Positions 1-64,000 of a stretch of DNA of 64,000 nt are shown here, piece by piece. Each line of letters opens with the position of its first letter. Positions within the stretch are counted from its first letter, which is position 1. Source of the stretch: a virus; IMG/VR virus record IMGVR_UViG_3300045988_138376, one strand, 5' to 3'. The position numbers and the translations under genes are program-made. The notes under the pieces were generated by a model that was not told the origin of the DNA, did no database searches, and saw nothing but the letters and a program-made list of their open reading frames with translations.

Positions 1-5
1 TATGT

Positions 6-191
6 TTATACTTTCTCAGATTCTTCATATTCACCCGGCTTTAAGATTATAAACCTAACACCGTCTATCATAACAGAATCAACAGCATCTTTCCGAATCC
101 ATTGCGCCACAGTCTCGCGAACAACACCGCGAAGCTCCGCATAGTGACGAACAGTTACCAATCTACTAATGTCATACATCCTTTTCTCCAT
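6..191 (-). CDS. small helix-turn-helix DNA-binding protein (Xis/MerR-like guess)
   Basis: 61-aa ORF 2 nt downstream of the Rha gene on the same strand. 'VTVRHYAELRGVVRETVAQWIRKD' looks like a small phage HTH, with the same architecture as the ORF at 20887-21057. Confidence 0.45.
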   Translation of the reverse strand: MEKRMYDISRLVTVRHYAELRGVVRETVAQWIRKDAVDSVMIDGVRFIILKPGEYEESEKV

Positions 192-193
192 AA

Positions 194-895
194 TTACTTT
201 GTTTTTAATAAGTTAATAATAAAATCTCTTCCTTTACCAGTCCAACGTCTATCATATTGAATCGTTCCGTTGTCAAGCTGTATTTGTTTTACCGAAGTAT
301 ATCCTTTTTCAGAGTACTCGGAATACATCAACCATGTGCCGTTCTGCTTATACTGAATACGTTTTTCTTCAAGCAGCTTATTTAAAGCTATCGCAGACTT
401 CATCCCAAGTTCTTTGGCAATCTCACTCGATGTATATGTCTTGCCGTTATGAACGAGAAGCTTCACGTGATCTTTAGCCTCTTTTGCTTCAAGCAAAGCA
501 GCCTCTTTCGCCTTATATTGTTCAGCCCAAGCAATAGCTGCCTCAGCAGGATTTGTAAAGTCTGGCAATTGAATTACGTTTGAACGCTTCTCCATCTCCA
601 ATTCCTCCCATCTATTGATAATCTTTTCACGTAACAATGCGTCATAACCCGAAGCGAGAATTAAACAACCTTTCTTTGTTAGATTGTAACATGGCCTTGG
701 CTTTCCTTGATTATCCGAATATTCCGCCAATTCAAAATTGATTTGGCTAACGCCTTGTTCTAACAAGTTACGTATGTCACGCATTACATTAGAATGCTGT
801 TTGCTCGTGAGTACCGCAATTTCAATAGAACTCATGGTTTCTTTTGCGTTTATAGTTTCGCCAACTTTCTCTAAATTAAATTTCATTTCTTTCAT
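194..895 (-). CDS. Rha-family regulatory protein / antirepressor (Rha N-domain + KilAC-like C-domain)
   Basis: N-terminal 'SSIEIAVLTSKQHSNVMRDIRNL...GKPRPCYNLTKKGCLILASGY' is a typical Phage_pRha pattern. C-terminal 'IAKELGMKSAIALNKLLEEKRIQYKQNGTWLMY' resembles the antirepressor KilAC domain. Confidence 0.8.
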   Translation of the reverse strand: MKEMKFNLEKVGETINAKETMSSIEIAVLTSKQHSNVMRDIRNLLEQGVSQINFELAEYSDNQGKPRPCYNLTKKGCLILASGYDALLREKIINRWEELEMEKRSNVIQLPDFTNPAEAAIAWAEQYKAKEAALLEAKEAKDHVKLLVHNGKTYTSSEIAKELGMKSAIALNKLLEEKRIQYKQNGTWLMYSEYSEKGYTSVKQIQLDNGTIQYDRRWTGKGRDFIINLLKTK

Positions 896-911
896 CGTTT
901 TGATTATGATG

Positions 912-919
912 CAAAGATA
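912..919 (-). promoter_or_regulatory. Bacteroidota-type -7 promoter box (TATCTTTG on minus strand)
   Basis: Plus-strand CAAAGATA lies 17 nt upstream of the Rha start at 895 and matches the TAnnTTTG consensus. Confidence 0.45.
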
Positions 920-980
920 AAACCAATTTAGTAATTCGCAATACGCAATTTAGTATTTAACTCTAATTTAACACATACAC

Positions 981-1021
981 AAAAAAAAGAAGCGGACATC
1001 AGAAATAAATCCAATGTCCGC
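981..1021 (-). terminator. rho-independent terminator (minus strand)
   Basis: 8-bp stem GCGGACAT/ATGTCCGC (992-999 / 1014-1021). On the minus strand it is followed by TTC + T8 (plus-strand A8 at 981-988). Confidence 0.55.
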
Positions 1022-2320
1022 CCGCATATATTGAAAGAAAAGTGATGAAGAATCTAACAACGCCACAAAGGTAAGAACTAATTTCCAAATACGCAATATA
1101 AAGCCCAAATTTTAACGATCTCTCACAAACATAAGGGAACTATCACATGTACATAGAAAATGGCTAAAACACGAGAATATTAGCCTTATTTAAAGGGTAA
1201 ACGATAAACTCACTGGACGAAGATGGAGGAAACGGCTAAATCGGCAAATTTAAAAAGAAAAAAAGAGGATAACGCGAAAAACGAAATCCTCTACTCTTTT
1301 AAAGTGCAGTAGCCCCATTCAAGACGAAACAGTGCACTATGGATAAACACAATGCAAATATAGACAGAAATTGGGAAATACAAAATAAATGAAGAGAAAA
1401 TAAAAGAATAGAATACATAAAAAATATGAATAACATATTGATTTTCAGAAAAATAAAAAAAATAAAAGTAAAAAAATTTCGAGAAAGAGTAGACTGAGCC
1501 CAATATCCGAAAGCGGGGGAGGGGGAGTCCCGACGGGATATCCAGCAACAAAAGGAGGTCAAACATCGACGAGTACGCTAATACATTGGCAAAATAGAGA
1601 CTTTTATACTAAAATGGTATATCTGTATACATTGGTGTGAAATATCGCCTAATTTGGCCTTAAAACGCGTCTTATTCGTTCGTTTAGTGTTTTGGGAGTT
1701 AAAATATAAAGCTTGAAGCACGTAGAAAAGCAATATTTACGCTTTTTGAGGCGCTTTTTCATCATTTGGAGGGTGTTCTTGCGAGAAAGGGCGCGAGCCC
1801 GCCTAAACTATACCCGCTCCGCTCTTTTTTCTTTGTCTCTTTCTTTTCCTTCATTCTCCATCCTGGTACTTTCTTCATTTGCATTTTCTTTTTGCCTTAT
1901 TTTCATTCTTTCCATTTCTCTTTCTGTTATTCTTTTGATTGTATCTTTATTGCTTTCTTCTTCTCCCTCTTTTATTCTTTCTCTAAAGTTCCATTTATTT
2001 TTTCTATGATAATAATGCTCGTCATAGATTTATTCTATTGACTCTTTGTTACCGCTTGGTAACATTGTGTATTGTCTATATTATATATATATTAATATTA
2101 ATATTATATCGTGTTATATATAAATATCCAAGTAATATATATACTTCACTACGTTACGTAATATATTACATTGTATATTCATATAAACACTATAGTGTAA
2201 AATCTTCGATTTTGTTGGTATTTACAGTTAACAAACCTTTAATATGTTCTTTTGTTGTTAATAGGTGTTATCTATCTGTCTTTTTACGTGTTGTTGTTTG
2301 GCTATTCCGAATATAACACC

Positions 2321-2328
2321 TATATTTG
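2321..2328 (+). promoter_or_regulatory. possible -7 promoter box TATATTTG
   Basis: Matches TAnnTTTG and overlaps the 3' arm of the 11-bp inverted repeat ATAGGTGTTAT/ATAACACCTAT (2261-2271 / 2313-2323). Confidence 0.3.
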
Positions 2329-2716
2329 TATCAGAAACAAAGAGATAAAGATTCTCTTAAAGTTCTAAAGTAGTTCTTTCATTTACTTCCATACTGACAA
2401 ACCTGTAAGACTGGTTACAGGTTCTATTTACTACCATTCAAATAAGCAACATTCATAAGCGTTATGTTATAATGTTATCATCGTATTTTTTCTTTTATTC
2501 TTCGATGTATAAAGAAGTATTTAGGCGTTATGTGTGTAGATATACTTGTTATATCTATGTGCTTGACTTTTTTTCGTTTCCTTTACGCTGTTTGGGTGGT
2601 GTTTCTGAATAAAAGAGAAGGTTGAGGAATAAAGGTAGTACTCAACCGCTTTAATGTAGTCTTCATACATTAGGAGCAATAAATATTAAATATAAACCCT
2701 TTAAGCATATAGAGTT

Positions 2717-3109
2717 ATGAAAACAATTGATTTGATTAAAAACATTGAGGAAAAAGGAATTATCACAGAAAAAGAAATTCTTCTTTTAAAGAGACGCGCC
2801 AACAACGGTGACAGCGACGCTGCTAACTTCTATCCTGGTTGTGATAGAATTATAGAGGTTACAGATGAACAAAGTGAAAAAGGATTTAAATGGCTGTATA
2901 ACCTTTATAAAACTCCAATGGGAAAAGAAAGAAAAAACAATCCTTTCGGATATAGAGAGATGGACATTTTGGATAATTACAACGGTGAAAGATTTACATT
3001 TGTAGGTTTTTACGACGCAGGAAACCGATTTAATTCATACTATATTCCTATTTACGAATTAAACGGAATGGAGTATTATTATAACGGAGAAATTCACATA
3101 GTAGGATAA
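2717..3109 (+). CDS. hypothetical protein
   Basis: 130-aa ORF with ATG start, first ORF after the non-coding region, with non-repetitive composition. Confidence 0.6.
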   Translation: MKTIDLIKNIEEKGIITEKEILLLKRRANNGDSDAANFYPGCDRIIEVTDEQSEKGFKWLYNLYKTPMGKERKNNPFGYREMDILDNYNGERFTFVGFYDAGNRFNSYYIPIYELNGMEYYYNGEIHIVG

Positions 3110-3256
3110 CTTTAAATATCACAATGATGGAGGATAAAGATTTTTTTGGTAGTGCTATAATAACGGTTTGTATTATAGATGTTATTTTTACACTTTATTA
3201 TATATTTCACTAATTGATAAACGATTTGCAAACTTTTAAGAATAGGAGATTAAATT

Positions 3257-3520
3257 ATGAAAATGACTGATATAGAATTGTATTCTGCAAAATGTGATAT
3301 TTACGGAAACCCTCGCGTAATAGTGCATTTTCTCACATTTGTTAAACCTGATGAATCTAATTTGTCTATTGAGGAACAATATAGAATCGCACACAAAAGA
3401 GCAAAATATTTAGGATTTAGGAAATACAAAGGGAGGGATTTTGGCGGCGGTTTTGTGTGCCAATGTTGGAGCGGACCGCACCTTAAAAATAGTATTATAG
3501 AACTAATGAATAAAGCGTAA
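3257..3520 (+). CDS. hypothetical protein
   Basis: 87-aa ORF. The antisense ORF 3301-3576 is low-complexity and less plausible. Confidence 0.55.
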   Translation: MKMTDIELYSAKCDIYGNPRVIVHFLTFVKPDESNLSIEEQYRIAHKRAKYLGFRKYKGRDFGGGFVCQCWSGPHLKNSIIELMNKA

Positions 3521-3537
3521 TAATAGGAGGATATAAT

Positions 3538-3714
3538 ATGACAACTTACATTTATAAAGGAGAAAAGATCAGTCATTCAAAGTTATTAATGCTTTTGCGT
3601 TCTGCACACGTTTTTGGTGGAAGCAAGCTATCACATTACGAGGCTTTAGTGCAAGCGGCTGAGAACGGGGACGAACGTGCGACAAACATTCTTAGGGACT
3701 TAGAAGTAAAGTAA
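3538..3714 (+). CDS. hypothetical small protein (58 aa, below ORF-track cutoff)
   Basis: ATG at 3538 is preceded by AGGAGG at 3525-3530. I translated it by hand as MTTYIYKGEKISHSKLLMLLRSAHVFGG...LEVK. Confidence 0.4.
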   Translation: MTTYIYKGEKISHSKLLMLLRSAHVFGGSKLSHYEALVQAAENGDERATNILRDLEVK

Positions 3715-3862
3715 TAAACTAATAAAACCATTTTTTTAATAACATGAAACGTAGAAGAATAAATACTAAAACTTTTGTTTGTAGATGTGAAGGTTTGAAT
3801 TTACATATACTTTCATTTAATTTTAAGAAATAATAATTCAATAAACAATTAAAAACAAAATC

Positions 3863-4828
3863 ATGGAAAAGAAATTTGAACTAACAGAAAAGTATGTAGT
3901 AAACGAGTTTGGAACAAAGTTGTACCAAATCAAATGTACGAAGACGTTCGAGTATGCAAAAGAAGGAGAACTTGGAGGATATATCGAAAAAGAAGAAAAC
4001 TTAAGTCAAGAAGGTAATGCGTGGGTGTCCGACACTGCGCGGGTATCCGACGATGCGCGGGTGTACGGCAATGCGCAGGTATTCGGCGATGCGAATGTAT
4101 CCGGCAATGCGCGGGTATTCGGCACTGCATGGGTGTACGGCGATGCGTGGGTGTTCGGCAATGCATGGGTGTACGACAATGCGCGGGTATCCGACACTGC
4201 GCGGGTATCCGACGATGCGCGGGTATCCGGCGATGCGTGGGTATCCGGCAATGCGCGGGTATCCGACGATGCGCAGGTGTTCGGCAATGCGCAGGTATTC
4301 GACACTGCGCGAGTGTTCGGCAATGCGAATGTATCCGGCACTGCGCGAGTGTCCGACACTGCGCGGGTATCCGACGATGCGTGGGTGTTCGGCACTGCGC
4401 GGGTGTTAGGCAATGCGTGGGTATCCGACGATGCGCAGGTGTTCGGCTATGCGAATGTATCCGGCAATGCGCGAGTGTCCGACACTGCGCGGGTATCCGA
4501 CGATGCGCGGGTGTACGGCAATGCGCGGGTATCCGACGATGCGCGAGTGTTCGGCACTGCGCAGGTGTACGGCTATGCGCAGGTGTCCGACACTGCGCGG
4601 GTATCCGACGATGCGCAGGTGTTCGGCACTGCGCGAGTGTTCGACAATGCGCGGGTGTTAGGCACTGCGCGAGTGTTCGGCAATGCGTGGGTGTCCGACA
4701 ATGCGTGGGTGTCCGACAATGCGCAGGTATCCGACGATGCGCGAGTATCCGGCACTGCGCGAGTGTTCGACACTGCGCGAGTGTTCGGCAATGCGCGGGT
4801 ATCCGGCAATGCGTGGGTGTGCAAATAA
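3863..4828 (+). CDS. hexapeptide-repeat (left-handed beta-helix-like) protein with unique N-terminal domain
   Basis: About 50 aa of AT-rich N-terminal domain ('GELGGYIEKEENLSQEGNAWV') followed by about 45 units of [SFYL][GD][NTDY]A[RWQN]V. Confidence 0.8.
   Translation: MEKKFELTEKYVVNEFGTKLYQIKCTKTFEYAKEGELGGYIEKEENLSQEGNAWVSDTARVSDDARVYGNAQVFGDANVSGNARVFGTAWVYGDAWVFGNAWVYDNARVSDTARVSDDARVSGDAWVSGNARVSDDAQVFGNAQVFDTARVFGNANVSGTARVSDTARVSDDAWVFGTARVLGNAWVSDDAQVFGYANVSGNARVSDTARVSDDARVYGNARVSDDARVFGTAQVYGYAQVSDTARVSDDAQVFGTARVFDNARVLGTARVFGNAWVSDNAWVSDNAQVSDDARVSGTARVFDTARVFGNARVSGNAWVCK
4013..4819 (+). repeat. tandem array of about 45 x 18-bp GC-rich units (coding)
   Basis: Direct reading shows units such as TCCGACACTGCGCGGGTA (12/18 GC). 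There is no stop codon in any of the six frames across the array. Confidence 0.95.
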
Positions 4829-4866
4829 TAAGGTCAAGTTGTAATAACTGTATAAACAATAAATCC

Positions 4867-5610
4867 ATGAAAGCAATATATTTAAGGTGCTCAACCGATA
4901 AACAAGATTTTGCACAACAATTTGAATGTATAAGACAATATTTGAAGCGGATAAATGAATCATGTGATTTATACACTGTACAGGAAAAAATATCCGGTAC
5001 AGTCAAGCACACAAAAAGAAAGTTGCATGAGTTATTAGAATCATGTGATAAAGGTTCTGTTATTTATGTCTCAGAATTATCTCGTTTGGGTAGAAGTATG
5101 TCGGATCTCTTTCAAATTGTTGGTTATGCCGGAGAAAAAGATATAACATTGATTCAATGCAAAGACGGTACTGTCATAGAAAACAAATCTATAGGCGGAA
5201 AAGCCTTATTATTTGCCTTATCTTTAGCGGCTGAAATCGAGGTTGAGAACATAAGACAAAGAACAAAAGCCGGGCTTGCTGCAAAAAAAGCAAGAAACGA
5301 AGCAATAGGCGGAACGGATGATCTTTGGGGGAAAAACACAGGAGCAGACAGGGAAACGTCCCTAAATGAAATAAGAAACGAATCTGCGAACAAAAGAAAA
5401 GAGAATGCAAAAGCAAATGCAAATAACGCGTTCTTTTGGACTTTTATAAATCAATGGATAAAAGATAAAGGAGAGCCTAAAAACTGCGAAGAATGGCAGG
5501 ATATAGCGCAAAAACTCAATGCTTTGGGGCAAAAGACAGCTACAGGAATGCAGTATAATAACATTCGCGCGGCTGCAATGTATCGTAAATTAAAAAAATT
5601 AATGAAATGA
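4867..5610 (+). CDS. small serine recombinase (resolvase/invertase family)
   Basis: 'AIYLRCSTDKQ' catalytic-Ser motif, 'VSELSRLGRS' and 'EIEVENIRQRTKAGL'. C-terminal HTH-like 'IAQKLNALGQKTATGMQYNNIRAAAMYRKL'. The ATG at 4867 is used because the longer track ORF from 4021 is a repeat artefact. Confidence 0.85.
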   Translation: MKAIYLRCSTDKQDFAQQFECIRQYLKRINESCDLYTVQEKISGTVKHTKRKLHELLESCDKGSVIYVSELSRLGRSMSDLFQIVGYAGEKDITLIQCKDGTVIENKSIGGKALLFALSLAAEIEVENIRQRTKAGLAAKKARNEAIGGTDDLWGKNTGADRETSLNEIRNESANKRKENAKANANNAFFWTFINQWIKDKGEPKNCEEWQDIAQKLNALGQKTATGMQYNNIRAAAMYRKLKKLMK

Positions 5611-5912
5611 ACGAATTATCAAAATATACAGATAAAGAGTTGCGCCAAGAATTGTATAGGCGTAATAAAAAGAATAAAATAAGTGAAAAAGACAAAGATA
5701 AGTGCCTGAATTGTGTGCATAGAATATGCTATTCTAAAGCTATTAGACTTGAAAAAAAGCATTTGCTTTCATTTAAATTGGATCATTTTATGTATAAAGC
5801 TATTTGCTTGAAAAGACATGGAACTGAAAGCTGGGATAAAGATTATCATTTGTCAGTAAGCAATAATACAAAAGGTTGCGATTTATTTAAAAATAAAAAG
5901 AATTATGAATAA
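5607..5912 (+). CDS. hypothetical protein (CxxC-containing)
   Basis: 101-aa ORF whose start overlaps the recombinase stop (ATGA). Confidence 0.55.
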   Translation: MNELSKYTDKELRQELYRRNKKNKISEKDKDKCLNCVHRICYSKAIRLEKKHLLSFKLDHFMYKAICLKRHGTESWDKDYHLSVSNNTKGCDLFKNKKNYE

Positions 5913-6120
5913 AGTAAATTTAGTGGAAAATTATTTTAGGATCAAATATCCCGAAAAAAGGTATCAAATCAAAACATATTATATCATAAAAGATATATTT
6001 GGCGTAAAAGAGAACAATCTCTATATAATAGAATTTATTGATACGCAAATGGGACATCCAAAAACACTTGAATTACAAGTAAAATCGAACGAATTAAATA
6101 AAGAAAGGAGCCAAAAATGA
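5905..6120 (+). CDS. hypothetical protein
   Basis: 71-aa ORF overlapping its neighbours at start and stop (operon packing). Confidence 0.5.
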   Translation: MNKVNLVENYFRIKYPEKRYQIKTYYIIKDIFGVKENNLYIIEFIDTQMGHPKTLELQVKSNELNKERSQK

Positions 6121-6587
6121 AATATATTACATACGCATTAATAACGGCTATCGGAATTATTACTATTAGTCTTATAGTTACCATTGATTATTTTAACGGA
6201 GTTAACAAAGATCTAACCAGTAGAATAGAAGCATTAGAGACTCAGATAGAGGAGAGCCGAATCTATAATATTAGATCAAATCATTTTCAAGCTAAAACAA
6301 ATATTGCATTTGCGGTTAAAATAAATAGGCTTGAAAGATGTAATATTGACAATATTGATTTGAACCAACTTTACAATATTGACGCGAGCAATGTTAATGG
6401 GTTTATAATGGTCAACGGAGATATTTTGAATCCATTTAATGACGCCAATAATGCAGAGGAAGCCGCTGAGCTGTTTACAAAGGGAAGAATAGACTATACC
6501 AACAACTTTGCTATTGATGGTATAGTAAATAAAAACAAAGCCCTTATAGAAGTTTATAAACCCGTTGTAGAAAACAACATAAATTAA
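6117..6587 (+). CDS. membrane-anchored hypothetical protein
   Basis: N-terminal hydrophobic helix 'YALITAIGIITISLIVTI' followed by a soluble domain. Confidence 0.6.
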   Translation: MKYITYALITAIGIITISLIVTIDYFNGVNKDLTSRIEALETQIEESRIYNIRSNHFQAKTNIAFAVKINRLERCNIDNIDLNQLYNIDASNVNGFIMVNGDILNPFNDANNAEEAAELFTKGRIDYTNNFAIDGIVNKNKALIEVYKPVVENNIN

Positions 6588-6678
6588 AAAATCATGGGAA
6601 GTATCTTATTTGGTGCATGCGTAATTATATGGTTAGCATGTTTTAGTGGGAAAAATTTAACGAGATAAGGAGGTTTAC

Positions 6679-6933
6679 ATGGCTAAAGTATATATAACAA
6701 AATATGCCTTATCTACAGGTATAGAAAAAGTTGATACCGAATTATACAAATCTCCTATAGATAACAGATATTATACGCAAGTATATTATAATAGATATTA
6801 TATTGGGTCAGAAGCTTTCACTGTTGAATCACAAGCAATTGAAAAAGCTGAAGAAATGAGAGTTAAAAAGATTGCTTCTTTAAAAAAGCAGATCGAAAAG
6901 CTTGAAAAACTAAATTTTAAAAAGGAGGAGTAA
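6679..6933 (+). CDS. hypothetical protein
   Basis: 84-aa ORF with AAGGAGG 6 nt upstream of the ATG. Confidence 0.6.
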   Translation: MAKVYITKYALSTGIEKVDTELYKSPIDNRYYTQVYYNRYYIGSEAFTVESQAIEKAEEMRVKKIASLKKQIEKLEKLNFKKEE

Positions 6934-7289
6934 TGGTAGACTATCAAATATTATTAAAGCTTACATCATTCAATAATGCTATTATTACAAGGGAAGAGAT
7001 AAACGGAATAGAGGAAGAAGGAGTTTTTATTCCTCTTAAATATAATTCTATATTCCGTACCAGAGGCGGAGAGATAGCCGTAAATCTTTATGCTAAAGAG
7101 AAAAAACCAAATGCTTATGGTCAATCACATGTCATTTCTAACCAAATGAGTAAAAAGAAATATTTAGAATTGAAAGAACTTGGTTTTGAGACTGCTTTTA
7201 TTGGTAATATGAAGATAGTTAGAAATGGCGGTTATAACTACCTAAAAACGCCCAACAAAGTTTCTTTGGATGAGGCATTGGAAAGATGA
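6933..7289 (+). CDS. hypothetical protein
   Basis: 118-aa ORF with AGGAGG upstream and a start that overlaps the previous stop. Confidence 0.6.
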   Translation: MVDYQILLKLTSFNNAIITREEINGIEEEGVFIPLKYNSIFRTRGGEIAVNLYAKEKKPNAYGQSHVISNQMSKKKYLELKELGFETAFIGNMKIVRNGGYNYLKTPNKVSLDEALER

Positions 7290-7305
7290 TAAAGAATAAT
7301 TAGTT

Positions 7306-7629
7306 ATGAAAGAATGGATAAAGAATATTTGCGAGCAATTGGAATGTAGTGAGCAGCGTAAAAGGAAATTTATTCTTGAAATGTGCGATAAATATGTTGA
7401 TCCAAAGTATAATAAACCTATTGATACTACTAAAAAAAAGGAGGTTAATCAACTTTTGGGATCTGCTATTGAAATATTTCTTTTTGTTACATGGTTGCAT
7501 GAGAGAGGATATATTAAAATAACAAACAATGAATACATTGCAGTATCATCTATGATAGAGAATCGAAAGGGAGATCTTTATGTATGTCCTGAACTTATAA
7601 ACGCTTTTAGGCTTGATGTTGGACTATAA
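7306..7629 (+). CDS. hypothetical protein
   Basis: 107-aa ORF. The antisense ORF 7300-7500 is low-complexity. Confidence 0.55.
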   Translation: MKEWIKNICEQLECSEQRKRKFILEMCDKYVDPKYNKPIDTTKKKEVNQLLGSAIEIFLFVTWLHERGYIKITNNEYIAVSSMIENRKGDLYVCPELINAFRLDVGL

Positions 7630-7795
7630 AAATACTATTAATTCAAAAACGTTAATCATGGAAGAGGAAATAATTGAACTTAGAAAATTAATTTATGAAA
7701 TTATTGAAACCTTGAACGGTAGAGATGACTCCGTAAAAGAATGGATTGAAGAAAGATTATCCAATATAGAAGATGAATTTAACTATCAAAATTAA
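7613..7795 (+). CDS. hypothetical small acidic protein (start may be ATG 7658)
   Basis: 60-aa ORF. The internal ATG at 7658 avoids overlap with the upstream gene. Confidence 0.4.
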   Translation: MMLDYKNTINSKTLIMEEEIIELRKLIYEIIETLNGRDDSVKEWIEERLSNIEDEFNYQN

Positions 7796-7800
7796 CAGAA

Positions 7801-8319
7801 ATGGAAAAGAAAGAGCTTGGAGTAGGACAGTATGTATCAACGGGAACATTATTTGTTAAAAGTAGAATTAGTCCGGAGGTAACAAAGATGTCTTTAACAG
7901 ATCACGCAAAAGCAGCCGTTTTAGAGTATCTAACAGAGAGTGACGAATTTCACAAACTGGTATGCGATATAACCGGAACTGAAAGAAAGCAGGTGAAAGT
8001 CTCCCAGGAACTTGAAAAGCTGAAAGAGGACTATTCGTATGTATGTGATAGATATAAGAAGGAACAACAGAAAAGCAATTATTTGCTTAACAAATGGAGG
8101 AAAGAAGCGGCAAGGAGATTGGAAGCTGAAAAAGAAAGAGATAATGCGGAAAGACATCATAAGTTTATAGTTGATGAAATTTTCTCAATGCTGAAAGAAG
8201 TTGAATGTAGCTCTGTGAGAGGTATTGTAGATGAATTGAAGTCTGAGAGAGCAAACGGAAAATTGTTGGCGGAGGAAAACGAGATGTGCAGACGGGAGAA
8301 TGACAAACAAAGAACTTGA
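7801..8319 (+). CDS. coiled-coil hypothetical protein
   Basis: 172 aa, charged heptad-like sequence 'EKLKEDYSYVCDRYKKEQQKSNYLLNKWRKEAARRLEAEKERD'. Confidence 0.6.
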   Translation: MEKKELGVGQYVSTGTLFVKSRISPEVTKMSLTDHAKAAVLEYLTESDEFHKLVCDITGTERKQVKVSQELEKLKEDYSYVCDRYKKEQQKSNYLLNKWRKEAARRLEAEKERDNAERHHKFIVDEIFSMLKEVECSSVRGIVDELKSERANGKLLAEENEMCRRENDKQRT

Positions 8320-8614
8320 AGCGCAGAAAGATTTAGTTAAAAAGTATGTGGCTAAATCTGAGAAAATGCGTAGATTATCTATATCAGGCAAAGGTACGTT
8401 TGTTCCGGAAGAAGGAGAAATATTTTTAGCGGAAGTACCAAATAAGGGGATAGATCGAAAAGTGAAAGCACTGGTATCGAAAGATAGGGAAGCATGTGAG
8501 AAGTGCTGTTTTTGTGATGGTGAATTAGGCTTTTTGTGTTGGGGAGTACGTTGCACAACAATAGACGATGAAACACAACTAACATTTAGGAGGGTATCAG
8601 ATGGGAAAATTTAA
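8300..8614 (+). CDS. Cys4-module protein (copy 1)
   Basis: C-terminal 'ACEKCCFCDGELGFLCWGVRC' following 'EEGEIFLAEV'. Paralogous to the next two genes. Confidence 0.6.
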   Translation: MTNKELEAQKDLVKKYVAKSEKMRRLSISGKGTFVPEEGEIFLAEVPNKGIDRKVKALVSKDREACEKCCFCDGELGFLCWGVRCTTIDDETQLTFRRVSDGKI

Positions 8615-8819
8615 AAGCGTAGAACTATATGATACCTTCACAATAGATCACCCAGTGACAGGGGAAACGATAAGAGTGCAAGCAATGGAAGGTAACAATG
8701 TAATATCATGCAGGGAATGCCTATTCCGGCAAAAGGAGTTTAAAAAGATATGCCCGCTTATGCGATGTGTCGATATGGCTACGGGAAAGTGTCAAACCTA
8801 TAAACAAGTGAAGTTATGA
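8601..8819 (+). CDS. Cys4-module protein (copy 2)
   Basis: 'ISCRECLFRQKEFKKICPLMRC', with the same spacing as its neighbours. Confidence 0.6.
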   Translation: MGKFKSVELYDTFTIDHPVTGETIRVQAMEGNNVISCRECLFRQKEFKKICPLMRCVDMATGKCQTYKQVKL

Positions 8820-9346
8820 AAAGATTAGATTTATCATGCCTGCCGTTATACTTAGAGGTAGGTGAAAAGATGGAGTTAATAGATAAAGACGGTAAGTATC
8901 ACTTATTGCAATGTGTTCCGTCAAAAAATAGTTCATGCGAGGGGTGTTTCTTTATTGATGCAAAAACTCCGTTTAGCTGTGATTATGTTATGTGTTCTTC
9001 ACTGGAAAGATATAATAAAAGAGATGATGTGATATGTGCGGAACTTCCGGTAGAGAATGAATTTAAGCAAGACGAAGAAAACGAAATGAAAACGCTGACA
9101 TTTGAAGATCTATCAGGAACGAAAACAATAAAAGAGGGAGAAATATTCATCTACGTAGACTGTTTAGACGTACAGCACAAAATAATAGCTAAGAAAGCGG
9201 AATCATCAAGCAGTTCGGTGAGATGCAGAAGGTGCGTATTTAACAATGATGCGTGTCGCTTTGTGTGTTGTTTAAATTCAGATAGGGAAAGCAAAGATGA
9301 TGTTTCTTACGAGGAATTATCATTTGAAGAACCATTTAAGCCCTAA
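8816..9346 (+). CDS. tandem Cys4-module protein (copies 3 and 4)
   Basis: 'SSCEGCFFIDAKTPFSCDYVMC' and 'VRCRRCVFNNDACRFVCC', each preceded by a short beta-rich segment. Confidence 0.65.
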   Translation: MKRLDLSCLPLYLEVGEKMELIDKDGKYHLLQCVPSKNSSCEGCFFIDAKTPFSCDYVMCSSLERYNKRDDVICAELPVENEFKQDEENEMKTLTFEDLSGTKTIKEGEIFIYVDCLDVQHKIIAKKAESSSSSVRCRRCVFNNDACRFVCCLNSDRESKDDVSYEELSFEEPFKP

Positions 9347-9350
9347 TATA

Positions 9351-9536
9351 ATGAAACCGTATATAATAACTGAACTTCGTTTGATAACATACGATGGGAA
9401 AGAAATACCTGTCGAATTAATTGAAAGAAAAATCTTGACCGAACCACCTCGATTGATAAAAGAGAGGATTCTGGAAGCCTTCAAGACGATGAAAGACACA
9501 CCAGTTGATGTCAAGATGAAAATAAAATTGGTTTAA
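9351..9536 (+). CDS. hypothetical protein
   Basis: Start taken at ATG 9351 (MKPYIITEL...), just after the upstream stop. The track ORF begins at 9297 inside the previous gene. Confidence 0.45.
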   Translation: MKPYIITELRLITYDGKEIPVELIERKILTEPPRLIKERILEAFKTMKDTPVDVKMKIKLV

Positions 9537-9550
9537 TTTAAATTACTTAT

Positions 9551-9916
9551 ATGATAGCAAAATATAATGGGATTGTCTATAAAGACAACGAGCTACAACT
9601 ATTTTCCACAGGAGCAATTTTTGTGAAACCTTTAAAGAGGGCTTTTTGGGATTATGAATTTGAATTTGTAAAACATGATTGCCCAATTGACTTAAATGAC
9701 ACAGTATCTGTAATATTAACAAAATGGGGTGCAACATATCTTAATGCAAGGAATATGTATAAGAATGAAACTGATACAGTGAAACCAATTTATAAGGTTG
9801 ACTATAAAGAAGGTGATGTTTACGAAGGACAGCTTTGGCAACTTATATTAGACTTTAAAGACGGCTTTAGATTTGATAAAGAAAAAGTATTTAAAAAATT
9901 AACAAAGGTACGTTAA
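9551..9916 (+). CDS. hypothetical protein
   Basis: 121-aa ORF with ordinary composition. Confidence 0.6.
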   Translation: MIAKYNGIVYKDNELQLFSTGAIFVKPLKRAFWDYEFEFVKHDCPIDLNDTVSVILTKWGATYLNARNMYKNETDTVKPIYKVDYKEGDVYEGQLWQLILDFKDGFRFDKEKVFKKLTKVR

Positions 9917-9934
9917 ACCAAATAAAAAAAAACT

Positions 9935-10351
9935 ATGGGATTTACAACGCCATGTTTTATTAGAAAAAATACGGAAGAACTTCAGAAGAAGTTAGAGCAA
10001 CTGGGATATACCTTAATTCCCAATGGATACGGTGTATGGAACATTCCTATCAAAGACTGCACCTATTTATTTTGTGGTGTTGACGTTTATCAAGGAACAA
10101 CCATCCCTTTTTATATGGGGCGCATGTGTAAGCCTTGCGCTTATTATTGTGAAAAGAACGAAACGCTATTTTTGGCTATAGCTGCATTAAGGGACGATAA
10201 CAATTACATGCAATGGTTTACTGATGGGAGTCATTGGTATCAAAACAAAATTGCTGACAGAGAAGTTGAACGTTTTGGAGCAGGAGATCCGATCGGATAT
10301 CACAAGGCTACGGTAGAAGAGCTTATTAATCATTTTAACAATAAACGTTAA
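9935..10351 (+). CDS. hypothetical protein
   Basis: 138-aa ORF, last gene before a 310-nt intergenic gap. Confidence 0.6.
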   Translation: MGFTTPCFIRKNTEELQKKLEQLGYTLIPNGYGVWNIPIKDCTYLFCGVDVYQGTTIPFYMGRMCKPCAYYCEKNETLFLAIAALRDDNNYMQWFTDGSHWYQNKIADREVERFGAGDPIGYHKATVEELINHFNNKR

Positions 10352-10536
10352 ATATCAAACAATGCTTTGATAATTCAAAAAGAATGCGGATATTTGCTGA
10401 TGTATTCTGAAATGTGGCAATGGATGATATATGATTAAATAGCTTTTTTAGATTAAATTGTTTTGTAGATTATATAACCGTATGTTAGCAATTGCCACCG
10501 TTGTGTTTATACAACGTCTGTTAACGCGGTAACGAT

Positions 10537-10577
10537 AAAGCCGTACTGATAGAGTTTCAGATACGGCTTTATTGTTC
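10537..10577 (+). terminator. hairpin terminator candidate
   Basis: 9-bp stem AAAGCCGTA/TACGGCTTT (10537-10545 / 10562-10570) followed by ATTGTTCT. Confidence 0.45.
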
Positions 10578-10662
10578 TAAACGGCAAAAGGTTCATTATC
10601 TCCACACCTTGAACATTGTAATTCAATATTAAAAATAGAATAAACTCAACAACAACATAACA

Positions 10663-10980
10663 ATGGAAGAATTTGATGTAGAATGCCCATATTGCGGCAA
10701 AGGTTTAAATATTGACCATGAAGATGGCTATGGTTATGAAGAAGGTGAAACTCACACCCAATATTGCTATCATTGCGATGCGAAATTCGTCTATACTACC
10801 AGTATCAGCTATTACTATGAAGTAGACAAAGCTGACTGTCTTAATGGCGGAGAGCATATCTGGGAGTTAACGCCTACCTTTCCTAAATATTATGCTGATA
10901 TGCAATGTAAATGTTGTGGGGAGAGACGGCAATTAACAGAAGAGGAAAGAAAGAAGTATAATGTTGAAAATTACATTTGA
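10663..10980 (+). CDS. zinc-ribbon protein
   Basis: Paired CxxC motifs 'CPYCGK...CYHCDA' and 'CKCCGE'. Confidence 0.6.
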   Translation: MEEFDVECPYCGKGLNIDHEDGYGYEEGETHTQYCYHCDAKFVYTTSISYYYEVDKADCLNGGEHIWELTPTFPKYYADMQCKCCGERRQLTEEERKKYNVENYI

Positions 10981-10982
10981 CT

Positions 10983-11147
10983 ATGAGAACAATTATGCTA
11001 ATTTCCGCACATATAATAGCTACAAGCATACATCCTGATTACTTGGATAATATAAAGGTCACTTCTATTGTATTGGCTGTACTAATAGCAGTCGTTGGAG
11101 ATACAATAGATATGTTTAACAATAAAAAAAAGAGAAGTAATGAATGA
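10983..11147 (+). CDS. possible small membrane protein (54 aa, below track cutoff)
   Basis: Hand translation MRTIMLISAHIIATSIHPDYLDNIKVTSIVLAVLIAVVGDTIDMFNNKKKRSNE. Its stop overlaps the next start (ATGAATGA). Confidence 0.3.
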   Translation: MRTIMLISAHIIATSIHPDYLDNIKVTSIVLAVLIAVVGDTIDMFNNKKKRSNE

Positions 11148-11838
11148 ATTAATCAAAGTCCAAATTGAAACAAAAGACGGTATAAACATTGTAAGTAGCA
11201 GAGTAATTGCTAACCAACTTGGAAAGGAACATAAGCATGTTTTAGAGGGTATTAGAAGGATGGGTCTAAATCTCGACCCATGTAATTTTATTGAAAGTTC
11301 CTATTTAGATTCGTATAATAGAAGCAAGGCGGAATATCTTTTAACGAAAGACGGGTTTACTCTTTATATGTTCAACATACAAGGCTATAATGAATTTAAG
11401 AGGGCTTATATAAACCGCTTCAATGAAATGGAAAGGGCATTGAAAACTATGCAGCCAAAACTACCTCAGACTTATAAAGAGGCTTTAAAGGAACTCCTTG
11501 TACAAGTTGAGGAAAACGAACGGTTGCAGATTGAAAACAAAGATATGAAGCCTAAAGCCGAGTACTTCGATGAAATAGTAGATAGAGGCGGTCTTACTAA
11601 TTTTAGAGACACAGCGAAACTGTTAGGCGTATCGGAAAAGGCATTTATTTTTCTACTGATTGACAAGAAGTACATATACAGGGATCAGAAAGGGACTTTA
11701 AAACCAGTCGCCAAATATGTAGGAACTTACTTTGAATTAAAAGAATGGGTAAGAGGAGAAAAGACCGGAACTCAAACATTAATAACGGCTAAAGGGAAAG
11801 AGCAGTTCTTAGAGCTAATCAATAGCATAAAACTATAA
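11140..11838 (+). CDS. Rha-family regulatory protein / antirepressor
   Basis: 'SSRVIANQLGKEHKHVLEGIRRM...LLTKDGFTLYMF' (Rha). The C-domain 'MKPKAEYFDEIVDRGGLTNFRDTAKLLGVSEKAF' is nearly identical in pattern to the C-domain of ORF 28746. Confidence 0.8.
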   Translation: MNELIKVQIETKDGINIVSSRVIANQLGKEHKHVLEGIRRMGLNLDPCNFIESSYLDSYNRSKAEYLLTKDGFTLYMFNIQGYNEFKRAYINRFNEMERALKTMQPKLPQTYKEALKELLVQVEENERLQIENKDMKPKAEYFDEIVDRGGLTNFRDTAKLLGVSEKAFIFLLIDKKYIYRDQKGTLKPVAKYVGTYFELKEWVRGEKTGTQTLITAKGKEQFLELINSIKL

Positions 11839-11842
11839 TCTC

Positions 11843-12616
11843 ATGAAAAACATATTTTTCGGTAAGGACATCACTTTATACAACTATAATTGTTTGGAAG
11901 TAATGCCTCTCCTGCAAAGTTCAAGTATTGATTTAATTCTATGCGATCCTCCTTTTGGTACAACAGCTTCTCAGTGGGACAAAATTATTTCTTTTGATGA
12001 AATGTGGAAGGAGGTTAAAAGAATAAGGAAAGAAAATGCGCCTACAGCTCTATTTGGCAGCGAACCGTTTAGCAGTCTTCTTCGTTGTAGCAATTTAAAT
12101 GAATTTAAATATGATTGGGTCTGGGAGAAATCGAAAGCAAGTAACTTTCTACTCGCTAAAAAACAACCTTTGAAAGCGCATGAATTAATCAGCGTTTTTG
12201 GTAAAGGGAAAATCCCTTATTATCCAATTATGGAGGAAGGAGAGCCTTATGGAAATCGCACAAAAAGAGGAAGCAATTGGACGGGAGTTAACAATGTGCC
12301 AAATCCTACATTCAGGCATGAAAACAAAGGAACACGATACCCACGAAGTGTAAAATACTTCAAAACTGCGGAATCAGAGGGGAAAACAATTCACGTTAAT
12401 CAGAAACCCATCGCGTTGTTAATGTATCTTATACAAACATACACAAAAGAGGGAGACACAGTTCTTGATTTTGCTGCTGGAAGTATGAGTACGGCTATTG
12501 CTTGTCTTTATACAAATAGGAAATGTATCTGCATAGAAAAAGACGAAAATTACTTCTTGCTTGGAGCAGAAAGAGTTGAAAAAGAATATCAAAGCGTAAG
12601 GGGATTAAGATTTTGA
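11843..12616 (+). CDS. DNA methyltransferase (N6_N4_Mtase family, beta-class order)
   Basis: Motif IV 'LILCDPPFG' is near the N-terminus. AdoMet motif 'VLDFAAGSMSTAIAC' follows 'HVNQKPIAL' near the C-terminus. No adjacent restriction gene is recognisable. Confidence 0.85.
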   Translation: MKNIFFGKDITLYNYNCLEVMPLLQSSSIDLILCDPPFGTTASQWDKIISFDEMWKEVKRIRKENAPTALFGSEPFSSLLRCSNLNEFKYDWVWEKSKASNFLLAKKQPLKAHELISVFGKGKIPYYPIMEEGEPYGNRTKRGSNWTGVNNVPNPTFRHENKGTRYPRSVKYFKTAESEGKTIHVNQKPIALLMYLIQTYTKEGDTVLDFAAGSMSTAIACLYTNRKCICIEKDENYFLLGAERVEKEYQSVRGLRF

Positions 12617-12633
12617 ATATTAAATAAAAAATT

Positions 12634-12849
12634 ATGAAACATAAATCAAGCGTAATCAATCCGTATAACGGAATGTTTGGGCAGCAGGGATGGATTTGCC
12701 CGAAGTGTGGGAGAGTATATTCACCTTTTACTCAAATGTGTTTACATTGTAAGCCCAATAATACAACAACTGTTTCTAATATTGGTAACAGAACTAATAA
12801 GATTGTCAGTGAAGAAGAACTAAGAGAAAACCGTAAAACGATAAAATAA
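12634..12849 (+). CDS. zinc-ribbon small protein
   Basis: 'CPKCGRVYSPFTQMCLHC'. Confidence 0.55.
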   Translation: MKHKSSVINPYNGMFGQQGWICPKCGRVYSPFTQMCLHCKPNNTTTVSNIGNRTNKIVSEEELRENRKTIK

Positions 12850-12894
12850 CAAATTAAATAGCCTTGGACGGGCTTTGTAAAATCCTTAAACATT

Positions 12895-13140
12895 ATGACA
12901 TTTGAACAAGAAGTTGTAGAAACAAAAAGATTGCGTCAAGAAATTGATGCTAAGATTCAAGAAGTGAAAGACCTTCCAGTAAGTCGTGAACGTAGCCTTA
13001 CTATCACAAAATTACAAGAAGCTGTTATGTGGCTCGGTATGGATTTGAAACGACTGGGTACTGATAATCCTTATCCATCAAGTAAAGACCCTTCAACGGG
13101 AACAGTTATAGAACCTACCGCTGATGGATTGAAGCTATGA
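12895..13140 (+). CDS. small helical hypothetical protein
   Basis: 81 aa. 'SRERSLTITKLQEAVMWLGMDLKRLG' looks like a helix-hairpin. Confidence 0.6.
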   Translation: MTFEQEVVETKRLRQEIDAKIQEVKDLPVSRERSLTITKLQEAVMWLGMDLKRLGTDNPYPSSKDPSTGTVIEPTADGLKL

Positions 13141-13427
13141 TTACTCAACAACACATTGATGCACTTAAAAAGTACCTTGGGGAAGAAAACCTAAGGTACT
13201 TCCGACACTTGAAAGGTTTGAAAGGATGCGTTTTCCCCGTACTAAGGTTGAATTTCAATAGAAAACACATTCCGTTTCATCCTGTAGGATTGAGGGAAGG
13301 TATGCAAATAAGAAATTGGATGCGTGCGAATTTTCCTGAATTCAGAAAGCTATCTCAAGACAAGATTGAGAAATATTCTAAGGAATTGGTAGAAAAAGCA
13401 ATAATAAATTTACATAAAACAACATAA
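13137..13427 (+). CDS. hypothetical protein
   Basis: 96-aa ORF whose start overlaps the previous stop. Confidence 0.55.
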   Translation: MITQQHIDALKKYLGEENLRYFRHLKGLKGCVFPVLRLNFNRKHIPFHPVGLREGMQIRNWMRANFPEFRKLSQDKIEKYSKELVEKAIINLHKTT

Positions 13428-13430
13428 AGT

Positions 13431-13760
13431 ATGAAACAGACATTAGAAGAAGCAGCTAAAGAAAATATTCTGTTTAATCACAGAACAGCTGATCGCACTT
13501 TATCAGGTAAGAACTTGGCACAATTTGGGGAGATTAATTTCATTCAAGGTGCCGAATGGCAGGCAGAGCAATCTCCGTGGATCAGCGTCAAGGAACGGTT
13601 ACCGGAATCCAACATCACGGTTTTTACTAAAGGAGCTTATGGATACCTTATTTGTTTTCTTTCAAATTTAGGAGAATGGGAAACAGGTGCAAACATTAAT
13701 GAAGAAAGATTAGGTATAACACATTGGATGCCTATTCCCTCTTTAAATGAAAATCATTAA
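13431..13760 (+). CDS. DUF551-like protein
   Basis: 'WISVKERLPE...ITHWMPIPSL' matches my memory of the DUF551 pattern (W..v.d.LP ... W.plP). Confidence 0.55.
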   Translation: MKQTLEEAAKENILFNHRTADRTLSGKNLAQFGEINFIQGAEWQAEQSPWISVKERLPESNITVFTKGAYGYLICFLSNLGEWETGANINEERLGITHWMPIPSLNENH

Positions 13761-13762
13761 GT

Positions 13763-14197
13763 ATGAGTAGAACACCTAAAACAAATAGAGTTTGGAATAA
13801 ACAGGAGAAACGGATAGTCCGACTTCTCTATCGCAAAGGATTTGATATAGACTTATCAAACTTGTATTGGGCTTCCTATAAAAAGACAGGAAAGAAGTAC
13901 AGACGTAAAGGTTCTACGTTTAGCTCTTCGGGTTATCGTGACGAAGTTTATTTTTGTACTCGGGACTATTGGGGAGAATATGACGAATATTCTTTAGTTG
14001 ACTCCTTTATAGAAATGAAGACATGGGAAAATATTCCTGATGACGTACTAAAGAACTGTGATGATATGTGGAAAGCATATTCGCTATCAAATTTCCAATG
14101 TAAAAGTAGAAAGTGGCTGATTAAATATTTGTCAACCCTTTCCACCGTTAGATTCGATTCGAAGGTAAATAAAATTCTGAGAATCAAACATTATTAA
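13763..14197 (+). CDS. hypothetical protein
   Basis: 144-aa ORF. Confidence 0.6.
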   Translation: MSRTPKTNRVWNKQEKRIVRLLYRKGFDIDLSNLYWASYKKTGKKYRRKGSTFSSSGYRDEVYFCTRDYWGEYDEYSLVDSFIEMKTWENIPDDVLKNCDDMWKAYSLSNFQCKSRKWLIKYLSTLSTVRFDSKVNKILRIKHY

Positions 14198-14281
14198 AAA
14201 CTAAAATGAATAATATTATGGACGAAAAACAGAAAAGAATACTTCAGTACTCTACTATGCTAACAGCACAGATTTTTTGAG

Positions 14282-14512
14282 ATGTTTCAAGAAGAAGACT
14301 GTGAAAATTACTTAGGTGATAGAGACGTGAATAGTGTTGAATTTGGAATGGCATTAATGCTCGCAAATTGTAGTATTTTCAAAACATTGTTTGGGGAAAC
14401 AAACGTAAATCTATTAGAGGCAAGCCACATGTGTAATAGTCTTGCGGTTGAATATCTGATGCAATATGGCAAGATGTCCAAACAGGATGATGAAGAATCC
14501 GATGATGAATAA
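14282..14512 (+). CDS. hypothetical acidic-tailed protein
   Basis: 76 aa ending in 'QDDEESDDE'. Confidence 0.5.
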   Translation: MFQEEDCENYLGDRDVNSVEFGMALMLANCSIFKTLFGETNVNLLEASHMCNSLAVEYLMQYGKMSKQDDEESDDE

Positions 14513-14531
14513 CCTTCAATACAAATAAGAA

Positions 14532-14810
14532 ATGAACGGAGAACAAATAATACCGCCAATTACTGACCCATTGGGACAGAGTTGGCGACAGCCTCACAGA
14601 AGGTTTATCGAATTGGATGATACCCACGCTCTTATGAGTGAGCAGACTTTAAAAGCTCTGAAAGAGTATTCCACCACAATACCTACTGGAATATATGACG
14701 GTAAAATGTGGAAAGGGCTTGCGAATGGTGAGTGGTATCTTGTATGGTTTGCTCCTGACGAAGCCCCTGACAAAGCTCGTATAGAGAAAAGAAAAATTTT
14801 AATAGCGTAA
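14532..14810 (+). CDS. hypothetical protein
   Basis: 92-aa ORF. Confidence 0.55.
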   Translation: MNGEQIIPPITDPLGQSWRQPHRRFIELDDTHALMSEQTLKALKEYSTTIPTGIYDGKMWKGLANGEWYLVWFAPDEAPDKARIEKRKILIA

Positions 14811-14829
14811 AACAGTTTAGAAATTAATT

Positions 14830-16776
14830 ATGAAAGAGATTAAATTAAAAAAGTTAATTCTCCAAAATTGGAGAGGAAGAAATCTTGTTATTTCATTTAA
14901 ATTAGATGGAGTAACCAACATTATGGGACGTAATAAAAGTGGTAAAAGCTCTTTGAAAGATGCTTTTTTGTGGTTAATGACAGGATTTGATTCAAGCAAC
15001 CGCGCAAATTACAATCTTTTTGACAACAACCATAATTATACAGCAGAAGATTCTCCTGTTGCATCTGTTGAAGCTCTTATTGCCATTGACGGGAATGAAT
15101 TTTATTTTAAAAAAGAAGCAAAAAAAGGATGGATAAGAAGAAGAGGGAATAAGGAATATGAATTAAAAGGATCTGATGATTACGTCTGCTATTTTGACGG
15201 AATCGAGGTATCGGCCGGAGAATACAAGAAGCGAGTTTCCGAATTATTGTGCGAGATAGAGCCATTAAAGGTTATGTTGAACACAGAATATTTTCTTAGT
15301 TTAGAATGGAAACAACAACGCGAAATGCTTTCTTTATTAGCTGGGGACATTCAGGAGAGTGATTTCAAATCCAATTACAGCGATTTATTTCTTCTTCTGA
15401 AAAAATACTCGATTGATGAATTGAAGGCACAAGTCAAGACAAAGATAAGCCCTATGAAGCAGCAATTGAGTTCTTTCCCTTTAACAATACAAACTCTCGA
15501 ACAACATTTGCCTGACATATCTAATGTTTGCGATTTAGAAAAAGAAATAGGGGAATTGAAAAGCAAAATCGTAGAGATAGATAATGCAATATTATCAGCT
15601 TCAAAAATGGCCGAACCTTATATTGAGATGAGGAACAAGCAATTACAAGAATTATCTAACATCAACTCGGAGATTAGAAATAAGAAAAGTGACTTTGAAT
15701 ATAATCAGAATGAAAAGCCGAACAAAATCAGGAGACAAATACAGGAAGCAAAAAAAGAAAACGAATATATTCAAAGACAAAGGAATAAAACGCAAGAAGA
15801 AAGAAAGTCTAACGAAAATAAATTAGCTCGATTAAAAGCAAAGGTAGAAGAGCACGATGAATATCGAAAAAAGCTATTAATTGAAAAAGACGAGTTGTTA
15901 AAAAGGGAATTTAACAGCGAAAAATGCTCTTTCTGCGGACAAGATCTTCCTGAATCAATGCTTGAAGCAAAAAGAAGAGATTTTTATGAAAAAAGAGAAA
16001 ATGCAGTAAATGATATTATTAAAAAGGGAAAAGAAAACAATGAAAGGAAACAAGAAAAACTTGAAGAAATAGAACGTATAGAAGCTCTATTAGCTGATGA
16101 TATTGAAAGTCCGATGTATATTGACATAGAGGAATTGGAAAAGGGACTGCAAGAAGCGGAGCAAAAAACCTTAAAATTTGAAGATTCTGATGAATATAAA
16201 AAGCTAAAAGACAAAGCTGCTGCAATTCAAAATGGGTTAACAGAAGTCCCAGTAGTAGATAATACTAATCTGCTAAATATGAAAGAATCATTGACCCTGC
16301 AAATTGAAGAGAAAAGTCGTGCAATGGGACTTGTCGATGAAAGAGAAAGACAATTAAAAACGATTGCTTCTTTAAAAAGAGAAATGCGCGAAGTTGCCGA
16401 TAGTTTGGCCGTGCAAGAGCAAATAGAGGCAAATATTAAATCCTATGAAGAAGAGCGCGCCCAAATTGTTTCTAACAAAGTAAATAAATATTTTAGTAGA
16501 TGCAATATTTCTATGATGCAACAGGACAAGTCTGGGCAATGGATACCGAGCTGCACAATAACTGTATCTGATGGCAGTTTGGTGAGCACCTGCAATGGAG
16601 CCGAAAATATTTTAGTAGGACTTGACATTTCAAATGCTTTTGCTTCATATTATGACATTAGCTTGCCTGTATTTGTAGATGATGTAAATCTTATAAATAG
16701 CGATGTAAATGTCGAAACAAATCATCAACTCATTAAATTAGTAGTTAGCGAAGACGAAAACATTATTGTTCGTTAA
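14830..16776 (+). CDS. Rad50/SbcC-like SMC-fold ATPase with CxxC zinc hook
   Basis: Walker A 'GRNKSGKSS' at the N-terminus, about 400 aa of coiled coil with a central 'CSFCGQ', and a C-terminal 'LPVFVDDVN' Walker B-like motif. Confidence 0.8.
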   Translation: MKEIKLKKLILQNWRGRNLVISFKLDGVTNIMGRNKSGKSSLKDAFLWLMTGFDSSNRANYNLFDNNHNYTAEDSPVASVEALIAIDGNEFYFKKEAKKGWIRRRGNKEYELKGSDDYVCYFDGIEVSAGEYKKRVSELLCEIEPLKVMLNTEYFLSLEWKQQREMLSLLAGDIQESDFKSNYSDLFLLLKKYSIDELKAQVKTKISPMKQQLSSFPLTIQTLEQHLPDISNVCDLEKEIGELKSKIVEIDNAILSASKMAEPYIEMRNKQLQELSNINSEIRNKKSDFEYNQNEKPNKIRRQIQEAKKENEYIQRQRNKTQEERKSNENKLARLKAKVEEHDEYRKKLLIEKDELLKREFNSEKCSFCGQDLPESMLEAKRRDFYEKRENAVNDIIKKGKENNERKQEKLEEIERIEALLADDIESPMYIDIEELEKGLQEAEQKTLKFEDSDEYKKLKDKAAAIQNGLTEVPVVDNTNLLNMKESLTLQIEEKSRAMGLVDERERQLKTIASLKREMREVADSLAVQEQIEANIKSYEEERAQIVSNKVNKYFSRCNISMMQQDKSGQWIPSCTITVSDGSLVSTCNGAENILVGLDISNAFASYYDISLPVFVDDVNLINSDVNVETNHQLIKLVVSEDENIIVR

Positions 16777-16836
16777 AAACTTGCCTGTTAGAGAAAAAAG
16801 TAGTATTTTTATAAACTTTAAAAAACAAATAAACTT

Positions 16837-17283
16837 ATGCAAAATTGGTATGAAGGCGTAATACGCTATGAAAAAGTAACAGAAGAAGGTAAAGTAAAGA
16901 AAGTAAATGAATTATATTTAGTTGATGCACTTTCTGCTACAGAATGCGAAGCACGTCTAATCGAAGAAATGACTCCGTTTATTACAGGAGAATTTGCTGT
17001 AAAATCAGTCAAAGAGTCGAATTACTCTGAATTGTTTCTAAGTGAAGAAGAAGCTGCTGACCGTTATTTTAAATGCAAATTGATTTTTATCACATTGGAC
17101 GAAAAAAGTGGGAAGGAATCTAAAACATCTACTCTGATTTTGGTACAAGCTGCCGATCTGCGCGATGCTGTAAAGAAGCTGGATGAAGGCATGAAAGGTA
17201 CAATGGCTGATTATCAGATCGGTTCTGTTGCTGAAACAGCAATTATGGACGTATATTTATATAACAATAACAACAATAATTAA
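16837..17283 (+). CDS. DUF4494-like protein (Bacteroidota-associated family, from memory)
   Basis: 'WYEGVIRYEKVTEEGKVKKVNELYLVDALSATECEARLIEEMTPFITGEF'. Ends in a poly-Asn tail. Confidence 0.5.
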   Translation: MQNWYEGVIRYEKVTEEGKVKKVNELYLVDALSATECEARLIEEMTPFITGEFAVKSVKESNYSELFLSEEEAADRYFKCKLIFITLDEKSGKESKTSTLILVQAADLRDAVKKLDEGMKGTMADYQIGSVAETAIMDVYLYNNNNNN

Positions 17284-17287
17284 TAAA

Positions 17288-17635
17288 ATGGCAAAGAAAG
17301 TAACAGACATAGATAGCGCTACCGATATTTTTTTATCATGCAGTATTTGCTTATCGGACATTCCTAAAGATGTCATCTATACATCTAAGGGTGGAAAAAA
17401 ATACGTTCGGTTTTCAATAAGCAAACTAAAGGAACTTGGTAAATTTGGAGACACCCATTATCTTAAATATTCAGCTTCACAAGAAGACAAAGCTCGCGGG
17501 CAATATGACATCTTTATTGGAGGAGGAACAGAATACCAAAGAGGAGAAGGAGCAGATGCAGAAGTAGGGTCTGCTAAGAAACAAAATAAACCAAGCGTTC
17601 AACCGACCGTACCAGCAGATGATTTGCCTTGGTAA
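17288..17635 (+). CDS. putative ssDNA-binding-like protein
   Basis: Sits between the ATPase and RecT. The C-terminus 'PADDLPW' resembles the acidic SSB tip (E. coli DDDIPF). Start taken at ATG 17288. Confidence 0.4.
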   Translation: MAKKVTDIDSATDIFLSCSICLSDIPKDVIYTSKGGKKYVRFSISKLKELGKFGDTHYLKYSASQEDKARGQYDIFIGGGTEYQRGEGADAEVGSAKKQNKPSVQPTVPADDLPW

Positions 17636-17660
17636 TATTGCACAATAATTAGAAGTTTCT

Positions 17661-17668
17661 TATATTTG
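17661..17668 (+). promoter_or_regulatory. -7 promoter box TATATTTG
   Basis: Intergenic, 133 nt upstream of the RecT start. Confidence 0.5.
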
Positions 17669-17673
17669 CAACC

Positions 17674-17734
17674 GAAAGGGATAGTTGAGGGTCATGGCTC
17701 AATGATAAGGCTAAGCTAACAGGCTTCCCCTTTC
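17674..17734 (+). promoter_or_regulatory. conserved promoter-proximal element, copy A
   Basis: GAAAGGGATAG, then a 5-bp hairpin (TTGAG/CTCAA), TGATAAG, a spacer and CCCTTTC. The same architecture occurs at 21363-21423. Confidence 0.4.
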
Positions 17735-17800
17735 TCTTTTAATCGTCAGAATTACCTCAACCGTTAGTCCTATAACGGAATTAACTTTAATAGAAAAAAT

Positions 17801-18661
17801 ATGGCAGAAACAAAAAATCAAATGATTTCCAAAGCTGATATTGGGAATCAAGTAATCACAAGAATAGATGACCTTTGCAAAGTAGGGTTCACTATGCCAG
17901 CAGATTACAATTATGTAAATGCAATTAAAGGCGCAATGCTTTTATTGAATGACGTAAAAAACAAAGATCGAGTTCCCGCTTTATCTTGTTGCACTCCCAA
18001 TAGTATATCTACAGCGTTATTCAAAATGGCGACGCTCGGATTGGATGTAACGAAGAAGCAGGCATATCTAATTGTAAGAGGAGACCAACTTTGCCTTGAA
18101 GAAAGTTATTTCGGTACTTGTTTACAAGCAAGAAGAGTCTCTAAAAATTACGAACCAATCGCAAATGTTATCTACAAAGGAGATACTTTTAAATTTGAAG
18201 TTAATCCAGAGACAGGAAGAAAGCGCATTGTAGAGCATACTCAGACATTAGAATCAATTGATTCCGGAGAAATGATTGGAGCTTATGCTATTGTAACAAA
18301 TGACAAGGGAGAAACCGACGTTGAAATTATGTCTATGTCACAAATAAAGAAAAGTTGGGCAAAAAGTTCTTCTTCTCAACAGTTGGTGCATCGGGAATTT
18401 GGAGACCAAATGGCAAAAAGAACTGTAATTAAAAGAGCCGCAAAAATGCTTATAAATTCTGCGCTTTCAGAAAATACTATTCCGGATGATGAACTCGAAC
18501 CAAATAATGAACTCGATCCTACAAAGCAAATTGCTCCTGATTATGCGGAATATGAAGAAGTCGAAGAAGCAACGCCAGTAGAAGCCGTACCCATACAAAA
18601 AGAGGAAGCTAAGAAAGAAGAAGCAGTTAAACAGCCCGCTTCGGAGCCAGAGCCTTTTTAG
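17801..18661 (+). CDS. recT: RecT-family single-strand annealing recombinase
   Basis: 'SISTALFKMATLGLDVTKKQAYLIVRGDQL...IGAYAIVTNDKGE...FGDQMAKRTVIKRAAKML' follows the RecT pattern, with an acidic C-terminal tail. Confidence 0.85.
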   Translation: MAETKNQMISKADIGNQVITRIDDLCKVGFTMPADYNYVNAIKGAMLLLNDVKNKDRVPALSCCTPNSISTALFKMATLGLDVTKKQAYLIVRGDQLCLEESYFGTCLQARRVSKNYEPIANVIYKGDTFKFEVNPETGRKRIVEHTQTLESIDSGEMIGAYAIVTNDKGETDVEIMSMSQIKKSWAKSSSSQQLVHREFGDQMAKRTVIKRAAKMLINSALSENTIPDDELEPNNELDPTKQIAPDYAEYEEVEEATPVEAVPIQKEEAKKEEAVKQPASEPEPF

Positions 18662-18751
18662 CATGGACGATGACGAAATAGACATATCCTACGAGGAAAT
18701 GTCCCCAGATTCATACGATTGCGGAGAAATTTGGTAATGAATAAACTTAAT

Positions 18752-18794
18752 CCCATCTTGATTAGATAGTAATATCTATTCGGATGGGTTTTTT
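18752..18794 (+). terminator. rho-independent terminator
   Basis: CCCATC...GATGGG stem with an inner TAGATA/TATCTA extension, followed by T6 (18789-18794). Confidence 0.6.
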
Positions 18795-18825
18795 AATGAG
18801 AACAAAATAAAAAAAAGAACTAATT

Positions 18826-19176
18826 ATGAGCAGAATAGAAAGACATACTGGTAAAATTAAAAAAGTAGATTTGAATAATTATACCGTCGAAGGATGGTGT
18901 GAACGAAAATGTAAGGAGCTTGGAATAGAGTTAGATACATATTATAAGACTTACAAAGAAGCATTGCTAAATGATCCCTACCCAGCTATTGTGATTGAAC
19001 TCGATGATGAACTTTGGGAAGTCATTGAGGATAAAGAAGAAGAGGCTTCAGAAGATATTTCGATTCTTATTCCTAACAGTGATGGGACGTATAGCTATAT
19101 TATGCAATTTTACAATGGCGGAACATGTTTAAACGAAATGCTTGAAGATGGTATTGGAAATATAAAGGAGGATTAA
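18826..19176 (+). CDS. hypothetical acidic protein
   Basis: 116-aa ORF. Confidence 0.6.
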   Translation: MSRIERHTGKIKKVDLNNYTVEGWCERKCKELGIELDTYYKTYKEALLNDPYPAIVIELDDELWEVIEDKEEEASEDISILIPNSDGTYSYIMQFYNGGTCLNEMLEDGIGNIKED

Positions 19177-19177
19177 T

Positions 19178-19894
19178 ATGGGAGTTTTCAGAATAATAAA
19201 TAGTGGTTCTTCTGGGAATAGTTATATTTTAGATTGTTTAGGCGAATATTTGCTAATAGAATTAGGCGTCAAATGGGACAATATATTAAATGGAGTAAAT
19301 TATAAGACGGAAGATGTAGTTGGATGCTTAGTCAGCCATCGGCATTCAGATCATTCGAAATCAATATCGAAAGCTTTATATCGGCAACTTCCCGTATATT
19401 CTTGTGCGGACGTATCAGAAAGATTTAATGGAGTATTCCCGTTAAAATCTAAAAAGAAGTATAAAATAGGGAATTTCGAGGTTCAATGTATACCAGTCCC
19501 ACACGGTGATTGTTCATGTTATAGCTTTATTATCGACAATCCAGATATGGGGAGAATGCTATTTATAACTGATGCGTCAGATTTCCCCTATAAAGTAAAA
19601 GGCGTGAATCATTTGTTTATTGAAGCCAATTATATGGAGGACATTATCTTGGATAATGCCTGTAACAACAAATGGAACTCGTCAGCGAGTAATACCCACA
19701 TGGTGATAGAAAAGAGCGCAGAAGTGATTAAAAGACATTATTCTGAAAACTTGCATACCGTTTGCTTGATTCATTTAAGCGATGGAAATAGTGATGCCAA
19801 TAAATTCAAGAACATTGTTTTCGAAGAAGTCGGAATTAGACCTTTTATAGCAGAAAGCGGATTGGAGATAGAACTTAAAAAAGAAGAATTTTAA
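19178..19894 (+). CDS. metallo-beta-lactamase-fold hydrolase (possible nuclease partner of RecT)
   Basis: 'LVSHRHSDHS' is the HxHxDH motif. AGGAGG lies upstream. Confidence 0.8.
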   Translation: MGVFRIINSGSSGNSYILDCLGEYLLIELGVKWDNILNGVNYKTEDVVGCLVSHRHSDHSKSISKALYRQLPVYSCADVSERFNGVFPLKSKKKYKIGNFEVQCIPVPHGDCSCYSFIIDNPDMGRMLFITDASDFPYKVKGVNHLFIEANYMEDIILDNACNNKWNSSASNTHMVIEKSAEVIKRHYSENLHTVCLIHLSDGNSDANKFKNIVFEEVGIRPFIAESGLEIELKKEEF

Positions 19895-19904
19895 AAGAAA
19901 TTAA

Positions 19905-20111
19905 ATGTATAAAATTAGAGATTATATCAAAAGCCTTTGGGAGTGGACGCAAGAAAACGAAAATAAGAATCCCATCTTTTATTATTTCCCATTAACATCA
20001 AGAGATTTAGCAAAGCATAAAGATGTTATAGAATGGGGATTTAATAATAACGTTTGCGCGATTAAACTTCTTTGGAAAATTGTAGAACTTAAAAAGCAAG
20101 AAAATGAGTAA
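19905..20111 (+). CDS. hypothetical protein
   Basis: 68-aa ORF. Confidence 0.5.
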   Translation: MYKIRDYIKSLWEWTQENENKNPIFYYFPLTSRDLAKHKDVIEWGFNNNVCAIKLLWKIVELKKQENE

Positions 20112-20589
20112 AATATACTGCGGATGTGATAATGGAGTGACTGGAACTATCGGTATCTTAGGTGAAGAAATAGAAATGTTTTGTAAAACACCTATTAAAA
20201 AAGAACAAGATTACACGAAGAAAAAGAAAATTGTTTCAAGATTAGATGTTGTAAAATTTATTTCTATATTTAATGGGATTAATAAAAATGACTTAGTGTT
20301 CATTTTAGAACGTCCGATGATAAATGGAACTCGCTTTAACGCCTCAATGTCAGCCATTAGATGCCATGAAGCAATGCTGAATTGTATTGAAGTGATGGGA
20401 TGCAAATTGATCTATGCGGACTCTAAAGAATGGCAAAAAGAATTACTGCCAAAAGGATGCGCAGGAGATGAATTGAAAAAAGCTTCTCTTGATATAGGCA
20501 ATAGATTATATCCTAAGTTCTGCGAGATAAAGCATCCTGATCGCGATGGATTACTAATAGCTGAATATGCACGAAGAAAAAATTTATAG
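20104..20589 (+). CDS. putative RuvC-like Holliday junction resolvase
   Basis: N-terminal 'IYCGCDNGVTGTIG' and C-terminal 'HPDRDGLLIAEYARR' resemble the catalytic Asp segments of RuvC-fold resolvases. Confidence 0.5.
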   Translation: MSKIYCGCDNGVTGTIGILGEEIEMFCKTPIKKEQDYTKKKKIVSRLDVVKFISIFNGINKNDLVFILERPMINGTRFNASMSAIRCHEAMLNCIEVMGCKLIYADSKEWQKELLPKGCAGDELKKASLDIGNRLYPKFCEIKHPDRDGLLIAEYARRKNL

Positions 20590-20592
20590 AAT

Positions 20593-20808
20593 ATGGATAC
20601 AATATTATTGGTTTATATTATAGGAGTAATAATATCACTAAAAGCTTCTTGGGATATAATGAATTTTTCCAATGTTGAGTCCATTACTATTGGGGATATT
20701 CTATTATTTCTTTTCATGAGTTCTCTCTCTTGGCTTACTGTTACAATAGCCATATTTATTTGTTGGAGGGAAATACTCAATTACGAAATATGGAAAAGAA
20801 AGAGATAG
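20593..20808 (+). CDS. two-TM small membrane protein (holin-like size)
   Basis: 'ILLVYIIGVIISL' and 'ILLFLFMSSLSWLTVTIAIFICW'. Confidence 0.55.
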   Translation: MDTILLVYIIGVIISLKASWDIMNFSNVESITIGDILLFLFMSSLSWLTVTIAIFICWREILNYEIWKRKR

Positions 20809-20820
20809 TTTATGGTTTGT

Positions 20821-20850
20821 TAACGAAAAACATTTCGTTATCTATTTATT
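20821..20850 (+). terminator. rho-independent terminator
   Basis: 8-bp stem TAACGAAA/TTTCGTTA with a 4-nt loop, followed by TCTATTTATT. Confidence 0.55.
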
Positions 20851-20856
20851 AACTGC

Positions 20857-20864
20857 TAACTTTG
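20857..20864 (+). promoter_or_regulatory. -7 promoter box TAACTTTG
   Basis: Lies 22 nt upstream of the ATG at 20887. Confidence 0.5.
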
Positions 20865-20886
20865 CAGAAACAAAAAACAAATTATC

Positions 20887-21057
20887 ATGCTAATAGAAAC
20901 AAAAGACTGGGTTGGCGTAACCGAATACGCAAAAAGAAACAACCTATCAACCGTATGGGTGTATAAATTGATTAAAAGAGGAGATTTAAAAACGATGGAA
21001 TTTGCGGATAAAACGCTAATTTTCATTGGAGATAAAAAACAAAGTGTTAATTTATAA
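20887..21057 (+). CDS. small HTH DNA-binding protein (56 aa, below track cutoff)
   Basis: Hand translation MLIETKDWVGVTEYAKRNNLSTVWVYKLIKRGDLKTMEFADKTLIFIGDKKQSVNL, preferred over the antisense track ORF 20856-21116. Confidence 0.5.
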   Translation: MLIETKDWVGVTEYAKRNNLSTVWVYKLIKRGDLKTMEFADKTLIFIGDKKQSVNL

Positions 21058-21069
21058 AATAAAATCATC

Positions 21070-21273
21070 ATGTGGTTAAGAATTGGAGATAAGGATTTTC
21101 CTAAAAGTAGTATCAAGGAAATATACAGAATGGGTAAAACTATTCAGAGTGGAAAATGGTGCATCGGATACAGAGTTTACAATCAGTGGCGTTATGTTCA
21201 CTATGACACCGAAGAGGATTATAATAAAGTGATTGAGAATTTAACTAAAATATTGGAAATCGCGGAGGTGTAA
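21070..21273 (+). CDS. hypothetical protein
   Basis: 67-aa ORF. Confidence 0.5.
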   Translation: MWLRIGDKDFPKSSIKEIYRMGKTIQSGKWCIGYRVYNQWRYVHYDTEEDYNKVIENLTKILEIAEV

Positions 21274-21354
21274 AACAGAATACCATGACTGATAAACTAC
21301 AAACTCTTATTGAAAAATACAATAATAATTACTATTTTATTTAAAAGATTTAAG

Positions 21355-21362
21355 TATCTTTG
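21355..21362 (+). promoter_or_regulatory. -7 promoter box TATCTTTG
   Basis: Intergenic, 95 nt upstream of the ATG at 21457. Confidence 0.5.
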
Positions 21363-21423
21363 TAAAGGGATAGGCAGGAGTTATAAACCTGCTGATAAGA
21401 GTAAACTCACGCTCTTCCCTTTA
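21363..21423 (+). promoter_or_regulatory. conserved promoter-proximal element, copy B
   Basis: TAAAGGGATAG, then a 5-bp hairpin (GCAGG/CCTGC), TGATAAG, a spacer and TCCCTTTA. Confidence 0.4.
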
Positions 21424-21456
21424 TTCTCAAACGTGAGTAATATTAAATAAGTGAGT

Positions 21457-22893
21457 ATGAGTAAAAGAAAAACAACTGAACAATTTATTGAAGAGGCAAG
21501 AGCTATTCATGGTGATAAGTATGATTATTCTAAAGTAGAATATGTAAATAGCAGGACTAAAGTGTGTATTATTTGCCCTATTCATGGAGAATTCTTTCAA
21601 GAGGCTAATGGCCATATTCAAGGTAAAAAATGTTATTTATGCGAACAGTTAAGAAAAAGAACTAAATTATGTGGTATAGGTGTAAATGATTTAGATCATC
21701 CATTGAGCAAAAAAGAAATGAAATCATATTACGTATGGGCATCAATGATTAGAAGATGTTATGATGAAAAAGAATTAAAAAAAAGACCGTCTTATACAGG
21801 TTGCTCCGTTTGTGATGAATGGAAATACTTTTCCAACTTTAAGAGATGGTTTGATGAAAATTATGTCGATGGTTATCAATTAGATAAAGATATTATTGTA
21901 AGTAAAAATAAGCTGTATAGTCCAAATACTTGCTGTTTTGTTCCGTTGGAAATAAATAATGTGATCAAGAGGGTTGGTTTTAGACGAGACAAATACATTG
22001 GAACAACTAAAAATTATAATAAATATGGAGCATCTATATCTAAATATGGGAAGAACATAAGTTTAGGATATTACGACAATATAGAAGATGCTTATTTGGT
22101 TTATAAAAAAGCAAAGGAAGATTATTTGAAAGAATTAGCAAATAAGTATAAAGATAAAATTAATGCTATTACATATGATTCTTTAATTAATTATAGAGTT
22201 GATGATTTATATAATTTGGATCAAGGCTGCGAAAGAGCGCATCCAGAGGAATTTAAAGAGCCAGAAAGGATTCCTATGACAAATGACCAAATATTGCTTA
22301 TCGCTACATATATTGTTATTTATGTCAACGAATTAGCCAATGTATGCGTCATGGACATTAAGCCATCTATTACCAATAAGGACAAGGAGACTCAAAAGAT
22401 TTATTTTGCAGCGCTTAAACGAGTTAAGGAGTATCAAAGTCGGATGGCTAAGATCGCAGGTGATAATGCAATAGGTATCTATGCTTCTTACTGTGACGCT
22501 CTCGACCAAGAAGTATTACCTGTTATCGAGAAGTATCGAATGTCCATTGAGAAATATCTTTGTGAGATAGAAGGGGTTGAAAATCCCTATTTCCTATCAA
22601 TGGTTGAATTAGCGCGAAGCATAACAAGTTATTCGGTTATTGCAATCTCAAAAAGAATAGCTGAATGTTTGAAGTTTGATGAAAATGCAGTAGCTTTGCG
22701 AGGATATAAACAGTCCGAACTATTGAAGATCTTGGAAGAATTATGCAAATGGTGCTTTAGAAAAGCTTCTGATATAAATTACAATGAAAGTGAAGAATGC
22801 GTAAATGCCTATAGGGAATTTGACGCGATACTCACAAATCCGGATATTATTTCAACATGTATTATTAACGCTAACGAATTAGAAAACAAATGA
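21457..22893 (+). CDS. homing-endonuclease-like DNA-binding modules (incl. AP2-like) fused to an unknown all-alpha domain
   Basis: 'FIEEARAIHGDKYDYSKVEYVNSRTKVCIICPIHGEF' and 'YGASISKYGKNISLGYYDNIEDAYLVYKKA' (AP2-like). The C-terminal 230 aa is unassigned. Start taken at ATG 21457. Confidence 0.65.
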   Translation: MSKRKTTEQFIEEARAIHGDKYDYSKVEYVNSRTKVCIICPIHGEFFQEANGHIQGKKCYLCEQLRKRTKLCGIGVNDLDHPLSKKEMKSYYVWASMIRRCYDEKELKKRPSYTGCSVCDEWKYFSNFKRWFDENYVDGYQLDKDIIVSKNKLYSPNTCCFVPLEINNVIKRVGFRRDKYIGTTKNYNKYGASISKYGKNISLGYYDNIEDAYLVYKKAKEDYLKELANKYKDKINAITYDSLINYRVDDLYNLDQGCERAHPEEFKEPERIPMTNDQILLIATYIVIYVNELANVCVMDIKPSITNKDKETQKIYFAALKRVKEYQSRMAKIAGDNAIGIYASYCDALDQEVLPVIEKYRMSIEKYLCEIEGVENPYFLSMVELARSITSYSVIAISKRIAECLKFDENAVALRGYKQSELLKILEELCKWCFRKASDINYNESEECVNAYREFDAILTNPDIISTCIINANELENK

Positions 22894-23471
22894 AAGTAAA
22901 AATTAAGAAAATACATAAAGACGAATTGTGGGAATTTTATCCATTAGACAATAGATACCTTATATCAAATTACGGTAGAGTTTGGAGTACTATAAATAAC
23001 AGGGAGCTTAAAAACAGTATAAATGGAGCAGGATATTTATGTTGTTTAGGAGAAAGTGTACATAGATTAGTGGCAGAAACATTTATCCCTAATGTGCATA
23101 ATTATACAGAAGTAGACCATATTGATACAAATAGAAAAAATAATTTTGTTGGTAATCTAAAGTGGTGTAATCATCCCGAAAATTGCAAGAACCCCATAAG
23201 TATAAATAAAAGAAAATTAAAAGATGGTTTCCGAGTAAACTTAGGTGTAAGTTTTTCAGATGAGCATAAAAAGAAAATATCAGAAGCGCAAATCGGGAAC
23301 AGAGGTATTCCAGTAATACAAATGTCATTAGATGGGGATTTTATTAAAGAGTATGTAAGCCTTAATCAAGCTGCGAAACAGAATAATATATCCAGGAGGA
23401 ATATATCAAGATGTTGCAATGGAATTTACAGTCAGGCAAATGGTTATAAATGGATATATAAAAATAAATGA
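22890..23471 (+). CDS. HNH homing endonuclease (NUMOD4/HNH_3 + NUMOD-type DNA-binding repeats)
   Basis: 'YLISNYGRVWS', 'VHRLVAETF...EVDHIDTNRKNNFVGNLKWCNHPEN', 'SDEHKKKISEAQ' and a C-terminal 'ISRRNISRCCNG...GYKW'. Confidence 0.85.
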   Translation: MKVKIKKIHKDELWEFYPLDNRYLISNYGRVWSTINNRELKNSINGAGYLCCLGESVHRLVAETFIPNVHNYTEVDHIDTNRKNNFVGNLKWCNHPENCKNPISINKRKLKDGFRVNLGVSFSDEHKKKISEAQIGNRGIPVIQMSLDGDFIKEYVSLNQAAKQNNISRRNISRCCNGIYSQANGYKWIYKNK

Positions 23472-23485
23472 TAATTTTTAGAACT

Positions 23486-23866
23486 ATGGAATTAAAAGAG
23501 TATCAAAATCAAGCAATGACTACTTGTATGCCAAGTAGTGAAAATTTTAGTTATATGTTCCTTAACCTTATTGGCGAAGTAGGAGAATTTGCGAGTAAGG
23601 TGTCAAAGCAAATTCGCAAAAGCAATATGAACATTGAGGATTCTCAATTAGCATTTACAACTAAAGCAGATATTAATGATTTAGATTGTTTTTATGAGGA
23701 ATTACAGAAAGAGGCAGGAGATATTTTATGGCAGTTGAGTGGTCTATGCACCGTAATGGGTTGGTCTTTAGAAGATATTGCTCAAATTAACTTAGATAAA
23801 CTTGCTTCTCGTAAGGCTATTGGAACGATAGACGGTAATGGAGATGGGATAATTAGGGGGAAATAA
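23486..23866 (+). CDS. mazG: MazG-like nucleoside triphosphate pyrophosphohydrolase
   Basis: 'EYQNQAMTT...LIGEVGEFASKV...EAGDILWQLSGLC...IAQINLDKLASR' matches the all-alpha NTP-PPase pattern. Confidence 0.85.
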   Translation: MELKEYQNQAMTTCMPSSENFSYMFLNLIGEVGEFASKVSKQIRKSNMNIEDSQLAFTTKADINDLDCFYEELQKEAGDILWQLSGLCTVMGWSLEDIAQINLDKLASRKAIGTIDGNGDGIIRGK

Positions 23867-23920
23867 TATAGGAGTAAAACAGTATAGGCATGACACCAAA
23901 AATAGACTTTATCGAAGTGG

Positions 23921-24190
23921 ATGAGTTGGAAGAAAGAGAGAGAAATTGTAATGGATACGGAAGCACGGATGAGAAAATTAACCAATAAAGATATGAATAA
24001 GAAAGAAGTAATTAAAATGGCAAAGAAATACTCAAGTAAACGCCATATCCAAGATGGGTATTTAGCAGGGTTTCAGGCAGCGTGTAATATCATAAGGCAG
24101 AAATACCAAACATGCTATAACGAAGATTTTTGCGATGCGATGGAAGAGCTCGCACAAGTTTCATATATGGATTTAGATATTGATGATTAA
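23921..24190 (+). CDS. hypothetical protein (start uncertain)
   Basis: 89-aa ORF with several in-frame ATGs. Confidence 0.45.
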   Translation: MSWKKEREIVMDTEARMRKLTNKDMNKKEVIKMAKKYSSKRHIQDGYLAGFQAACNIIRQKYQTCYNEDFCDAMEELAQVSYMDLDIDD

Positions 24191-24207
24191 CGTAAAACAA
24201 TAAAGAA

Positions 24208-24435
24208 ATGAATATAAAAGAGGCGGTAAAAGACTATATAGAAGACTTTCCGGAGTGTTTTAGATTTAAAAGATCCGACGTTGCGGATGCCTTTGAAGCA
24301 GGTGCAGAATGGCAAGCAAAGCAAGGAGATCTCGAATCCATGCTTAGGAAACTAAAGGGGAAAGCGTTAAAAGCTTTCCTCGAATGTGAAGGATACGATG
24401 AATTTGAACGTGAAATTAATTCTTTGACAGAATGA
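24208..24435 (+). CDS. hypothetical protein
   Basis: 75-aa ORF that shares a 'GAEWQAKQ' motif with ORF 13431. Confidence 0.55.
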   Translation: MNIKEAVKDYIEDFPECFRFKRSDVADAFEAGAEWQAKQGDLESMLRKLKGKALKAFLECEGYDEFEREINSLTE

Positions 24436-24611
24436 GCAATACAGGATATAAATATATTCATTTTAATAGAAGCAGCAAGAAGTTCCAAGTAAAAATATGG
24501 AATGGGGATAGAAACATATATTTCAAAGAATGGGAAACTTTAGAAGAAGCTATTAAAGTGAGAGAAGAGAAAATGAAAGAATTAGGATTAACTTTATATT
24601 TGGATAAATAA
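24432..24611 (+). CDS. small AP2-like DNA-binding protein (59 aa, below track cutoff)
   Basis: Hand translation MSNTGYKYIHFNRSSKKFQVKIWNGDRNIYFKEWETLEEAIKVREEKMKELGL.... Its start overlaps the previous stop. Confidence 0.45.
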   Translation: MSNTGYKYIHFNRSSKKFQVKIWNGDRNIYFKEWETLEEAIKVREEKMKELGLTLYLDK

Positions 24612-24612
24612 A

Positions 24613-24831
24613 ATGAAGATAGAAATAGATATTCCAGATCCTTTTATTTCGGATGAAAATAGTTATATCTCTATTAGTGGTGATAATTTCGAATATTGTA
24701 GATTTGATAAATTTTATCGTGGATTACAATGCAACCATGAAAAAGATTCTAAGAAATACTGTGTCCTTCAATCAGAATTAGATATTATATCTGATGCAAT
24801 CATTAATTTAATAACAAATAAACTTTTATGA
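24613..24831 (+). CDS. hypothetical protein
   Basis: 72-aa ORF immediately upstream of the endolysin and overlapping it. No TM helix seen. Confidence 0.5.
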   Translation: MKIEIDIPDPFISDENSYISISGDNFEYCRFDKFYRGLQCNHEKDSKKYCVLQSELDIISDAIINLITNKLL

Positions 24832-25235
24832 AGTATTTTACAATTAAAGAACTTACAAAGTCCTCAACAGCTGAGGCAAAGGGAATTAATAATACTCCCA
24901 CACCGGAGATTAAAGCGAACCTTGAACGATTAGTAGAAAAGGTTTTAGATCCATTGAGAGAAAAATACGGTAAGCCTATCACCGTCAATTCGGGCTATCG
25001 GTGTCCAGAATTAAACAAAGCTGTTGGAGGTTCTAAGACATCGGATCATATGAACGGTTTCGCAGTGGATATAACAGCTTCCATCAAAAAAGAAAATGCG
25101 ATTCTATTTCAAATAATAAAAGATAATTTTGACTTTGATCAATTGATTTGGGAAAAAGGGAATAGTGAATATCCGGATTGGGTGCATGTATCTTACAATC
25201 CAAATAGACTAAGAAAGCAAGTGCTAAAAATGTGA
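24828..25235 (+). CDS. endolysin, peptidase M15 (VanY-like zinc peptidase) family
   Basis: 'VNSGYRCPELNKAVGGSKTSDHMNGFAVDI' and a C-terminal 'DWVHVSY' (His/Asp/His Zn ligands). Confidence 0.85.
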   Translation: MKYFTIKELTKSSTAEAKGINNTPTPEIKANLERLVEKVLDPLREKYGKPITVNSGYRCPELNKAVGGSKTSDHMNGFAVDITASIKKENAILFQIIKDNFDFDQLIWEKGNSEYPDWVHVSYNPNRLRKQVLKM

Positions 25236-25264
25236 AAAACCTTTGGTGTTTAGTTTTTAACTAC

Positions 25265-25272
25265 TATATTTG
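25265..25272 (+). promoter_or_regulatory. -7 promoter box TATATTTG
   Basis: Intergenic, between the endolysin and the Rha gene. Confidence 0.45.
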
Positions 25273-25326
25273 CAGCGTCAACCACCACTGACACAAAAAA
25301 AGAAGAAATAGTTTTATCTATATATT

Positions 25327-25370
25327 AATCGGGATTTAGATGCGTGGTGGCTCTATTTCCCGATTTTTTT
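25327..25370 (+). terminator. terminator-like hairpin in the Rha leader
   Basis: 8-bp stem AATCGGGA/TCCCGATT (25327-25334 / 25358-25365) running into a T tract, 13 nt before the ATG at 25383. Confidence 0.5.
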
Positions 25371-25382
25371 ATAAAAAGCAAT

Positions 25383-26105
25383 ATGGGAGAATTAGTATTT
25401 AAAGGAGAATCGAATCAAGTTTTAACGAACAGTCTGTTAGTGGCTGAGAAGTTTGGGAAAGAACACAAAAGAGTAATGCAGGATATTAGAGAATTAAAAT
25501 GTAGTAATAAATTTAAACAGCACAATTTCGTGCTTTCCTCTTATAAGAGTGAACAGAATCGAGAATTGCCTATGTATGTGATGAATAAAGACGGATTTAC
25601 TCTTTTAGTTATGGGGTATACTGGTGAAACAGCTATGAAATTTAAGGAGGAATACATTAAGGCTTTCAATGAAATGGAGGAGATTATAAAAAATGGGAAC
25701 TATTGTGTGCCTAAATCATTCCGTGAAGCTCTTTTACTTGCAGCCGAACAGCAGGCTCAGATTGAACAACAGCAAATGCGTATTGAAGAGATGAAACCAA
25801 AAGAAGAGTTTTTTGATCAAGTAACAGATAGTAAGGACGCATGTGATATGGCAACAGTAGCTAAAGTACTAAACATGGGAGTTGGTAGAAATAAACTATT
25901 TGAGATATTGCGGGATAAGAAAGTCCTCCAAGAGAGAAACGCACCATACCAGTCTTACATAGATAGAGGATGGTTTAGAGTCATAGAAAGCAAATACACC
26001 AAGCCCAATGGAGACATGTGTGTAAACTACAAAACCATAGTTTATCAAAAAGGCATAGATGGTATCAGAAAGCTATTATCAGAACTAAAGAATGCTGGGG
26101 AGTAA
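25383..26105 (+). CDS. Rha-family regulatory protein / antirepressor
   Basis: 'LLVAEKFGKEHKRVMQDIREL...VMNKDGFTLLVMGY'. The C-domain 'MKPKEEFFDQVTDSKDACDMATVAKVLNMGVGRNKLF' is paralogous to the C-domain of ORF 62603. The ATG at 25383 is preferred over the GTG at 25344. Confidence 0.8.
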   Translation: MGELVFKGESNQVLTNSLLVAEKFGKEHKRVMQDIRELKCSNKFKQHNFVLSSYKSEQNRELPMYVMNKDGFTLLVMGYTGETAMKFKEEYIKAFNEMEEIIKNGNYCVPKSFREALLLAAEQQAQIEQQQMRIEEMKPKEEFFDQVTDSKDACDMATVAKVLNMGVGRNKLFEILRDKKVLQERNAPYQSYIDRGWFRVIESKYTKPNGDMCVNYKTIVYQKGIDGIRKLLSELKNAGE

Positions 26106-26111
26106 TACTCC

Positions 26112-26285
26112 CTATTCTTTTAATCTTTTTAATTCCTCAATTCTAAACAGAAGTAAGCCTTTTATCTTTTCAAATTCAAACTGTGGCATTTCGCACATTA
26201 ATTGATTTATAACAAAATCTATTTCGTACTTCTTGCGTAAAATCGCAAGCTTTACAGCATCATATTTTATTCTTTTTGTTTTCAT
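26112..26285 (-). CDS. hypothetical small protein (57 aa, below track cutoff)
   Basis: Hand translation MKTKRIKYDAVKLAILRKKYEIDFVINQLMCEMPQFEFEKIKGLLLFRIEELKRLKE. Packed behind the next ORF. Confidence 0.4.
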   Translation of the reverse strand: MKTKRIKYDAVKLAILRKKYEIDFVINQLMCEMPQFEFEKIKGLLLFRIEELKRLKE

Positions 26286-26291
26286 AGGCTA

Positions 26292-26453
26292 TCATCTTTC
26301 AGACTTCAAAAGTTGCTCTATTTTCTCTTCTGTAAATCCAAATTGCTTAGCAAATTTCATAAAAGACTTCTTTTGCTTTTCGGGAATAAGTGCAAACATA
26401 GAGTTGATAGGTTTATCACTCTGTAATGCTTTCTTGAAATCTTTGTTTTTCAT
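26292..26453 (-). CDS. hypothetical small protein (53 aa, below track cutoff)
   Basis: Hand translation MKNKDFKKALQSDKPINSMFALIPEKQKKSFMKFAKQFGFTEEKIEQLLKSER. It starts 5 nt after the upstream stop. Confidence 0.4.
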   Translation of the reverse strand: MKNKDFKKALQSDKPINSMFALIPEKQKKSFMKFAKQFGFTEEKIEQLLKSER

Positions 26454-26457
26454 ATTA

Positions 26458-26871
26458 TCATTTCTTTATTCTACAACAATCACATAAATATTTCTTTGCC
26501 GAATCCCATGTCTTATCTATGATGTAATCACCTAAATATTGTATTTCCTCGCCATGAGGGCTTATATCATAAGTAAGGCATATATGGTCTGCTAAGTGTC
26601 CTGATTCATGAGACCAAGTTTTTTCAAACTCTTTTGCACTGCTCGTTCTACCTATAACAATTACACTTTTATGCGCTAAGTGATTAGAAAATGTGAGTCC
26701 GTTATTATATCCACATGTAGTTAGATTTTTATAAGCTCTTTTAAGAGACTCCTCTCCACATTCGATATATTCTAATTCCTCTATTACATCTTCAAAATAT
26801 TTGCAAGTATAATCATAAAAGATAGTGACAGTCCAATCGTATTTATATAAATATATTGTTTCTATTTCCAT
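26458..26871 (-). CDS. putative small zinc metallopeptidase (HExxH)
   Basis: 'WSHESGHLADH' near the C-terminus. 137 aa. Confidence 0.5.
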   Translation of the reverse strand: MEIETIYLYKYDWTVTIFYDYTCKYFEDVIEELEYIECGEESLKRAYKNLTTCGYNNGLTFSNHLAHKSVIVIGRTSSAKEFEKTWSHESGHLADHICLTYDISPHGEEIQYLGDYIIDKTWDSAKKYLCDCCRIKK

Positions 26872-26905
26872 AATATTTAAAAAGGCACATTTTAAGTGCC
26901 TAAAA

Positions 26906-27316
26906 TTAAAGCATATCTTCCCAATTAATGGCTATTCCAAAACCATACATGTCTGCTAAAAAGTGCCTAAAAGCTTTTTCTGTAGATGGATAATCAGGGT
27001 CATCAATATACGCTTTAATAAATTTAGCCAGCTGATCTTCGGAGCTTATTACTGTACCCCAATAATCTGCTTTAGCCATGTGTAGAACATACAACCCATT
27101 ATAACCATTATCTTTTTCAAGTTCAATGCCATACAGTTTAAGCAATTCATCATACTTTTCTTTCGGTATTGGTGTGATTTTCCCTTCTTTAGTTTTCATC
27201 ATAGATACTGCAAAATCACACATTTTTTTAGAAAAGTTGAATCCATAATTTTGTAGATAAATCCGCATATCTTCCGGGATATTATCATATAAATCAAAAC
27301 TTGCTCCTTTTTTCAT
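26906..27316 (-). CDS. hypothetical protein
   Basis: 136-aa ORF with well-mixed composition. Confidence 0.6.
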   Translation of the reverse strand: MKKGASFDLYDNIPEDMRIYLQNYGFNFSKKMCDFAVSMMKTKEGKITPIPKEKYDELLKLYGIELEKDNGYNGLYVLHMAKADYWGTVISSEDQLAKFIKAYIDDPDYPSTEKAFRHFLADMYGFGIAINWEDML

Positions 27317-27362
27317 ATCTTTTAGTATTAAAGGGGGACTATTATATCCCCCTTAGTTTATA

Positions 27363-27497
27363 TTAGCGACGACGACGACCACGACCAGAGCCTCTTACAC
27401 CTCTGCGCTCTCCCATCATTTCGTCATCATCGTATTCATCGTATCTATTCCCGTAAGAACCACCACGACTACCACCACCATAAGAACCATGAGCCAT
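27363..27497 (-). CDS. Gly/Arg-rich ORF (44 aa), possibly the frameshifted continuation of 27469-27654
   Basis: Hand translation MAHGSYGGGSRGGSYGNRYDEYDDDEMMGERRGVRGSGRGRRRR. It overlaps the upstream ORF by 29 nt in the +1 frame. Confidence 0.3.
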   Translation of the reverse strand: MAHGSYGGGSRGGSYGNRYDEYDDDEMMGERRGVRGSGRGRRRR

Positions 27498-27654
27498 CTC
27501 CGCCAAACCCGTTTCCATTTCCTTTGCTATTCAAAGCCATTAACAAGTTAGGGTCAATACCTTTCTGCTGCAAAAGTGGAGCAAGCATAGCCATCATTCC
27601 ACTTCCGCTTCCACTCCCTACATCAGGAGTATAAACAACTGTTTTTGATTCCAT
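27469..27654 (-). CDS. Gly-rich small protein
   Basis: 61 aa: 'MESKTVVYTPDVGSGSGSGMMAMLAPLLQQKGIDPNLLMALNSKGNGNGFGGDG...'. Confidence 0.45.
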   Translation of the reverse strand: MESKTVVYTPDVGSGSGSGMMAMLAPLLQQKGIDPNLLMALNSKGNGNGFGGDGSWFLWWW

Positions 27655-27812
27655 AAAAAATACATTTAATATAGTCCGACATTGAACTATGTCCTGAATA
27701 AACTAAAAATAATGGAATCAAACTACACAGTATTTTTATATTTTTCGAGCGTTGTGTTTCAGCGTATTATGATATATTATAGAATATATTTGGTGGATAG
27801 TGATAAAACCAT

Positions 27813-27820
27813 TACATTTG
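27813..27820 (+). promoter_or_regulatory. -7 promoter box TACATTTG
   Basis: Lies 18 nt upstream of the ATG at 27839, which argues against the track start at 27800. Confidence 0.45.
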
Positions 27821-27838
27821 TGCCATATAATTATCACT

Positions 27839-28183
27839 ATGACGCTAACAGCAGAACAACAACATAAAGTCGATCAGATAGCCAACGAAGTATATAAATA
27901 TTTCGGAGTTGTAGAGCAAGATATAATTAATCATAATATGAAAGAAAAGCCTTCTACTGCTCGGTATTTTCTTTATTATATATTGCATTATAGCTTAGGC
28001 TTATCTTCGTCAACAATTGCTAATATGTATTTTAGAGCACCACGATGTGTTAAACGTGGTGTTGCTAAAATAAAATTGGGAGTAGTAAGACACAAGTATT
28101 ACAATGCTATTTATGCCGACTTGATGGGAAAAATACAGCCTTTGATCCCCGAAGATATTGATAGATTTCTAAATAAATCATAA
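27839..28183 (+). CDS. DnaA domain-IV-like HTH protein
   Basis: 'KEKPSTARYFLYYILHYSLGLSSSTIANMYFRAPRCVKRGVAKI' resembles the DnaA C-terminal DNA-binding domain pattern. Confidence 0.5.
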   Translation: MTLTAEQQHKVDQIANEVYKYFGVVEQDIINHNMKEKPSTARYFLYYILHYSLGLSSSTIANMYFRAPRCVKRGVAKIKLGVVRHKYYNAIYADLMGKIQPLIPEDIDRFLNKS

Positions 28184-28212
28184 AATGTTTTGTTGTTAAA
28201 AAAACAAATAAG

Positions 28213-28220
28213 TATCTTTG
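28213..28220 (+). promoter_or_regulatory. -7 promoter box TATCTTTG
   Basis: Intergenic, 11 nt upstream of the first inverted-repeat arm. Confidence 0.45.
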
Positions 28221-28231
28221 CGATGTAACAA

Positions 28232-28353
28232 GAGTGGAAATCTTAGACACGTGTGAAGAAATTAATAGCCAAGTGTGGCTTTTATATAAAGCCTGTAAGC
28301 AATTGTTAATTTAGAATGTGTCTAAGATTTCCACTCAAAAGCTTACAGGCTTT
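28232..28353. repeat. two interleaved perfect inverted repeats (19 bp and 13 bp)
   Basis: a=GAGTGGAAATCTTAGACAC (28232-28250) pairs with a' (28318-28336). b=AAAGCCTGTAAGC (28288-28300) pairs with b' (28341-28353). The order is a-b-a'-b'. Confidence 0.9.
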
Positions 28354-28745
28354 CTTGTGTAAAAAAACAAGATGATTGCACTAATCAGCCTTAAAATGGA
28401 TGTTCATTATCTCCGTACATTGTGCATCGCCCTCCAAGGCGAAAAAAGGGATAACACTACAATCAGATGTTTTTTCATGTTGGGAAAGTGAAGGGCAACG
28501 TTGAACCTTGCGACCCTTCGACCTCACGCCAAAAACAAAAACTAACATGAAAAGGCAAACGAAAAAAAGTAGATATAAGCAGAGGTGTTTATATGCGAGG
28601 GATACGGGAGTGCTGATTGTGTATGTAGGTTTTTGGAGTAAACCGAAAATATTCTTCTTACTGCTAACTGCTATATATATAATGTACAGTGTAGGTGTGA
28701 GGGATATAAAAGGTATACTATATATTAATTCTAAATTAACAACTA

Positions 28746-29438
28746 ATGAACGACTTGAAATTAAACAAGGAAGTAATGACTTCGAGAGAGATTGCGGATC
28801 TGACGGGGAAGGAACACAAAAACGTAATGCAAGATATTAGAAATCTTGTTGCCCAACTGCCAGAAAAAGATAGGCTGAATTTTCAGCTCACCTCTTATAC
28901 AGATTCTCAAAATAGGGGGAAGCCTATGTATCAACTTTCCAAGAAAGGTTGTTTGTGCCTTGCTTCGGGTTACAGAGCAGACTTGCGTATGGCAATCATA
29001 AACAGATGGGAAGAGCTCGAAAAAGAAAAGCGTTCCGGAAACTTTGTCATCCCGTCTACATTTAGCGAGGCCTTAATGTTGGCTGCAAAACAAGCCGAGG
29101 AAATAGAAAAGCAACAAAAACAGATTGAGTGTATGAAGCCTAAAGCCGAGTATTTCAATGGGCTTGTCGAGAGAGGGAATAATCTTAATTTTAGAGATAC
29201 AGCAAAGTTACTTGGGGTTAAAGAAAAAACTTTCATTTATATTTTAATTGATAAAGGGTATATTTATCGTGATACAAAAGGGAAACTAAAACCGATAGCC
29301 AAATATGTAGGTAGATACTTCGAGTTGAAGGAATGGGTCACCAATGATAAATCTGGAACGCAAACTCTTATTACGGTGACAGGAAGAGAAAAGTTCGCCA
29401 GCATAATTAAGGAATACATTTCAGAGAGTTTAAATTGA
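28746..29438 (+). CDS. Rha-family regulatory protein / antirepressor (chimeric paralogue)
   Basis: The N-domain resembles ORF 194-895 ('GKEHKNVMQDIRNL...LSKKGCLCLASGY...IINRWEELEKEKRS'). The C-domain resembles ORF 11140. Confidence 0.8.
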   Translation: MNDLKLNKEVMTSREIADLTGKEHKNVMQDIRNLVAQLPEKDRLNFQLTSYTDSQNRGKPMYQLSKKGCLCLASGYRADLRMAIINRWEELEKEKRSGNFVIPSTFSEALMLAAKQAEEIEKQQKQIECMKPKAEYFNGLVERGNNLNFRDTAKLLGVKEKTFIYILIDKGYIYRDTKGKLKPIAKYVGRYFELKEWVTNDKSGTQTLITVTGREKFASIIKEYISESLN

Positions 29439-29464
29439 ACCATTATTTAATAAAACCAATAAAA

Positions 29465-29842
29465 ATGAAAAAGAACATTCTATTTTTAGTATTAGCATTA
29501 ATGCTTGCATTTTCTTCTTGTTCTAAAGGAGAAGATAGTCATAACGATTTCCTTCTTGAAAACACAACATGGTTGTGCATCGAGAATCAAATCACCATGC
29601 AATTTACTTCTGCAAAAGATGTAAAAGTCGAATCAGATTTATGGGCTGACCGCTATGGAACTTATATTCAAAACGAAAAGTCTATTAAATTCTTTGATCT
29701 ATGGGCATTTATTTCGATTACTCCTTATGACTTCAAATCGGCTACCTTGTCAGATTACGGAACCAACATGAAGGTGAAATGCGTAGATAAAAACAACGGA
29801 GAAGAAAAAGAGTTAACTTTTGTGAAAGAAGTATCTAAATAA
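29465..29842 (+). CDS. lipoprotein (moron; possible superinfection-exclusion function)
   Basis: 'MKKNILFLVLALMLAFSSCSKGED' is a signal peptide plus lipobox Cys. Start taken at ATG 29465. Confidence 0.75.
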   Translation: MKKNILFLVLALMLAFSSCSKGEDSHNDFLLENTTWLCIENQITMQFTSAKDVKVESDLWADRYGTYIQNEKSIKFFDLWAFISITPYDFKSATLSDYGTNMKVKCVDKNNGEEKELTFVKEVSK

Positions 29843-29854
29843 CATTCCTTTTAC

Positions 29855-29862
29855 TATCTTTG
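29855..29862 (+). promoter_or_regulatory. possible -7 box TATCTTTG
   Basis: Lies 13 nt after the lipoprotein stop and faces the terminator at 29951. Confidence 0.3.
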
Positions 29863-29950
29863 TAAACAAGAAATAGCAGCAACTTTAATTTCTTAACTCA
29901 TATCATTTATTTTAAGTGTTTTTCATATAATATAGATTTAAAGGGTTTGT

Positions 29951-29989
29951 CCCCAAGAGTATGTGAATATTCTTGGGGATGTTTTTTTT
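29951..29989. terminator. bidirectional rho-independent terminator
   Basis: 8-bp stem CCCCAAGA/TCTTGGGG followed by T8, located between convergent genes. Confidence 0.7.
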
Positions 29990-32900
29990 ATAGTACAGTT
30001 TTTATGCTATATCCTCCAACTGAATTGTTACCTCCAGCTGTAATAACACTTTCCAATTTGCTATTTATATCTCTTAATACTCTTGTTTGTGCGACTAATT
30101 CTCCTAATAATGGATTAGCCTCAACATCAAAGCTACCGATAGCAGAAAGAGTTTTTAATTGTACGTTTGAATCAGCTACGAAGAATCGCATGGAGTTTAA
30201 AAGTGCTTCAAGAGCTTGCGCTGTTTCTTCTGTAATACCTTTTATACCTGCATTCAAACCAGATAGCTCTTGATTGTTCCCTCCTGGCAAAACACCTAAG
30301 TTTTCTACGATGGATTTATACAATGCGTCTAAAGCTCCTTTGGTATCCGTATTAAATTTATCCATGATTCCAGAAAGTTCATCCTTAGTTAAGATGCTAT
30401 CTTTAACTGCTTCGTCAATCATTCCCAATAGGGGTTTTAATATGGTCTCAGTTCCTCTAAACAACAATTGCTTTTTAACAACATTATCCATAAAGTCTTG
30501 GAATGTAGTTTCCAACCCTTTCATTCCATCCCCTGTTTCTTTGAAGGCTTCATACCAAGCATTAGCAAATTCTTGTGCGGCAGATTTAAAGTTTTCTTCC
30601 GTTCCGAATCCTCCCATTTCTGCTAAAGCTTCTTCTTTTAATTGCAGTTGCAAATCGTGCAACTTTTCAATTTCTCCTTGCCATTCCTTTATTCGCTTCT
30701 TGTCGGTTTTCTTTTTCGCATCTTCGGCAGCTATCATCTGTTCGTATGACTTTATTTGGGCTTTTACGTTTTCTTGGGCAAGTCTATTTGATTCTTGAAA
30801 TGTGTCTACAGAATAAGCTGCTTCTATTGACTTTTCAAGCTTTTTGTACGCCTTATCCAGATTCTCAATCTTTTCTATTTCCCTCTGTATTTGACGTTCC
30901 TTCTTTTTATCACCAATATTAAAGAAAGCTCCAATTGTTTTTGCCAAACCAGTAATACCTTGCAGGTACCCGCCAATATCAGCAGGATTAACCATAACCC
31001 TTGCGACACCCGCCGCTGTATCTCCGACACCCGATAATATTTCTTGGAGAGAACCGATTGAATCAGCAGCTTTAGCATCCATCTTGCCAAAGACATTTTC
31101 CATTGAAGTAGCTACATCAGAGATAGTTTGTCCTACTTCATCGGCATATCTACCGATTAATAATAATACAGCTTGAAGTTTATCTTTTAATGTTTCGCCA
31201 TATTTTATTTGCTTTATTAAGGCTTTTACAACTTCGCCTTGACTTTTTACATTGTTATTTGCAATGTCCAATGCTTGCTGTGCAATCCTTAAATTTTCCT
31301 TGGCTAAATTAGCTTCTTTAGAATTAATCCCGTATTTTTTAACTGCAACATCATATTGCTTTTGAGCAGAAATAACGTTATTCTCTGCTAATGTTTGCTG
31401 CTGTTTATATTGCTCTAAGGTTTTTGATTCATCTGTATATTCAGCCTCCAAATTCTTTTTTTCTTTTAAGTAGCCGATATACTCTTTTATATTAGGCAAT
31501 AGATCCTTAAACGGATTTCGCTTCTCTATTTGTTCGTCAATCTTTTGCATTTGAGAAGTTATCTCCTTTAATTCGGTTGGAGACAAATCTTTTAAATACT
31601 CTTTCAACGAAATCAATTTAGCTTTCATCTGCTCTAATACGGAAGAAGATACTCTATCAAGATCTTCAAACATCGTAATATAAAGATCGCTTTCTTTGAA
31701 TTCGGCAAAAGATTGCTTATCTAATTTCTGCCTTGTTTCTTTCTGTATGTCCTTTTTAATCTGTTCCTTCTGTGGTTTTGTAAATTCAGAAGGGATTTCT
31801 GCTATCTTCTTCTGCGCTTCAAGCTCAATCTTGATACGCTCCGACATGGATTTTTTCAGATATTGAGAATAATCCTTTAATCGTTCTTGCAAGGATGCTT
31901 TTTCTGCGGCAGTTATTTTATCCGATGCTTCGTTATATGCTTTTAATTGCTCCTCGCTCAATGCCTTTATATCAGGATAGAGAGATTTCAGTTTTGCCTT
32001 AATATCATCAAGCGTAAATGTATCAATTCCAAATAACTGGCTAATTAAATCTTTATCAAGACCTAACTTCCCTAATTCCACAGTTAATTCATAACCAGTA
32101 AAAAGCCCCTCTATTTCTTTTCTTGTCCTTTCTACGTCTTTTGCTCTTACATCTATTTCAACGTCACCCTTCAAATCAGCAATGGCTTTTTCAAGCGTCA
32201 AGCGCATTTTGGGAGAAACAGAAGACATAAGTGATTCTAATCCTGCTATAATTCCGCTTGGATCAAAATTCATCGTTGTAATCAAATTCCCTAATCCAGC
32301 TTCTTTAAAAGAATCCGTATAGTCTTTTCGAGTTTTCTCTAAAGCTTCGGCTTTACTATAATATTTTAGATTTTTCTGGTATTCTTGCCCAACTTTCTTT
32401 AAAAGATCTATTTGCTGTTGTAACGTTTTGTTTCTTTCATTTTCTCCTTTATTCGATTTAGGCATTTCGCCAAATGCTGACAATATCTGAGTGAGCTGCT
32501 TAACTCTCTCTTTATTGTATTTAAGAGCTTCTTCATTGGTCATCGAAGCATTTAATTGCTCTGTTGCTACATTTAATTTTTCTACATTAGATTGCGAGTC
32601 TTTCAGTTCGGCTTTTAGCTTATCAAAATAATCTTTAGTTCCTTGATCTGGTTTTATAATATCAAGTTCAAGCTTATGATCTTCTACATATTTTTTAAGT
32701 CGAGCTTGCATCCCTTGATATTGATTTATAATAGGTTTAGATGCTATTTCTACTCCAAACTTAACTGTAAATTCCTGAGATACAAATTTTCTTGTTTCCT
32801 CGTCAGCTATATTTATAGAATTAATATAATCTCTAAGAGTTTCTTGTGCCGCTTTTCTCCCCTCTTCTGTAGCAATATTATAAGTCTTCTTAAAATCCGT

Positions 32901-35603
32901 AGCAAGTTTCTTTATATCCTCTGACATTTCAGTTCTTGTTTTAGTCAACTTGCTTAAAGCTTTGTCATAATCATTGAAGTCAGAAGAATAAGGGCGCATT
33001 AATTCCCTCAAACCTCCACCACCAGTAGCAGCAGTTTTTCTACCGAGAACGTCTAACGCTTTTAATTTCTCAACGGCTGTTCCTGCACTATTTTGTATTG
33101 CAATGATCTGCTGTCGGACATCAGGATCTAAATTTTTAGCTGTTTGAAGAAAAACATTGAGTTTCCCATTTGCATCAAGCCAAATATTACCCATATTATT
33201 AGCTTGTTTATTATATTCAGCTTGAAATTCCGATAGCTCTGCTGCCTTTTCAATCATTCCTGTACTAAACCAAGACTCTTGCCTCTTTGCTAACCAATTT
33301 AAATAATTAGTTTGTTCTAACTTCTTATTAAACTCCTCTTGTGCTTTAGTCAAATCTACAGTACCATCTTTCTGTGTAATAATGCTATTATATACTGTCG
33401 GATGATTAATTCTCAATTCTTCTAACAAGGCATTTCGTTTTGCCGAAGATTCGTTGTTTTCTTTTTGAGCTTCTGTATATTCCTTAGTTCCTTCTTTAAA
33501 CTGCTGCATTGCAGAAGCAGATTCTTTTATTTTCGCATTATATTCCTTAATTTTAGAGGAGATAGAATCTATTTCATTCTTTTGTCTTGCTAAAGAATTT
33601 GTTAATATGTCATATTTAGCTTTTGCTTCTTCAATCTTACTATTGTATTCTGTAGCTGCATATATTGCTGTAGCAATACCAGTTGCCAAAAGTAAATAAG
33701 GATTGCCTTTTGCAAAAGATAATAAGTTTTTAAGCCCTGTAACTGTTCCTCCGATAGCCTTGTTAACTCTTCCTGAATTGGCGATTATTTCTCCCTGTGA
33801 TGCCGCGAAAGCCTTATTAGCGATGGTAGCTAAAACTATTTTTCCAGTATATAAAACGAACCCAGTTGCTACGGATTTTAATAAAACTGCAAAAACTTCC
33901 CAACTCTCTACAATGCCTCGAACAATCGCAACCAAATCTTTTAGAACACCGTCATTAGCTTTTCCAATCTCGTTAAACATAACATCGAAGCTATCTTGGA
34001 GGTTGGAAATTTGACCTTGCAAAGTTTCAGCTTGTATTTCTTGCATATTATAGAAGATTCCTCCGGCAGAAGTTATCCTCTTAAATACTTCTTCGACATC
34101 CTCAAAGGCAACCATTCTATTAGATACCATATCGAAGACTTCTCCAACAGATACCATTCGTCCTTCTAATTCAGTGAAATATGTTGCCAATTCACCTAAT
34201 ATATTAATACCAGCTTCACTAAACTGTCTTAATTCCGTTCCTCGTAGATAATTAGCTGCCTTAACCTGACCAAAGGCTAAAATCAAGCGATCCATTTCAA
34301 CACCCAAGCCGCTTGATATATCAGCAAGCATTTTTGTTGTATCGTACAGTTTTTCTGTTTCAATACGATATGCAGCCAATTGCTTTGTATATGTAACCAA
34401 TTCCTTAACTCTATAAGGAGACCTAACAGCCAATTCGACAACTTGATTAAATAATTGGTCAGCTTGATCTTTGTTTTGAAGAATAGCTTGTAATGCGCGG
34501 TTCTGCAATTCAAATTCCCCTCGCACCTGTACCAATTTACCAATATACCCTTCAATTGCGGCCACACTGAAAAGAAGACCTAATTTACGCTCCAATTGCG
34601 CAGAAGTATCGAGTATGCGGCTTTGATTTTTCTTCAAATTGTTCATGCTATTTGCTGTAGCATTATTAACCGCATTTAGTCTTTGGGTTTCAGCAGTTAT
34701 TTTCTGCAATTGAACCGTATAATTCTTTCCAGTAGCATTTAATTGTTCTTGGGCGCTTCTTAATTTGGCTAATTTATTAATACGTTGGGCGATGGTTCCC
34801 TCAGATGCAGCCATAGCTCTATTGTAAGCTTGCATGGCTTGTGCAGCTTGCTGATCTGATTTCCTATTTTGTTCTCTATTAAGTTTTTCTTGTGCTTTAG
34901 CTAATTTCTCTGCTTCTGCCGCAGCCTTCTCTTCAGCTTGCGCCATTTTATAAGCCTTCTCAAAAGCTGCATCCATCATCTTCTGTTGCTGCTGTAAAGC
35001 CGAACTTCCTGTTTTGAATGAAGAATTTAATTGGTCTAATGCAATAGAAGTGTTACCGATTGTTTTTTTGTAATTTTCCCAAGAAGCGGCTGTAGCAAGA
35101 ATGCTTCTTCTTTCTTGCTCTAATACAGCTAATTCAGCTTGAATTTGAGGAGTAAGTGATTTCCCTGCTGAGGCTTCTTTTATTGTAGAACCACTAATAA
35201 ATCCGCCTCCCTTATTTTTCAAATTGGCAATTTGAGAATCCAATTTAGATACTGCCGAAGTCGAATCATTTAACAAGTTTTTAAGCGATTCTATTTTTTT
35301 ATTGATAACATCGACGGGAGATTGGGACACTCTATTTAGTTGCTCTGCCACATTAGCCACACTTTTAGCTACTTTTTCTGTGCCAGATGTATCAAGCTTA
35401 GGCATCAAATCTTTAATGCCTTTATTCGCTGTTTTTAATTGTTGTAATAATGGGTTAAGCCCATCTGCCATTTCTTGAAAAGCCGACTTCATTAGCTTTT
35501 TAGTATTCTCACTCGTTTTAGCTAATGTCTCTATTTTCTTATCTGTTTGATCCAGTTGCTTTAATACATTTTCTGGTATCTCTAAAATATATCCTTCTGC
35601 CAT
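29988..35603 (-). CDS. tail tape measure protein
   Basis: 1871 aa, very long alpha-helical and coiled sequence with a central hydrophobic segment ('GFVLYTGKIVLATIANKAF...'), immediately downstream of the chaperone pair. Confidence 0.85.
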   Translation of the reverse strand: MAEGYILEIPENVLKQLDQTDKKIETLAKTSENTKKLMKSAFQEMADGLNPLLQQLKTANKGIKDLMPKLDTSGTEKVAKSVANVAEQLNRVSQSPVDVINKKIESLKNLLNDSTSAVSKLDSQIANLKNKGGGFISGSTIKEASAGKSLTPQIQAELAVLEQERRSILATAASWENYKKTIGNTSIALDQLNSSFKTGSSALQQQQKMMDAAFEKAYKMAQAEEKAAAEAEKLAKAQEKLNREQNRKSDQQAAQAMQAYNRAMAASEGTIAQRINKLAKLRSAQEQLNATGKNYTVQLQKITAETQRLNAVNNATANSMNNLKKNQSRILDTSAQLERKLGLLFSVAAIEGYIGKLVQVRGEFELQNRALQAILQNKDQADQLFNQVVELAVRSPYRVKELVTYTKQLAAYRIETEKLYDTTKMLADISSGLGVEMDRLILAFGQVKAANYLRGTELRQFSEAGINILGELATYFTELEGRMVSVGEVFDMVSNRMVAFEDVEEVFKRITSAGGIFYNMQEIQAETLQGQISNLQDSFDVMFNEIGKANDGVLKDLVAIVRGIVESWEVFAVLLKSVATGFVLYTGKIVLATIANKAFAASQGEIIANSGRVNKAIGGTVTGLKNLLSFAKGNPYLLLATGIATAIYAATEYNSKIEEAKAKYDILTNSLARQKNEIDSISSKIKEYNAKIKESASAMQQFKEGTKEYTEAQKENNESSAKRNALLEELRINHPTVYNSIITQKDGTVDLTKAQEEFNKKLEQTNYLNWLAKRQESWFSTGMIEKAAELSEFQAEYNKQANNMGNIWLDANGKLNVFLQTAKNLDPDVRQQIIAIQNSAGTAVEKLKALDVLGRKTAATGGGGLRELMRPYSSDFNDYDKALSKLTKTRTEMSEDIKKLATDFKKTYNIATEEGRKAAQETLRDYINSINIADEETRKFVSQEFTVKFGVEIASKPIINQYQGMQARLKKYVEDHKLELDIIKPDQGTKDYFDKLKAELKDSQSNVEKLNVATEQLNASMTNEEALKYNKERVKQLTQILSAFGEMPKSNKGENERNKTLQQQIDLLKKVGQEYQKNLKYYSKAEALEKTRKDYTDSFKEAGLGNLITTMNFDPSGIIAGLESLMSSVSPKMRLTLEKAIADLKGDVEIDVRAKDVERTRKEIEGLFTGYELTVELGKLGLDKDLISQLFGIDTFTLDDIKAKLKSLYPDIKALSEEQLKAYNEASDKITAAEKASLQERLKDYSQYLKKSMSERIKIELEAQKKIAEIPSEFTKPQKEQIKKDIQKETRQKLDKQSFAEFKESDLYITMFEDLDRVSSSVLEQMKAKLISLKEYLKDLSPTELKEITSQMQKIDEQIEKRNPFKDLLPNIKEYIGYLKEKKNLEAEYTDESKTLEQYKQQQTLAENNVISAQKQYDVAVKKYGINSKEANLAKENLRIAQQALDIANNNVKSQGEVVKALIKQIKYGETLKDKLQAVLLLIGRYADEVGQTISDVATSMENVFGKMDAKAADSIGSLQEILSGVGDTAAGVARVMVNPADIGGYLQGITGLAKTIGAFFNIGDKKKERQIQREIEKIENLDKAYKKLEKSIEAAYSVDTFQESNRLAQENVKAQIKSYEQMIAAEDAKKKTDKKRIKEWQGEIEKLHDLQLQLKEEALAEMGGFGTEENFKSAAQEFANAWYEAFKETGDGMKGLETTFQDFMDNVVKKQLLFRGTETILKPLLGMIDEAVKDSILTKDELSGIMDKFNTDTKGALDALYKSIVENLGVLPGGNNQELSGLNAGIKGITEETAQALEALLNSMRFFVADSNVQLKTLSAIGSFDVEANPLLGELVAQTRVLRDINSKLESVITAGGNNSVGGYSIKTVL

Positions 35604-35608
35604 CGTTT

Positions 35609-35815
35609 TTACTGTTCTTTAAATAATGGGAATCCTAAATCGCTTAATAAATCTTCTGCGGAATTGATTACAGTTACATTGTCCTCGCTTTTATTTTCAG
35701 GTAAATAAACAACTTGCGTTGAATCATGGGACGCTAAAGCTATTTGAGCCATACTCATTTTCCACATGTATTCGTCTATGGTCACAGAAGGATAAGCTTT
35801 AAGAAAATCAAACAT
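35609..35815 (-). CDS. tail assembly chaperone, frameshift-extension (T) segment
   Basis: Lies in the -1 frame relative to the upstream ORF, and that frame is open across the upstream stop (see finding). Confidence 0.55.
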   Translation of the reverse strand: MFDFLKAYPSVTIDEYMWKMSMAQIALASHDSTQVVYLPENKSEDNVTVINSAEDLLSDLGFPLFKEQ

Positions 35816-35841
35816 CTGCCCATAGCTTGTTCTGGCGACTA

Positions 35842-36324
35842 TTATTTTTGTTCGTTCATCCTTGTCTTCCTCTGTAGAGCCATCTCCTTGAATATCTGAG
35901 TCGAGTTGATAATGTAAAAAAAAACATCCACATTTATCAAATTAAGTATTTCAAATAACAACTGTCCCCATTCCTTTTCATCACATTCCCAAAAAAGGGT
36001 TTCGTATACTTTTTTATATGTTACTTCATCTTCAATATCTTCTTTCTTGTTAAGAATAGCCAATGTAATAATCCTACAAACAGAAGGTAAATTAGACGCT
36101 AATCCTTTTAACACATCACTATACGATGCTTTTTCTGCTTTACTTATTTTAACTGCTTCTTCTGCAATCATCCACATTACGGCAGGCTTCAAAGACTTTA
36201 TAGCGAACTCTGTTTTTGACAACTTAACTAAAGTTGGGCTATCTGTCATGATTTGTGCTAAACGTTCCATTGCTTCATCAGAAACAGGTTCGTTGATTGA
36301 TTTTCTTTTTATATTTTCTTTCAT
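35842..36324 (-). CDS. tail assembly chaperone (G-like)
   Basis: 160-aa acidic protein between the tail tube and tape measure genes. Ends in ...CAA AAA TAA. Confidence 0.6.
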   Translation of the reverse strand: MKENIKRKSINEPVSDEAMERLAQIMTDSPTLVKLSKTEFAIKSLKPAVMWMIAEEAVKISKAEKASYSDVLKGLASNLPSVCRIITLAILNKKEDIEDEVTYKKVYETLFWECDEKEWGQLLFEILNLINVDVFFYIINSTQIFKEMALQRKTRMNEQK

Positions 36325-36342
36325 GTTATTACTTATGAAATA

Positions 36343-36371
36343 GGGGGAAGGAGTTTAATTCTCCCACCCCC
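36343..36371 (-). terminator. possible attenuator hairpin after the tail tube gene
   Basis: GGGGG-AA-GGAG / CTCC-CA-CCCCC stem with a 7-nt loop and a weak T tract. Confidence 0.3.
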
Positions 36372-36484
36372 CCTATATAGTTAGATGATATTACTTTTTC
36401 TCGCTCTTGTTTTAGGAGACAATAAAATAGCGTCTTCTCCGTTCAGGATATTTAGGGAATTAGCCGGAGTTACCGATTCCCTCG

Positions 36485-37063
36485 TTACCCCCCCACAGTT
36501 GTAGGAATAGTATAATCGTAGTCGATCATAAATGGAGTCATAACTTTGCCAGAACCGTTGGTCATCTCCAACAAAGATCCTGTACCAGCTAATGCAATTC
36601 GTCCAATAGAGGTACTTAAAGAGTCAATTGTTACAGTTGGGCTCATCTGAACTTTAGGCAGAATACATGCAATGTATTTCCCATCTGTACCCTGAAATAC
36701 CAAAGCAAATTCAGCATATTTAGTAACATATCCGCTTGGGGCATATACCTTTTTATTATCTGTACCTACTGTAAATCCTAAAAGATCTTTCAATAAGTCG
36801 GGCTGCAAATCGGCAATTTCTGTAGCTACAGAATACTGTCCAGCTTGAATATTGTTAATAATTGGTGCAGAAGACAATTCATTCTCTACTGGGTTCTCGG
36901 TGTTTTCCTCCTGTGTAATAGAGGTTGAGTCCCGGATAATTTCCTCACATTGATATACATTTGTTCCTTTTGTCGTTTCGTCTGTAAAAGGAGTAATAAA
37001 AATGTATTTCGGGTTAAAAACCTTCTTCGATTTTGCGGATGTTTTTACAACTGTTGTTGCCAT
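36485..37063 (-). CDS. major tail (tube) protein
   Basis: 192 aa. Assigned by its position upstream of the chaperones and tape measure. Confidence 0.6.
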   Translation of the reverse strand: MATTVVKTSAKSKKVFNPKYIFITPFTDETTKGTNVYQCEEIIRDSTSITQEENTENPVENELSSAPIINNIQAGQYSVATEIADLQPDLLKDLLGFTVGTDNKKVYAPSGYVTKYAEFALVFQGTDGKYIACILPKVQMSPTVTIDSLSTSIGRIALAGTGSLLEMTNGSGKVMTPFMIDYDYTIPTTVGG

Positions 37064-37075
37064 AATTTTTATTAT

Positions 37076-37468
37076 TTAAGCGGTTAAAATTTGAATTTCT
37101 ACAATATTGTAATGTAATTTAGCATTGGAATCATAGCCTGAACGCGTACCTCTCCTGATTAATTGATAAGCAGGATTTTCATTTGAAAAAAGTATTTCAT
37201 TCAAGGTAGTTTCCATTTTAGAGAGTACGGGAACGTTTTTTGCGCCAGAGGACATTGGCTTGGCATATAACCAAATTGCTATTGTGCCAAAACCATAAGC
37301 CGACAAGTCGCGTATCAAATAAGAACAATCAACCAAAAGTAAATCTTTCCACGAGTCTTTTATGACTGGCGGCAATGTATCAAAGAAAACATTTGCTGAA
37401 ACCTTATTCCCCAACAAGGAATCAAGGTAAGCTTCTATATTTGATATGTTTAACTTATTTTTATCCAT
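37076..37468 (-). CDS. tail terminator / tail completion protein (positional)
   Basis: 130 aa, last of four small genes between the capsid and tube genes. Confidence 0.4.
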   Translation of the reverse strand: MDKNKLNISNIEAYLDSLLGNKVSANVFFDTLPPVIKDSWKDLLLVDCSYLIRDLSAYGFGTIAIWLYAKPMSSGAKNVPVLSKMETTLNEILFSNENPAYQLIRRGTRSGYDSNAKLHYNIVEIQILTA

Positions 37469-37916
37469 TTCCTATTGTCTTTACTTTTGAACCTTTTATC
37501 TTCGACGACAATAATGAAATATCATCTCCAATCATAAAGATCACTTTATATTTTCTTTTTAAAGGAGATTCGCCTGCCTCTAATATTCCCCCATAGAACA
37601 AAGCAACAGCAACTACTAATTGCATCCCTTTAGATGGTGGATTATATTTAGAGAAAAACTCCTCAATTGACTGTCTTCCTGTTATGTAACGCCCATTAAC
37701 TTTTACACCCTTATCCGTAGCTAAACGATCTAAAAATCTTGTTGTTTGCGGATATATTTTTCCGTTATAAAAGACTGCGCTACCGTAACTATCATGGAGG
37801 TTTTGAGTTTCGTTTTTACTATAATCCGCTTCTTCAAAAGCCTGATGTATCAACTTATCTCCATCGGAAGCCAGTTTCATGGCTAATTGATGTACATAAT
37901 TAGAAGAAACCTTCAT
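37461..37916 (-). CDS. head-tail joining / neck protein (positional)
   Basis: 151 aa, overlapping its neighbours. Confidence 0.4.
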   Translation of the reverse strand: MKVSSNYVHQLAMKLASDGDKLIHQAFEEADYSKNETQNLHDSYGSAVFYNGKIYPQTTRFLDRLATDKGVKVNGRYITGRQSIEEFFSKYNPPSKGMQLVVAVALFYGGILEAGESPLKRKYKVIFMIGDDISLLSSKIKGSKVKTIGNG

Positions 37917-38263
37917 TATTCTTCCTGTGTATAAGTTGTTATGTAAACCGAAACACCTCCTAATTGAGTTGGGAATAAACCAATTACTCGACCTTCGACT
38001 GACATTCCAAACATTTCCCCTCTGAATAGCATTCCTTTTTTTATGGTAATGCCTTGTTTTTTATCAAAAGGATAATATACTTCAAAAGCATTTGAGATGA
38101 TAGTATTATCACTTTTCTTTGCTTCTTGTATATCACATTTGGTTTCTAATACCAAGATTTCCTCTTCGACTCTTTCCGTCAACGGCTTAGTCATATCTAT
38201 GTCGTATGTATAGAAAGAACCATTGAAAGGATATTCTTGTATTAAGTCTCTGTCAATAATCAT
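37916..38263 (-). CDS. head closure / connector protein (positional)
   Basis: 115 aa, overlapping its neighbours. Confidence 0.4.
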   Translation of the reverse strand: MIIDRDLIQEYPFNGSFYTYDIDMTKPLTERVEEEILVLETKCDIQEAKKSDNTIISNAFEVYYPFDKKQGITIKKGMLFRGEMFGMSVEGRVIGLFPTQLGGVSVYITTYTQEE

Positions 38264-38625
38264 TAGTCATATTCATTAATCCATTGTACACCCAAGTTTG
38301 ATAGCTCTGATAGTTTAGGATCGTCCCATTTCTTATATAACCCAATTAAAATATTATAGACTTCTTTCTTTGTATCATAACGCTGGCTCCCAATCGTTTT
38401 CGTAAATGCGCCATGCTGTTGAGTTGAACTCGCAGTATAATTAGGGGCTGTATAAATCACGAACAATAAATCAGCAAGACAAAGATCTTTTTGTTTTTCT
38501 GTCAAAGATTTATAATCTGTAACGTCGATAACTTCTCTTTCTATTGCGATACGGGTTAAGACTGCCCTGTCAAAGACGAAGGCAGTCAAACCAGAAAGAT
38601 ATTCTATAACATCGAATTGCGTCAT
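38263..38625 (-). CDS. head-tail adaptor (positional)
   Basis: 120 aa, immediately after the capsid gene. Confidence 0.4.
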   Translation of the reverse strand: MTQFDVIEYLSGLTAFVFDRAVLTRIAIEREVIDVTDYKSLTEKQKDLCLADLLFVIYTAPNYTASSTQQHGAFTKTIGSQRYDTKKEVYNILIGLYKKWDDPKLSELSNLGVQWINEYD

Positions 38626-39797
38626 GAGTTTGCAGATGTAGTATCAACAATAACGTGATATGGGAACTCGTTCAATGACGGAACGGCCGACATAATCAAA
38701 TCGGTATGCCATTCTTTATACATTCCATTAGGTACAGTTGTATTTACCAATGTATAAATACCACCTTCCATCTGAGCGAATGATTTAGTAATGGAATTAT
38801 TACCGTATTTTTCAAACATTACTACGTCCAAAATATCAGTATACTGAATTTCCCCAGCAAATCCCGCAGGGCGTAGAACAGCAGCTTTCGAATCCCATCC
38901 ATTAACGAACTTACCAGTCATATTATCCCAACTGATGTCCTTTTGTTTTTCAACAACAATCTCAATTGGAGACAAATCGGGATAATTAGCATAAACAACA
39001 CTGTTGAAGATTTCCTCAGTAACAGGCATTGAGTCCAAGAAAACCTTATCATTTAGCGTATAGTATTGTTTCACCAGCTCGCGAACTTCTTTGTTCTTCA
39101 AAACGACATCCATATACATCTTATACGGAATCTGCCATTTCATTGGGCCATTATAACCTTTTGTATCGCGGAAGTCAACCTCAATAGTACGCATTTGACT
39201 AAGTAGATTACAATCTGCGGCAGTCCAAACCTTAGCACCTGCTTTCTTGAAGTTTTCTGATGGGATTTCTGCTTTCTGCAAAGCGCCCTTCATTCCACGT
39301 CCAAAACTATAAGAACACTGACCCTTTGAAATAAGCTGTGCGCCCAAATTAGTTAAGGTCTGGTCAGCAGCGTCGATCTGCATCTGAACATCGTCCATCC
39401 ACTCGCTAATCAAGAAAGCGTCATTCCCGAATTGAGCAAAAAGACGTTCTTTGTATTCACGCTGCGGAGCAGTTTCTACAATACCGGGAGCAATAAAATC
39501 AGGTATAGTAGCAGAATACCAAGAAATTCCCTTGTAATCCAAAGGTACAGAATCGCCAAGAGGCGCACGCATATCCATCATTGGAGTAGCGGTTCTGTCT
39601 TTAGCCTGTACTGTAAAGGTTGCAGTACCATCAGCTGCTACGGGGGTAGCATTGCTGGCTTTCGTAAATTGGGTTTTCCACCATCCGTAATTTGTGCGAA
39701 GCAAACCCGATTCGTCAATCAAAGAGCGCAAAAAACGCACATCAGAATCAGTCCACAAACGAGCATATCTATTATTATTAAAATCAAACTTTGGCAT
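38622..39797 (-). CDS. major capsid protein (lambda gpE-like placement)
   Basis: 391 aa. The gene order scaffold, 240-aa protein, this gene mirrors lambda Nu3-D-E. Confidence 0.7.
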   Translation of the reverse strand: MPKFDFNNNRYARLWTDSDVRFLRSLIDESGLLRTNYGWWKTQFTKASNATPVAADGTATFTVQAKDRTATPMMDMRAPLGDSVPLDYKGISWYSATIPDFIAPGIVETAPQREYKERLFAQFGNDAFLISEWMDDVQMQIDAADQTLTNLGAQLISKGQCSYSFGRGMKGALQKAEIPSENFKKAGAKVWTAADCNLLSQMRTIEVDFRDTKGYNGPMKWQIPYKMYMDVVLKNKEVRELVKQYYTLNDKVFLDSMPVTEEIFNSVVYANYPDLSPIEIVVEKQKDISWDNMTGKFVNGWDSKAAVLRPAGFAGEIQYTDILDVVMFEKYGNNSITKSFAQMEGGIYTLVNTTVPNGMYKEWHTDLIMSAVPSLNEFPYHVIVDTTSANS

Positions 39798-39814
39798 TTT
39801 CTATTTCCTTTCTT

Positions 39815-40537
39815 TTAAAGTTCAAACCATCCGGTTACTAATGATTTATTTCTCGCGTCAAGTACAGATTTAGGCATTGGGGACATCCGATCAATATAAG
39901 CAGTACCATGAAGCACCGGAGTCATAAAATATCTCGCTCCGTCAAAGTCTGAGTCGCCTGTAGAAGGTTCATAAAGAAAATCATAATCCGCAGGACACAT
40001 TGCATTCGGATTTGTAACCATCGGTTTTTTGCTTTCTCCGGCTTCGGCAGCTTCAACAAGGACATCACCTGCCTTTAACGCAGTCAATGTTGCAGAAAGA
40101 GTAAGTTTCCATACGTCTTTATTTGTATCAACTGTTGCCTCAACTTTTGTTACAGTTACAGCAGTACCAGTACCATCAAGAGTGGCGGGGGCTTTCATAA
40201 TAGTATCACCCACAAAAGGAATGTGCTTATAACCATCTCTTACTATATAAATTTCGGTATCAGTACCATTGGTTGTATTTTTAGCGACAACATAAGTCTT
40301 CAAGATATAACCTGTAGCACCCTTTTCACCGTCCTTATAGCGATATTCAATCAAATCGCCTGCATACATTTTGGCTGTTCCCTTAAACGGATTCATAATT
40401 TTACATCCGAAAGTAGGGAATACAAGTTCATTCTTGTTGCCTTGCAGCTTAACAAAAACGTATCTTGCGCCACCAATTTCACCTCTTCGTTGAAGAAGAG
40501 TCTTTCCTAAAAAGACACCTGCATCGGTAGAATACAT
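39815..40537 (-). CDS. auxiliary head protein (decoration-like, positional)
   Basis: 240 aa, between the scaffold and capsid genes. Confidence 0.35.
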   Translation of the reverse strand: MYSTDAGVFLGKTLLQRRGEIGGARYVFVKLQGNKNELVFPTFGCKIMNPFKGTAKMYAGDLIEYRYKDGEKGATGYILKTYVVAKNTTNGTDTEIYIVRDGYKHIPFVGDTIMKAPATLDGTGTAVTVTKVEATVDTNKDVWKLTLSATLTALKAGDVLVEAAEAGESKKPMVTNPNAMCPADYDFLYEPSTGDSDFDGARYFMTPVLHGTAYIDRMSPMPKSVLDARNKSLVTGWFEL

Positions 40538-40553
40538 ATTTTCTCTTTTTTTT

Positions 40554-41186
40554 TTAATTTAAAACTTCTTTTTTACGTTCTCTCATTTTCTTAATATCAT
40601 CCCACGTATCGGTTGCGGCTGCACTTGGGGTTTCCAAAGATTGCGGGGACATTGAAGTCGTGAAATTAGCCTGAGATTGATTGTAAATTTTCACATAAGA
40701 GTCAAGTTTTGCGTCTACGTCGAATTCTTCTGTGATATTAATCTCTTGAATGAAATCATTAATCCATGAATCGTTTTTAACGCCTTTAGTTTTTAATTTG
40801 CCTTTCAAATCTTGTTTCTTCTGAGAAATAACTTTCTCTCTCTTTTCAGCTTGCAATTCCTGTTCCAACTGTGCGAGTCTTTTTTCAAGTTCGCTTGTTC
40901 CTTCCGCAGGTTTCTGTGTAGTCTGCTGTGTGGCAGGTGATGTAGTTTGAGACTTGTAAGACTGCACGAAATCCGAATAATCTTTTTCCATGTTGCCATT
41001 TGCGGTTTTGAATAACGGCAATGCTTTTGACATAAAATCAGTCAATTCGGTTTCTTCTGTTGCTAATAATGGGGTTAGGGTTTCTAACATCTCATTAATA
41101 CTTCTCTCTGTTAAACGTAGGGTTTTCCCACCTTCTGTCAGAGCACCTTTGAGGTTTTCAAAGGCTTGCTGTTTGGTAAATTTCAT
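40554..41186 (-). CDS. scaffolding protein
   Basis: Helical and coiled ('ELEKRLAQLEQELQAEKREK'), first gene of the leftward head operon. The ATG at 41186 (MKFTKQQ) is preferred over the track start. Confidence 0.55.
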   Translation of the reverse strand: MKFTKQQAFENLKGALTEGGKTLRLTERSINEMLETLTPLLATEETELTDFMSKALPLFKTANGNMEKDYSDFVQSYKSQTTSPATQQTTQKPAEGTSELEKRLAQLEQELQAEKREKVISQKKQDLKGKLKTKGVKNDSWINDFIQEINITEEFDVDAKLDSYVKIYNQSQANFTTSMSPQSLETPSAAATDTWDDIKKMRERKKEVLN

Positions 41187-41316
41187 ACTTCGTGATATTT
41201 TAATTTGCATACAAATTAAAGCTATATATTCAACAATACAGATAAATATAGGGCTAAATCTTATCACTGGTGATAATATTTATTCATTAGTCCAAAATAT
41301 TCGCAAATTTCTATAG

Positions 41317-41324
41317 TATTTTTG
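41317..41324 (+). promoter_or_regulatory. possible -7 box TATTTTTG directly before the terminase ATGs
   Basis: It ends 1 nt before the ATG at 41326. If it is functional, the mRNA would be near-leaderless (ATG 41332). Confidence 0.3.
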
Positions 41325-41325
41325 C

Positions 41326-43944
41326 ATGTATATGGAAATTATAGACAAAGATAAGGAATCAAAGACCAAAATAATCAAGCCACAACCGGGCTTTCAAGAA
41401 AAGTTTGTGTGCTCGAATGTGGATGTAGTGTTCGGTGGCGGAATTTTATCGTGTGGAAAGGCTCAACCGCTTCATAGTAAGATACTTACGCCTAATGGGT
41501 GGACTACTATGGGTGCTTTGAATATAGGTGACGAGATTATAGGTCTTGACGGGAAGCCCCAAAAAATTATGAATATATTCGAGAGAGGATTGCTTGACAA
41601 TATAATGTTTACTTTTGAAGATGGCACTTCGGTGGAATGCTGCCCCGAACATTTATGGACAGTATGGGATAAGTACAATAAGAAATACGTCACTTTAGAG
41701 GCACAACATGTTATTAATAATGGCATTAAAAGATATGGATTACCTTTATTGCATCCAATAGAATTTAATGATAATAAAGATTTGCCTATAGATCCATATT
41801 TATTAGGAGTCCTATTAGGGGATGGAATGTTAGGTCGAGATAAAGCATCCGTAATGTTAACTACTGATGAATATATAGTGAATAAGGTATCCAAAGAAAA
41901 TAACATTACGGTCACAAGAGATAAATCCAAGAAAAATCCATCATATAGAATATTAGGAAGCAAATTAAGGGAGTCTCTTAGAAATATGGGATTATTTGGA
42001 AAGTGTTCACACGAAAAATTCATCCCAAATGAATATTTGTTTTCAACAATAGATAATAGGTTAAAATTATTGCAGGGACTTTTCGATACTGATGGATATA
42101 ATGACAAGGTCGCAAGTAGAATAGAATATTGCACAACCTCGAAAAAATTAGCAGAAGATGTATTGTTTCTTGTAAAATCATTAGGAGGAAAGGCTAAGGT
42201 AATAACAAAGATTGGGTCTTATAAAAAAGATAATGAAAGGATAATATGCAAAAAAGCCTGGCGTTTACTATGTAGATTTGAGAATCCCAACGACATGTTC
42301 ACATTAGAACGTAAAAGAAATGGGAAGATTTCAAAGAGGGGATTCAACATAGGTATAACAAAAGTGGAAGCAAAAGGCAAAGAAATAATGAGATGTATAT
42401 TGGTATCAAATAAAGACCATTTATATGTTACCGATGGCTTAAATCTTACACATAATACTTTTGCCGCCATCTTATCAGTCGCAGAGCCAAGTTTAGACCC
42501 TTCTTTCCGCGCATGTTTTACTCGTAGGACATTTGGTGAGTTGAATATGGGTGGAGGACTTGTTGACGACTTTGAATCTTCTTATGGCAATGGAGCACAA
42601 ATCAGAAAAACAAATCCTCCAAGAGTAACATTTCCATCGGGGTCTTTTGTTGAAATGCGCCAAATCAATGATGAAAACATCAAAAAGATAACGGAGCAAT
42701 GGAAAGGTGCGCAGTTTGACCTTATATATATGGACGAGTTGACTTCTTATCAATTTTCTACCTTCAAATACCTTCTGACCAGAAATAGAGGTAAAGGTTC
42801 TTGGACAGGTAAGTTTAGAGGCACTACGAACCCGAAGAAAGATTCTTGGATTAGAAAATTCCTTGATTGGTATATTAGTCCAGAAGGTCAGATTATCCCT
42901 GAGCGAGATGGCGTAGTTAGATATTTCTATATTGCCGGAGATACCATAGACGATGTTATTTGGGGAGATACCAAAAAAGAAGTATACCAGAAATGTAAAT
43001 TGGACATTGACAAGAAGATAAAAGCTGTAGGAGGAACGATTTCTTATGAAAACTTCATCAAGTCTTTTACATTTTATTTAGGTAGAATGTCCGAAAACAA
43101 AGCCATTCTCGATGGCAACATGGACTACGTAGGTTCTGTTGCTGCATCAGGAGGTAGAATGGCTCAACAATTATTGGAAGGTAACTGGAATGTTGACTTA
43201 GAGGATGAATCAGATGCTCCTATTCCGTCCCATGTTGCAAGAAGCACATTTATGAATGATCCTCAAAGGAATGGAGACAGATGGATTACTTGCGACTTGG
43301 CAGACTTTGGAACGGATAACATGGTTGCTTTGGCTTGGGATGGCTTTCATATCATGGATGCTCTAATCTTAGGCAAAACAACGCCTCGAATGAATGCAGA
43401 TAAGCTGTCTCTATTTGCAGCAAAGTGGGATGTAGCAGATTGCCATATAATATATGATGGTATCAACGGACGCTACCTTTCTGATTATATCCCAGATGCG
43501 ATTGCATTTCTTTCTTTTAAAGCACCAAGAGGGATGTATGGACGTTCCGCAAGAAGCTTAAAAGACGAATGTTATTTACGACTCAAATACATTATTAATA
43601 ATAGGTATTTATCCTGGGAAGAAGAAGTCCTACAAAGAAGATATACGCATAATAAGATGAAAGATGAAATCACTATTGGCGTTGAATTTGTAGAAGAATG
43701 TACTGTTGTTCGGTTCAAAACAGAAGCAAGCGGGAAACATAGATTGGCCACAAAGAAAGAGATGAATCAAATGTTGGGAAAGGGACGTTCTATGGACTTA
43801 TTAGACCCATGCGCTATGCGGATGTATCCTGTTTTGGAATATCAATATGGCGATGAACTTATTGAGACAGCAGTCGATTTTGAGGAAAGAGAGAAGCAAT
43901 ATATTCCCAAAGACAATATATATAGAGATGATTTTTGGGCTTAA
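41326..43944 (+). CDS. terL: terminase large subunit, interrupted by an intein
   Basis: The exteins restore Walker A 'GILSCGK|T'. Walker B is 'FDLIYMDELT' and the nuclease half is C-terminal. 872 aa, of which 332 aa are intein. Confidence 0.9.
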   Translation: MYMEIIDKDKESKTKIIKPQPGFQEKFVCSNVDVVFGGGILSCGKAQPLHSKILTPNGWTTMGALNIGDEIIGLDGKPQKIMNIFERGLLDNIMFTFEDGTSVECCPEHLWTVWDKYNKKYVTLEAQHVINNGIKRYGLPLLHPIEFNDNKDLPIDPYLLGVLLGDGMLGRDKASVMLTTDEYIVNKVSKENNITVTRDKSKKNPSYRILGSKLRESLRNMGLFGKCSHEKFIPNEYLFSTIDNRLKLLQGLFDTDGYNDKVASRIEYCTTSKKLAEDVLFLVKSLGGKAKVITKIGSYKKDNERIICKKAWRLLCRFENPNDMFTLERKRNGKISKRGFNIGITKVEAKGKEIMRCILVSNKDHLYVTDGLNLTHNTFAAILSVAEPSLDPSFRACFTRRTFGELNMGGGLVDDFESSYGNGAQIRKTNPPRVTFPSGSFVEMRQINDENIKKITEQWKGAQFDLIYMDELTSYQFSTFKYLLTRNRGKGSWTGKFRGTTNPKKDSWIRKFLDWYISPEGQIIPERDGVVRYFYIAGDTIDDVIWGDTKKEVYQKCKLDIDKKIKAVGGTISYENFIKSFTFYLGRMSENKAILDGNMDYVGSVAASGGRMAQQLLEGNWNVDLEDESDAPIPSHVARSTFMNDPQRNGDRWITCDLADFGTDNMVALAWDGFHIMDALILGKTTPRMNADKLSLFAAKWDVADCHIIYDGINGRYLSDYIPDAIAFLSFKAPRGMYGRSARSLKDECYLRLKYIINNRYLSWEEEVLQRRYTHNKMKDEITIGVEFVEECTVVRFKTEASGKHRLATKKEMNQMLGKGRSMDLLDPCAMRMYPVLEYQYGDELIETAVDFEEREKQYIPKDNIYRDDFWA
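41461..42456 (+). mobile_element. intein (class-3-like) carrying a LAGLIDADG homing endonuclease
   Basis: Block B 'CPEHLW', LAGLIDADG motifs 'LLGVLLGDGML' and 'LLQGLFDTDGY', block F 'MRCILV', block G 'LTHN|T'. Confidence 0.8.
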
Positions 43945-43969
43945 TTCATTGTAATTCAATTATTTTTAT

Positions 43970-43977
43970 TAACTTTG
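43970..43977 (+). promoter_or_regulatory. possible -7 box TAACTTTG
   Basis: Lies 19 nt upstream of the ATG at 43997. Confidence 0.35.
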
Positions 43978-43996
43978 TATCTTTAAAAGAAATAAA

Positions 43997-44554
43997 ATGG
44001 ATGCCAACGACTTTAAAAAAATAACTACCGACGCTAAAAACTTGGGGCATGATGTCTCCATGCAGGATATTGCATACGTGTTTCTCTGCGAAAGTTATGA
44101 AAACGCAGAGATTGCATATAAAGTGCTATTCGGGAAAGAGTCCATAGATGCGGAGGTGAATAAATATAAGAAATCAAAGAAGATTGTTTTTTTAACAGAT
44201 TATATAAAAAGCAATTATACTAAACCTTCTAAGAAGGCAGAAGTTGAATTTTCGACAGAAGAAGATATGGATCTTTCTTTTGAGGAAAATAAGAGCAAGA
44301 TGATCTCTCTTTTAAATAAGATTGACGATTTGGTTACTTCTGGCGATATGTCTGCGAAAGATGCTGTTAAATTAGAGGCTGAAATTAGAACAAAACTGAA
44401 TGATAAATTCTCTGTTGACGATCAATCGGAGCAAAGTAATATTATCGTCGTTGAGCCGAAATTCAATCTTATTTGTCCGCATACTAATAGAGAGTGCTAT
44501 GTAAATAGCAAAGAGCAAGTGATGAAAAGATATAATCTAATCGAAAAGGAATAA
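43997..44554 (+). CDS. hypothetical protein between terminase and portal (small-terminase role possible but unsupported)
   Basis: 185 aa with an acidic centre. Confidence 0.5.
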   Translation: MDANDFKKITTDAKNLGHDVSMQDIAYVFLCESYENAEIAYKVLFGKESIDAEVNKYKKSKKIVFLTDYIKSNYTKPSKKAEVEFSTEEDMDLSFEENKSKMISLLNKIDDLVTSGDMSAKDAVKLEAEIRTKLNDKFSVDDQSEQSNIIVVEPKFNLICPHTNRECYVNSKEQVMKRYNLIEKE

Positions 44555-44555
44555 A

Positions 44556-46073
44556 ATGGCAGAAGATAGAGTAAAAATAGATCATTTGATTGCTAATCCG
44601 CAATTGTTATTACAGAAAAAGCCTTTCTTTAGAGGATTGCAGATAAATGCGCGCTATAATCCTCAAAACGTAGACTTGAATCAAACCATACAAGTAGACA
44701 CTCCGAGGGTGAAGAAAATGGTTATTTCACAAGATGAATATCTTCAAGAACTAAACCCATACTGCCACAAAGTCTTATTTGATGATAACGTGCCAAGTAT
44801 TACAATGAAGCTTTCAAAGGAACAAGGTGGAGGCTGGGCTACTATCGAATATAAAAAGATGGCAGTCTCTTTTCAAGAAAATATAAAGAATAAGCAAGTA
44901 TTGCATCTTTGCGGGAATCCTCTGAATTTTACATTGATGGAAACAAACCCGACAACAAAACAGAGTGAAGACTTTATTACCTTTAAGCAGTATTGGGATT
45001 TAAGAAACCAAGATGGCATGAAAACAAAAATGGTTGATGCTCAAAAGTCGGTTGGAGATGCAGGACTTCTATATTATTTCGATAGGAAGGGAGAGATTAA
45101 ATCGCGATTGTTATCCTACATGGATGGATATGTTCTCTGCCCACATAATGATGATAATGGTGATAGACTATTAGAAAGCGTTTATTACAAAAAGGATGAC
45201 ATAGAATATATTGATTCTTATGACGATAGATATATGTATCGTCACATGAATGATGGAAGTGGTGCGGATGAAAACGGCTGGAAATTAATATTCAAGAACG
45301 AACATGGATTTAGCGAAATCCCTCTGATTACTAAAAGAGGCAAAGTCGCTTGGGATGATGCTCAAAGCTCAATTGAAGCCTATGAAGTGTTATATAACAT
45401 ATTCTTAGTGATTCAGAAACGACATGGATGGGGTATATTATACATCAAAGGGCGTTTTGATAATGATGGTAGAAAGATTGCTGGTTCTGTTATCTTGAAT
45501 GACAGAAGTGATGATGCTAATAGTGATGCTAAATTTCTTACTCCACCAACTCCGGAAGGAACTATTGAAACGCTGAATCTCTTAGAGGAAACAATACAGA
45601 AAGGATCAAAAACGACATTTATTCTTCCGAAAGATATTAAAATGTCAGGAGATATTTCTGGTATTGCCATCATGCTTACTCAATCATTGGATATAGAGAA
45701 TGCTCTTCAAGGCGTTATTGAATGGCAGAATGTAGCTGATAAAATGTGTCGCTTATTCAAAGAGGGATTAGCTAAGGAATTGGTGAATAAAGACATTCAA
45801 CCAACTGCTATTACAGACTTCAATAATATTAAAATTAATGCCAAATTCAAAGTATGGAGACCTCAATCTGATACAGACTTTGCACAAATGTTGGTTACTT
45901 TAAAATCTAATGGCTTATTGTCAGAGGAAAGCGGCATTGAATTAAGTCCAGTATCTTCTCCTGATGAAAAGGCAAGAAGACAGAAAGAAAAAGATTTAGA
46001 GAGGAATTTAGAGATAGAAAAAGAAACTATTATTAATAATTCTAACAATATTAAGGAGGAAGAAAATGTATAA
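44556..46073 (+). CDS. portal protein
   Basis: 505 aa, downstream of terL, with a charged C-terminal tail. Assigned by size and position. Confidence 0.7.
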   Translation: MAEDRVKIDHLIANPQLLLQKKPFFRGLQINARYNPQNVDLNQTIQVDTPRVKKMVISQDEYLQELNPYCHKVLFDDNVPSITMKLSKEQGGGWATIEYKKMAVSFQENIKNKQVLHLCGNPLNFTLMETNPTTKQSEDFITFKQYWDLRNQDGMKTKMVDAQKSVGDAGLLYYFDRKGEIKSRLLSYMDGYVLCPHNDDNGDRLLESVYYKKDDIEYIDSYDDRYMYRHMNDGSGADENGWKLIFKNEHGFSEIPLITKRGKVAWDDAQSSIEAYEVLYNIFLVIQKRHGWGILYIKGRFDNDGRKIAGSVILNDRSDDANSDAKFLTPPTPEGTIETLNLLEETIQKGSKTTFILPKDIKMSGDISGIAIMLTQSLDIENALQGVIEWQNVADKMCRLFKEGLAKELVNKDIQPTAITDFNNIKINAKFKVWRPQSDTDFAQMLVTLKSNGLLSEESGIELSPVSSPDEKARRQKEKDLERNLEIEKETIINNSNNIKEEENV

Positions 46074-46359
46074 CGACGTAATAAAACAAGTTTTAGAGAT
46101 TCCAGAAAGCCCCGACCATTTTACTTTGTCTGATCGGAATCCATTTTATGTATTTCCACAAAAGAAAGATGATACTGCACCCGATGTTTTTAATATTCAG
46201 GCTGAATGTTCTGCGGCAAGAGCAAGTAGTGCACCTGTGAATATTCCTTTGGTTTGTAATCAGTGGAATGTTATTCTTCTGCAAGGCATACATTTAACCG
46301 CAGATTTAAAAACCAAGTATAAGTTATTTGCAGGGGTAAACTATTCTTATGAGCCATGA
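46066..46359 (+). CDS. hypothetical protein
   Basis: 97-aa ORF, overlapping its neighbours. Confidence 0.5.
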   Translation: MYNDVIKQVLEIPESPDHFTLSDRNPFYVFPQKKDDTAPDVFNIQAECSAARASSAPVNIPLVCNQWNVILLQGIHLTADLKTKYKLFAGVNYSYEP

Positions 46360-47828
46360 AAATAGGAGTTGGAATAGGATTGTCGTATCCTAAATATGCT
46401 ACATTTGTAAATAAGGGAGGGCAAACTTCTCCTTTTCACCCTTCCCTTGTGGATTATTGGAACTTTAAAGGTAAGAGCAATTTTGATAAAGATAGGAATA
46501 TTATAAAAGGCGTTAAGGGTAATATCTTTAACGCTTATAATTTCGGTTGGAGCTTAGGCAGTGGATATGGTAAATATACTATGAATTATTTAAATTATTT
46601 AAATAATTCTAAGAGCCCTGAAGACATTATAATAACAGATTCTTCAATAACCAGATTAAAAGGTGAAGGAAAAATATCCTTTTGGGTTACAGGGAATAAA
46701 CTTCCCACAGGTATAACAGTTATTCCTTCCTATAGAATCAATGTTACAGGAGAATGGGAAACTCCTCCGGAATTTACTTATTGTGATGGAGATAACGCAT
46801 CTATATCACATACAATTACTTTAACTCACGGCATTAACATCATCCCTGAGATAACAATAAATGTAATAACATCAATATCATCCACTATATATGGTTTTAG
46901 TACTTTTCAAAATGGAGATGTCACTATTGAACAAATTCCAGAATATGAAGGGGCAATAGTTACAGATGGTGTTGACGATTATCTGAAACTTGATAAGGTA
47001 GGATATAAGATAGGAACTGTTATAGTTAAATTTGTTCCTATTAAGTTTAATGTTGGTTGGAATACAGTTTTTGATAATAATAAATACGATAGCCCTAATA
47101 GGAATTTTTTAGGTTATTCTTCTACCATAGAAAATAGAGGTACTACTATGTTTGTTTCTAATTATGGCGATTATCTTGCATTATATCATAATACGCCTAA
47201 ACAAGCTAATGACTCACTTTATATAAGTAGCTCTTATACAGAATCGTTTACAGCTAAGGAGTTTTTTTCTATGGCTCTATATGATATTGCTATATATCAA
47301 GACGTTCTGACCGCTGAAGAAATTCAGAAAGAAATCAACGTCATGGAATATGGTACTCCAAATCCAGTGTTCGCATTGAACTTTGATAATTTTGCCTATA
47401 AAGCCGTTGATTATCCTGAATTTGCTACTGGCAAAGTTACAACAAAAAAAATTGTAATAGATAGTACAACTACACAAATGAATGGATTTATTGTGGCTGC
47501 TTATAATCCAGAATTAACAACAGGAGATGCAATTGAACTACCATCTTATAAAGTAAAAGTCACAGGAATTGACGCATATGGTAATCTGGGCGATGGTTAT
47601 TGGGCAGTTGCGTTAATGGGAATGCCTATTAATGCGTCACAAGACCCTTGGGTTTATCTGTTTTACAAAGATGGAATTTATGATATACCAGCAATATCAT
47701 TAAGTGAAAGTATCTATAATTTAGCAGTGATGTGTCAAATAATGGTTGACAAGCCTATTGAAATAGAAGTTCTTTATGATAGTAGTATAACTACTAATTT
47801 TCCGAGTGTTAAACAAATATTTCCTTAA
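46356..47828 (+). CDS. LamG/concanavalin-like domain structural protein
   Basis: 'GAIVTDGVDDYLKLD...ALYDIAIYQDVLTAEEIQKE' is the typical Laminin_G_3 signature. Confidence 0.55.
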   Translation: MKIGVGIGLSYPKYATFVNKGGQTSPFHPSLVDYWNFKGKSNFDKDRNIIKGVKGNIFNAYNFGWSLGSGYGKYTMNYLNYLNNSKSPEDIIITDSSITRLKGEGKISFWVTGNKLPTGITVIPSYRINVTGEWETPPEFTYCDGDNASISHTITLTHGINIIPEITINVITSISSTIYGFSTFQNGDVTIEQIPEYEGAIVTDGVDDYLKLDKVGYKIGTVIVKFVPIKFNVGWNTVFDNNKYDSPNRNFLGYSSTIENRGTTMFVSNYGDYLALYHNTPKQANDSLYISSSYTESFTAKEFFSMALYDIAIYQDVLTAEEIQKEINVMEYGTPNPVFALNFDNFAYKAVDYPEFATGKVTTKKIVIDSTTTQMNGFIVAAYNPELTTGDAIELPSYKVKVTGIDAYGNLGDGYWAVALMGMPINASQDPWVYLFYKDGIYDIPAISLSESIYNLAVMCQIMVDKPIEIEVLYDSSITTNFPSVKQIFP

Positions 47829-47832
47829 GATT

Positions 47833-48081
47833 ATGAAATTTGCAATACTAACAAAAGAGTGGCTAAACAGCAAAGGCGTTGTTATACAGCCAGAGTGGAG
47901 ACATAATATAGCTGAAACTGAATATATTCTGCATCAAGAGATGATTAGTCCTTTGTTGAATGATACAGATAATATTACTTTTTATGAGTATGATAATACT
48001 GAGTTTATTAATATAATAAATAGCTCTTCTTGGGTGTTGCCAGAAAGGGAAGAAATACTCCGCAGTTCGCGTAGAAGGTAA
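47833..48081 (+). CDS. hypothetical protein
   Basis: Start at ATG 47833, after the upstream stop. Confidence 0.5.
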   Translation: MKFAILTKEWLNSKGVVIQPEWRHNIAETEYILHQEMISPLLNDTDNITFYEYDNTEFINIINSSSWVLPEREEILRSSRRR

Positions 48082-48105
48082 TTTTAATCATTACAAATAA
48101 GAAGA

Positions 48106-48142
48106 TAGCCATGCCCCAATAGGAACATGGCTACTTTTTTTT
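48106..48142 (+). terminator. rho-independent terminator
   Basis: 8-bp stem TAGCCATG/CATGGCTA followed by C + T8. Confidence 0.8.
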
Positions 48143-48175
48143 CTGCAAAGACTTTGCAATTAACACTTCAATTGT

Positions 48176-48183
48176 TATCTTTG
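48176..48183 (+). promoter_or_regulatory. -7 promoter box TATCTTTG
   Basis: Lies 20 nt upstream of the ATG at 48204. Confidence 0.5.
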
Positions 48184-48203
48184 CGATTAAAACCATACAA
48201 TCT

Positions 48204-49025
48204 ATGGCAAAAGTAACTAATTTTTCTGAATCTGCAAGCGATAGCCTGCAAATTCCAGCGTCAGCCAACGAAAAAGGCATTTTAACAAAAAGCAGTTCAA
48301 GCAGTGAAATCGAATTGTATTTCCGAAAAGTCTTAGAACTCAGCAAGTCCGATAACGAATTTCCCGTCAATCTCGAAGAGGTGTGGATGCTGGTATATCC
48401 AAGAAAAGATCACGCTGTTAGAGAATTGGTAGAAGGCAGTCAGTTTATGGAAGGTGTTGATTATCAAGTTTTCCTCAAAAATGGGGAAAACCCTAAAGGA
48501 GGAAGACCTACAAATGAGTACAAGCTTACCGTTCCCTGCATGGAATTCTTCATTGCAAGAAAAGTCCGCCCAGTATTTGAAGTTTATCGCAAAGTGTTCC
48601 ACAAAGTAGCAAACGCTTCTACTTCTACATCCGATGTAGTTTTGTGGATTAATGCAGTTTCCGACTCTTTGAATCTGAACAAGCAGTCTAAACTCTTATT
48701 ATTCAAGAAATGGGGAGATAGTAGAGATTTGCCAACTCCTGATTATGTAGATTCCGCGGATATTCTCTTATCAGCAACTGAGCTTTTAAAGCGCAATGGG
48801 CTTAATATCAGCGCAAGAGTATTCAATGTGGCTATGATAGAAAAAGGCTTTTTGGAAAAGTGTACTCGCCCTTCAAGCAAAGGACAGAAAGTTTTCAATC
48901 ACCTAACTACTAAAGGTCTTGCCTACGGAGAAAATCAAGTTTCACCAAATAATCCAAAAGAAACACAACCATTATATTATGAAAACAATTTTAGTCAACT
49001 ACTCACAGAAGTAGGTTTGCGATAA
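48204..49025 (+). CDS. AntA/AntB-like antirepressor-domain protein (moron inside structural arm)
   Basis: 'VNLEEVWMLVY...FMEGVDYQVF...GGRPTNEYKLTVPCMEFFIARKVRPVFEVYRKVF'. Confidence 0.55.
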   Translation: MAKVTNFSESASDSLQIPASANEKGILTKSSSSSEIELYFRKVLELSKSDNEFPVNLEEVWMLVYPRKDHAVRELVEGSQFMEGVDYQVFLKNGENPKGGRPTNEYKLTVPCMEFFIARKVRPVFEVYRKVFHKVANASTSTSDVVLWINAVSDSLNLNKQSKLLLFKKWGDSRDLPTPDYVDSADILLSATELLKRNGLNISARVFNVAMIEKGFLEKCTRPSSKGQKVFNHLTTKGLAYGENQVSPNNPKETQPLYYENNFSQLLTEVGLR

Positions 49026-49064
49026 AAAAGTAATCATATCGCTTGATATTGTTTTTAATTTGAT

Positions 49065-49072
49065 TATCTTTG
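49065..49072 (+). promoter_or_regulatory. -7 promoter box TATCTTTG followed by a 12-bp hairpin
   Basis: The hairpin is AGCCGAAAACTC/GAGTTTTCGGCT (49093-49104 / 49115-49126). A competing direct copy AAGCCGAAA sits at 49081. Confidence 0.5.
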
Positions 49073-49229
49073 CAATGTAGAAGCCGAAAGTCAGCCGAAA
49101 ACTCTTAAAAATGGGAGTTTTCGGCTTATCTTATACTCCAAAGTATCTTTTTGATTCACTTTTTCTATCTTTTCTTTATCAGTTCATGGCAAATTGCTAT
49201 ATTTGTATTATAATAAAAACGTTTTTAGA

Positions 49230-49607
49230 ATGGACTGGACAACTATATTAAATTATATTATCGGAGGAGGTGGATTGCTAACGTTCACGCTTTCTGCATA
49301 TAAAGCGAGGCCAGAAAAAGTTTCTTTCGAAATAAAAAATCTTAGAGAGTTAGTCGAAGAGATAAAGACTAATGCAAAAGAAGAAAAAATAGAGTATGAA
49401 GAAAAGATGTCTAAATTAGAGCGTAAGGTAGACGGATTAGAGCTTAAAGATGAAATAAAATCAAGAGCTATAGCTCAATATCTAAGATGCTCTTATCCTC
49501 CAACAGATAAAGAATGTCCAGTCGCAGTTTTTATTAATCGCTCCGAGGATATTATGAAACGTAAGACAAAAGAACTAAAAGAAAAAAGAGAGACAAATGA
49601 GCAATAA
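49230..49607 (+). CDS. membrane-anchored coiled-coil protein
   Basis: TM helix 'WTTILNYIIGGGGLLTFTLSAY' followed by a charged coil. ATG at 49230. Confidence 0.55.
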   Translation: MDWTTILNYIIGGGGLLTFTLSAYKARPEKVSFEIKNLRELVEEIKTNAKEEKIEYEEKMSKLERKVDGLELKDEIKSRAIAQYLRCSYPPTDKECPVAVFINRSEDIMKRKTKELKEKRETNEQ

Positions 49608-52600
49608 CATTTTACTGACAGTATACACTTATGTAGATGGGGTTTCTGATACTCCGTTTCCTAATGCGGAAAATCCGTTAAAAATCAAATATACTTATAA
49701 TGCTCAACGAATGGGGAGCAGTTCTTTAACAGCTACGGCAATGTATCCGACTTGCCTTGATGATCTATGGGTAAGTGGGAAACAATACGTAGATTTCAAA
49801 GGAGAACGATATTTCATTGTAAAAACACCGTCTTCTTCAAAGAGTAACGACGATGTTAGATATAAACATGAATTAGAGTTCTTATCCGGCAGAAGTGTAT
49901 TGGATAATGTGTATGTATATGACGTGGTTACTGGTGACGCGGGGAGCACAGACCGTTATGTAAGCAATAGCACAAAAGTTCTTTTTTATGGCGATATTCA
50001 GGAATTTGTAGCAAGACTTAACTTCTCTCTTGAATATAGTAATTTAGCATATCGAATTGTCATAGATGAAGGTATTACTTCCGAAGCAAAACAAGTTTCT
50101 TTGGAGAATGTGTTTTTTAGTAATGCTTTGCAAGAAATATTCAATATATTTGAATTGCCTTTTTACTTTGTCGGAACAACGATTCATGTCGGATTCACGA
50201 ACAATGCAATCACGCATACATTCAAATACGGAAAGGATTTCGAACTCTTATCTGTAAGCAAAACTAATGCTAACTATAAAATAACCAATAGAGTTACAGG
50301 TACAGGTAGTTCCGATAATATTCAATTCTATTATCCGAATCCGAGCAACGATAGAAAAGCCATAGAAGAAGCAGGAGGTACATGGATTACTCCTTCACAA
50401 GTATTAATGCCTCCAATATATAGGCAGACAAATGGAGCAGAACGTTTTTATAATGCTTTAAATAATAAATATATTAATCCTGATACAGGTGATTATTATA
50501 CCTTTGAGAATCTTTATTTGCCGACAAATCCCAAAGAGCAAATAGTCGACTTCTCTTATATCAAGCCAAGTATTAAAAATGCCTTAAATAAAGCTGGTGT
50601 AAGAATGGATATGATTAAAGCAATCGCCTTTGATCAGAACGACGATGATTCAATAAACAAAGACACTGGTGAATATGTTCACTCTTACTTTTATGTTAAA
50701 CTAAATAAGTTTGACGGAGACTTTGGTTTTAACTTATTTGATCAAGCTTTAGTCGGCAGTGATGCAACTGTCTCGATGACAAGTGGAGCTTGTGGGGCTT
50801 GTAATTTCCAAATTGGAGTAACAGAGATTACACAAGAAGGGAAACAAGTATTCAGAAATCCTGTTCAAGTCGATAGTAAAGGCGATATTGTTCCTGGTGA
50901 TTATGCACAAAAGGTTAATGTAAACAATCTGCAACCACAGCAGCAAAATACAATGACCAATGAAGTATGGATTGCGCTCAAAAAGGATAATACTACATTT
51001 GGTATCGTAATGCCTAATGCAGGTAATAATATAAAACCAAGTGTCGGAGATAGCTTTGTCTTTTTGAATATTGATATGCCACAAGCCTATATAACGAAGG
51101 CTGAAAAGGAATTAGAAGAAGCTATCATTAAATATATGGCAAATAATAATAGGGAAAAGTTTACCTTCTCTATTAAATTGAGTCGTATTTTTTTAGCTGA
51201 AAATCCGAGCATTGGTAATCTGTTAAACGAGAATGCGCGTATAGATTTAGAATATAATGGGCAGTTCCATCAATTGTATGTTTCTAACTATACACTGAAG
51301 GTTGATGAAAATGTATTGCCCGAAATTTCAATTCAGTTAACAGATACTCTGACCATTGGAAAGAACTCTCTTCAAACTGCTATTGACGGAGTAAAACAAG
51401 ATATAATGAACTCTATCGGAAGTGTGGATTTCCTAAAACAAGGATTGAAATACTTTTTGAGAAAAGACACCAGTGATTACGCAAGAGACTTCATTACTTT
51501 TTTGCGCGGATTAAAAGTTGGTTCTTATACCGAAGGAGGCAATAGCGGAGGTATTTTCGCTGTTGATGCAAATGGAAAAACTTACATCGAAACAGACATG
51601 TTGAAAGTACGTGCAAAAGCGTATTTTGAGACATTGGAAATAATCAACACGAATAGTATCGGAGGCAGACAGATAATCACTCCTGGCGGAAGTATAACCT
51701 GTAATAAAGTTGTTGAAGGAGATACTTATTACCGTTGTTATTTCGTGAACGATGCAGATAATACACCAATTGAAAACAGGTTTAAGGTAGATGACCAAGC
51801 TCTATCGCAAGACTTCAACATCAAAGAGGGTATTTATGAAAATGTATCAAATCATTATTATTGGAGAAAGGTTGTAGCCATTGGTGATGATTATATTGAT
51901 TTATCTAAGACGGATGCTGATGTAAGCAGTGATGTGCCCAAAGCAGGGGACGTTATTTGTCAATTAGGTAACAAGACAGATAAAACTCGCCAAAATGCTA
52001 TTATATTCTCTGCTGTAGACTTTTATTCTCCAAGTATTACTTTATACGCTGGCATTGATAACTATTCCTACGTGAACAAAGAATATGTTTCTTATGGCGT
52101 TGACAAGACAACAAATGAAGCCTTCTTTAATGTTTACGGACGAATGTATGTAGGAGATAGGAACAAGACTTCTTACATGCAATATAGCGAAAAGGACGGT
52201 TTGCAAATTAAGGGTAAATTGCAGATTGGAACAACCATTGGATCTGGGCAAACGGTAGAAGACGCATTAGAACAAACTAAAAATGACGCTATAGCTGGTG
52301 CAAAAGAAAATCTGGATGAATTTGCAACGATAGTCAATGGCAGCTTAGGAGATTTACAGGATCAAATAGATGGGGCTATTGAAACTTGGTTTTACGACCC
52401 AGTGCCAACACTAACAAATCAACCTGCTGTAAATTGGACTACTGATAAAGACAAAAATACGCATTTAGGAGACTTATATTATGATGGTAATGGGAAAGCC
52501 TATAGATTCCAATTAACAGGCACAACGTATGAATGGAAAGTACTTACAGATAGCGATATTACTAAAGCTTTAGCAGATGCCAAGAAAGCGCAAGACACAG

Positions 52601-55600
52601 CCGATAGTAAACGAAAAATCTTTGTACGTCAACCATTAGACACTGAAACGTATGAAGTCGGGGATCTTTGGGTGAATGCTACTTTTAGTACTACTTATTC
52701 CAATGATGTCCTTCGATGCAAAACAGCTAAAGCAGCAGGAATATCTTTTTCTATCAACCATTGGGAAAAGGCTTCTAAATATACTGATGATCAAGCGGCT
52801 TTAGAAGCACAAAGATTAGCTAAAGCGGCACAAGCAGATGTCGATCAAGCCAAGCGAGATATAAATGGATTAGATGGAGAAGTAGACGGATTGCGCAACT
52901 TCACAGATCAAGCTTTTAAAGACGGAGTAATTGATAGAAGTGAAGCTACTGCAATAGCCAAATATCTTAATAATATCGAAACTTCGCAGAAAGATGTAAG
53001 CCAAAGTTTCGCGAAGGTGTACAATAATCCATTATTATCGGGAATAGCTAAGACGAATCTCAACAATGCAAATATTGCCTTTAATACTGCTGCAACAGAT
53101 TTGATTTCAACGATTAGATCGGCTATTGCAGATGGCATAACTACAAATACAGAGAAAGCCGCAGTTGATGATAAATATTCTGTATTTAATACTAAATATG
53201 GAGATTATATCGCGTATTTAAATGAAGCCAATAAGTTTATTCAAGACCAAATAAAGACTACGGCTGATAATGCTTTACAAAAAGCGGTTGACTTAGATTA
53301 TCTTAAACAAGCCTTTACAGAAAAGACTACGATTACTGATGGTATCGTTCAAACTTCTATTTTAGCATTGGGGTATACCGATGGTAGCTCTTATAAGATA
53401 ATGAGTGGATCGAATGGTATATATAATTCCTCTAAAATAGGCGGAGGTATCGCATCTTGGTGGGGTGGTTCAATGAAAGACCGCAATGATTACACTTCCG
53501 AGAATATGCCCGCTGATGTAGCCAAAGGACTTGTTCGATTTGACGGTACAGGATATTTCGCTAATGGCAATTTATGGTGGGATAATAATGGTAAGCTTCA
53601 TGCAGATCCTTTATCCTTCTTTGTTGGCCCGGAAAATGTTGGTGACTTATTATCTATATTCCAAATTGTAAAATCTGGGACTTCCATAAATTATGTAGTT
53701 CCTCGCTATCCATTTCAAAAATTATCAATTTCAAGTTACTTGGAATTAGGCAGTGGCTATCGTATAAAGGTGGACGAAGCTAATAATGCGATATACGTTG
53801 AAAAAGATGGAGGAGGTATTGTCAATTTCTATGCGACTGGTGGTATTACTGCTTTAGGCGTTGGGACTAAATCCCCACAGACAATATTAGATGCTCTCCC
53901 CATTGATACTAATACATTAAGTAAAGAAGGCGGTAAACTAACGGTGATTGGCGGAGGAAGTGGCGGCAATACAGGGGCTATTTCTCTAAATGGACAGAGA
54001 TACGAATCGGTGGATGGTGTAATTACTCTGCCTAATTTAAAACTCGCTGAACCTACTACTTTTAGACTTGCTCCAAGCGGAAATATAGCTGTAGGATCTG
54101 TAGGTAGAACTGGAAGTTATGAGTTTTGGGATTCGGATACTGGATTTGCCTTAATCAGAGGTAAAGGTTTTGCTACTGAAAGAGGTACTGCTTCTCAATT
54201 CCTCAAAGCAGATGGGAGTGTGGATGGGAATTTGTATGCTTTAGCGTATAAAGGGAATCAGAATAAAGTACAATATTCAAGATATACTGATTATCTTAAA
54301 ACAGTAGATGGAAGAAATCAGGTTTATACTCCTAATATTATTGAAAATAGTTCTTTAAGTTCTTATTTTACTATTCAAGATACACCTTATGCTAACTGGA
54401 GAAGTACAATAAGTGTAAAAGGTTGGAGTTCAGATTATGCAACATGGGAATTAACAGGCCCAAGTCATAATGATGATACTAAAGCTAATGAAAGACTTTA
54501 TTATAGATATGGGTTTAAAAGTAGTTGGACAACAAGTTGGAAACCATTAGCTTTTCTTGAAGATATTGACCCTGTTGGTAAAGTTTATTTTGATAATCAA
54601 GATATTTATGTAGATTATGGTTATTGGGTAGTAGGACTTTGTAAACTTACTCCAACTACAACAGAAGCAGGAATTAATGGAGTTATGTACTATAATAGAA
54701 GAAATGGTATTTATGCAAATGGTTCTGTTCAATTTAGTATTCAGAAAAAATATAATACTTCAAATGCTTATGTAGGAGTTCTATATAATGGTTATGGAAT
54801 AGAGATCGATAGTTACGCTCCTAAACCATGTACTTTTACTTATGGAGGAGTTAAATATTGTGGTTTTAAATGGACTTCTGCTGCAAGTTTAAATACTATT
54901 AAAACTATTATACACGAAACATGGGGTAACGATGTTCCTTTCTATGTATTATATGCAAGAAGTAGTGGGTCTAATGTAATCAACTCTGAAATTAAAAATT
55001 CAGTTGTTGAGTTAGGTTCTGATATAGATACTAAACCTATATGTACAACTGGCAGAATATACATATCTGATGATAGAATTGAGATTAATAATATACGTAA
55101 TGGTTGGGCATATACAAGATATAGAACAAATGGAAGATTTTTTGATGTAGGTCTAAGTGGAACTACTGCTGGAATGGACGGTGCTGGTAATTTTGAAATT
55201 AGATCTGATGGAAGTGATAAAGGAATCTTTGTTAGATATAGTGGTTCAAGCTATGGTAAATTAGGAGTAGTATCTAAAGATACACAAGAATGTAGTATTT
55301 CTTATTTTAATAGCACTAATACCAATACTTATCCTTTATGGACTGTTGGAGTTGGAATTAGAAATCCATATTCATTTGATTGGTTTTATCACAATCAAGG
55401 ATATAAGATGACTCTTGATTCAGAAGGTAAGCTGTTTGTTAATAGAAGAAGTGGAGATGCACCAAGTATTAGTTTAGCTATTGGAGATAATGACACTGGT
55501 TTAAATTGGAATTCCGATGGGCATATTAAATTTTATGCTAATAATTTATCTGTAGGTTATTGGAATATTAATGACGCTAACCTTCATAATTGTTATTTTA

Positions 55601-57165
55601 GAAATCCAACAAACAATGATTATAATGGATTAGCTCTTATGGTTAATGGAAATGGAACAGCTAATACAGTTAAGCCAGGTATAGGTTTTCACCAACCTGG
55701 AGTATACGCTAATTCCTTAAGGTCTGATGGAGCTGGAGACTTTAGATTCTGCGTTCAAGGAGGTTCAGTAGGTTGTACTGTTCAGGCTGCTATTTTTTAC
55801 GCTAATGGAGGCTGGTTATACAGTAATGTTAATGGTTGCGAAGTTAGAATTGGCTCACAGAATACAGGTTATGTACATATTACTAATAATGCTAATAGAA
55901 TTTACTATTTTGATAATAGAATTGATGTATCTGGAGCTGTAGTTCCATATGATCATAATGCTTTAACGTTAGGAACTTCTGATAAATATTGGGCTGGTGC
56001 ATATATTAGTAAAGTATATGGAGGTGCAAACTGGGCTGATTATACCACTAATGCTTATATAGGTGGACGACAATTTAATCCTCAAACTTATTTTGGAAAT
56101 AACAGCATGGGTCTTAGAGTTGCAATGACTGGAGTTTCTACTAATGGGGCTTATTGGTCAGATACTATATGGATTAATGGTTATTATGGAGCAGATGTGC
56201 CTTCCTGTAATGCTTTACATTTTCCAAGAGATGGTTCTTCTGAAATGTATATAAGTTCTCAAACTTATAATGCTACAAGTTATGGTACAAGATATAGATT
56301 TTGGTCATCTAAGAATAGTAATAAATCAGATGTAGATTGGACTTGTAGAGGTCTTAGTGCACATGCAAGAATAGGTACTACTGCTGATATTTATTCAGCT
56401 TCTTGGGTGAGAACAGGAGGACAAACTGGTTGGTATTCTGAAACCTATGGAGGTGGTATCTATATGAATGATTCAGATCAGGTTCAAATATACGGTAATA
56501 AAATATTTTATAATAGCGGATATAGAGGTTGGGGTATTGGTGGGCATTTCGTTGCTCTTAAATTATATAATGCAAGTCATATTGGGCTTAATCTTGCTAA
56601 TAATTCCTATACTTGGGGTATATATTCTAACAGTGATGGAAATATGTATATAGGTAGACGAGATGGAAATGTAAATAATTCCAGTGGTAGTTATGTAGTA
56701 ACACTTGGCTATTCTACTTTATCAATGTCTGGCAATATAGTTGCTACTGGTGGAATTACTGCAAAAACTACTTCTGATATGCGATTAAAAAATAGAGTCG
56801 GTCAAACAGATTATGCAAAAAAATTGTTGTCTTTGGGACTGGTATTTGATTATATCTATAATGACACAGCTCAATCACGAATTGGGAAAATGGTAGATGA
56901 TAAAAGACATATTGGTCTAAGCTACCAAGCTGTGTCTAAGGTATTGCCTGCTATATGTGGTAAAGATGATGATGGTTATGGTTATATCAATTATATAAGT
57001 CCTGATTTTATTTCTTTGATTGCTGGTGCGACTCAATTAAACACATTAGGTATTAAGGAATTGTATAAAAAGACTAATAGTATTGAAGATGAAATAAAGA
57101 AATTGAAAAAGGAGAATGAATGCTTAAAGAAAGAGATTAATAAGTTGAAAAGGGAGTATAGATAA
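49597..57165 (+). CDS. giant tail fibre / host-specificity protein with C-terminal S74 intramolecular chaperone domain
   Basis: 2522 aa, with a 'GTASQFLKADGS' fibre linker. The C-terminus 'TTSDMRLKNRV...HIGLSYQAVSKVLP...YINYISPDFISLIAGATQ' plus a coiled coil matches the Peptidase_S74 pattern. Confidence 0.85.
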   Translation: MSNNILLTVYTYVDGVSDTPFPNAENPLKIKYTYNAQRMGSSSLTATAMYPTCLDDLWVSGKQYVDFKGERYFIVKTPSSSKSNDDVRYKHELEFLSGRSVLDNVYVYDVVTGDAGSTDRYVSNSTKVLFYGDIQEFVARLNFSLEYSNLAYRIVIDEGITSEAKQVSLENVFFSNALQEIFNIFELPFYFVGTTIHVGFTNNAITHTFKYGKDFELLSVSKTNANYKITNRVTGTGSSDNIQFYYPNPSNDRKAIEEAGGTWITPSQVLMPPIYRQTNGAERFYNALNNKYINPDTGDYYTFENLYLPTNPKEQIVDFSYIKPSIKNALNKAGVRMDMIKAIAFDQNDDDSINKDTGEYVHSYFYVKLNKFDGDFGFNLFDQALVGSDATVSMTSGACGACNFQIGVTEITQEGKQVFRNPVQVDSKGDIVPGDYAQKVNVNNLQPQQQNTMTNEVWIALKKDNTTFGIVMPNAGNNIKPSVGDSFVFLNIDMPQAYITKAEKELEEAIIKYMANNNREKFTFSIKLSRIFLAENPSIGNLLNENARIDLEYNGQFHQLYVSNYTLKVDENVLPEISIQLTDTLTIGKNSLQTAIDGVKQDIMNSIGSVDFLKQGLKYFLRKDTSDYARDFITFLRGLKVGSYTEGGNSGGIFAVDANGKTYIETDMLKVRAKAYFETLEIINTNSIGGRQIITPGGSITCNKVVEGDTYYRCYFVNDADNTPIENRFKVDDQALSQDFNIKEGIYENVSNHYYWRKVVAIGDDYIDLSKTDADVSSDVPKAGDVICQLGNKTDKTRQNAIIFSAVDFYSPSITLYAGIDNYSYVNKEYVSYGVDKTTNEAFFNVYGRMYVGDRNKTSYMQYSEKDGLQIKGKLQIGTTIGSGQTVEDALEQTKNDAIAGAKENLDEFATIVNGSLGDLQDQIDGAIETWFYDPVPTLTNQPAVNWTTDKDKNTHLGDLYYDGNGKAYRFQLTGTTYEWKVLTDSDITKALADAKKAQDTADSKRKIFVRQPLDTETYEVGDLWVNATFSTTYSNDVLRCKTAKAAGISFSINHWEKASKYTDDQAALEAQRLAKAAQADVDQAKRDINGLDGEVDGLRNFTDQAFKDGVIDRSEATAIAKYLNNIETSQKDVSQSFAKVYNNPLLSGIAKTNLNNANIAFNTAATDLISTIRSAIADGITTNTEKAAVDDKYSVFNTKYGDYIAYLNEANKFIQDQIKTTADNALQKAVDLDYLKQAFTEKTTITDGIVQTSILALGYTDGSSYKIMSGSNGIYNSSKIGGGIASWWGGSMKDRNDYTSENMPADVAKGLVRFDGTGYFANGNLWWDNNGKLHADPLSFFVGPENVGDLLSIFQIVKSGTSINYVVPRYPFQKLSISSYLELGSGYRIKVDEANNAIYVEKDGGGIVNFYATGGITALGVGTKSPQTILDALPIDTNTLSKEGGKLTVIGGGSGGNTGAISLNGQRYESVDGVITLPNLKLAEPTTFRLAPSGNIAVGSVGRTGSYEFWDSDTGFALIRGKGFATERGTASQFLKADGSVDGNLYALAYKGNQNKVQYSRYTDYLKTVDGRNQVYTPNIIENSSLSSYFTIQDTPYANWRSTISVKGWSSDYATWELTGPSHNDDTKANERLYYRYGFKSSWTTSWKPLAFLEDIDPVGKVYFDNQDIYVDYGYWVVGLCKLTPTTTEAGINGVMYYNRRNGIYANGSVQFSIQKKYNTSNAYVGVLYNGYGIEIDSYAPKPCTFTYGGVKYCGFKWTSAASLNTIKTIIHETWGNDVPFYVLYARSSGSNVINSEIKNSVVELGSDIDTKPICTTGRIYISDDRIEINNIRNGWAYTRYRTNGRFFDVGLSGTTAGMDGAGNFEIRSDGSDKGIFVRYSGSSYGKLGVVSKDTQECSISYFNSTNTNTYPLWTVGVGIRNPYSFDWFYHNQGYKMTLDSEGKLFVNRRSGDAPSISLAIGDNDTGLNWNSDGHIKFYANNLSVGYWNINDANLHNCYFRNPTNNDYNGLALMVNGNGTANTVKPGIGFHQPGVYANSLRSDGAGDFRFCVQGGSVGCTVQAAIFYANGGWLYSNVNGCEVRIGSQNTGYVHITNNANRIYYFDNRIDVSGAVVPYDHNALTLGTSDKYWAGAYISKVYGGANWADYTTNAYIGGRQFNPQTYFGNNSMGLRVAMTGVSTNGAYWSDTIWINGYYGADVPSCNALHFPRDGSSEMYISSQTYNATSYGTRYRFWSSKNSNKSDVDWTCRGLSAHARIGTTADIYSASWVRTGGQTGWYSETYGGGIYMNDSDQVQIYGNKIFYNSGYRGWGIGGHFVALKLYNASHIGLNLANNSYTWGIYSNSDGNMYIGRRDGNVNNSSGSYVVTLGYSTLSMSGNIVATGGITAKTTSDMRLKNRVGQTDYAKKLLSLGLVFDYIYNDTAQSRIGKMVDDKRHIGLSYQAVSKVLPAICGKDDDGYGYINYISPDFISLIAGATQLNTLGIKELYKKTNSIEDEIKKLKKENECLKKEINKLKREYR

Positions 57166-57200
57166 GTCTATACTCCTTTGGAAGTTAGGAGCGAATTTAT

Positions 57201-57208
57201 TATTTTTG
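57201..57208 (+). promoter_or_regulatory. possible -7 box TATTTTTG
   Basis: Lies 38 nt upstream of the ATG at 57247. Confidence 0.35.
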
Positions 57209-57246
57209 CATTGAAACAATAACTAATTAAAAAAAAATGACGAGAT

Positions 57247-57465
57247 ATGAAAAATCTATTTAGATCTTACAAGGATTGGAGAGACAAAAAGTTTATTGAA
57301 CGTATTGACAGAGTTTACTTCAATAAGGATAAAGACGAAAATCTTTATGTAAAAGGCAATGTCGTTGTTGAAGGCAAAGTTTTGTATTATGGAAATGCTC
57401 CCGAAGCAAACGAGGTAGAAGGATTCAAAACCAGACGTTCTGTTAGCAAAAAGAAGTCGAAATGA
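57247..57465 (+). CDS. hypothetical protein
   Basis: 72-aa ORF with a basic tail that overlaps the next start. Confidence 0.5.
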   Translation: MKNLFRSYKDWRDKKFIERIDRVYFNKDKDENLYVKGNVVVEGKVLYYGNAPEANEVEGFKTRRSVSKKKSK

Positions 57466-58694
57466 GCAATAGTAACGGAAAGATTACTGCACCTGTTTCG
57501 ATAGAAAGCGATATAGTGCCAGTATTAGGCGAAACAACTTATAAGCTGGAAGACCTATGCCGTAGTAGTAAGATTAACAAATGGAGCTATATCAAACCGA
57601 TACAAGATTCCAATCCCGTAGAATGTTCTTTTTCTATTGCTAAATATAAAGAGTCCATTTCACGTGTTTTTGTATATGCCCCAAGTTCAACGATAAATTC
57701 TGCGGATTACGCATATTTGCCTCCACATTCAAACTTTAGAGCGACTGATTTTAACGGATATGATCATAACAGTTTTGCAGCTAAATGTGATGTAGCTGGT
57801 GCTCTTCCATCAAATATTGATTTTGATAATTGTTATTATAATATACCAATAGAATTAGGGTCAGGTGATTTATGGTCTAATCTATTAGTCTCAACACCCG
57901 GAGACAGATGGGAGAATGCTTTGTTGTTAGTATGCAAGAAAGGAAATATAACGCATACCTATAGAACATATAGGTTTAATAGATATGAGAATAAAGTAGT
58001 ATTAAGTTTAGGAGGCCCAGAGTATACCGATAAATCGGCTTACGAAAAGTTTAAAGCTATAGGAATTGCTGATTATACGGTAGATATAATGGCTATCGCA
58101 ATCCCGCAAACACATCCTGATAAGACTGATGGTTTTATAGAGATAACTAATTCTACAAATTATCAAGTTTATCCATTGACAAATATGGGTGGTAGAATAT
58201 GGAATCCTCTTAAAAAAGGAATTAGAATAAGTAATCCTAAACCAAGAACATTTTGGAAAGTTAGTGCTTATGATTTGGGAAATCAAACTGATGGTACTTA
58301 TATACCCGATGATGCTTTAATTGGAGGAGATCTAATGGGTATTAGAGCAGATGGAGGAGGTATAGACTTGTGGTATGAACCGAATGGTATTCCCTTCTCG
58401 GAGTTTATAAAAGGGCCTGGAAGTGGAATTGGTGGAATCGTTGCACAAGGATCAGTTGTTACAACAGGTGTATATACTAAAATGAAAGGCAATCTTAATA
58501 TATATTATTATCAGTTTAGAAGTGGAGGATTAACAAGGCCTGTTATTGTGAGCCATGGGACAGGAGGAGTAGTCTCTTGGCTCTCAAGAAATGTTAATAT
58601 TAAATTTGACAATTTATCTATGGGAACAGGAGGTACAACTAACAGTATAACTGCAAGTTTTTATTTTGTAGACCCAGACTTTAGACCGCAATAA
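57462..58694 (+). CDS. tail-tip / receptor-binding-like protein, paralogue 1
   Basis: Its N-terminus 'MSNSNGKITAPVSIESDI..LG' and the motif 'FRATDFNGYDHN' are shared with ORF 58976. Confidence 0.55.
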   Translation: MSNSNGKITAPVSIESDIVPVLGETTYKLEDLCRSSKINKWSYIKPIQDSNPVECSFSIAKYKESISRVFVYAPSSTINSADYAYLPPHSNFRATDFNGYDHNSFAAKCDVAGALPSNIDFDNCYYNIPIELGSGDLWSNLLVSTPGDRWENALLLVCKKGNITHTYRTYRFNRYENKVVLSLGGPEYTDKSAYEKFKAIGIADYTVDIMAIAIPQTHPDKTDGFIEITNSTNYQVYPLTNMGGRIWNPLKKGIRISNPKPRTFWKVSAYDLGNQTDGTYIPDDALIGGDLMGIRADGGGIDLWYEPNGIPFSEFIKGPGSGIGGIVAQGSVVTTGVYTKMKGNLNIYYYQFRSGGLTRPVIVSHGTGGVVSWLSRNVNIKFDNLSMGTGGTTNSITASFYFVDPDFRPQ

Positions 58695-58697
58695 AAA

Positions 58698-58975
<278 letters not shown>

Positions 58976-58979
<4 letters not shown>

Positions 58980-60133
58980 GTATATCAAATGGATTAATAA
59001 TAGCTCCCGTTGGAGTCCATGATGATATTCCACAAACCTTAGGAATAAGTAGCACAGATGTAGGTACTCAATGTGTTTCTGATAATGTTAATATGTGGAC
59101 TGACAGACATCCTGTCGTTTATGATAGCATAGCTCCACTTAGTGAAGAACAGTTTAAATCTGTACATTATGGTTTTGAAAATGTAGCAATAATACAGCCA
59201 ACTCTTTCTAATTTAACAACTAAATCTATGTATTATAGACAACCTATATCAGGAACCAATGCTTGGTATTATAGAGCTTCAGATTTTGATGGATATAATC
59301 ATAATGCTAAACCTATATTTCAATTTTCTTTTCCTGCTAATATATCTCCAGATTCAGCAGTTATAATTAATATAAATGATTTAATATTTGAATCCTCTAC
59401 TTCTGGACAATTATCTATTGATAAAATAATAGGTAATGGGAAGAAGAATCAGTTAGGTGTAGCTATATTTAGTAGAAGCTGGCAAAAAGGATATTATAAA
59501 ATATTTGGTAGAACAATTACTGGAGGTAAACTTCCTTTGTTCTTAGTAGATGATTCCTTAGATTGGGAAGGTAAATTAAGTAAAGATATAGCTATTTGTT
59601 TATTTATATCTGACAATACTTATTCTAATGAAAGACTTAAATGGAGAGAGGCTCCTGAATATAATATGAACTTCTATCCTGGTATTTCTAATACAAGAAG
59701 GAATAATGTTCCTGCTATGAAATACTATAATTTGTCTCAGTTTCCTATTCAAGGATATCTTCAATATTCTGTTGTTGGTAGTACTACTCCAAGAGTTAAT
59801 GATAATTCAGATAGTTATTATAATTATAGATTTACTATACATGATAAAGCATCTGCTGGATTAGCTACTTTAAAAACTTATAGCGTATCTATGGAAACTA
59901 TTGATTATAATGGAAACTTTAGAGTTGACCAATATGAAATAGGTAAAGGTATGGCTAATGTAATATCTGGTCCTGATGGTAGTGGGAATTACGTTATTAG
60001 TGTCCCATGTATGACCTTAGGTGGGAAATACTATATTGGCAAGACAGCTTATACTAATTGCTATATCTATAATACAACAACTGGGGCAAGTGCTGGAAAA
60101 TTATTGGAAATAACGTTAATTGGATCTGCTTAA
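58976..60133 (+). CDS. tail-tip / receptor-binding-like protein, paralogue 2
   Basis: 'MSISNGLIIAPVGVHDDI..LG' and 'YRASDFDGYNHN'. CpG-poor composition. Confidence 0.55.
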
Positions 60134-60264
60134 ACAGCTATACAAGCTACACAGCACGCTATTTAGGAGATGATTATAAGTCTGGCTCTATTTTATTTAG
60201 AGCAAAGTAGTTGTATATATACAAAAAAAGAAGTATCTTAGCAGCGAATTTTAAAAATATCAAT

Positions 60265-60624
60265 ATGACAACACCAGTAACAGTAACAGTGGAAAATGGA
60301 GATTTGGTTAGCGTTAAGAGAGCCAATGCCGCAGTAAATAGTGAGAGCTTGAAATTAGTAGGTTCTATTTTGGTAATCGCCACTAATAAAGTTCTCGAAT
60401 TTAGTGGAAATGTTCAATTAAAAGATTCACAAAACGTAATCGGAACTTTCCAATACAATAACAATGATGGTACAATGACGGCACCTGCCCCTGCGGGAAT
60501 GTATGAATCAGTAGTACGTATTACAAATGAAGCGTATGCCGATAAACAAGTTGAGGCAACCGAGGCTTTGTTGGCGGGAATTAAGAAATGGGGTGAAGCA
60601 ACAATTAATACAATATGTGAGTAA
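60265..60624 (+). CDS. hypothetical protein
   Basis: ATG at 60265 (MTTPVTVTVENG...). Confidence 0.55.
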   Translation: MTTPVTVTVENGDLVSVKRANAAVNSESLKLVGSILVIATNKVLEFSGNVQLKDSQNVIGTFQYNNNDGTMTAPAPAGMYESVVRITNEAYADKQVEATEALLAGIKKWGEATINTICE

Positions 60625-61238
60625 TGGAAAATACAGAAACTAAAAAAAGCGAGAATAAACTCGATAAAATTAAAAATAGTGAGATAGTTAAAAAGACATC
60701 ATTGATTAAGGCTTTATTGATCGCACATCAAGGGAAAGAACTTCCACGCGAATTGAAGACTAAAGTTATGATGACTCGAATCTATTATAATGGATTTTAT
60801 AAAAAATTCGAGGATGCCATTAAAGAAGCTACAGAAGGATTGAAGCCAGAGGGATTTGATAAAGAAAAAGAGGAAGTAAGTAATCTTCAAGAAAAGATTC
60901 AAAAACAATGCAATGATCTATCTTCTCTTACAGAAGAAATGCTAAAGAACATCTTAACTGATGAAGAATTTGATAAGCATAAGGCATTTATGGAAATGTA
61001 CAATAAGCATTGGAGAGATGTAGCAGATTTTAAATCTAAGAAGCTGAATGAAGAGGTTGAGGTAGAACAAAAGACTTTTACGCAAAAAGAATATGAAGAT
61101 TTAGTGAATGTCAATGTAGCTGATAACTATACTATCGAACAGGTGTTAACTGATTTTCAGGGGATGTCTATCACGACTGAAAAACAAATATCAACTACAG
61201 ATTTTCTTGAAATGATATACGAGAACTTTGTTTGTTAA
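60624..61238 (+). CDS. hypothetical charged helical protein
   Basis: 204-aa ORF. Confidence 0.55.
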   Translation: MENTETKKSENKLDKIKNSEIVKKTSLIKALLIAHQGKELPRELKTKVMMTRIYYNGFYKKFEDAIKEATEGLKPEGFDKEKEEVSNLQEKIQKQCNDLSSLTEEMLKNILTDEEFDKHKAFMEMYNKHWRDVADFKSKKLNEEVEVEQKTFTQKEYEDLVNVNVADNYTIEQVLTDFQGMSITTEKQISTTDFLEMIYENFVC

Positions 61239-61284
61239 TTGTGTCATGTAAGTTTGTTTTTAATTTTCAGGTATTAGTTGTTTT

Positions 61285-61313
61285 CAAGGGGAAGTTTTCT
61301 TCCCCTTGTTTTG
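61285..61313. terminator. bidirectional rho-independent terminator
   Basis: Perfect 10-bp stem CAAGGGGAAG/CTTCCCCTTG with a TTTT loop, followed by TTTTGTTT, between convergent genes. Confidence 0.8.
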
Positions 61314-61316
61314 TTT

Positions 61317-61769
61317 CTATCTCTTTTTCAAGGTTTTCTTCTGACGTTCTTCTTTCAACTTATCTTTGACAGCAAGAATATCAGAACGCTTAAATCCAAT
61401 CTTATGGTTATTGAAACTTTGATTCTTAATACCATATTTATCCATCAATTTCTTGAATCCTGCTCGATTATTACCCATGCACAATATCTTCATTGCGCCA
61501 TCATAAGTAACATAATCTTTCGGATTAACATATTCTGAATTCATCTTGTCTATTGTATTAAGTGCTCCCGCCAATTCGTCTTCGTTACAGTCAGCACTAA
61601 ATATATCAAATATTCTTCCAAAGATAGTACTAAATACAAGTTTCCTAATAGGAGAGAGTGCATCTACTTCTTCTTTTATAATATCGTATATATCACTCTT
61701 AATCTTATTGATTCTGTTTGAATTTGTAAGTTTCACATTGTTTTCTTTTACTTCTTTCAGATTAGCCAT
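61317..61769 (-). CDS. hypothetical protein (possible regulator)
   Basis: 150-aa ORF downstream of the Bro-N gene. Confidence 0.55.
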   Translation of the reverse strand: MANLKEVKENNVKLTNSNRINKIKSDIYDIIKEEVDALSPIRKLVFSTIFGRIFDIFSADCNEDELAGALNTIDKMNSEYVNPKDYVTYDGAMKILCMGNNRAGFKKLMDKYGIKNQSFNNHKIGFKRSDILAVKDKLKEERQKKTLKKR

Positions 61770-61782
61770 AATTTTAAATGTT

Positions 61783-62583
61783 TTATTGTTCGATTAATGG
61801 TAAATACCCGTTCCCCTTCAATGTATTATACAAGAATATACGCCCCTTTTGCGTCCACTCTGTATTCATAACAGTATCTGGCGTACCATCACTTCTTGTT
61901 ATGCTTACAGTTTTACTGTGAACGTATCCCTCACCTAAGTACGAAGCATACAGGATCCATTGCCCGTTAATTTTATGTTGAATATGCAATTCTTTCAATA
62001 TCTTGTTGAACGCTTTTGCGCTAAAGCCATAATCTTGCGCGATTTGAGATATTGTAACCGTCTTTTTGCTTTGAAGAATAATATCAAGGTAGTCTGATTT
62101 CTTTTCAAGCGCTGACATTTTCTGTGTCATTTGGAGCATTTGATTATTTTGTTCTTCTATAATTTTCTGCGCAACTACAAGAGCATTCGCCACAATTTGC
62201 TCCGGGGTTAATTGTGATTGATTAGAGATATATCCTCCATTTTTCCTAATGGAAGGAAGGACTTCGCTTGTTACCCATTTGCGAAACTTCTTTGCATTTG
62301 GTAATTTGCTTGACATAATCAAACTATATAATCCCGATTCATTAATAAGAACTTTATTTGAAAAATCTTTTCCACTCCACAAAGAAGGTAGCTGCGAGCG
62401 AAAAGCCCTGTATTCTAACACTTTACACTCTTCGTAATCTACATTATCTTTGATAGCATCTGACTGATTAGAATATCCTAAAATATTTGTAATCTCTTTG
62501 GCCAAAAACCAAGGTTCGTTGTCAATTTCAACAACTCCGATATTTCCAAATTCTTCTTTCTCGAAAATTTTAATTTCACACAT
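61783..62583 (-). CDS. Bro-N domain antirepressor with KilAC-like C-domain
   Basis: 'FGNIGVVEIDNEPWFLAKEITNILGY...LINESGLYSLIMSSKLPNAKKFRKWVTSEVLPSIRKNG'. The C-domain is paralogous to that of ORF 194. Start at ATG 62583. Confidence 0.8.
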   Translation of the reverse strand: MCEIKIFEKEEFGNIGVVEIDNEPWFLAKEITNILGYSNQSDAIKDNVDYEECKVLEYRAFRSQLPSLWSGKDFSNKVLINESGLYSLIMSSKLPNAKKFRKWVTSEVLPSIRKNGGYISNQSQLTPEQIVANALVVAQKIIEEQNNQMLQMTQKMSALEKKSDYLDIILQSKKTVTISQIAQDYGFSAKAFNKILKELHIQHKINGQWILYASYLGEGYVHSKTVSITRSDGTPDTVMNTEWTQKGRIFLYNTLKGNGYLPLIEQ

Positions 62584-62602
62584 AATAATTGTTGTTTTAG
62601 GT

Positions 62603-63385
62603 TTACTTCTTATTATAAAACATCTTTCTAATCCCATCTAATCCCTTTTGTAATACTACTGTTTTTATGTTGATGCAAGTATCTCCATTAGGTTTGCTAA
62701 ACTTGCTCTCAACGCATCTAAACCAACCAAGTTCAACGTATTTTTGATAAGGAGTATTATTAGGCATCAATACCTTTTTCTCTCGTAGGAATGCAAATAA
62801 TCTATTTCTCCCAATTCCGATATTGAGAAGTTTCGCCACTCGATCCATTGGCAATGCGTCCTTGCTATCTACTACTTCATCATAGAACTCAACTTTAGGA
62901 GCGTATATCGCTATTTTATGTTGTTGGCTTTCATTTTCTATACGAAGTTTCTCCTTTTCTTCTCTTTCTTTTTTTAACTGTGTAGCCAAATGAATAACCA
63001 AGTCTGGATTATCAATCATTTGTTCAAGAGTGGGCTGCGTAGCAGTCATTCCGATGGTGAGTAATTCCTTGATACGATCATTACACCAAATAGCGAAGGC
63101 AGGACTTAACCAACGGGCAAACTCCATTGCAACGTCTTCGTGCATCCAAGTACCTGGATTATTACCTCCTTTTGTAACTTGCACTAAATCAGTCAAAGTT
63201 AGATTTCTTACTTTGGATAATTCGTTTAGATAATCTGTTGTAGATTGGTTCATTAGCCAAAATTTAGGCTCTTTACCGAAAGGCTTCGCCATTTGTGTTG
63301 CATTTACCATTACACTATCTCCTTTTTGAAAAGTGATAGGACTCCCATTATATTGGAAGATTTGATTGTTAGATAATCTTTCCAT
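62603..63385 (-). CDS. KilA-N domain antirepressor
   Basis: 'VNATQMAKPFGKEPKFWLMNQST...GTWMHEDVAMEFARWLSPAFAIWCNDRI'. The C-domain is paralogous to that of ORF 25383. Start at ATG 63385. Confidence 0.8.
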   Translation of the reverse strand: MERLSNNQIFQYNGSPITFQKGDSVMVNATQMAKPFGKEPKFWLMNQSTTDYLNELSKVRNLTLTDLVQVTKGGNNPGTWMHEDVAMEFARWLSPAFAIWCNDRIKELLTIGMTATQPTLEQMIDNPDLVIHLATQLKKEREEKEKLRIENESQQHKIAIYAPKVEFYDEVVDSKDALPMDRVAKLLNIGIGRNRLFAFLREKKVLMPNNTPYQKYVELGWFRCVESKFSKPNGDTCINIKTVVLQKGLDGIRKMFYNKK

Positions 63386-63414
63386 GTGATACTCGTTGTT
63401 TTTAAAGTTTTTGA

Positions 63415-63723
63415 TTAGTTGTTTTCTACATATTGGTAACACTTGGTAGTATTCATTCCAGGTAACTTATAATTCACTTCCCTAATATATCCATGTTGAA
63501 CAAGCCTATTAACAGCATTGTATATTTTCTTTGTAGAAAGGAAAGGAATTAATTCTTTTAGTTTTGCTATTGCAATAAATCCAGTATACTTCTCTCGTTT
63601 TACCATGCAGCCTTTAAACGATTCTTGATACATTTTAGTACATAGTATCAATCGCATATAATAGTAGACGGCTGCGGCTTCTAAACCAACTTTAGAAGCC
63701 ATTTCTTCATCAATACAAATCAT
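63415..63723 (-). CDS. winged-helix-like DNA-binding protein
   Basis: 'KLKELIPFLSTKKIYNAVNRLVQHGYI'. Confidence 0.45.
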   Translation of the reverse strand: MICIDEEMASKVGLEAAAVYYYMRLILCTKMYQESFKGCMVKREKYTGFIAIAKLKELIPFLSTKKIYNAVNRLVQHGYIREVNYKLPGMNTTKCYQYVENN

Positions 63724-63732
63724 GCAGCCTAT

Positions 63733-64000
63733 CTACTTTTTGAGTTTAAATTCTTCGTATCGTTGCTTGATATTCTTTAGCCGACGAACTTTTCTGAAAT
63801 GATTAATACCTAAATGTACCGTAACAATAATGCTAATAGCCCATGTAGCTGATACAATAAGCAAATATACCTCTGCCGTAGGCATAATATTGAATGTATT
63901 GTCAATACAAGTAATAGTATCGGTAAACATAAGATTAAGTGGTATAGCTCTTGCATACTTGCAATGATATTTACCTTCGTCACAAGCAAGCCTATACAAA
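63733..64000 (-). CDS. small membrane protein (may be truncated by window edge)
   Basis: TM helix 'VYLLIVSATWAISIIVTVHL'. The ORF reaches the last bases of the window. Confidence 0.4.
   Translation of the reverse strand, partial: LYRLACDEGKYHCKYARAIPLNLMFTDTITCIDNTFNIMPTAEVYLLIVSATWAISIIVTVHLGINHFRKVRRLKNIKQRYEEFKLKK

Follow-up and report, generated by a model that had tools for sequence, protein, structure and literature searches.

Genomic context of the locus

We analyzed a 64,000-nt stretch of viral DNA (IMG/VR record IMGVR_UViG_3300045988_138376), which as a whole is referred to here as the window. The window is a tailed-phage genome with genes for a tape-measure protein, a terminase and a portal of the SPP1 type; a scan for tRNA and tmRNA genes found none. 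The few matches that its DNA has to isolated phages were mostly to Bacteroides phages, and the element described below belongs to a gut phage whose host is probably Bacteroides. The features of the locus, along with a recombinase gene that bears on its interpretation, are as follows.

27839-28183, plus strand: upstream gene for a 114-aa helix-turn-helix protein with a weak match to the DnaA C-terminal domain
28189-28220, plus strand: Bacteroides-type promoter identified by sequence and motif scan, consisting of TTTG (28189-28192), a 20-nt spacer and TATCTTTG (28213-28220)
28232-28250, plus strand: arm a, the 5′ strand of stem a:a′, with a 13-nt core, GAGTGGAAATCTT, whose central triplet (28237-28239) varies between alleles
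28277-28293, plus strand: apex hairpin GGCTTT / AAAGCC in predicted folds, its 3′ half being the start of arm b
28288-28300, plus strand: arm b, AAAGCCTGTAAGC, the 5′ strand of the terminator-like stem b:b′
28301-28322, plus strand: 22-nt segment present in the long (type I) form only, which extends a′ from 13 to 19 nt and carries TTGTTAATTTAGAAT (28303-28317)
28318-28336, plus strand: arm a′, the 3′ strand of stem a:a′, with its 13-nt core at 28324-28336
28341-28360, plus strand: arm b′, GCTTACAGGCTTT (28341-28353), with the tail CTTGTGT; U-rich 3′ side of the terminator-like hairpin and downstream limit of the portable cassette
28361-28624, plus strand: middle module of the insert, GC-richer, with a plus-strand-specific fold that includes a hairpin at 28427-28442
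28625-28745, plus strand: proximal module, with a G·U-rich hairpin, an A/U-rich region before the Rha start, and ATTCTAAATTAACAA (28728-28742)
28746-29438, plus strand: downstream gene with a Rha N-terminal domain and a KilAC/ANT domain
4867-5610, plus strand: gene for a small serine recombinase of 247 aa with a resolvase domain, for which no link to the element was found

The gap between the two flanking genes runs for 562 nt, from the stop codon at 28183 to the Rha ATG at 28746, and is slightly larger than the 530-nt leader proposed in an earlier reading made from the DNA letters without database searches (the sequence-only reading). The downstream gene is one of at least five of its kind in the window, where a Rha or Bro N-terminal domain is paired with KilAC/ANT at 194-895 (minus strand), 11140-11838, 25344-26105, 28746-29438, and 61783-62637 (minus strand). 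Because one phage genome holds five such genes, the label “antirepressor” for the gene at 28746-29438 is nominal. Long leaders were not general among Rha homologues, and homologues of about 70% identity were found in a different genomic context, with the element absent.

Several further observations were made in and around these genes. A perfect 10-nt inverted repeat, ATAGTGATAA / TTATCACTAT (27797-27840), flanks the promoter-like TACATTTG (27813) of the helix-turn-helix gene and is a candidate operator. On the minus strand at 27363-27654, two overlapping glycine-rich small ORFs of 61 and 51 aa lie in different frames, in the place of which relatives carry one 88-aa gene (1081-1347 in L094); the pair may reflect a frameshift in the window. 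In the large terminase ORF (41326-43944, 872 aa), a LAGLIDADG domain precedes the terminase N-terminal domain, which suggests an intein or a fused homing endonuclease.

Two perfect inverted repeats are interleaved behind a promoter

Arm a is GAGTGGAAATCTTAGACAC, and a′ is its exact reverse complement over 19 nt (100% complementary), at a spacing of 67 nt. Arms b and b′ are perfectly complementary over 13 nt, and the order of the four arms is a-b-a′-b′, with b placed within the a/a′ segment and b′ beginning 4 nt past a′. The positions and the complementarity of both repeats given in the sequence-only reading were thus reproduced, as was its judgment that they lie far beyond chance. The whole 64-kb window contained only four perfect inverted repeats with arms of at least 12 nt and a spacer of at most 120 nt, and the long-spacer pairs among those four were the interleaved a/a′ (67 nt) and b/b′ (40 nt). 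Across 200 first-order Markov shuffles, no arm was longer than 15 nt, compared with 19 nt in the real sequence, and the 19-mer had no second copy in the window even with up to 3 mismatches allowed. We conclude that the interleaved repeats are real.

Arm a begins 11 nt after the end of the promoter at 28220, and transcription is predicted to start at about 28224-28229. The promoter was invariant in all copies of the cassette, and a motif scan revealed no other promoter motif on either strand between 28221 and 28745. While the short promoter motif alone was not enriched in the window, an extended motif, TATCTTTGC(G/A)AT, was also found directly upstream of the genes at 48176, 49065, and 919 (minus strand). 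A second promoter of this extended type, TATCTTTGCAATGTA, lies at 49065-49126, between a gene ending at 49025 and a gene starting at 49194, and is followed by a perfect 12-bp hairpin, AGCCGAAAACTC-N10-GAGTTTTCGGCT, with a U-rich tail; it has the same promoter-then-hairpin layout as the cassette, and only its promoter part is similar to the cassette in sequence.

The repeats belong to an accessory non-coding insert

The repeats are located inside a 562-nt non-coding insert that is absent from many close relatives. In four IMG/VR relatives (L006, L008, L009, and L010), and likewise in many Logan or ENA assemblies, the Rha ATG follows the helix-turn-helix stop codon by a few bases. The insert was found in one phage lineage only, represented by four IMG/VR contigs, two metagenome contigs, and approximately twenty Logan or ENA assemblies; searches of IMG/VR with four different sequence patterns always returned the same four contigs. 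No similar DNA was detected in isolated phages, and the arm pattern had no match among the GTDB representative genomes. A conserved 20-mer gave one GTDB match, in a groundwater Deltaproteobacteria MAG, which we judged to be due to chance. Using a covariance model, we found no diverged copies of the cassette in 412 kb of related loci, where it occupied a single site per genome. We also considered the insert as coding sequence and rejected this, as its ORFs were broken by stops or indels in relatives and had no family match in PHROG.

The boundaries of the element were indicated by relatives in which parts of the insert have been exchanged. In L087, the unit from the promoter through a-b-a′-b′ is intact, and the sequence departs from that of the window right after b′ and CTTGTG. 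What follows is a different stretch of approximately 395 nt with a gene for a 233-aa endonuclease-like protein, after which the final ~120 nt of the insert lead into a fragment of Rha. The downstream junction of L087 also occurs in L065 and L066, and in all three the proximal module has stayed with Rha where the middle module was replaced. Since L087 carries the intact unit in front of different cargo, we conclude that the repeats belong to a portable cassette of approximately 150 bp whose 3′ boundary is the U-rich tail after b′. The description of the element as the leader of a Rha gene is accurate only in part, as close relatives place Rha directly after the upstream gene and the L087 cassette precedes other cargo.

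The replacement itself (L087 2570-3667, also in L065 and L066) consists of GC-richer non-coding sequence of ~395 nt and the 233-aa gene, which has weak matches to DUF559 and PvuRts1I-like proteins. It looks like the insertion of a free-standing homing endonuclease, and Rfam detected no intron at L087 2570-3667. Relatives have further genes in the neighborhood: TnpB-type genes (OrfB_IS605 / Cas12f1-like_TNB) are inserted at varied nearby sites in L050 (3685-4773), L055 (2623-3711), L054, L059, and L094, though not in the window, and L049, L087, and L093 carry genes for HNH/NUMOD4 endonucleases upstream.

Stem a:a′ exists in three matched alleles

We compared the cassette in 26 assemblies including the window, which comprised 18 copies of the long form, eight of the short form, and 12 distinct cassette sequences. 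The short form, found in L007, L044, L045, L049, L060, L083, L084, and L087, lacks 28301-28322; here a′, reduced to 13 nt, fills the space that separates b from b′ except for linkers of 1 and 3 nt, such that the a′ core occupies the 17-nt loop of b:b′. Across both forms we identified three alleles of the a:a′ core, each perfectly complementary, with differences confined to the central 3 bp of the 13-bp core.

Allele 1, GAA:TTC, GAGTGGAAATCTT/AAGATTTCCACTC: window and most copies
Allele 2, GGC:GCC, GAGTGGGCATCT/AGATGCCCACTC: L045 and L049
Allele 3, AGA:TCT, GAGTGAGAATCTT/AAGATTCTCACTC: L087, with the same a′ in L044

The arm a of allele 3 was predicted in advance from the a′ of L044, a locus that is an internal part of a 52.5-kb contig, and L087 then matched the prediction. 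Among the 12 distinct sequences, both-sided changes in a:a′ amounted to 3 pairs (6 cells), a count reached in 0 of 500 shuffles, and slid controls gave at most 1 pair. From these sequence comparisons, the a:a′ pairing appears to be under selection, although template switching at the DNA level can also produce matched changes in inverted repeats. The stem extends beyond the arms through G28251·U28317, which is a G-C pair in L063 and L064, and through U28252-A28316. Some copies also carry uncompensated changes, which speak against a strict constraint: a′ has T to C in L004, L050, and L054 and G to T in L011, L059, L061, and L062, and arm a is altered over 4 nt in L055.

Arms b and b′ were invariant in all 12 distinct sequences, while approximately 17% of cassette columns varied. 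Diversity in the set is low, with one phage lineage and a divergence of at most ~10%, and because of this, and because its arms never vary, b:b′ provides no evidence of covariation. The 5′ half of the apex hairpin changes from GGC to AGC in L045 and L049, where arm b is unchanged. In L049, an L045-type hairpin is combined with a window-type remainder of the insert, indicating that the alleles have been reassorted. Two short, low-coverage contigs (L057 and L058) end inside the hairpin directly after the allele-variable positions 28274 and 28323, which suggests that different alleles were present together in one sample.

The two helices are predicted to exclude each other

The insert as a whole gave a folding z-score of -7.6, and the part downstream of the repeats (28355-28745) gave z = -3.5 on the plus strand vs. 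z = -0.56 on the minus strand. In the hairpin at 28427-28442, relatives displayed the series G-C, G-U, and A-U and several substitutions kept wobble pairs, with counts that are weak owing to the low diversity.

Within the cassette the two helices cross, and folding with b:b′ enforced eliminated a:a′. The a:a′ conformer was the more stable in both forms, at -54.2 kcal/mol vs. -34.5 kcal/mol with b:b′ enforced in the long form, and at -32.5 vs. -27.2 kcal/mol in the short form. Folding of successive prefixes showed a:a′ forming before b′ exists. With a:a′ thus favored both kinetically and thermodynamically, the b:b′ state would require a trigger acting on arm a. The b:b′ stem itself has 13 bp, with an energy of -19 to -21.5 kcal/mol, and UUUCUUGUGU follows it as a tail. 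At 17 nt (short form) or 40 nt (long form), the loop is outside the usual range for a terminator, and the U-tract is interrupted. The hairpin was missing from the output of a terminator scan and is weaker than a canonical terminator at 29943-29990.

These results support the RNA-level claim of the sequence-only reading, which had offered a:a′ and b:b′ as alternative or pseudoknotted folds. The crossing of the helices, the compensatory alleles, the plus-strand fold, and the promoter all count in favor of action at the RNA level. A full pseudoknot, judging from helix geometry, is ruled out in the short form because the helices interleave with linkers of only 1-4 nt.

A model for the cassette

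We propose, with moderate confidence, that the repeats form a small portable promoter and plus-strand RNA cassette that would act as an attenuator or small-RNA gene with two competing helices. In this model, a host-type promoter would drive a plus-strand RNA with arm a as its first nucleotides, and a would pair with a′ once a′ has been transcribed, forming a 13-bp core stem that reaches 19-21 bp in the long form of the window. Arm b, enclosed in the a:a′ loop, could instead pair with b′ as a second, terminator-like hairpin. In the default a:a′ state, b′ would be free and the polymerase would read through into the cargo, which here is the remainder of the insert together with the Rha/KilAC gene. 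Were arm a unavailable, b:b′ would form and yield a short RNA of ~110-135 nt. In this scheme we infer the start site, the termination at b′, and the sequestering of arm a; the repeats, the apparent selection on a:a′ pairing, the constancy of b and b′, the module boundaries, and the single orientation were shown by the sequence comparisons.

RNA-level regulation in gut Bacteroidales phages is little known, and the cassette would be a portable, compact module of promoter and leader, with two perfect, mutually exclusive helices, natural compensatory alleles, and defined boundaries. If the cassette is a switch, it would show how such phages gate accessory genes of the Rha/KilAC type, and it could be reused as a regulatory part in Bacteroides.

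Alternative explanations

Two alternatives place the function of the repeats in the DNA. According to the sequence-only reading, the serine recombinase, which is indeed encoded at 4867-5610, would flip the a/a′-flanked segment and make b a direct copy of b′, abolishing the terminator-like hairpin and giving an ON/OFF switch. The inverted repeats are perfect, over 19 nt or, in the short form, 13 nt, and their complementarity is kept in three alleles, as would be required of partner sites whose crossover regions must match; the small recombinase is a distant relative of the Mpi invertases, and most invertons identified by PhaseFinder are shorter than 300 bases (PMC11602134), which we also counted in favor of inversion. 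The comparative data, however, point the other way. All 26 assemblies had the same orientation, with arm b always on the same strand relative to the flanks; assemblies show the majority form only, so rare flipping could go unseen, yet an element that switched freely should have turned up the other way round in at least some samples. Contigs 116985, 119557, and 126135, all of which are without the element, encode the recombinase at 96-100% identity, and several assemblies carry uncompensated arm mutations. The arms of the short form are only 13 bp long and 61 bp apart, which is too short for easy looping into a recombinase synapse. The only promoter-like site (28213-28220) lies outside the segment, and there is no TAnnTTTG between the arms on either strand. 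Against the Mpi family the recombinase scored 103 bits, with a cut-off of 272. Mpi-type enzymes recognize the consensus ARACGTWCGT, which was absent from the arms and their vicinity at up to 1 mismatch and occurred in the window at chance level, and we found no other plausible recombinase target in the window. Of five inverton features tested, only the flanking inverted repeats were found, the other four being absent. Inversion is therefore not supported, given a single orientation in 26 assemblies and a recombinase that is also present in element-free relatives, and we consider it very unlikely. The case serves as a caution, as short perfect inverted repeats near a recombinase gene are easily called invertons and the comparative data here oppose that call. 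Reading a/a′ as inverted operators for a DNA-binding protein, such as the adjacent DnaA-C-like helix-turn-helix protein, is in our view likewise very unlikely. In its favor, TTTCCAC in the arms is loosely similar to a DnaA box, both arms change together, and the ATAGTGATAA/TTATCACTAT repeat flanks the promoter of the helix-turn-helix gene. Against this, the helix-turn-helix protein is nearly identical across all three alleles and in relatives without the insert, making a co-evolving operator unlikely, an arm spacing of 61-67 bp would be unusual, and TTWYCACT was not enriched (17 copies vs. 15 expected). We accordingly dropped the DnaA-box-like/TTWYCACT operator as a candidate, there being neither enrichment nor a change in the protein.

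The remaining alternatives share the cassette as a unit with the model proposed above and differ in what the unit would do. It might be a generic promoter-plus-stem-loop junction cassette, similar to those known as PeSLs, whose hairpins would serve only as a terminator or insulator against transcription from upstream and as a 5′ stabilizer, and which would matter chiefly as a recombination point for module swaps, the interleaving having no role in switching. We regard this as unlikely, although several observations favor it: the places where close relatives differ by insertion, deletion, or replacement coincide exactly with the cassette, its hairpin alleles have been reassorted against the remainder of the insert (L049), and at 49065-49126 a second promoter of this type precedes a perfect 12-bp hairpin. 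It is harder to reconcile with the presence of one copy per genome and none elsewhere in the 412 kb of related loci, and the strict invariance of b/b′ and the 13-bp complementarity interleaved with the selected stem exceed what a simple terminator needs. A trans-acting, allele-specific antisense RNA like c4 of P1/P7 is a more doubtful candidate. Here b:b′ would display a′ in its loop, its target on other transcripts would be arm a or, for the long form, the start region of Rha, and the variable triplet would set specificity between co-circulating phages. In keeping with this, the alleles differ only in the central triplet of the 13-nt core, at the center of the 17-nt loop of the short form, the b:b′ stem is invariant, and the cassette is a self-contained module; in the long form, 28303-28317 is a 15-nt perfect complement of 28728-28742, a stretch that closely precedes the Rha ATG. 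Small RNAs govern the antirepressor genes of P22, P1/P7, and phi24B (PMC12197685), which we likewise counted for the antisense reading. The allele changes, however, are only two independent events, cis pairing should outcompete trans pairing, no second a or a′ occurs elsewhere in the window, and neither the Rfam C4 model nor any other family gave a match. All eight short-form assemblies lack the complement of the Rha start, which hence is not the core function; this 15-nt inverted copy may be a trace of the origin of the 22-nt segment, or an antisense site. A related motif, TTCTAAAT, also ends the helix-turn-helix gene (28167-28177). Equally doubtful is an RNA-RNA recognition device in which b:b′ would display an a′ loop whose triplet must match arm a, the match deciding between read-through and the short RNA, both in cis and, possibly, in trans among phages that co-infect or are resident. 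If true, it would be a Bacteroides-phage counterpart of the c4 heteroimmunity of P1/P7, achieved via topologically exclusive helices and not via shared strands.

Comparison with known systems

A search of the window against Rfam gave no family at gathering score, and with E-values of up to 10 over 28100-28800 it returned only chance-level matches of miRNA precursors to the long hairpin. We also compared the cassette with known systems by organization. With the invertible promoters of Bacteroides (Mpi and the tyrosine-recombinase invertons), it has in common repeats of typical length and a Bacteroides-type genome with a small serine recombinase; it differs from them in its single orientation, its promoter outside the repeats, its very short segment, and its unlinked recombinase. 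PeSLs are mobile promoter/stem-loop cassettes of T4-type phages (PMC2839356, PMC4122927). Like these, our cassette is a composite of promoter and stem-loop found at insertion and replacement boundaries between closely related phages, but it is single-copy in each genome where PeSLs are many, and it has two interleaved helices with compensatory alleles and a Bacteroides-type promoter.

The c4 RNA of P1/P7 (Rfam C4) and sar of P22 resemble the cassette in being RNA elements in the leader of an ant-type gene, with a recognition sequence in a hairpin loop and allele-like variants, and the 15 nt of the long form that are complementary to the start region of the gene add to this likeness. In contrast to both, the cassette has no Rfam sequence or structure match, its short form is missing the complement of the start region, and the partner of its a′ loop is located upstream on the same RNA.

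Compared with attenuators, the helices of the cassette share no nucleotides and would exclude each other by topology, since a′ is itself the b:b′ loop; at 17-40 nt, this terminator loop is long, the U-tract is interrupted, and no sensor, leader peptide, or ligand is apparent. The likeness lies in the overall design, in that the cassette is promoter-proximal, has two mutually exclusive helices of which the upstream one forms first, and has a downstream helix that is followed by a U-rich tract. The action of the cassette would be most like that of a terminator-based attenuator.
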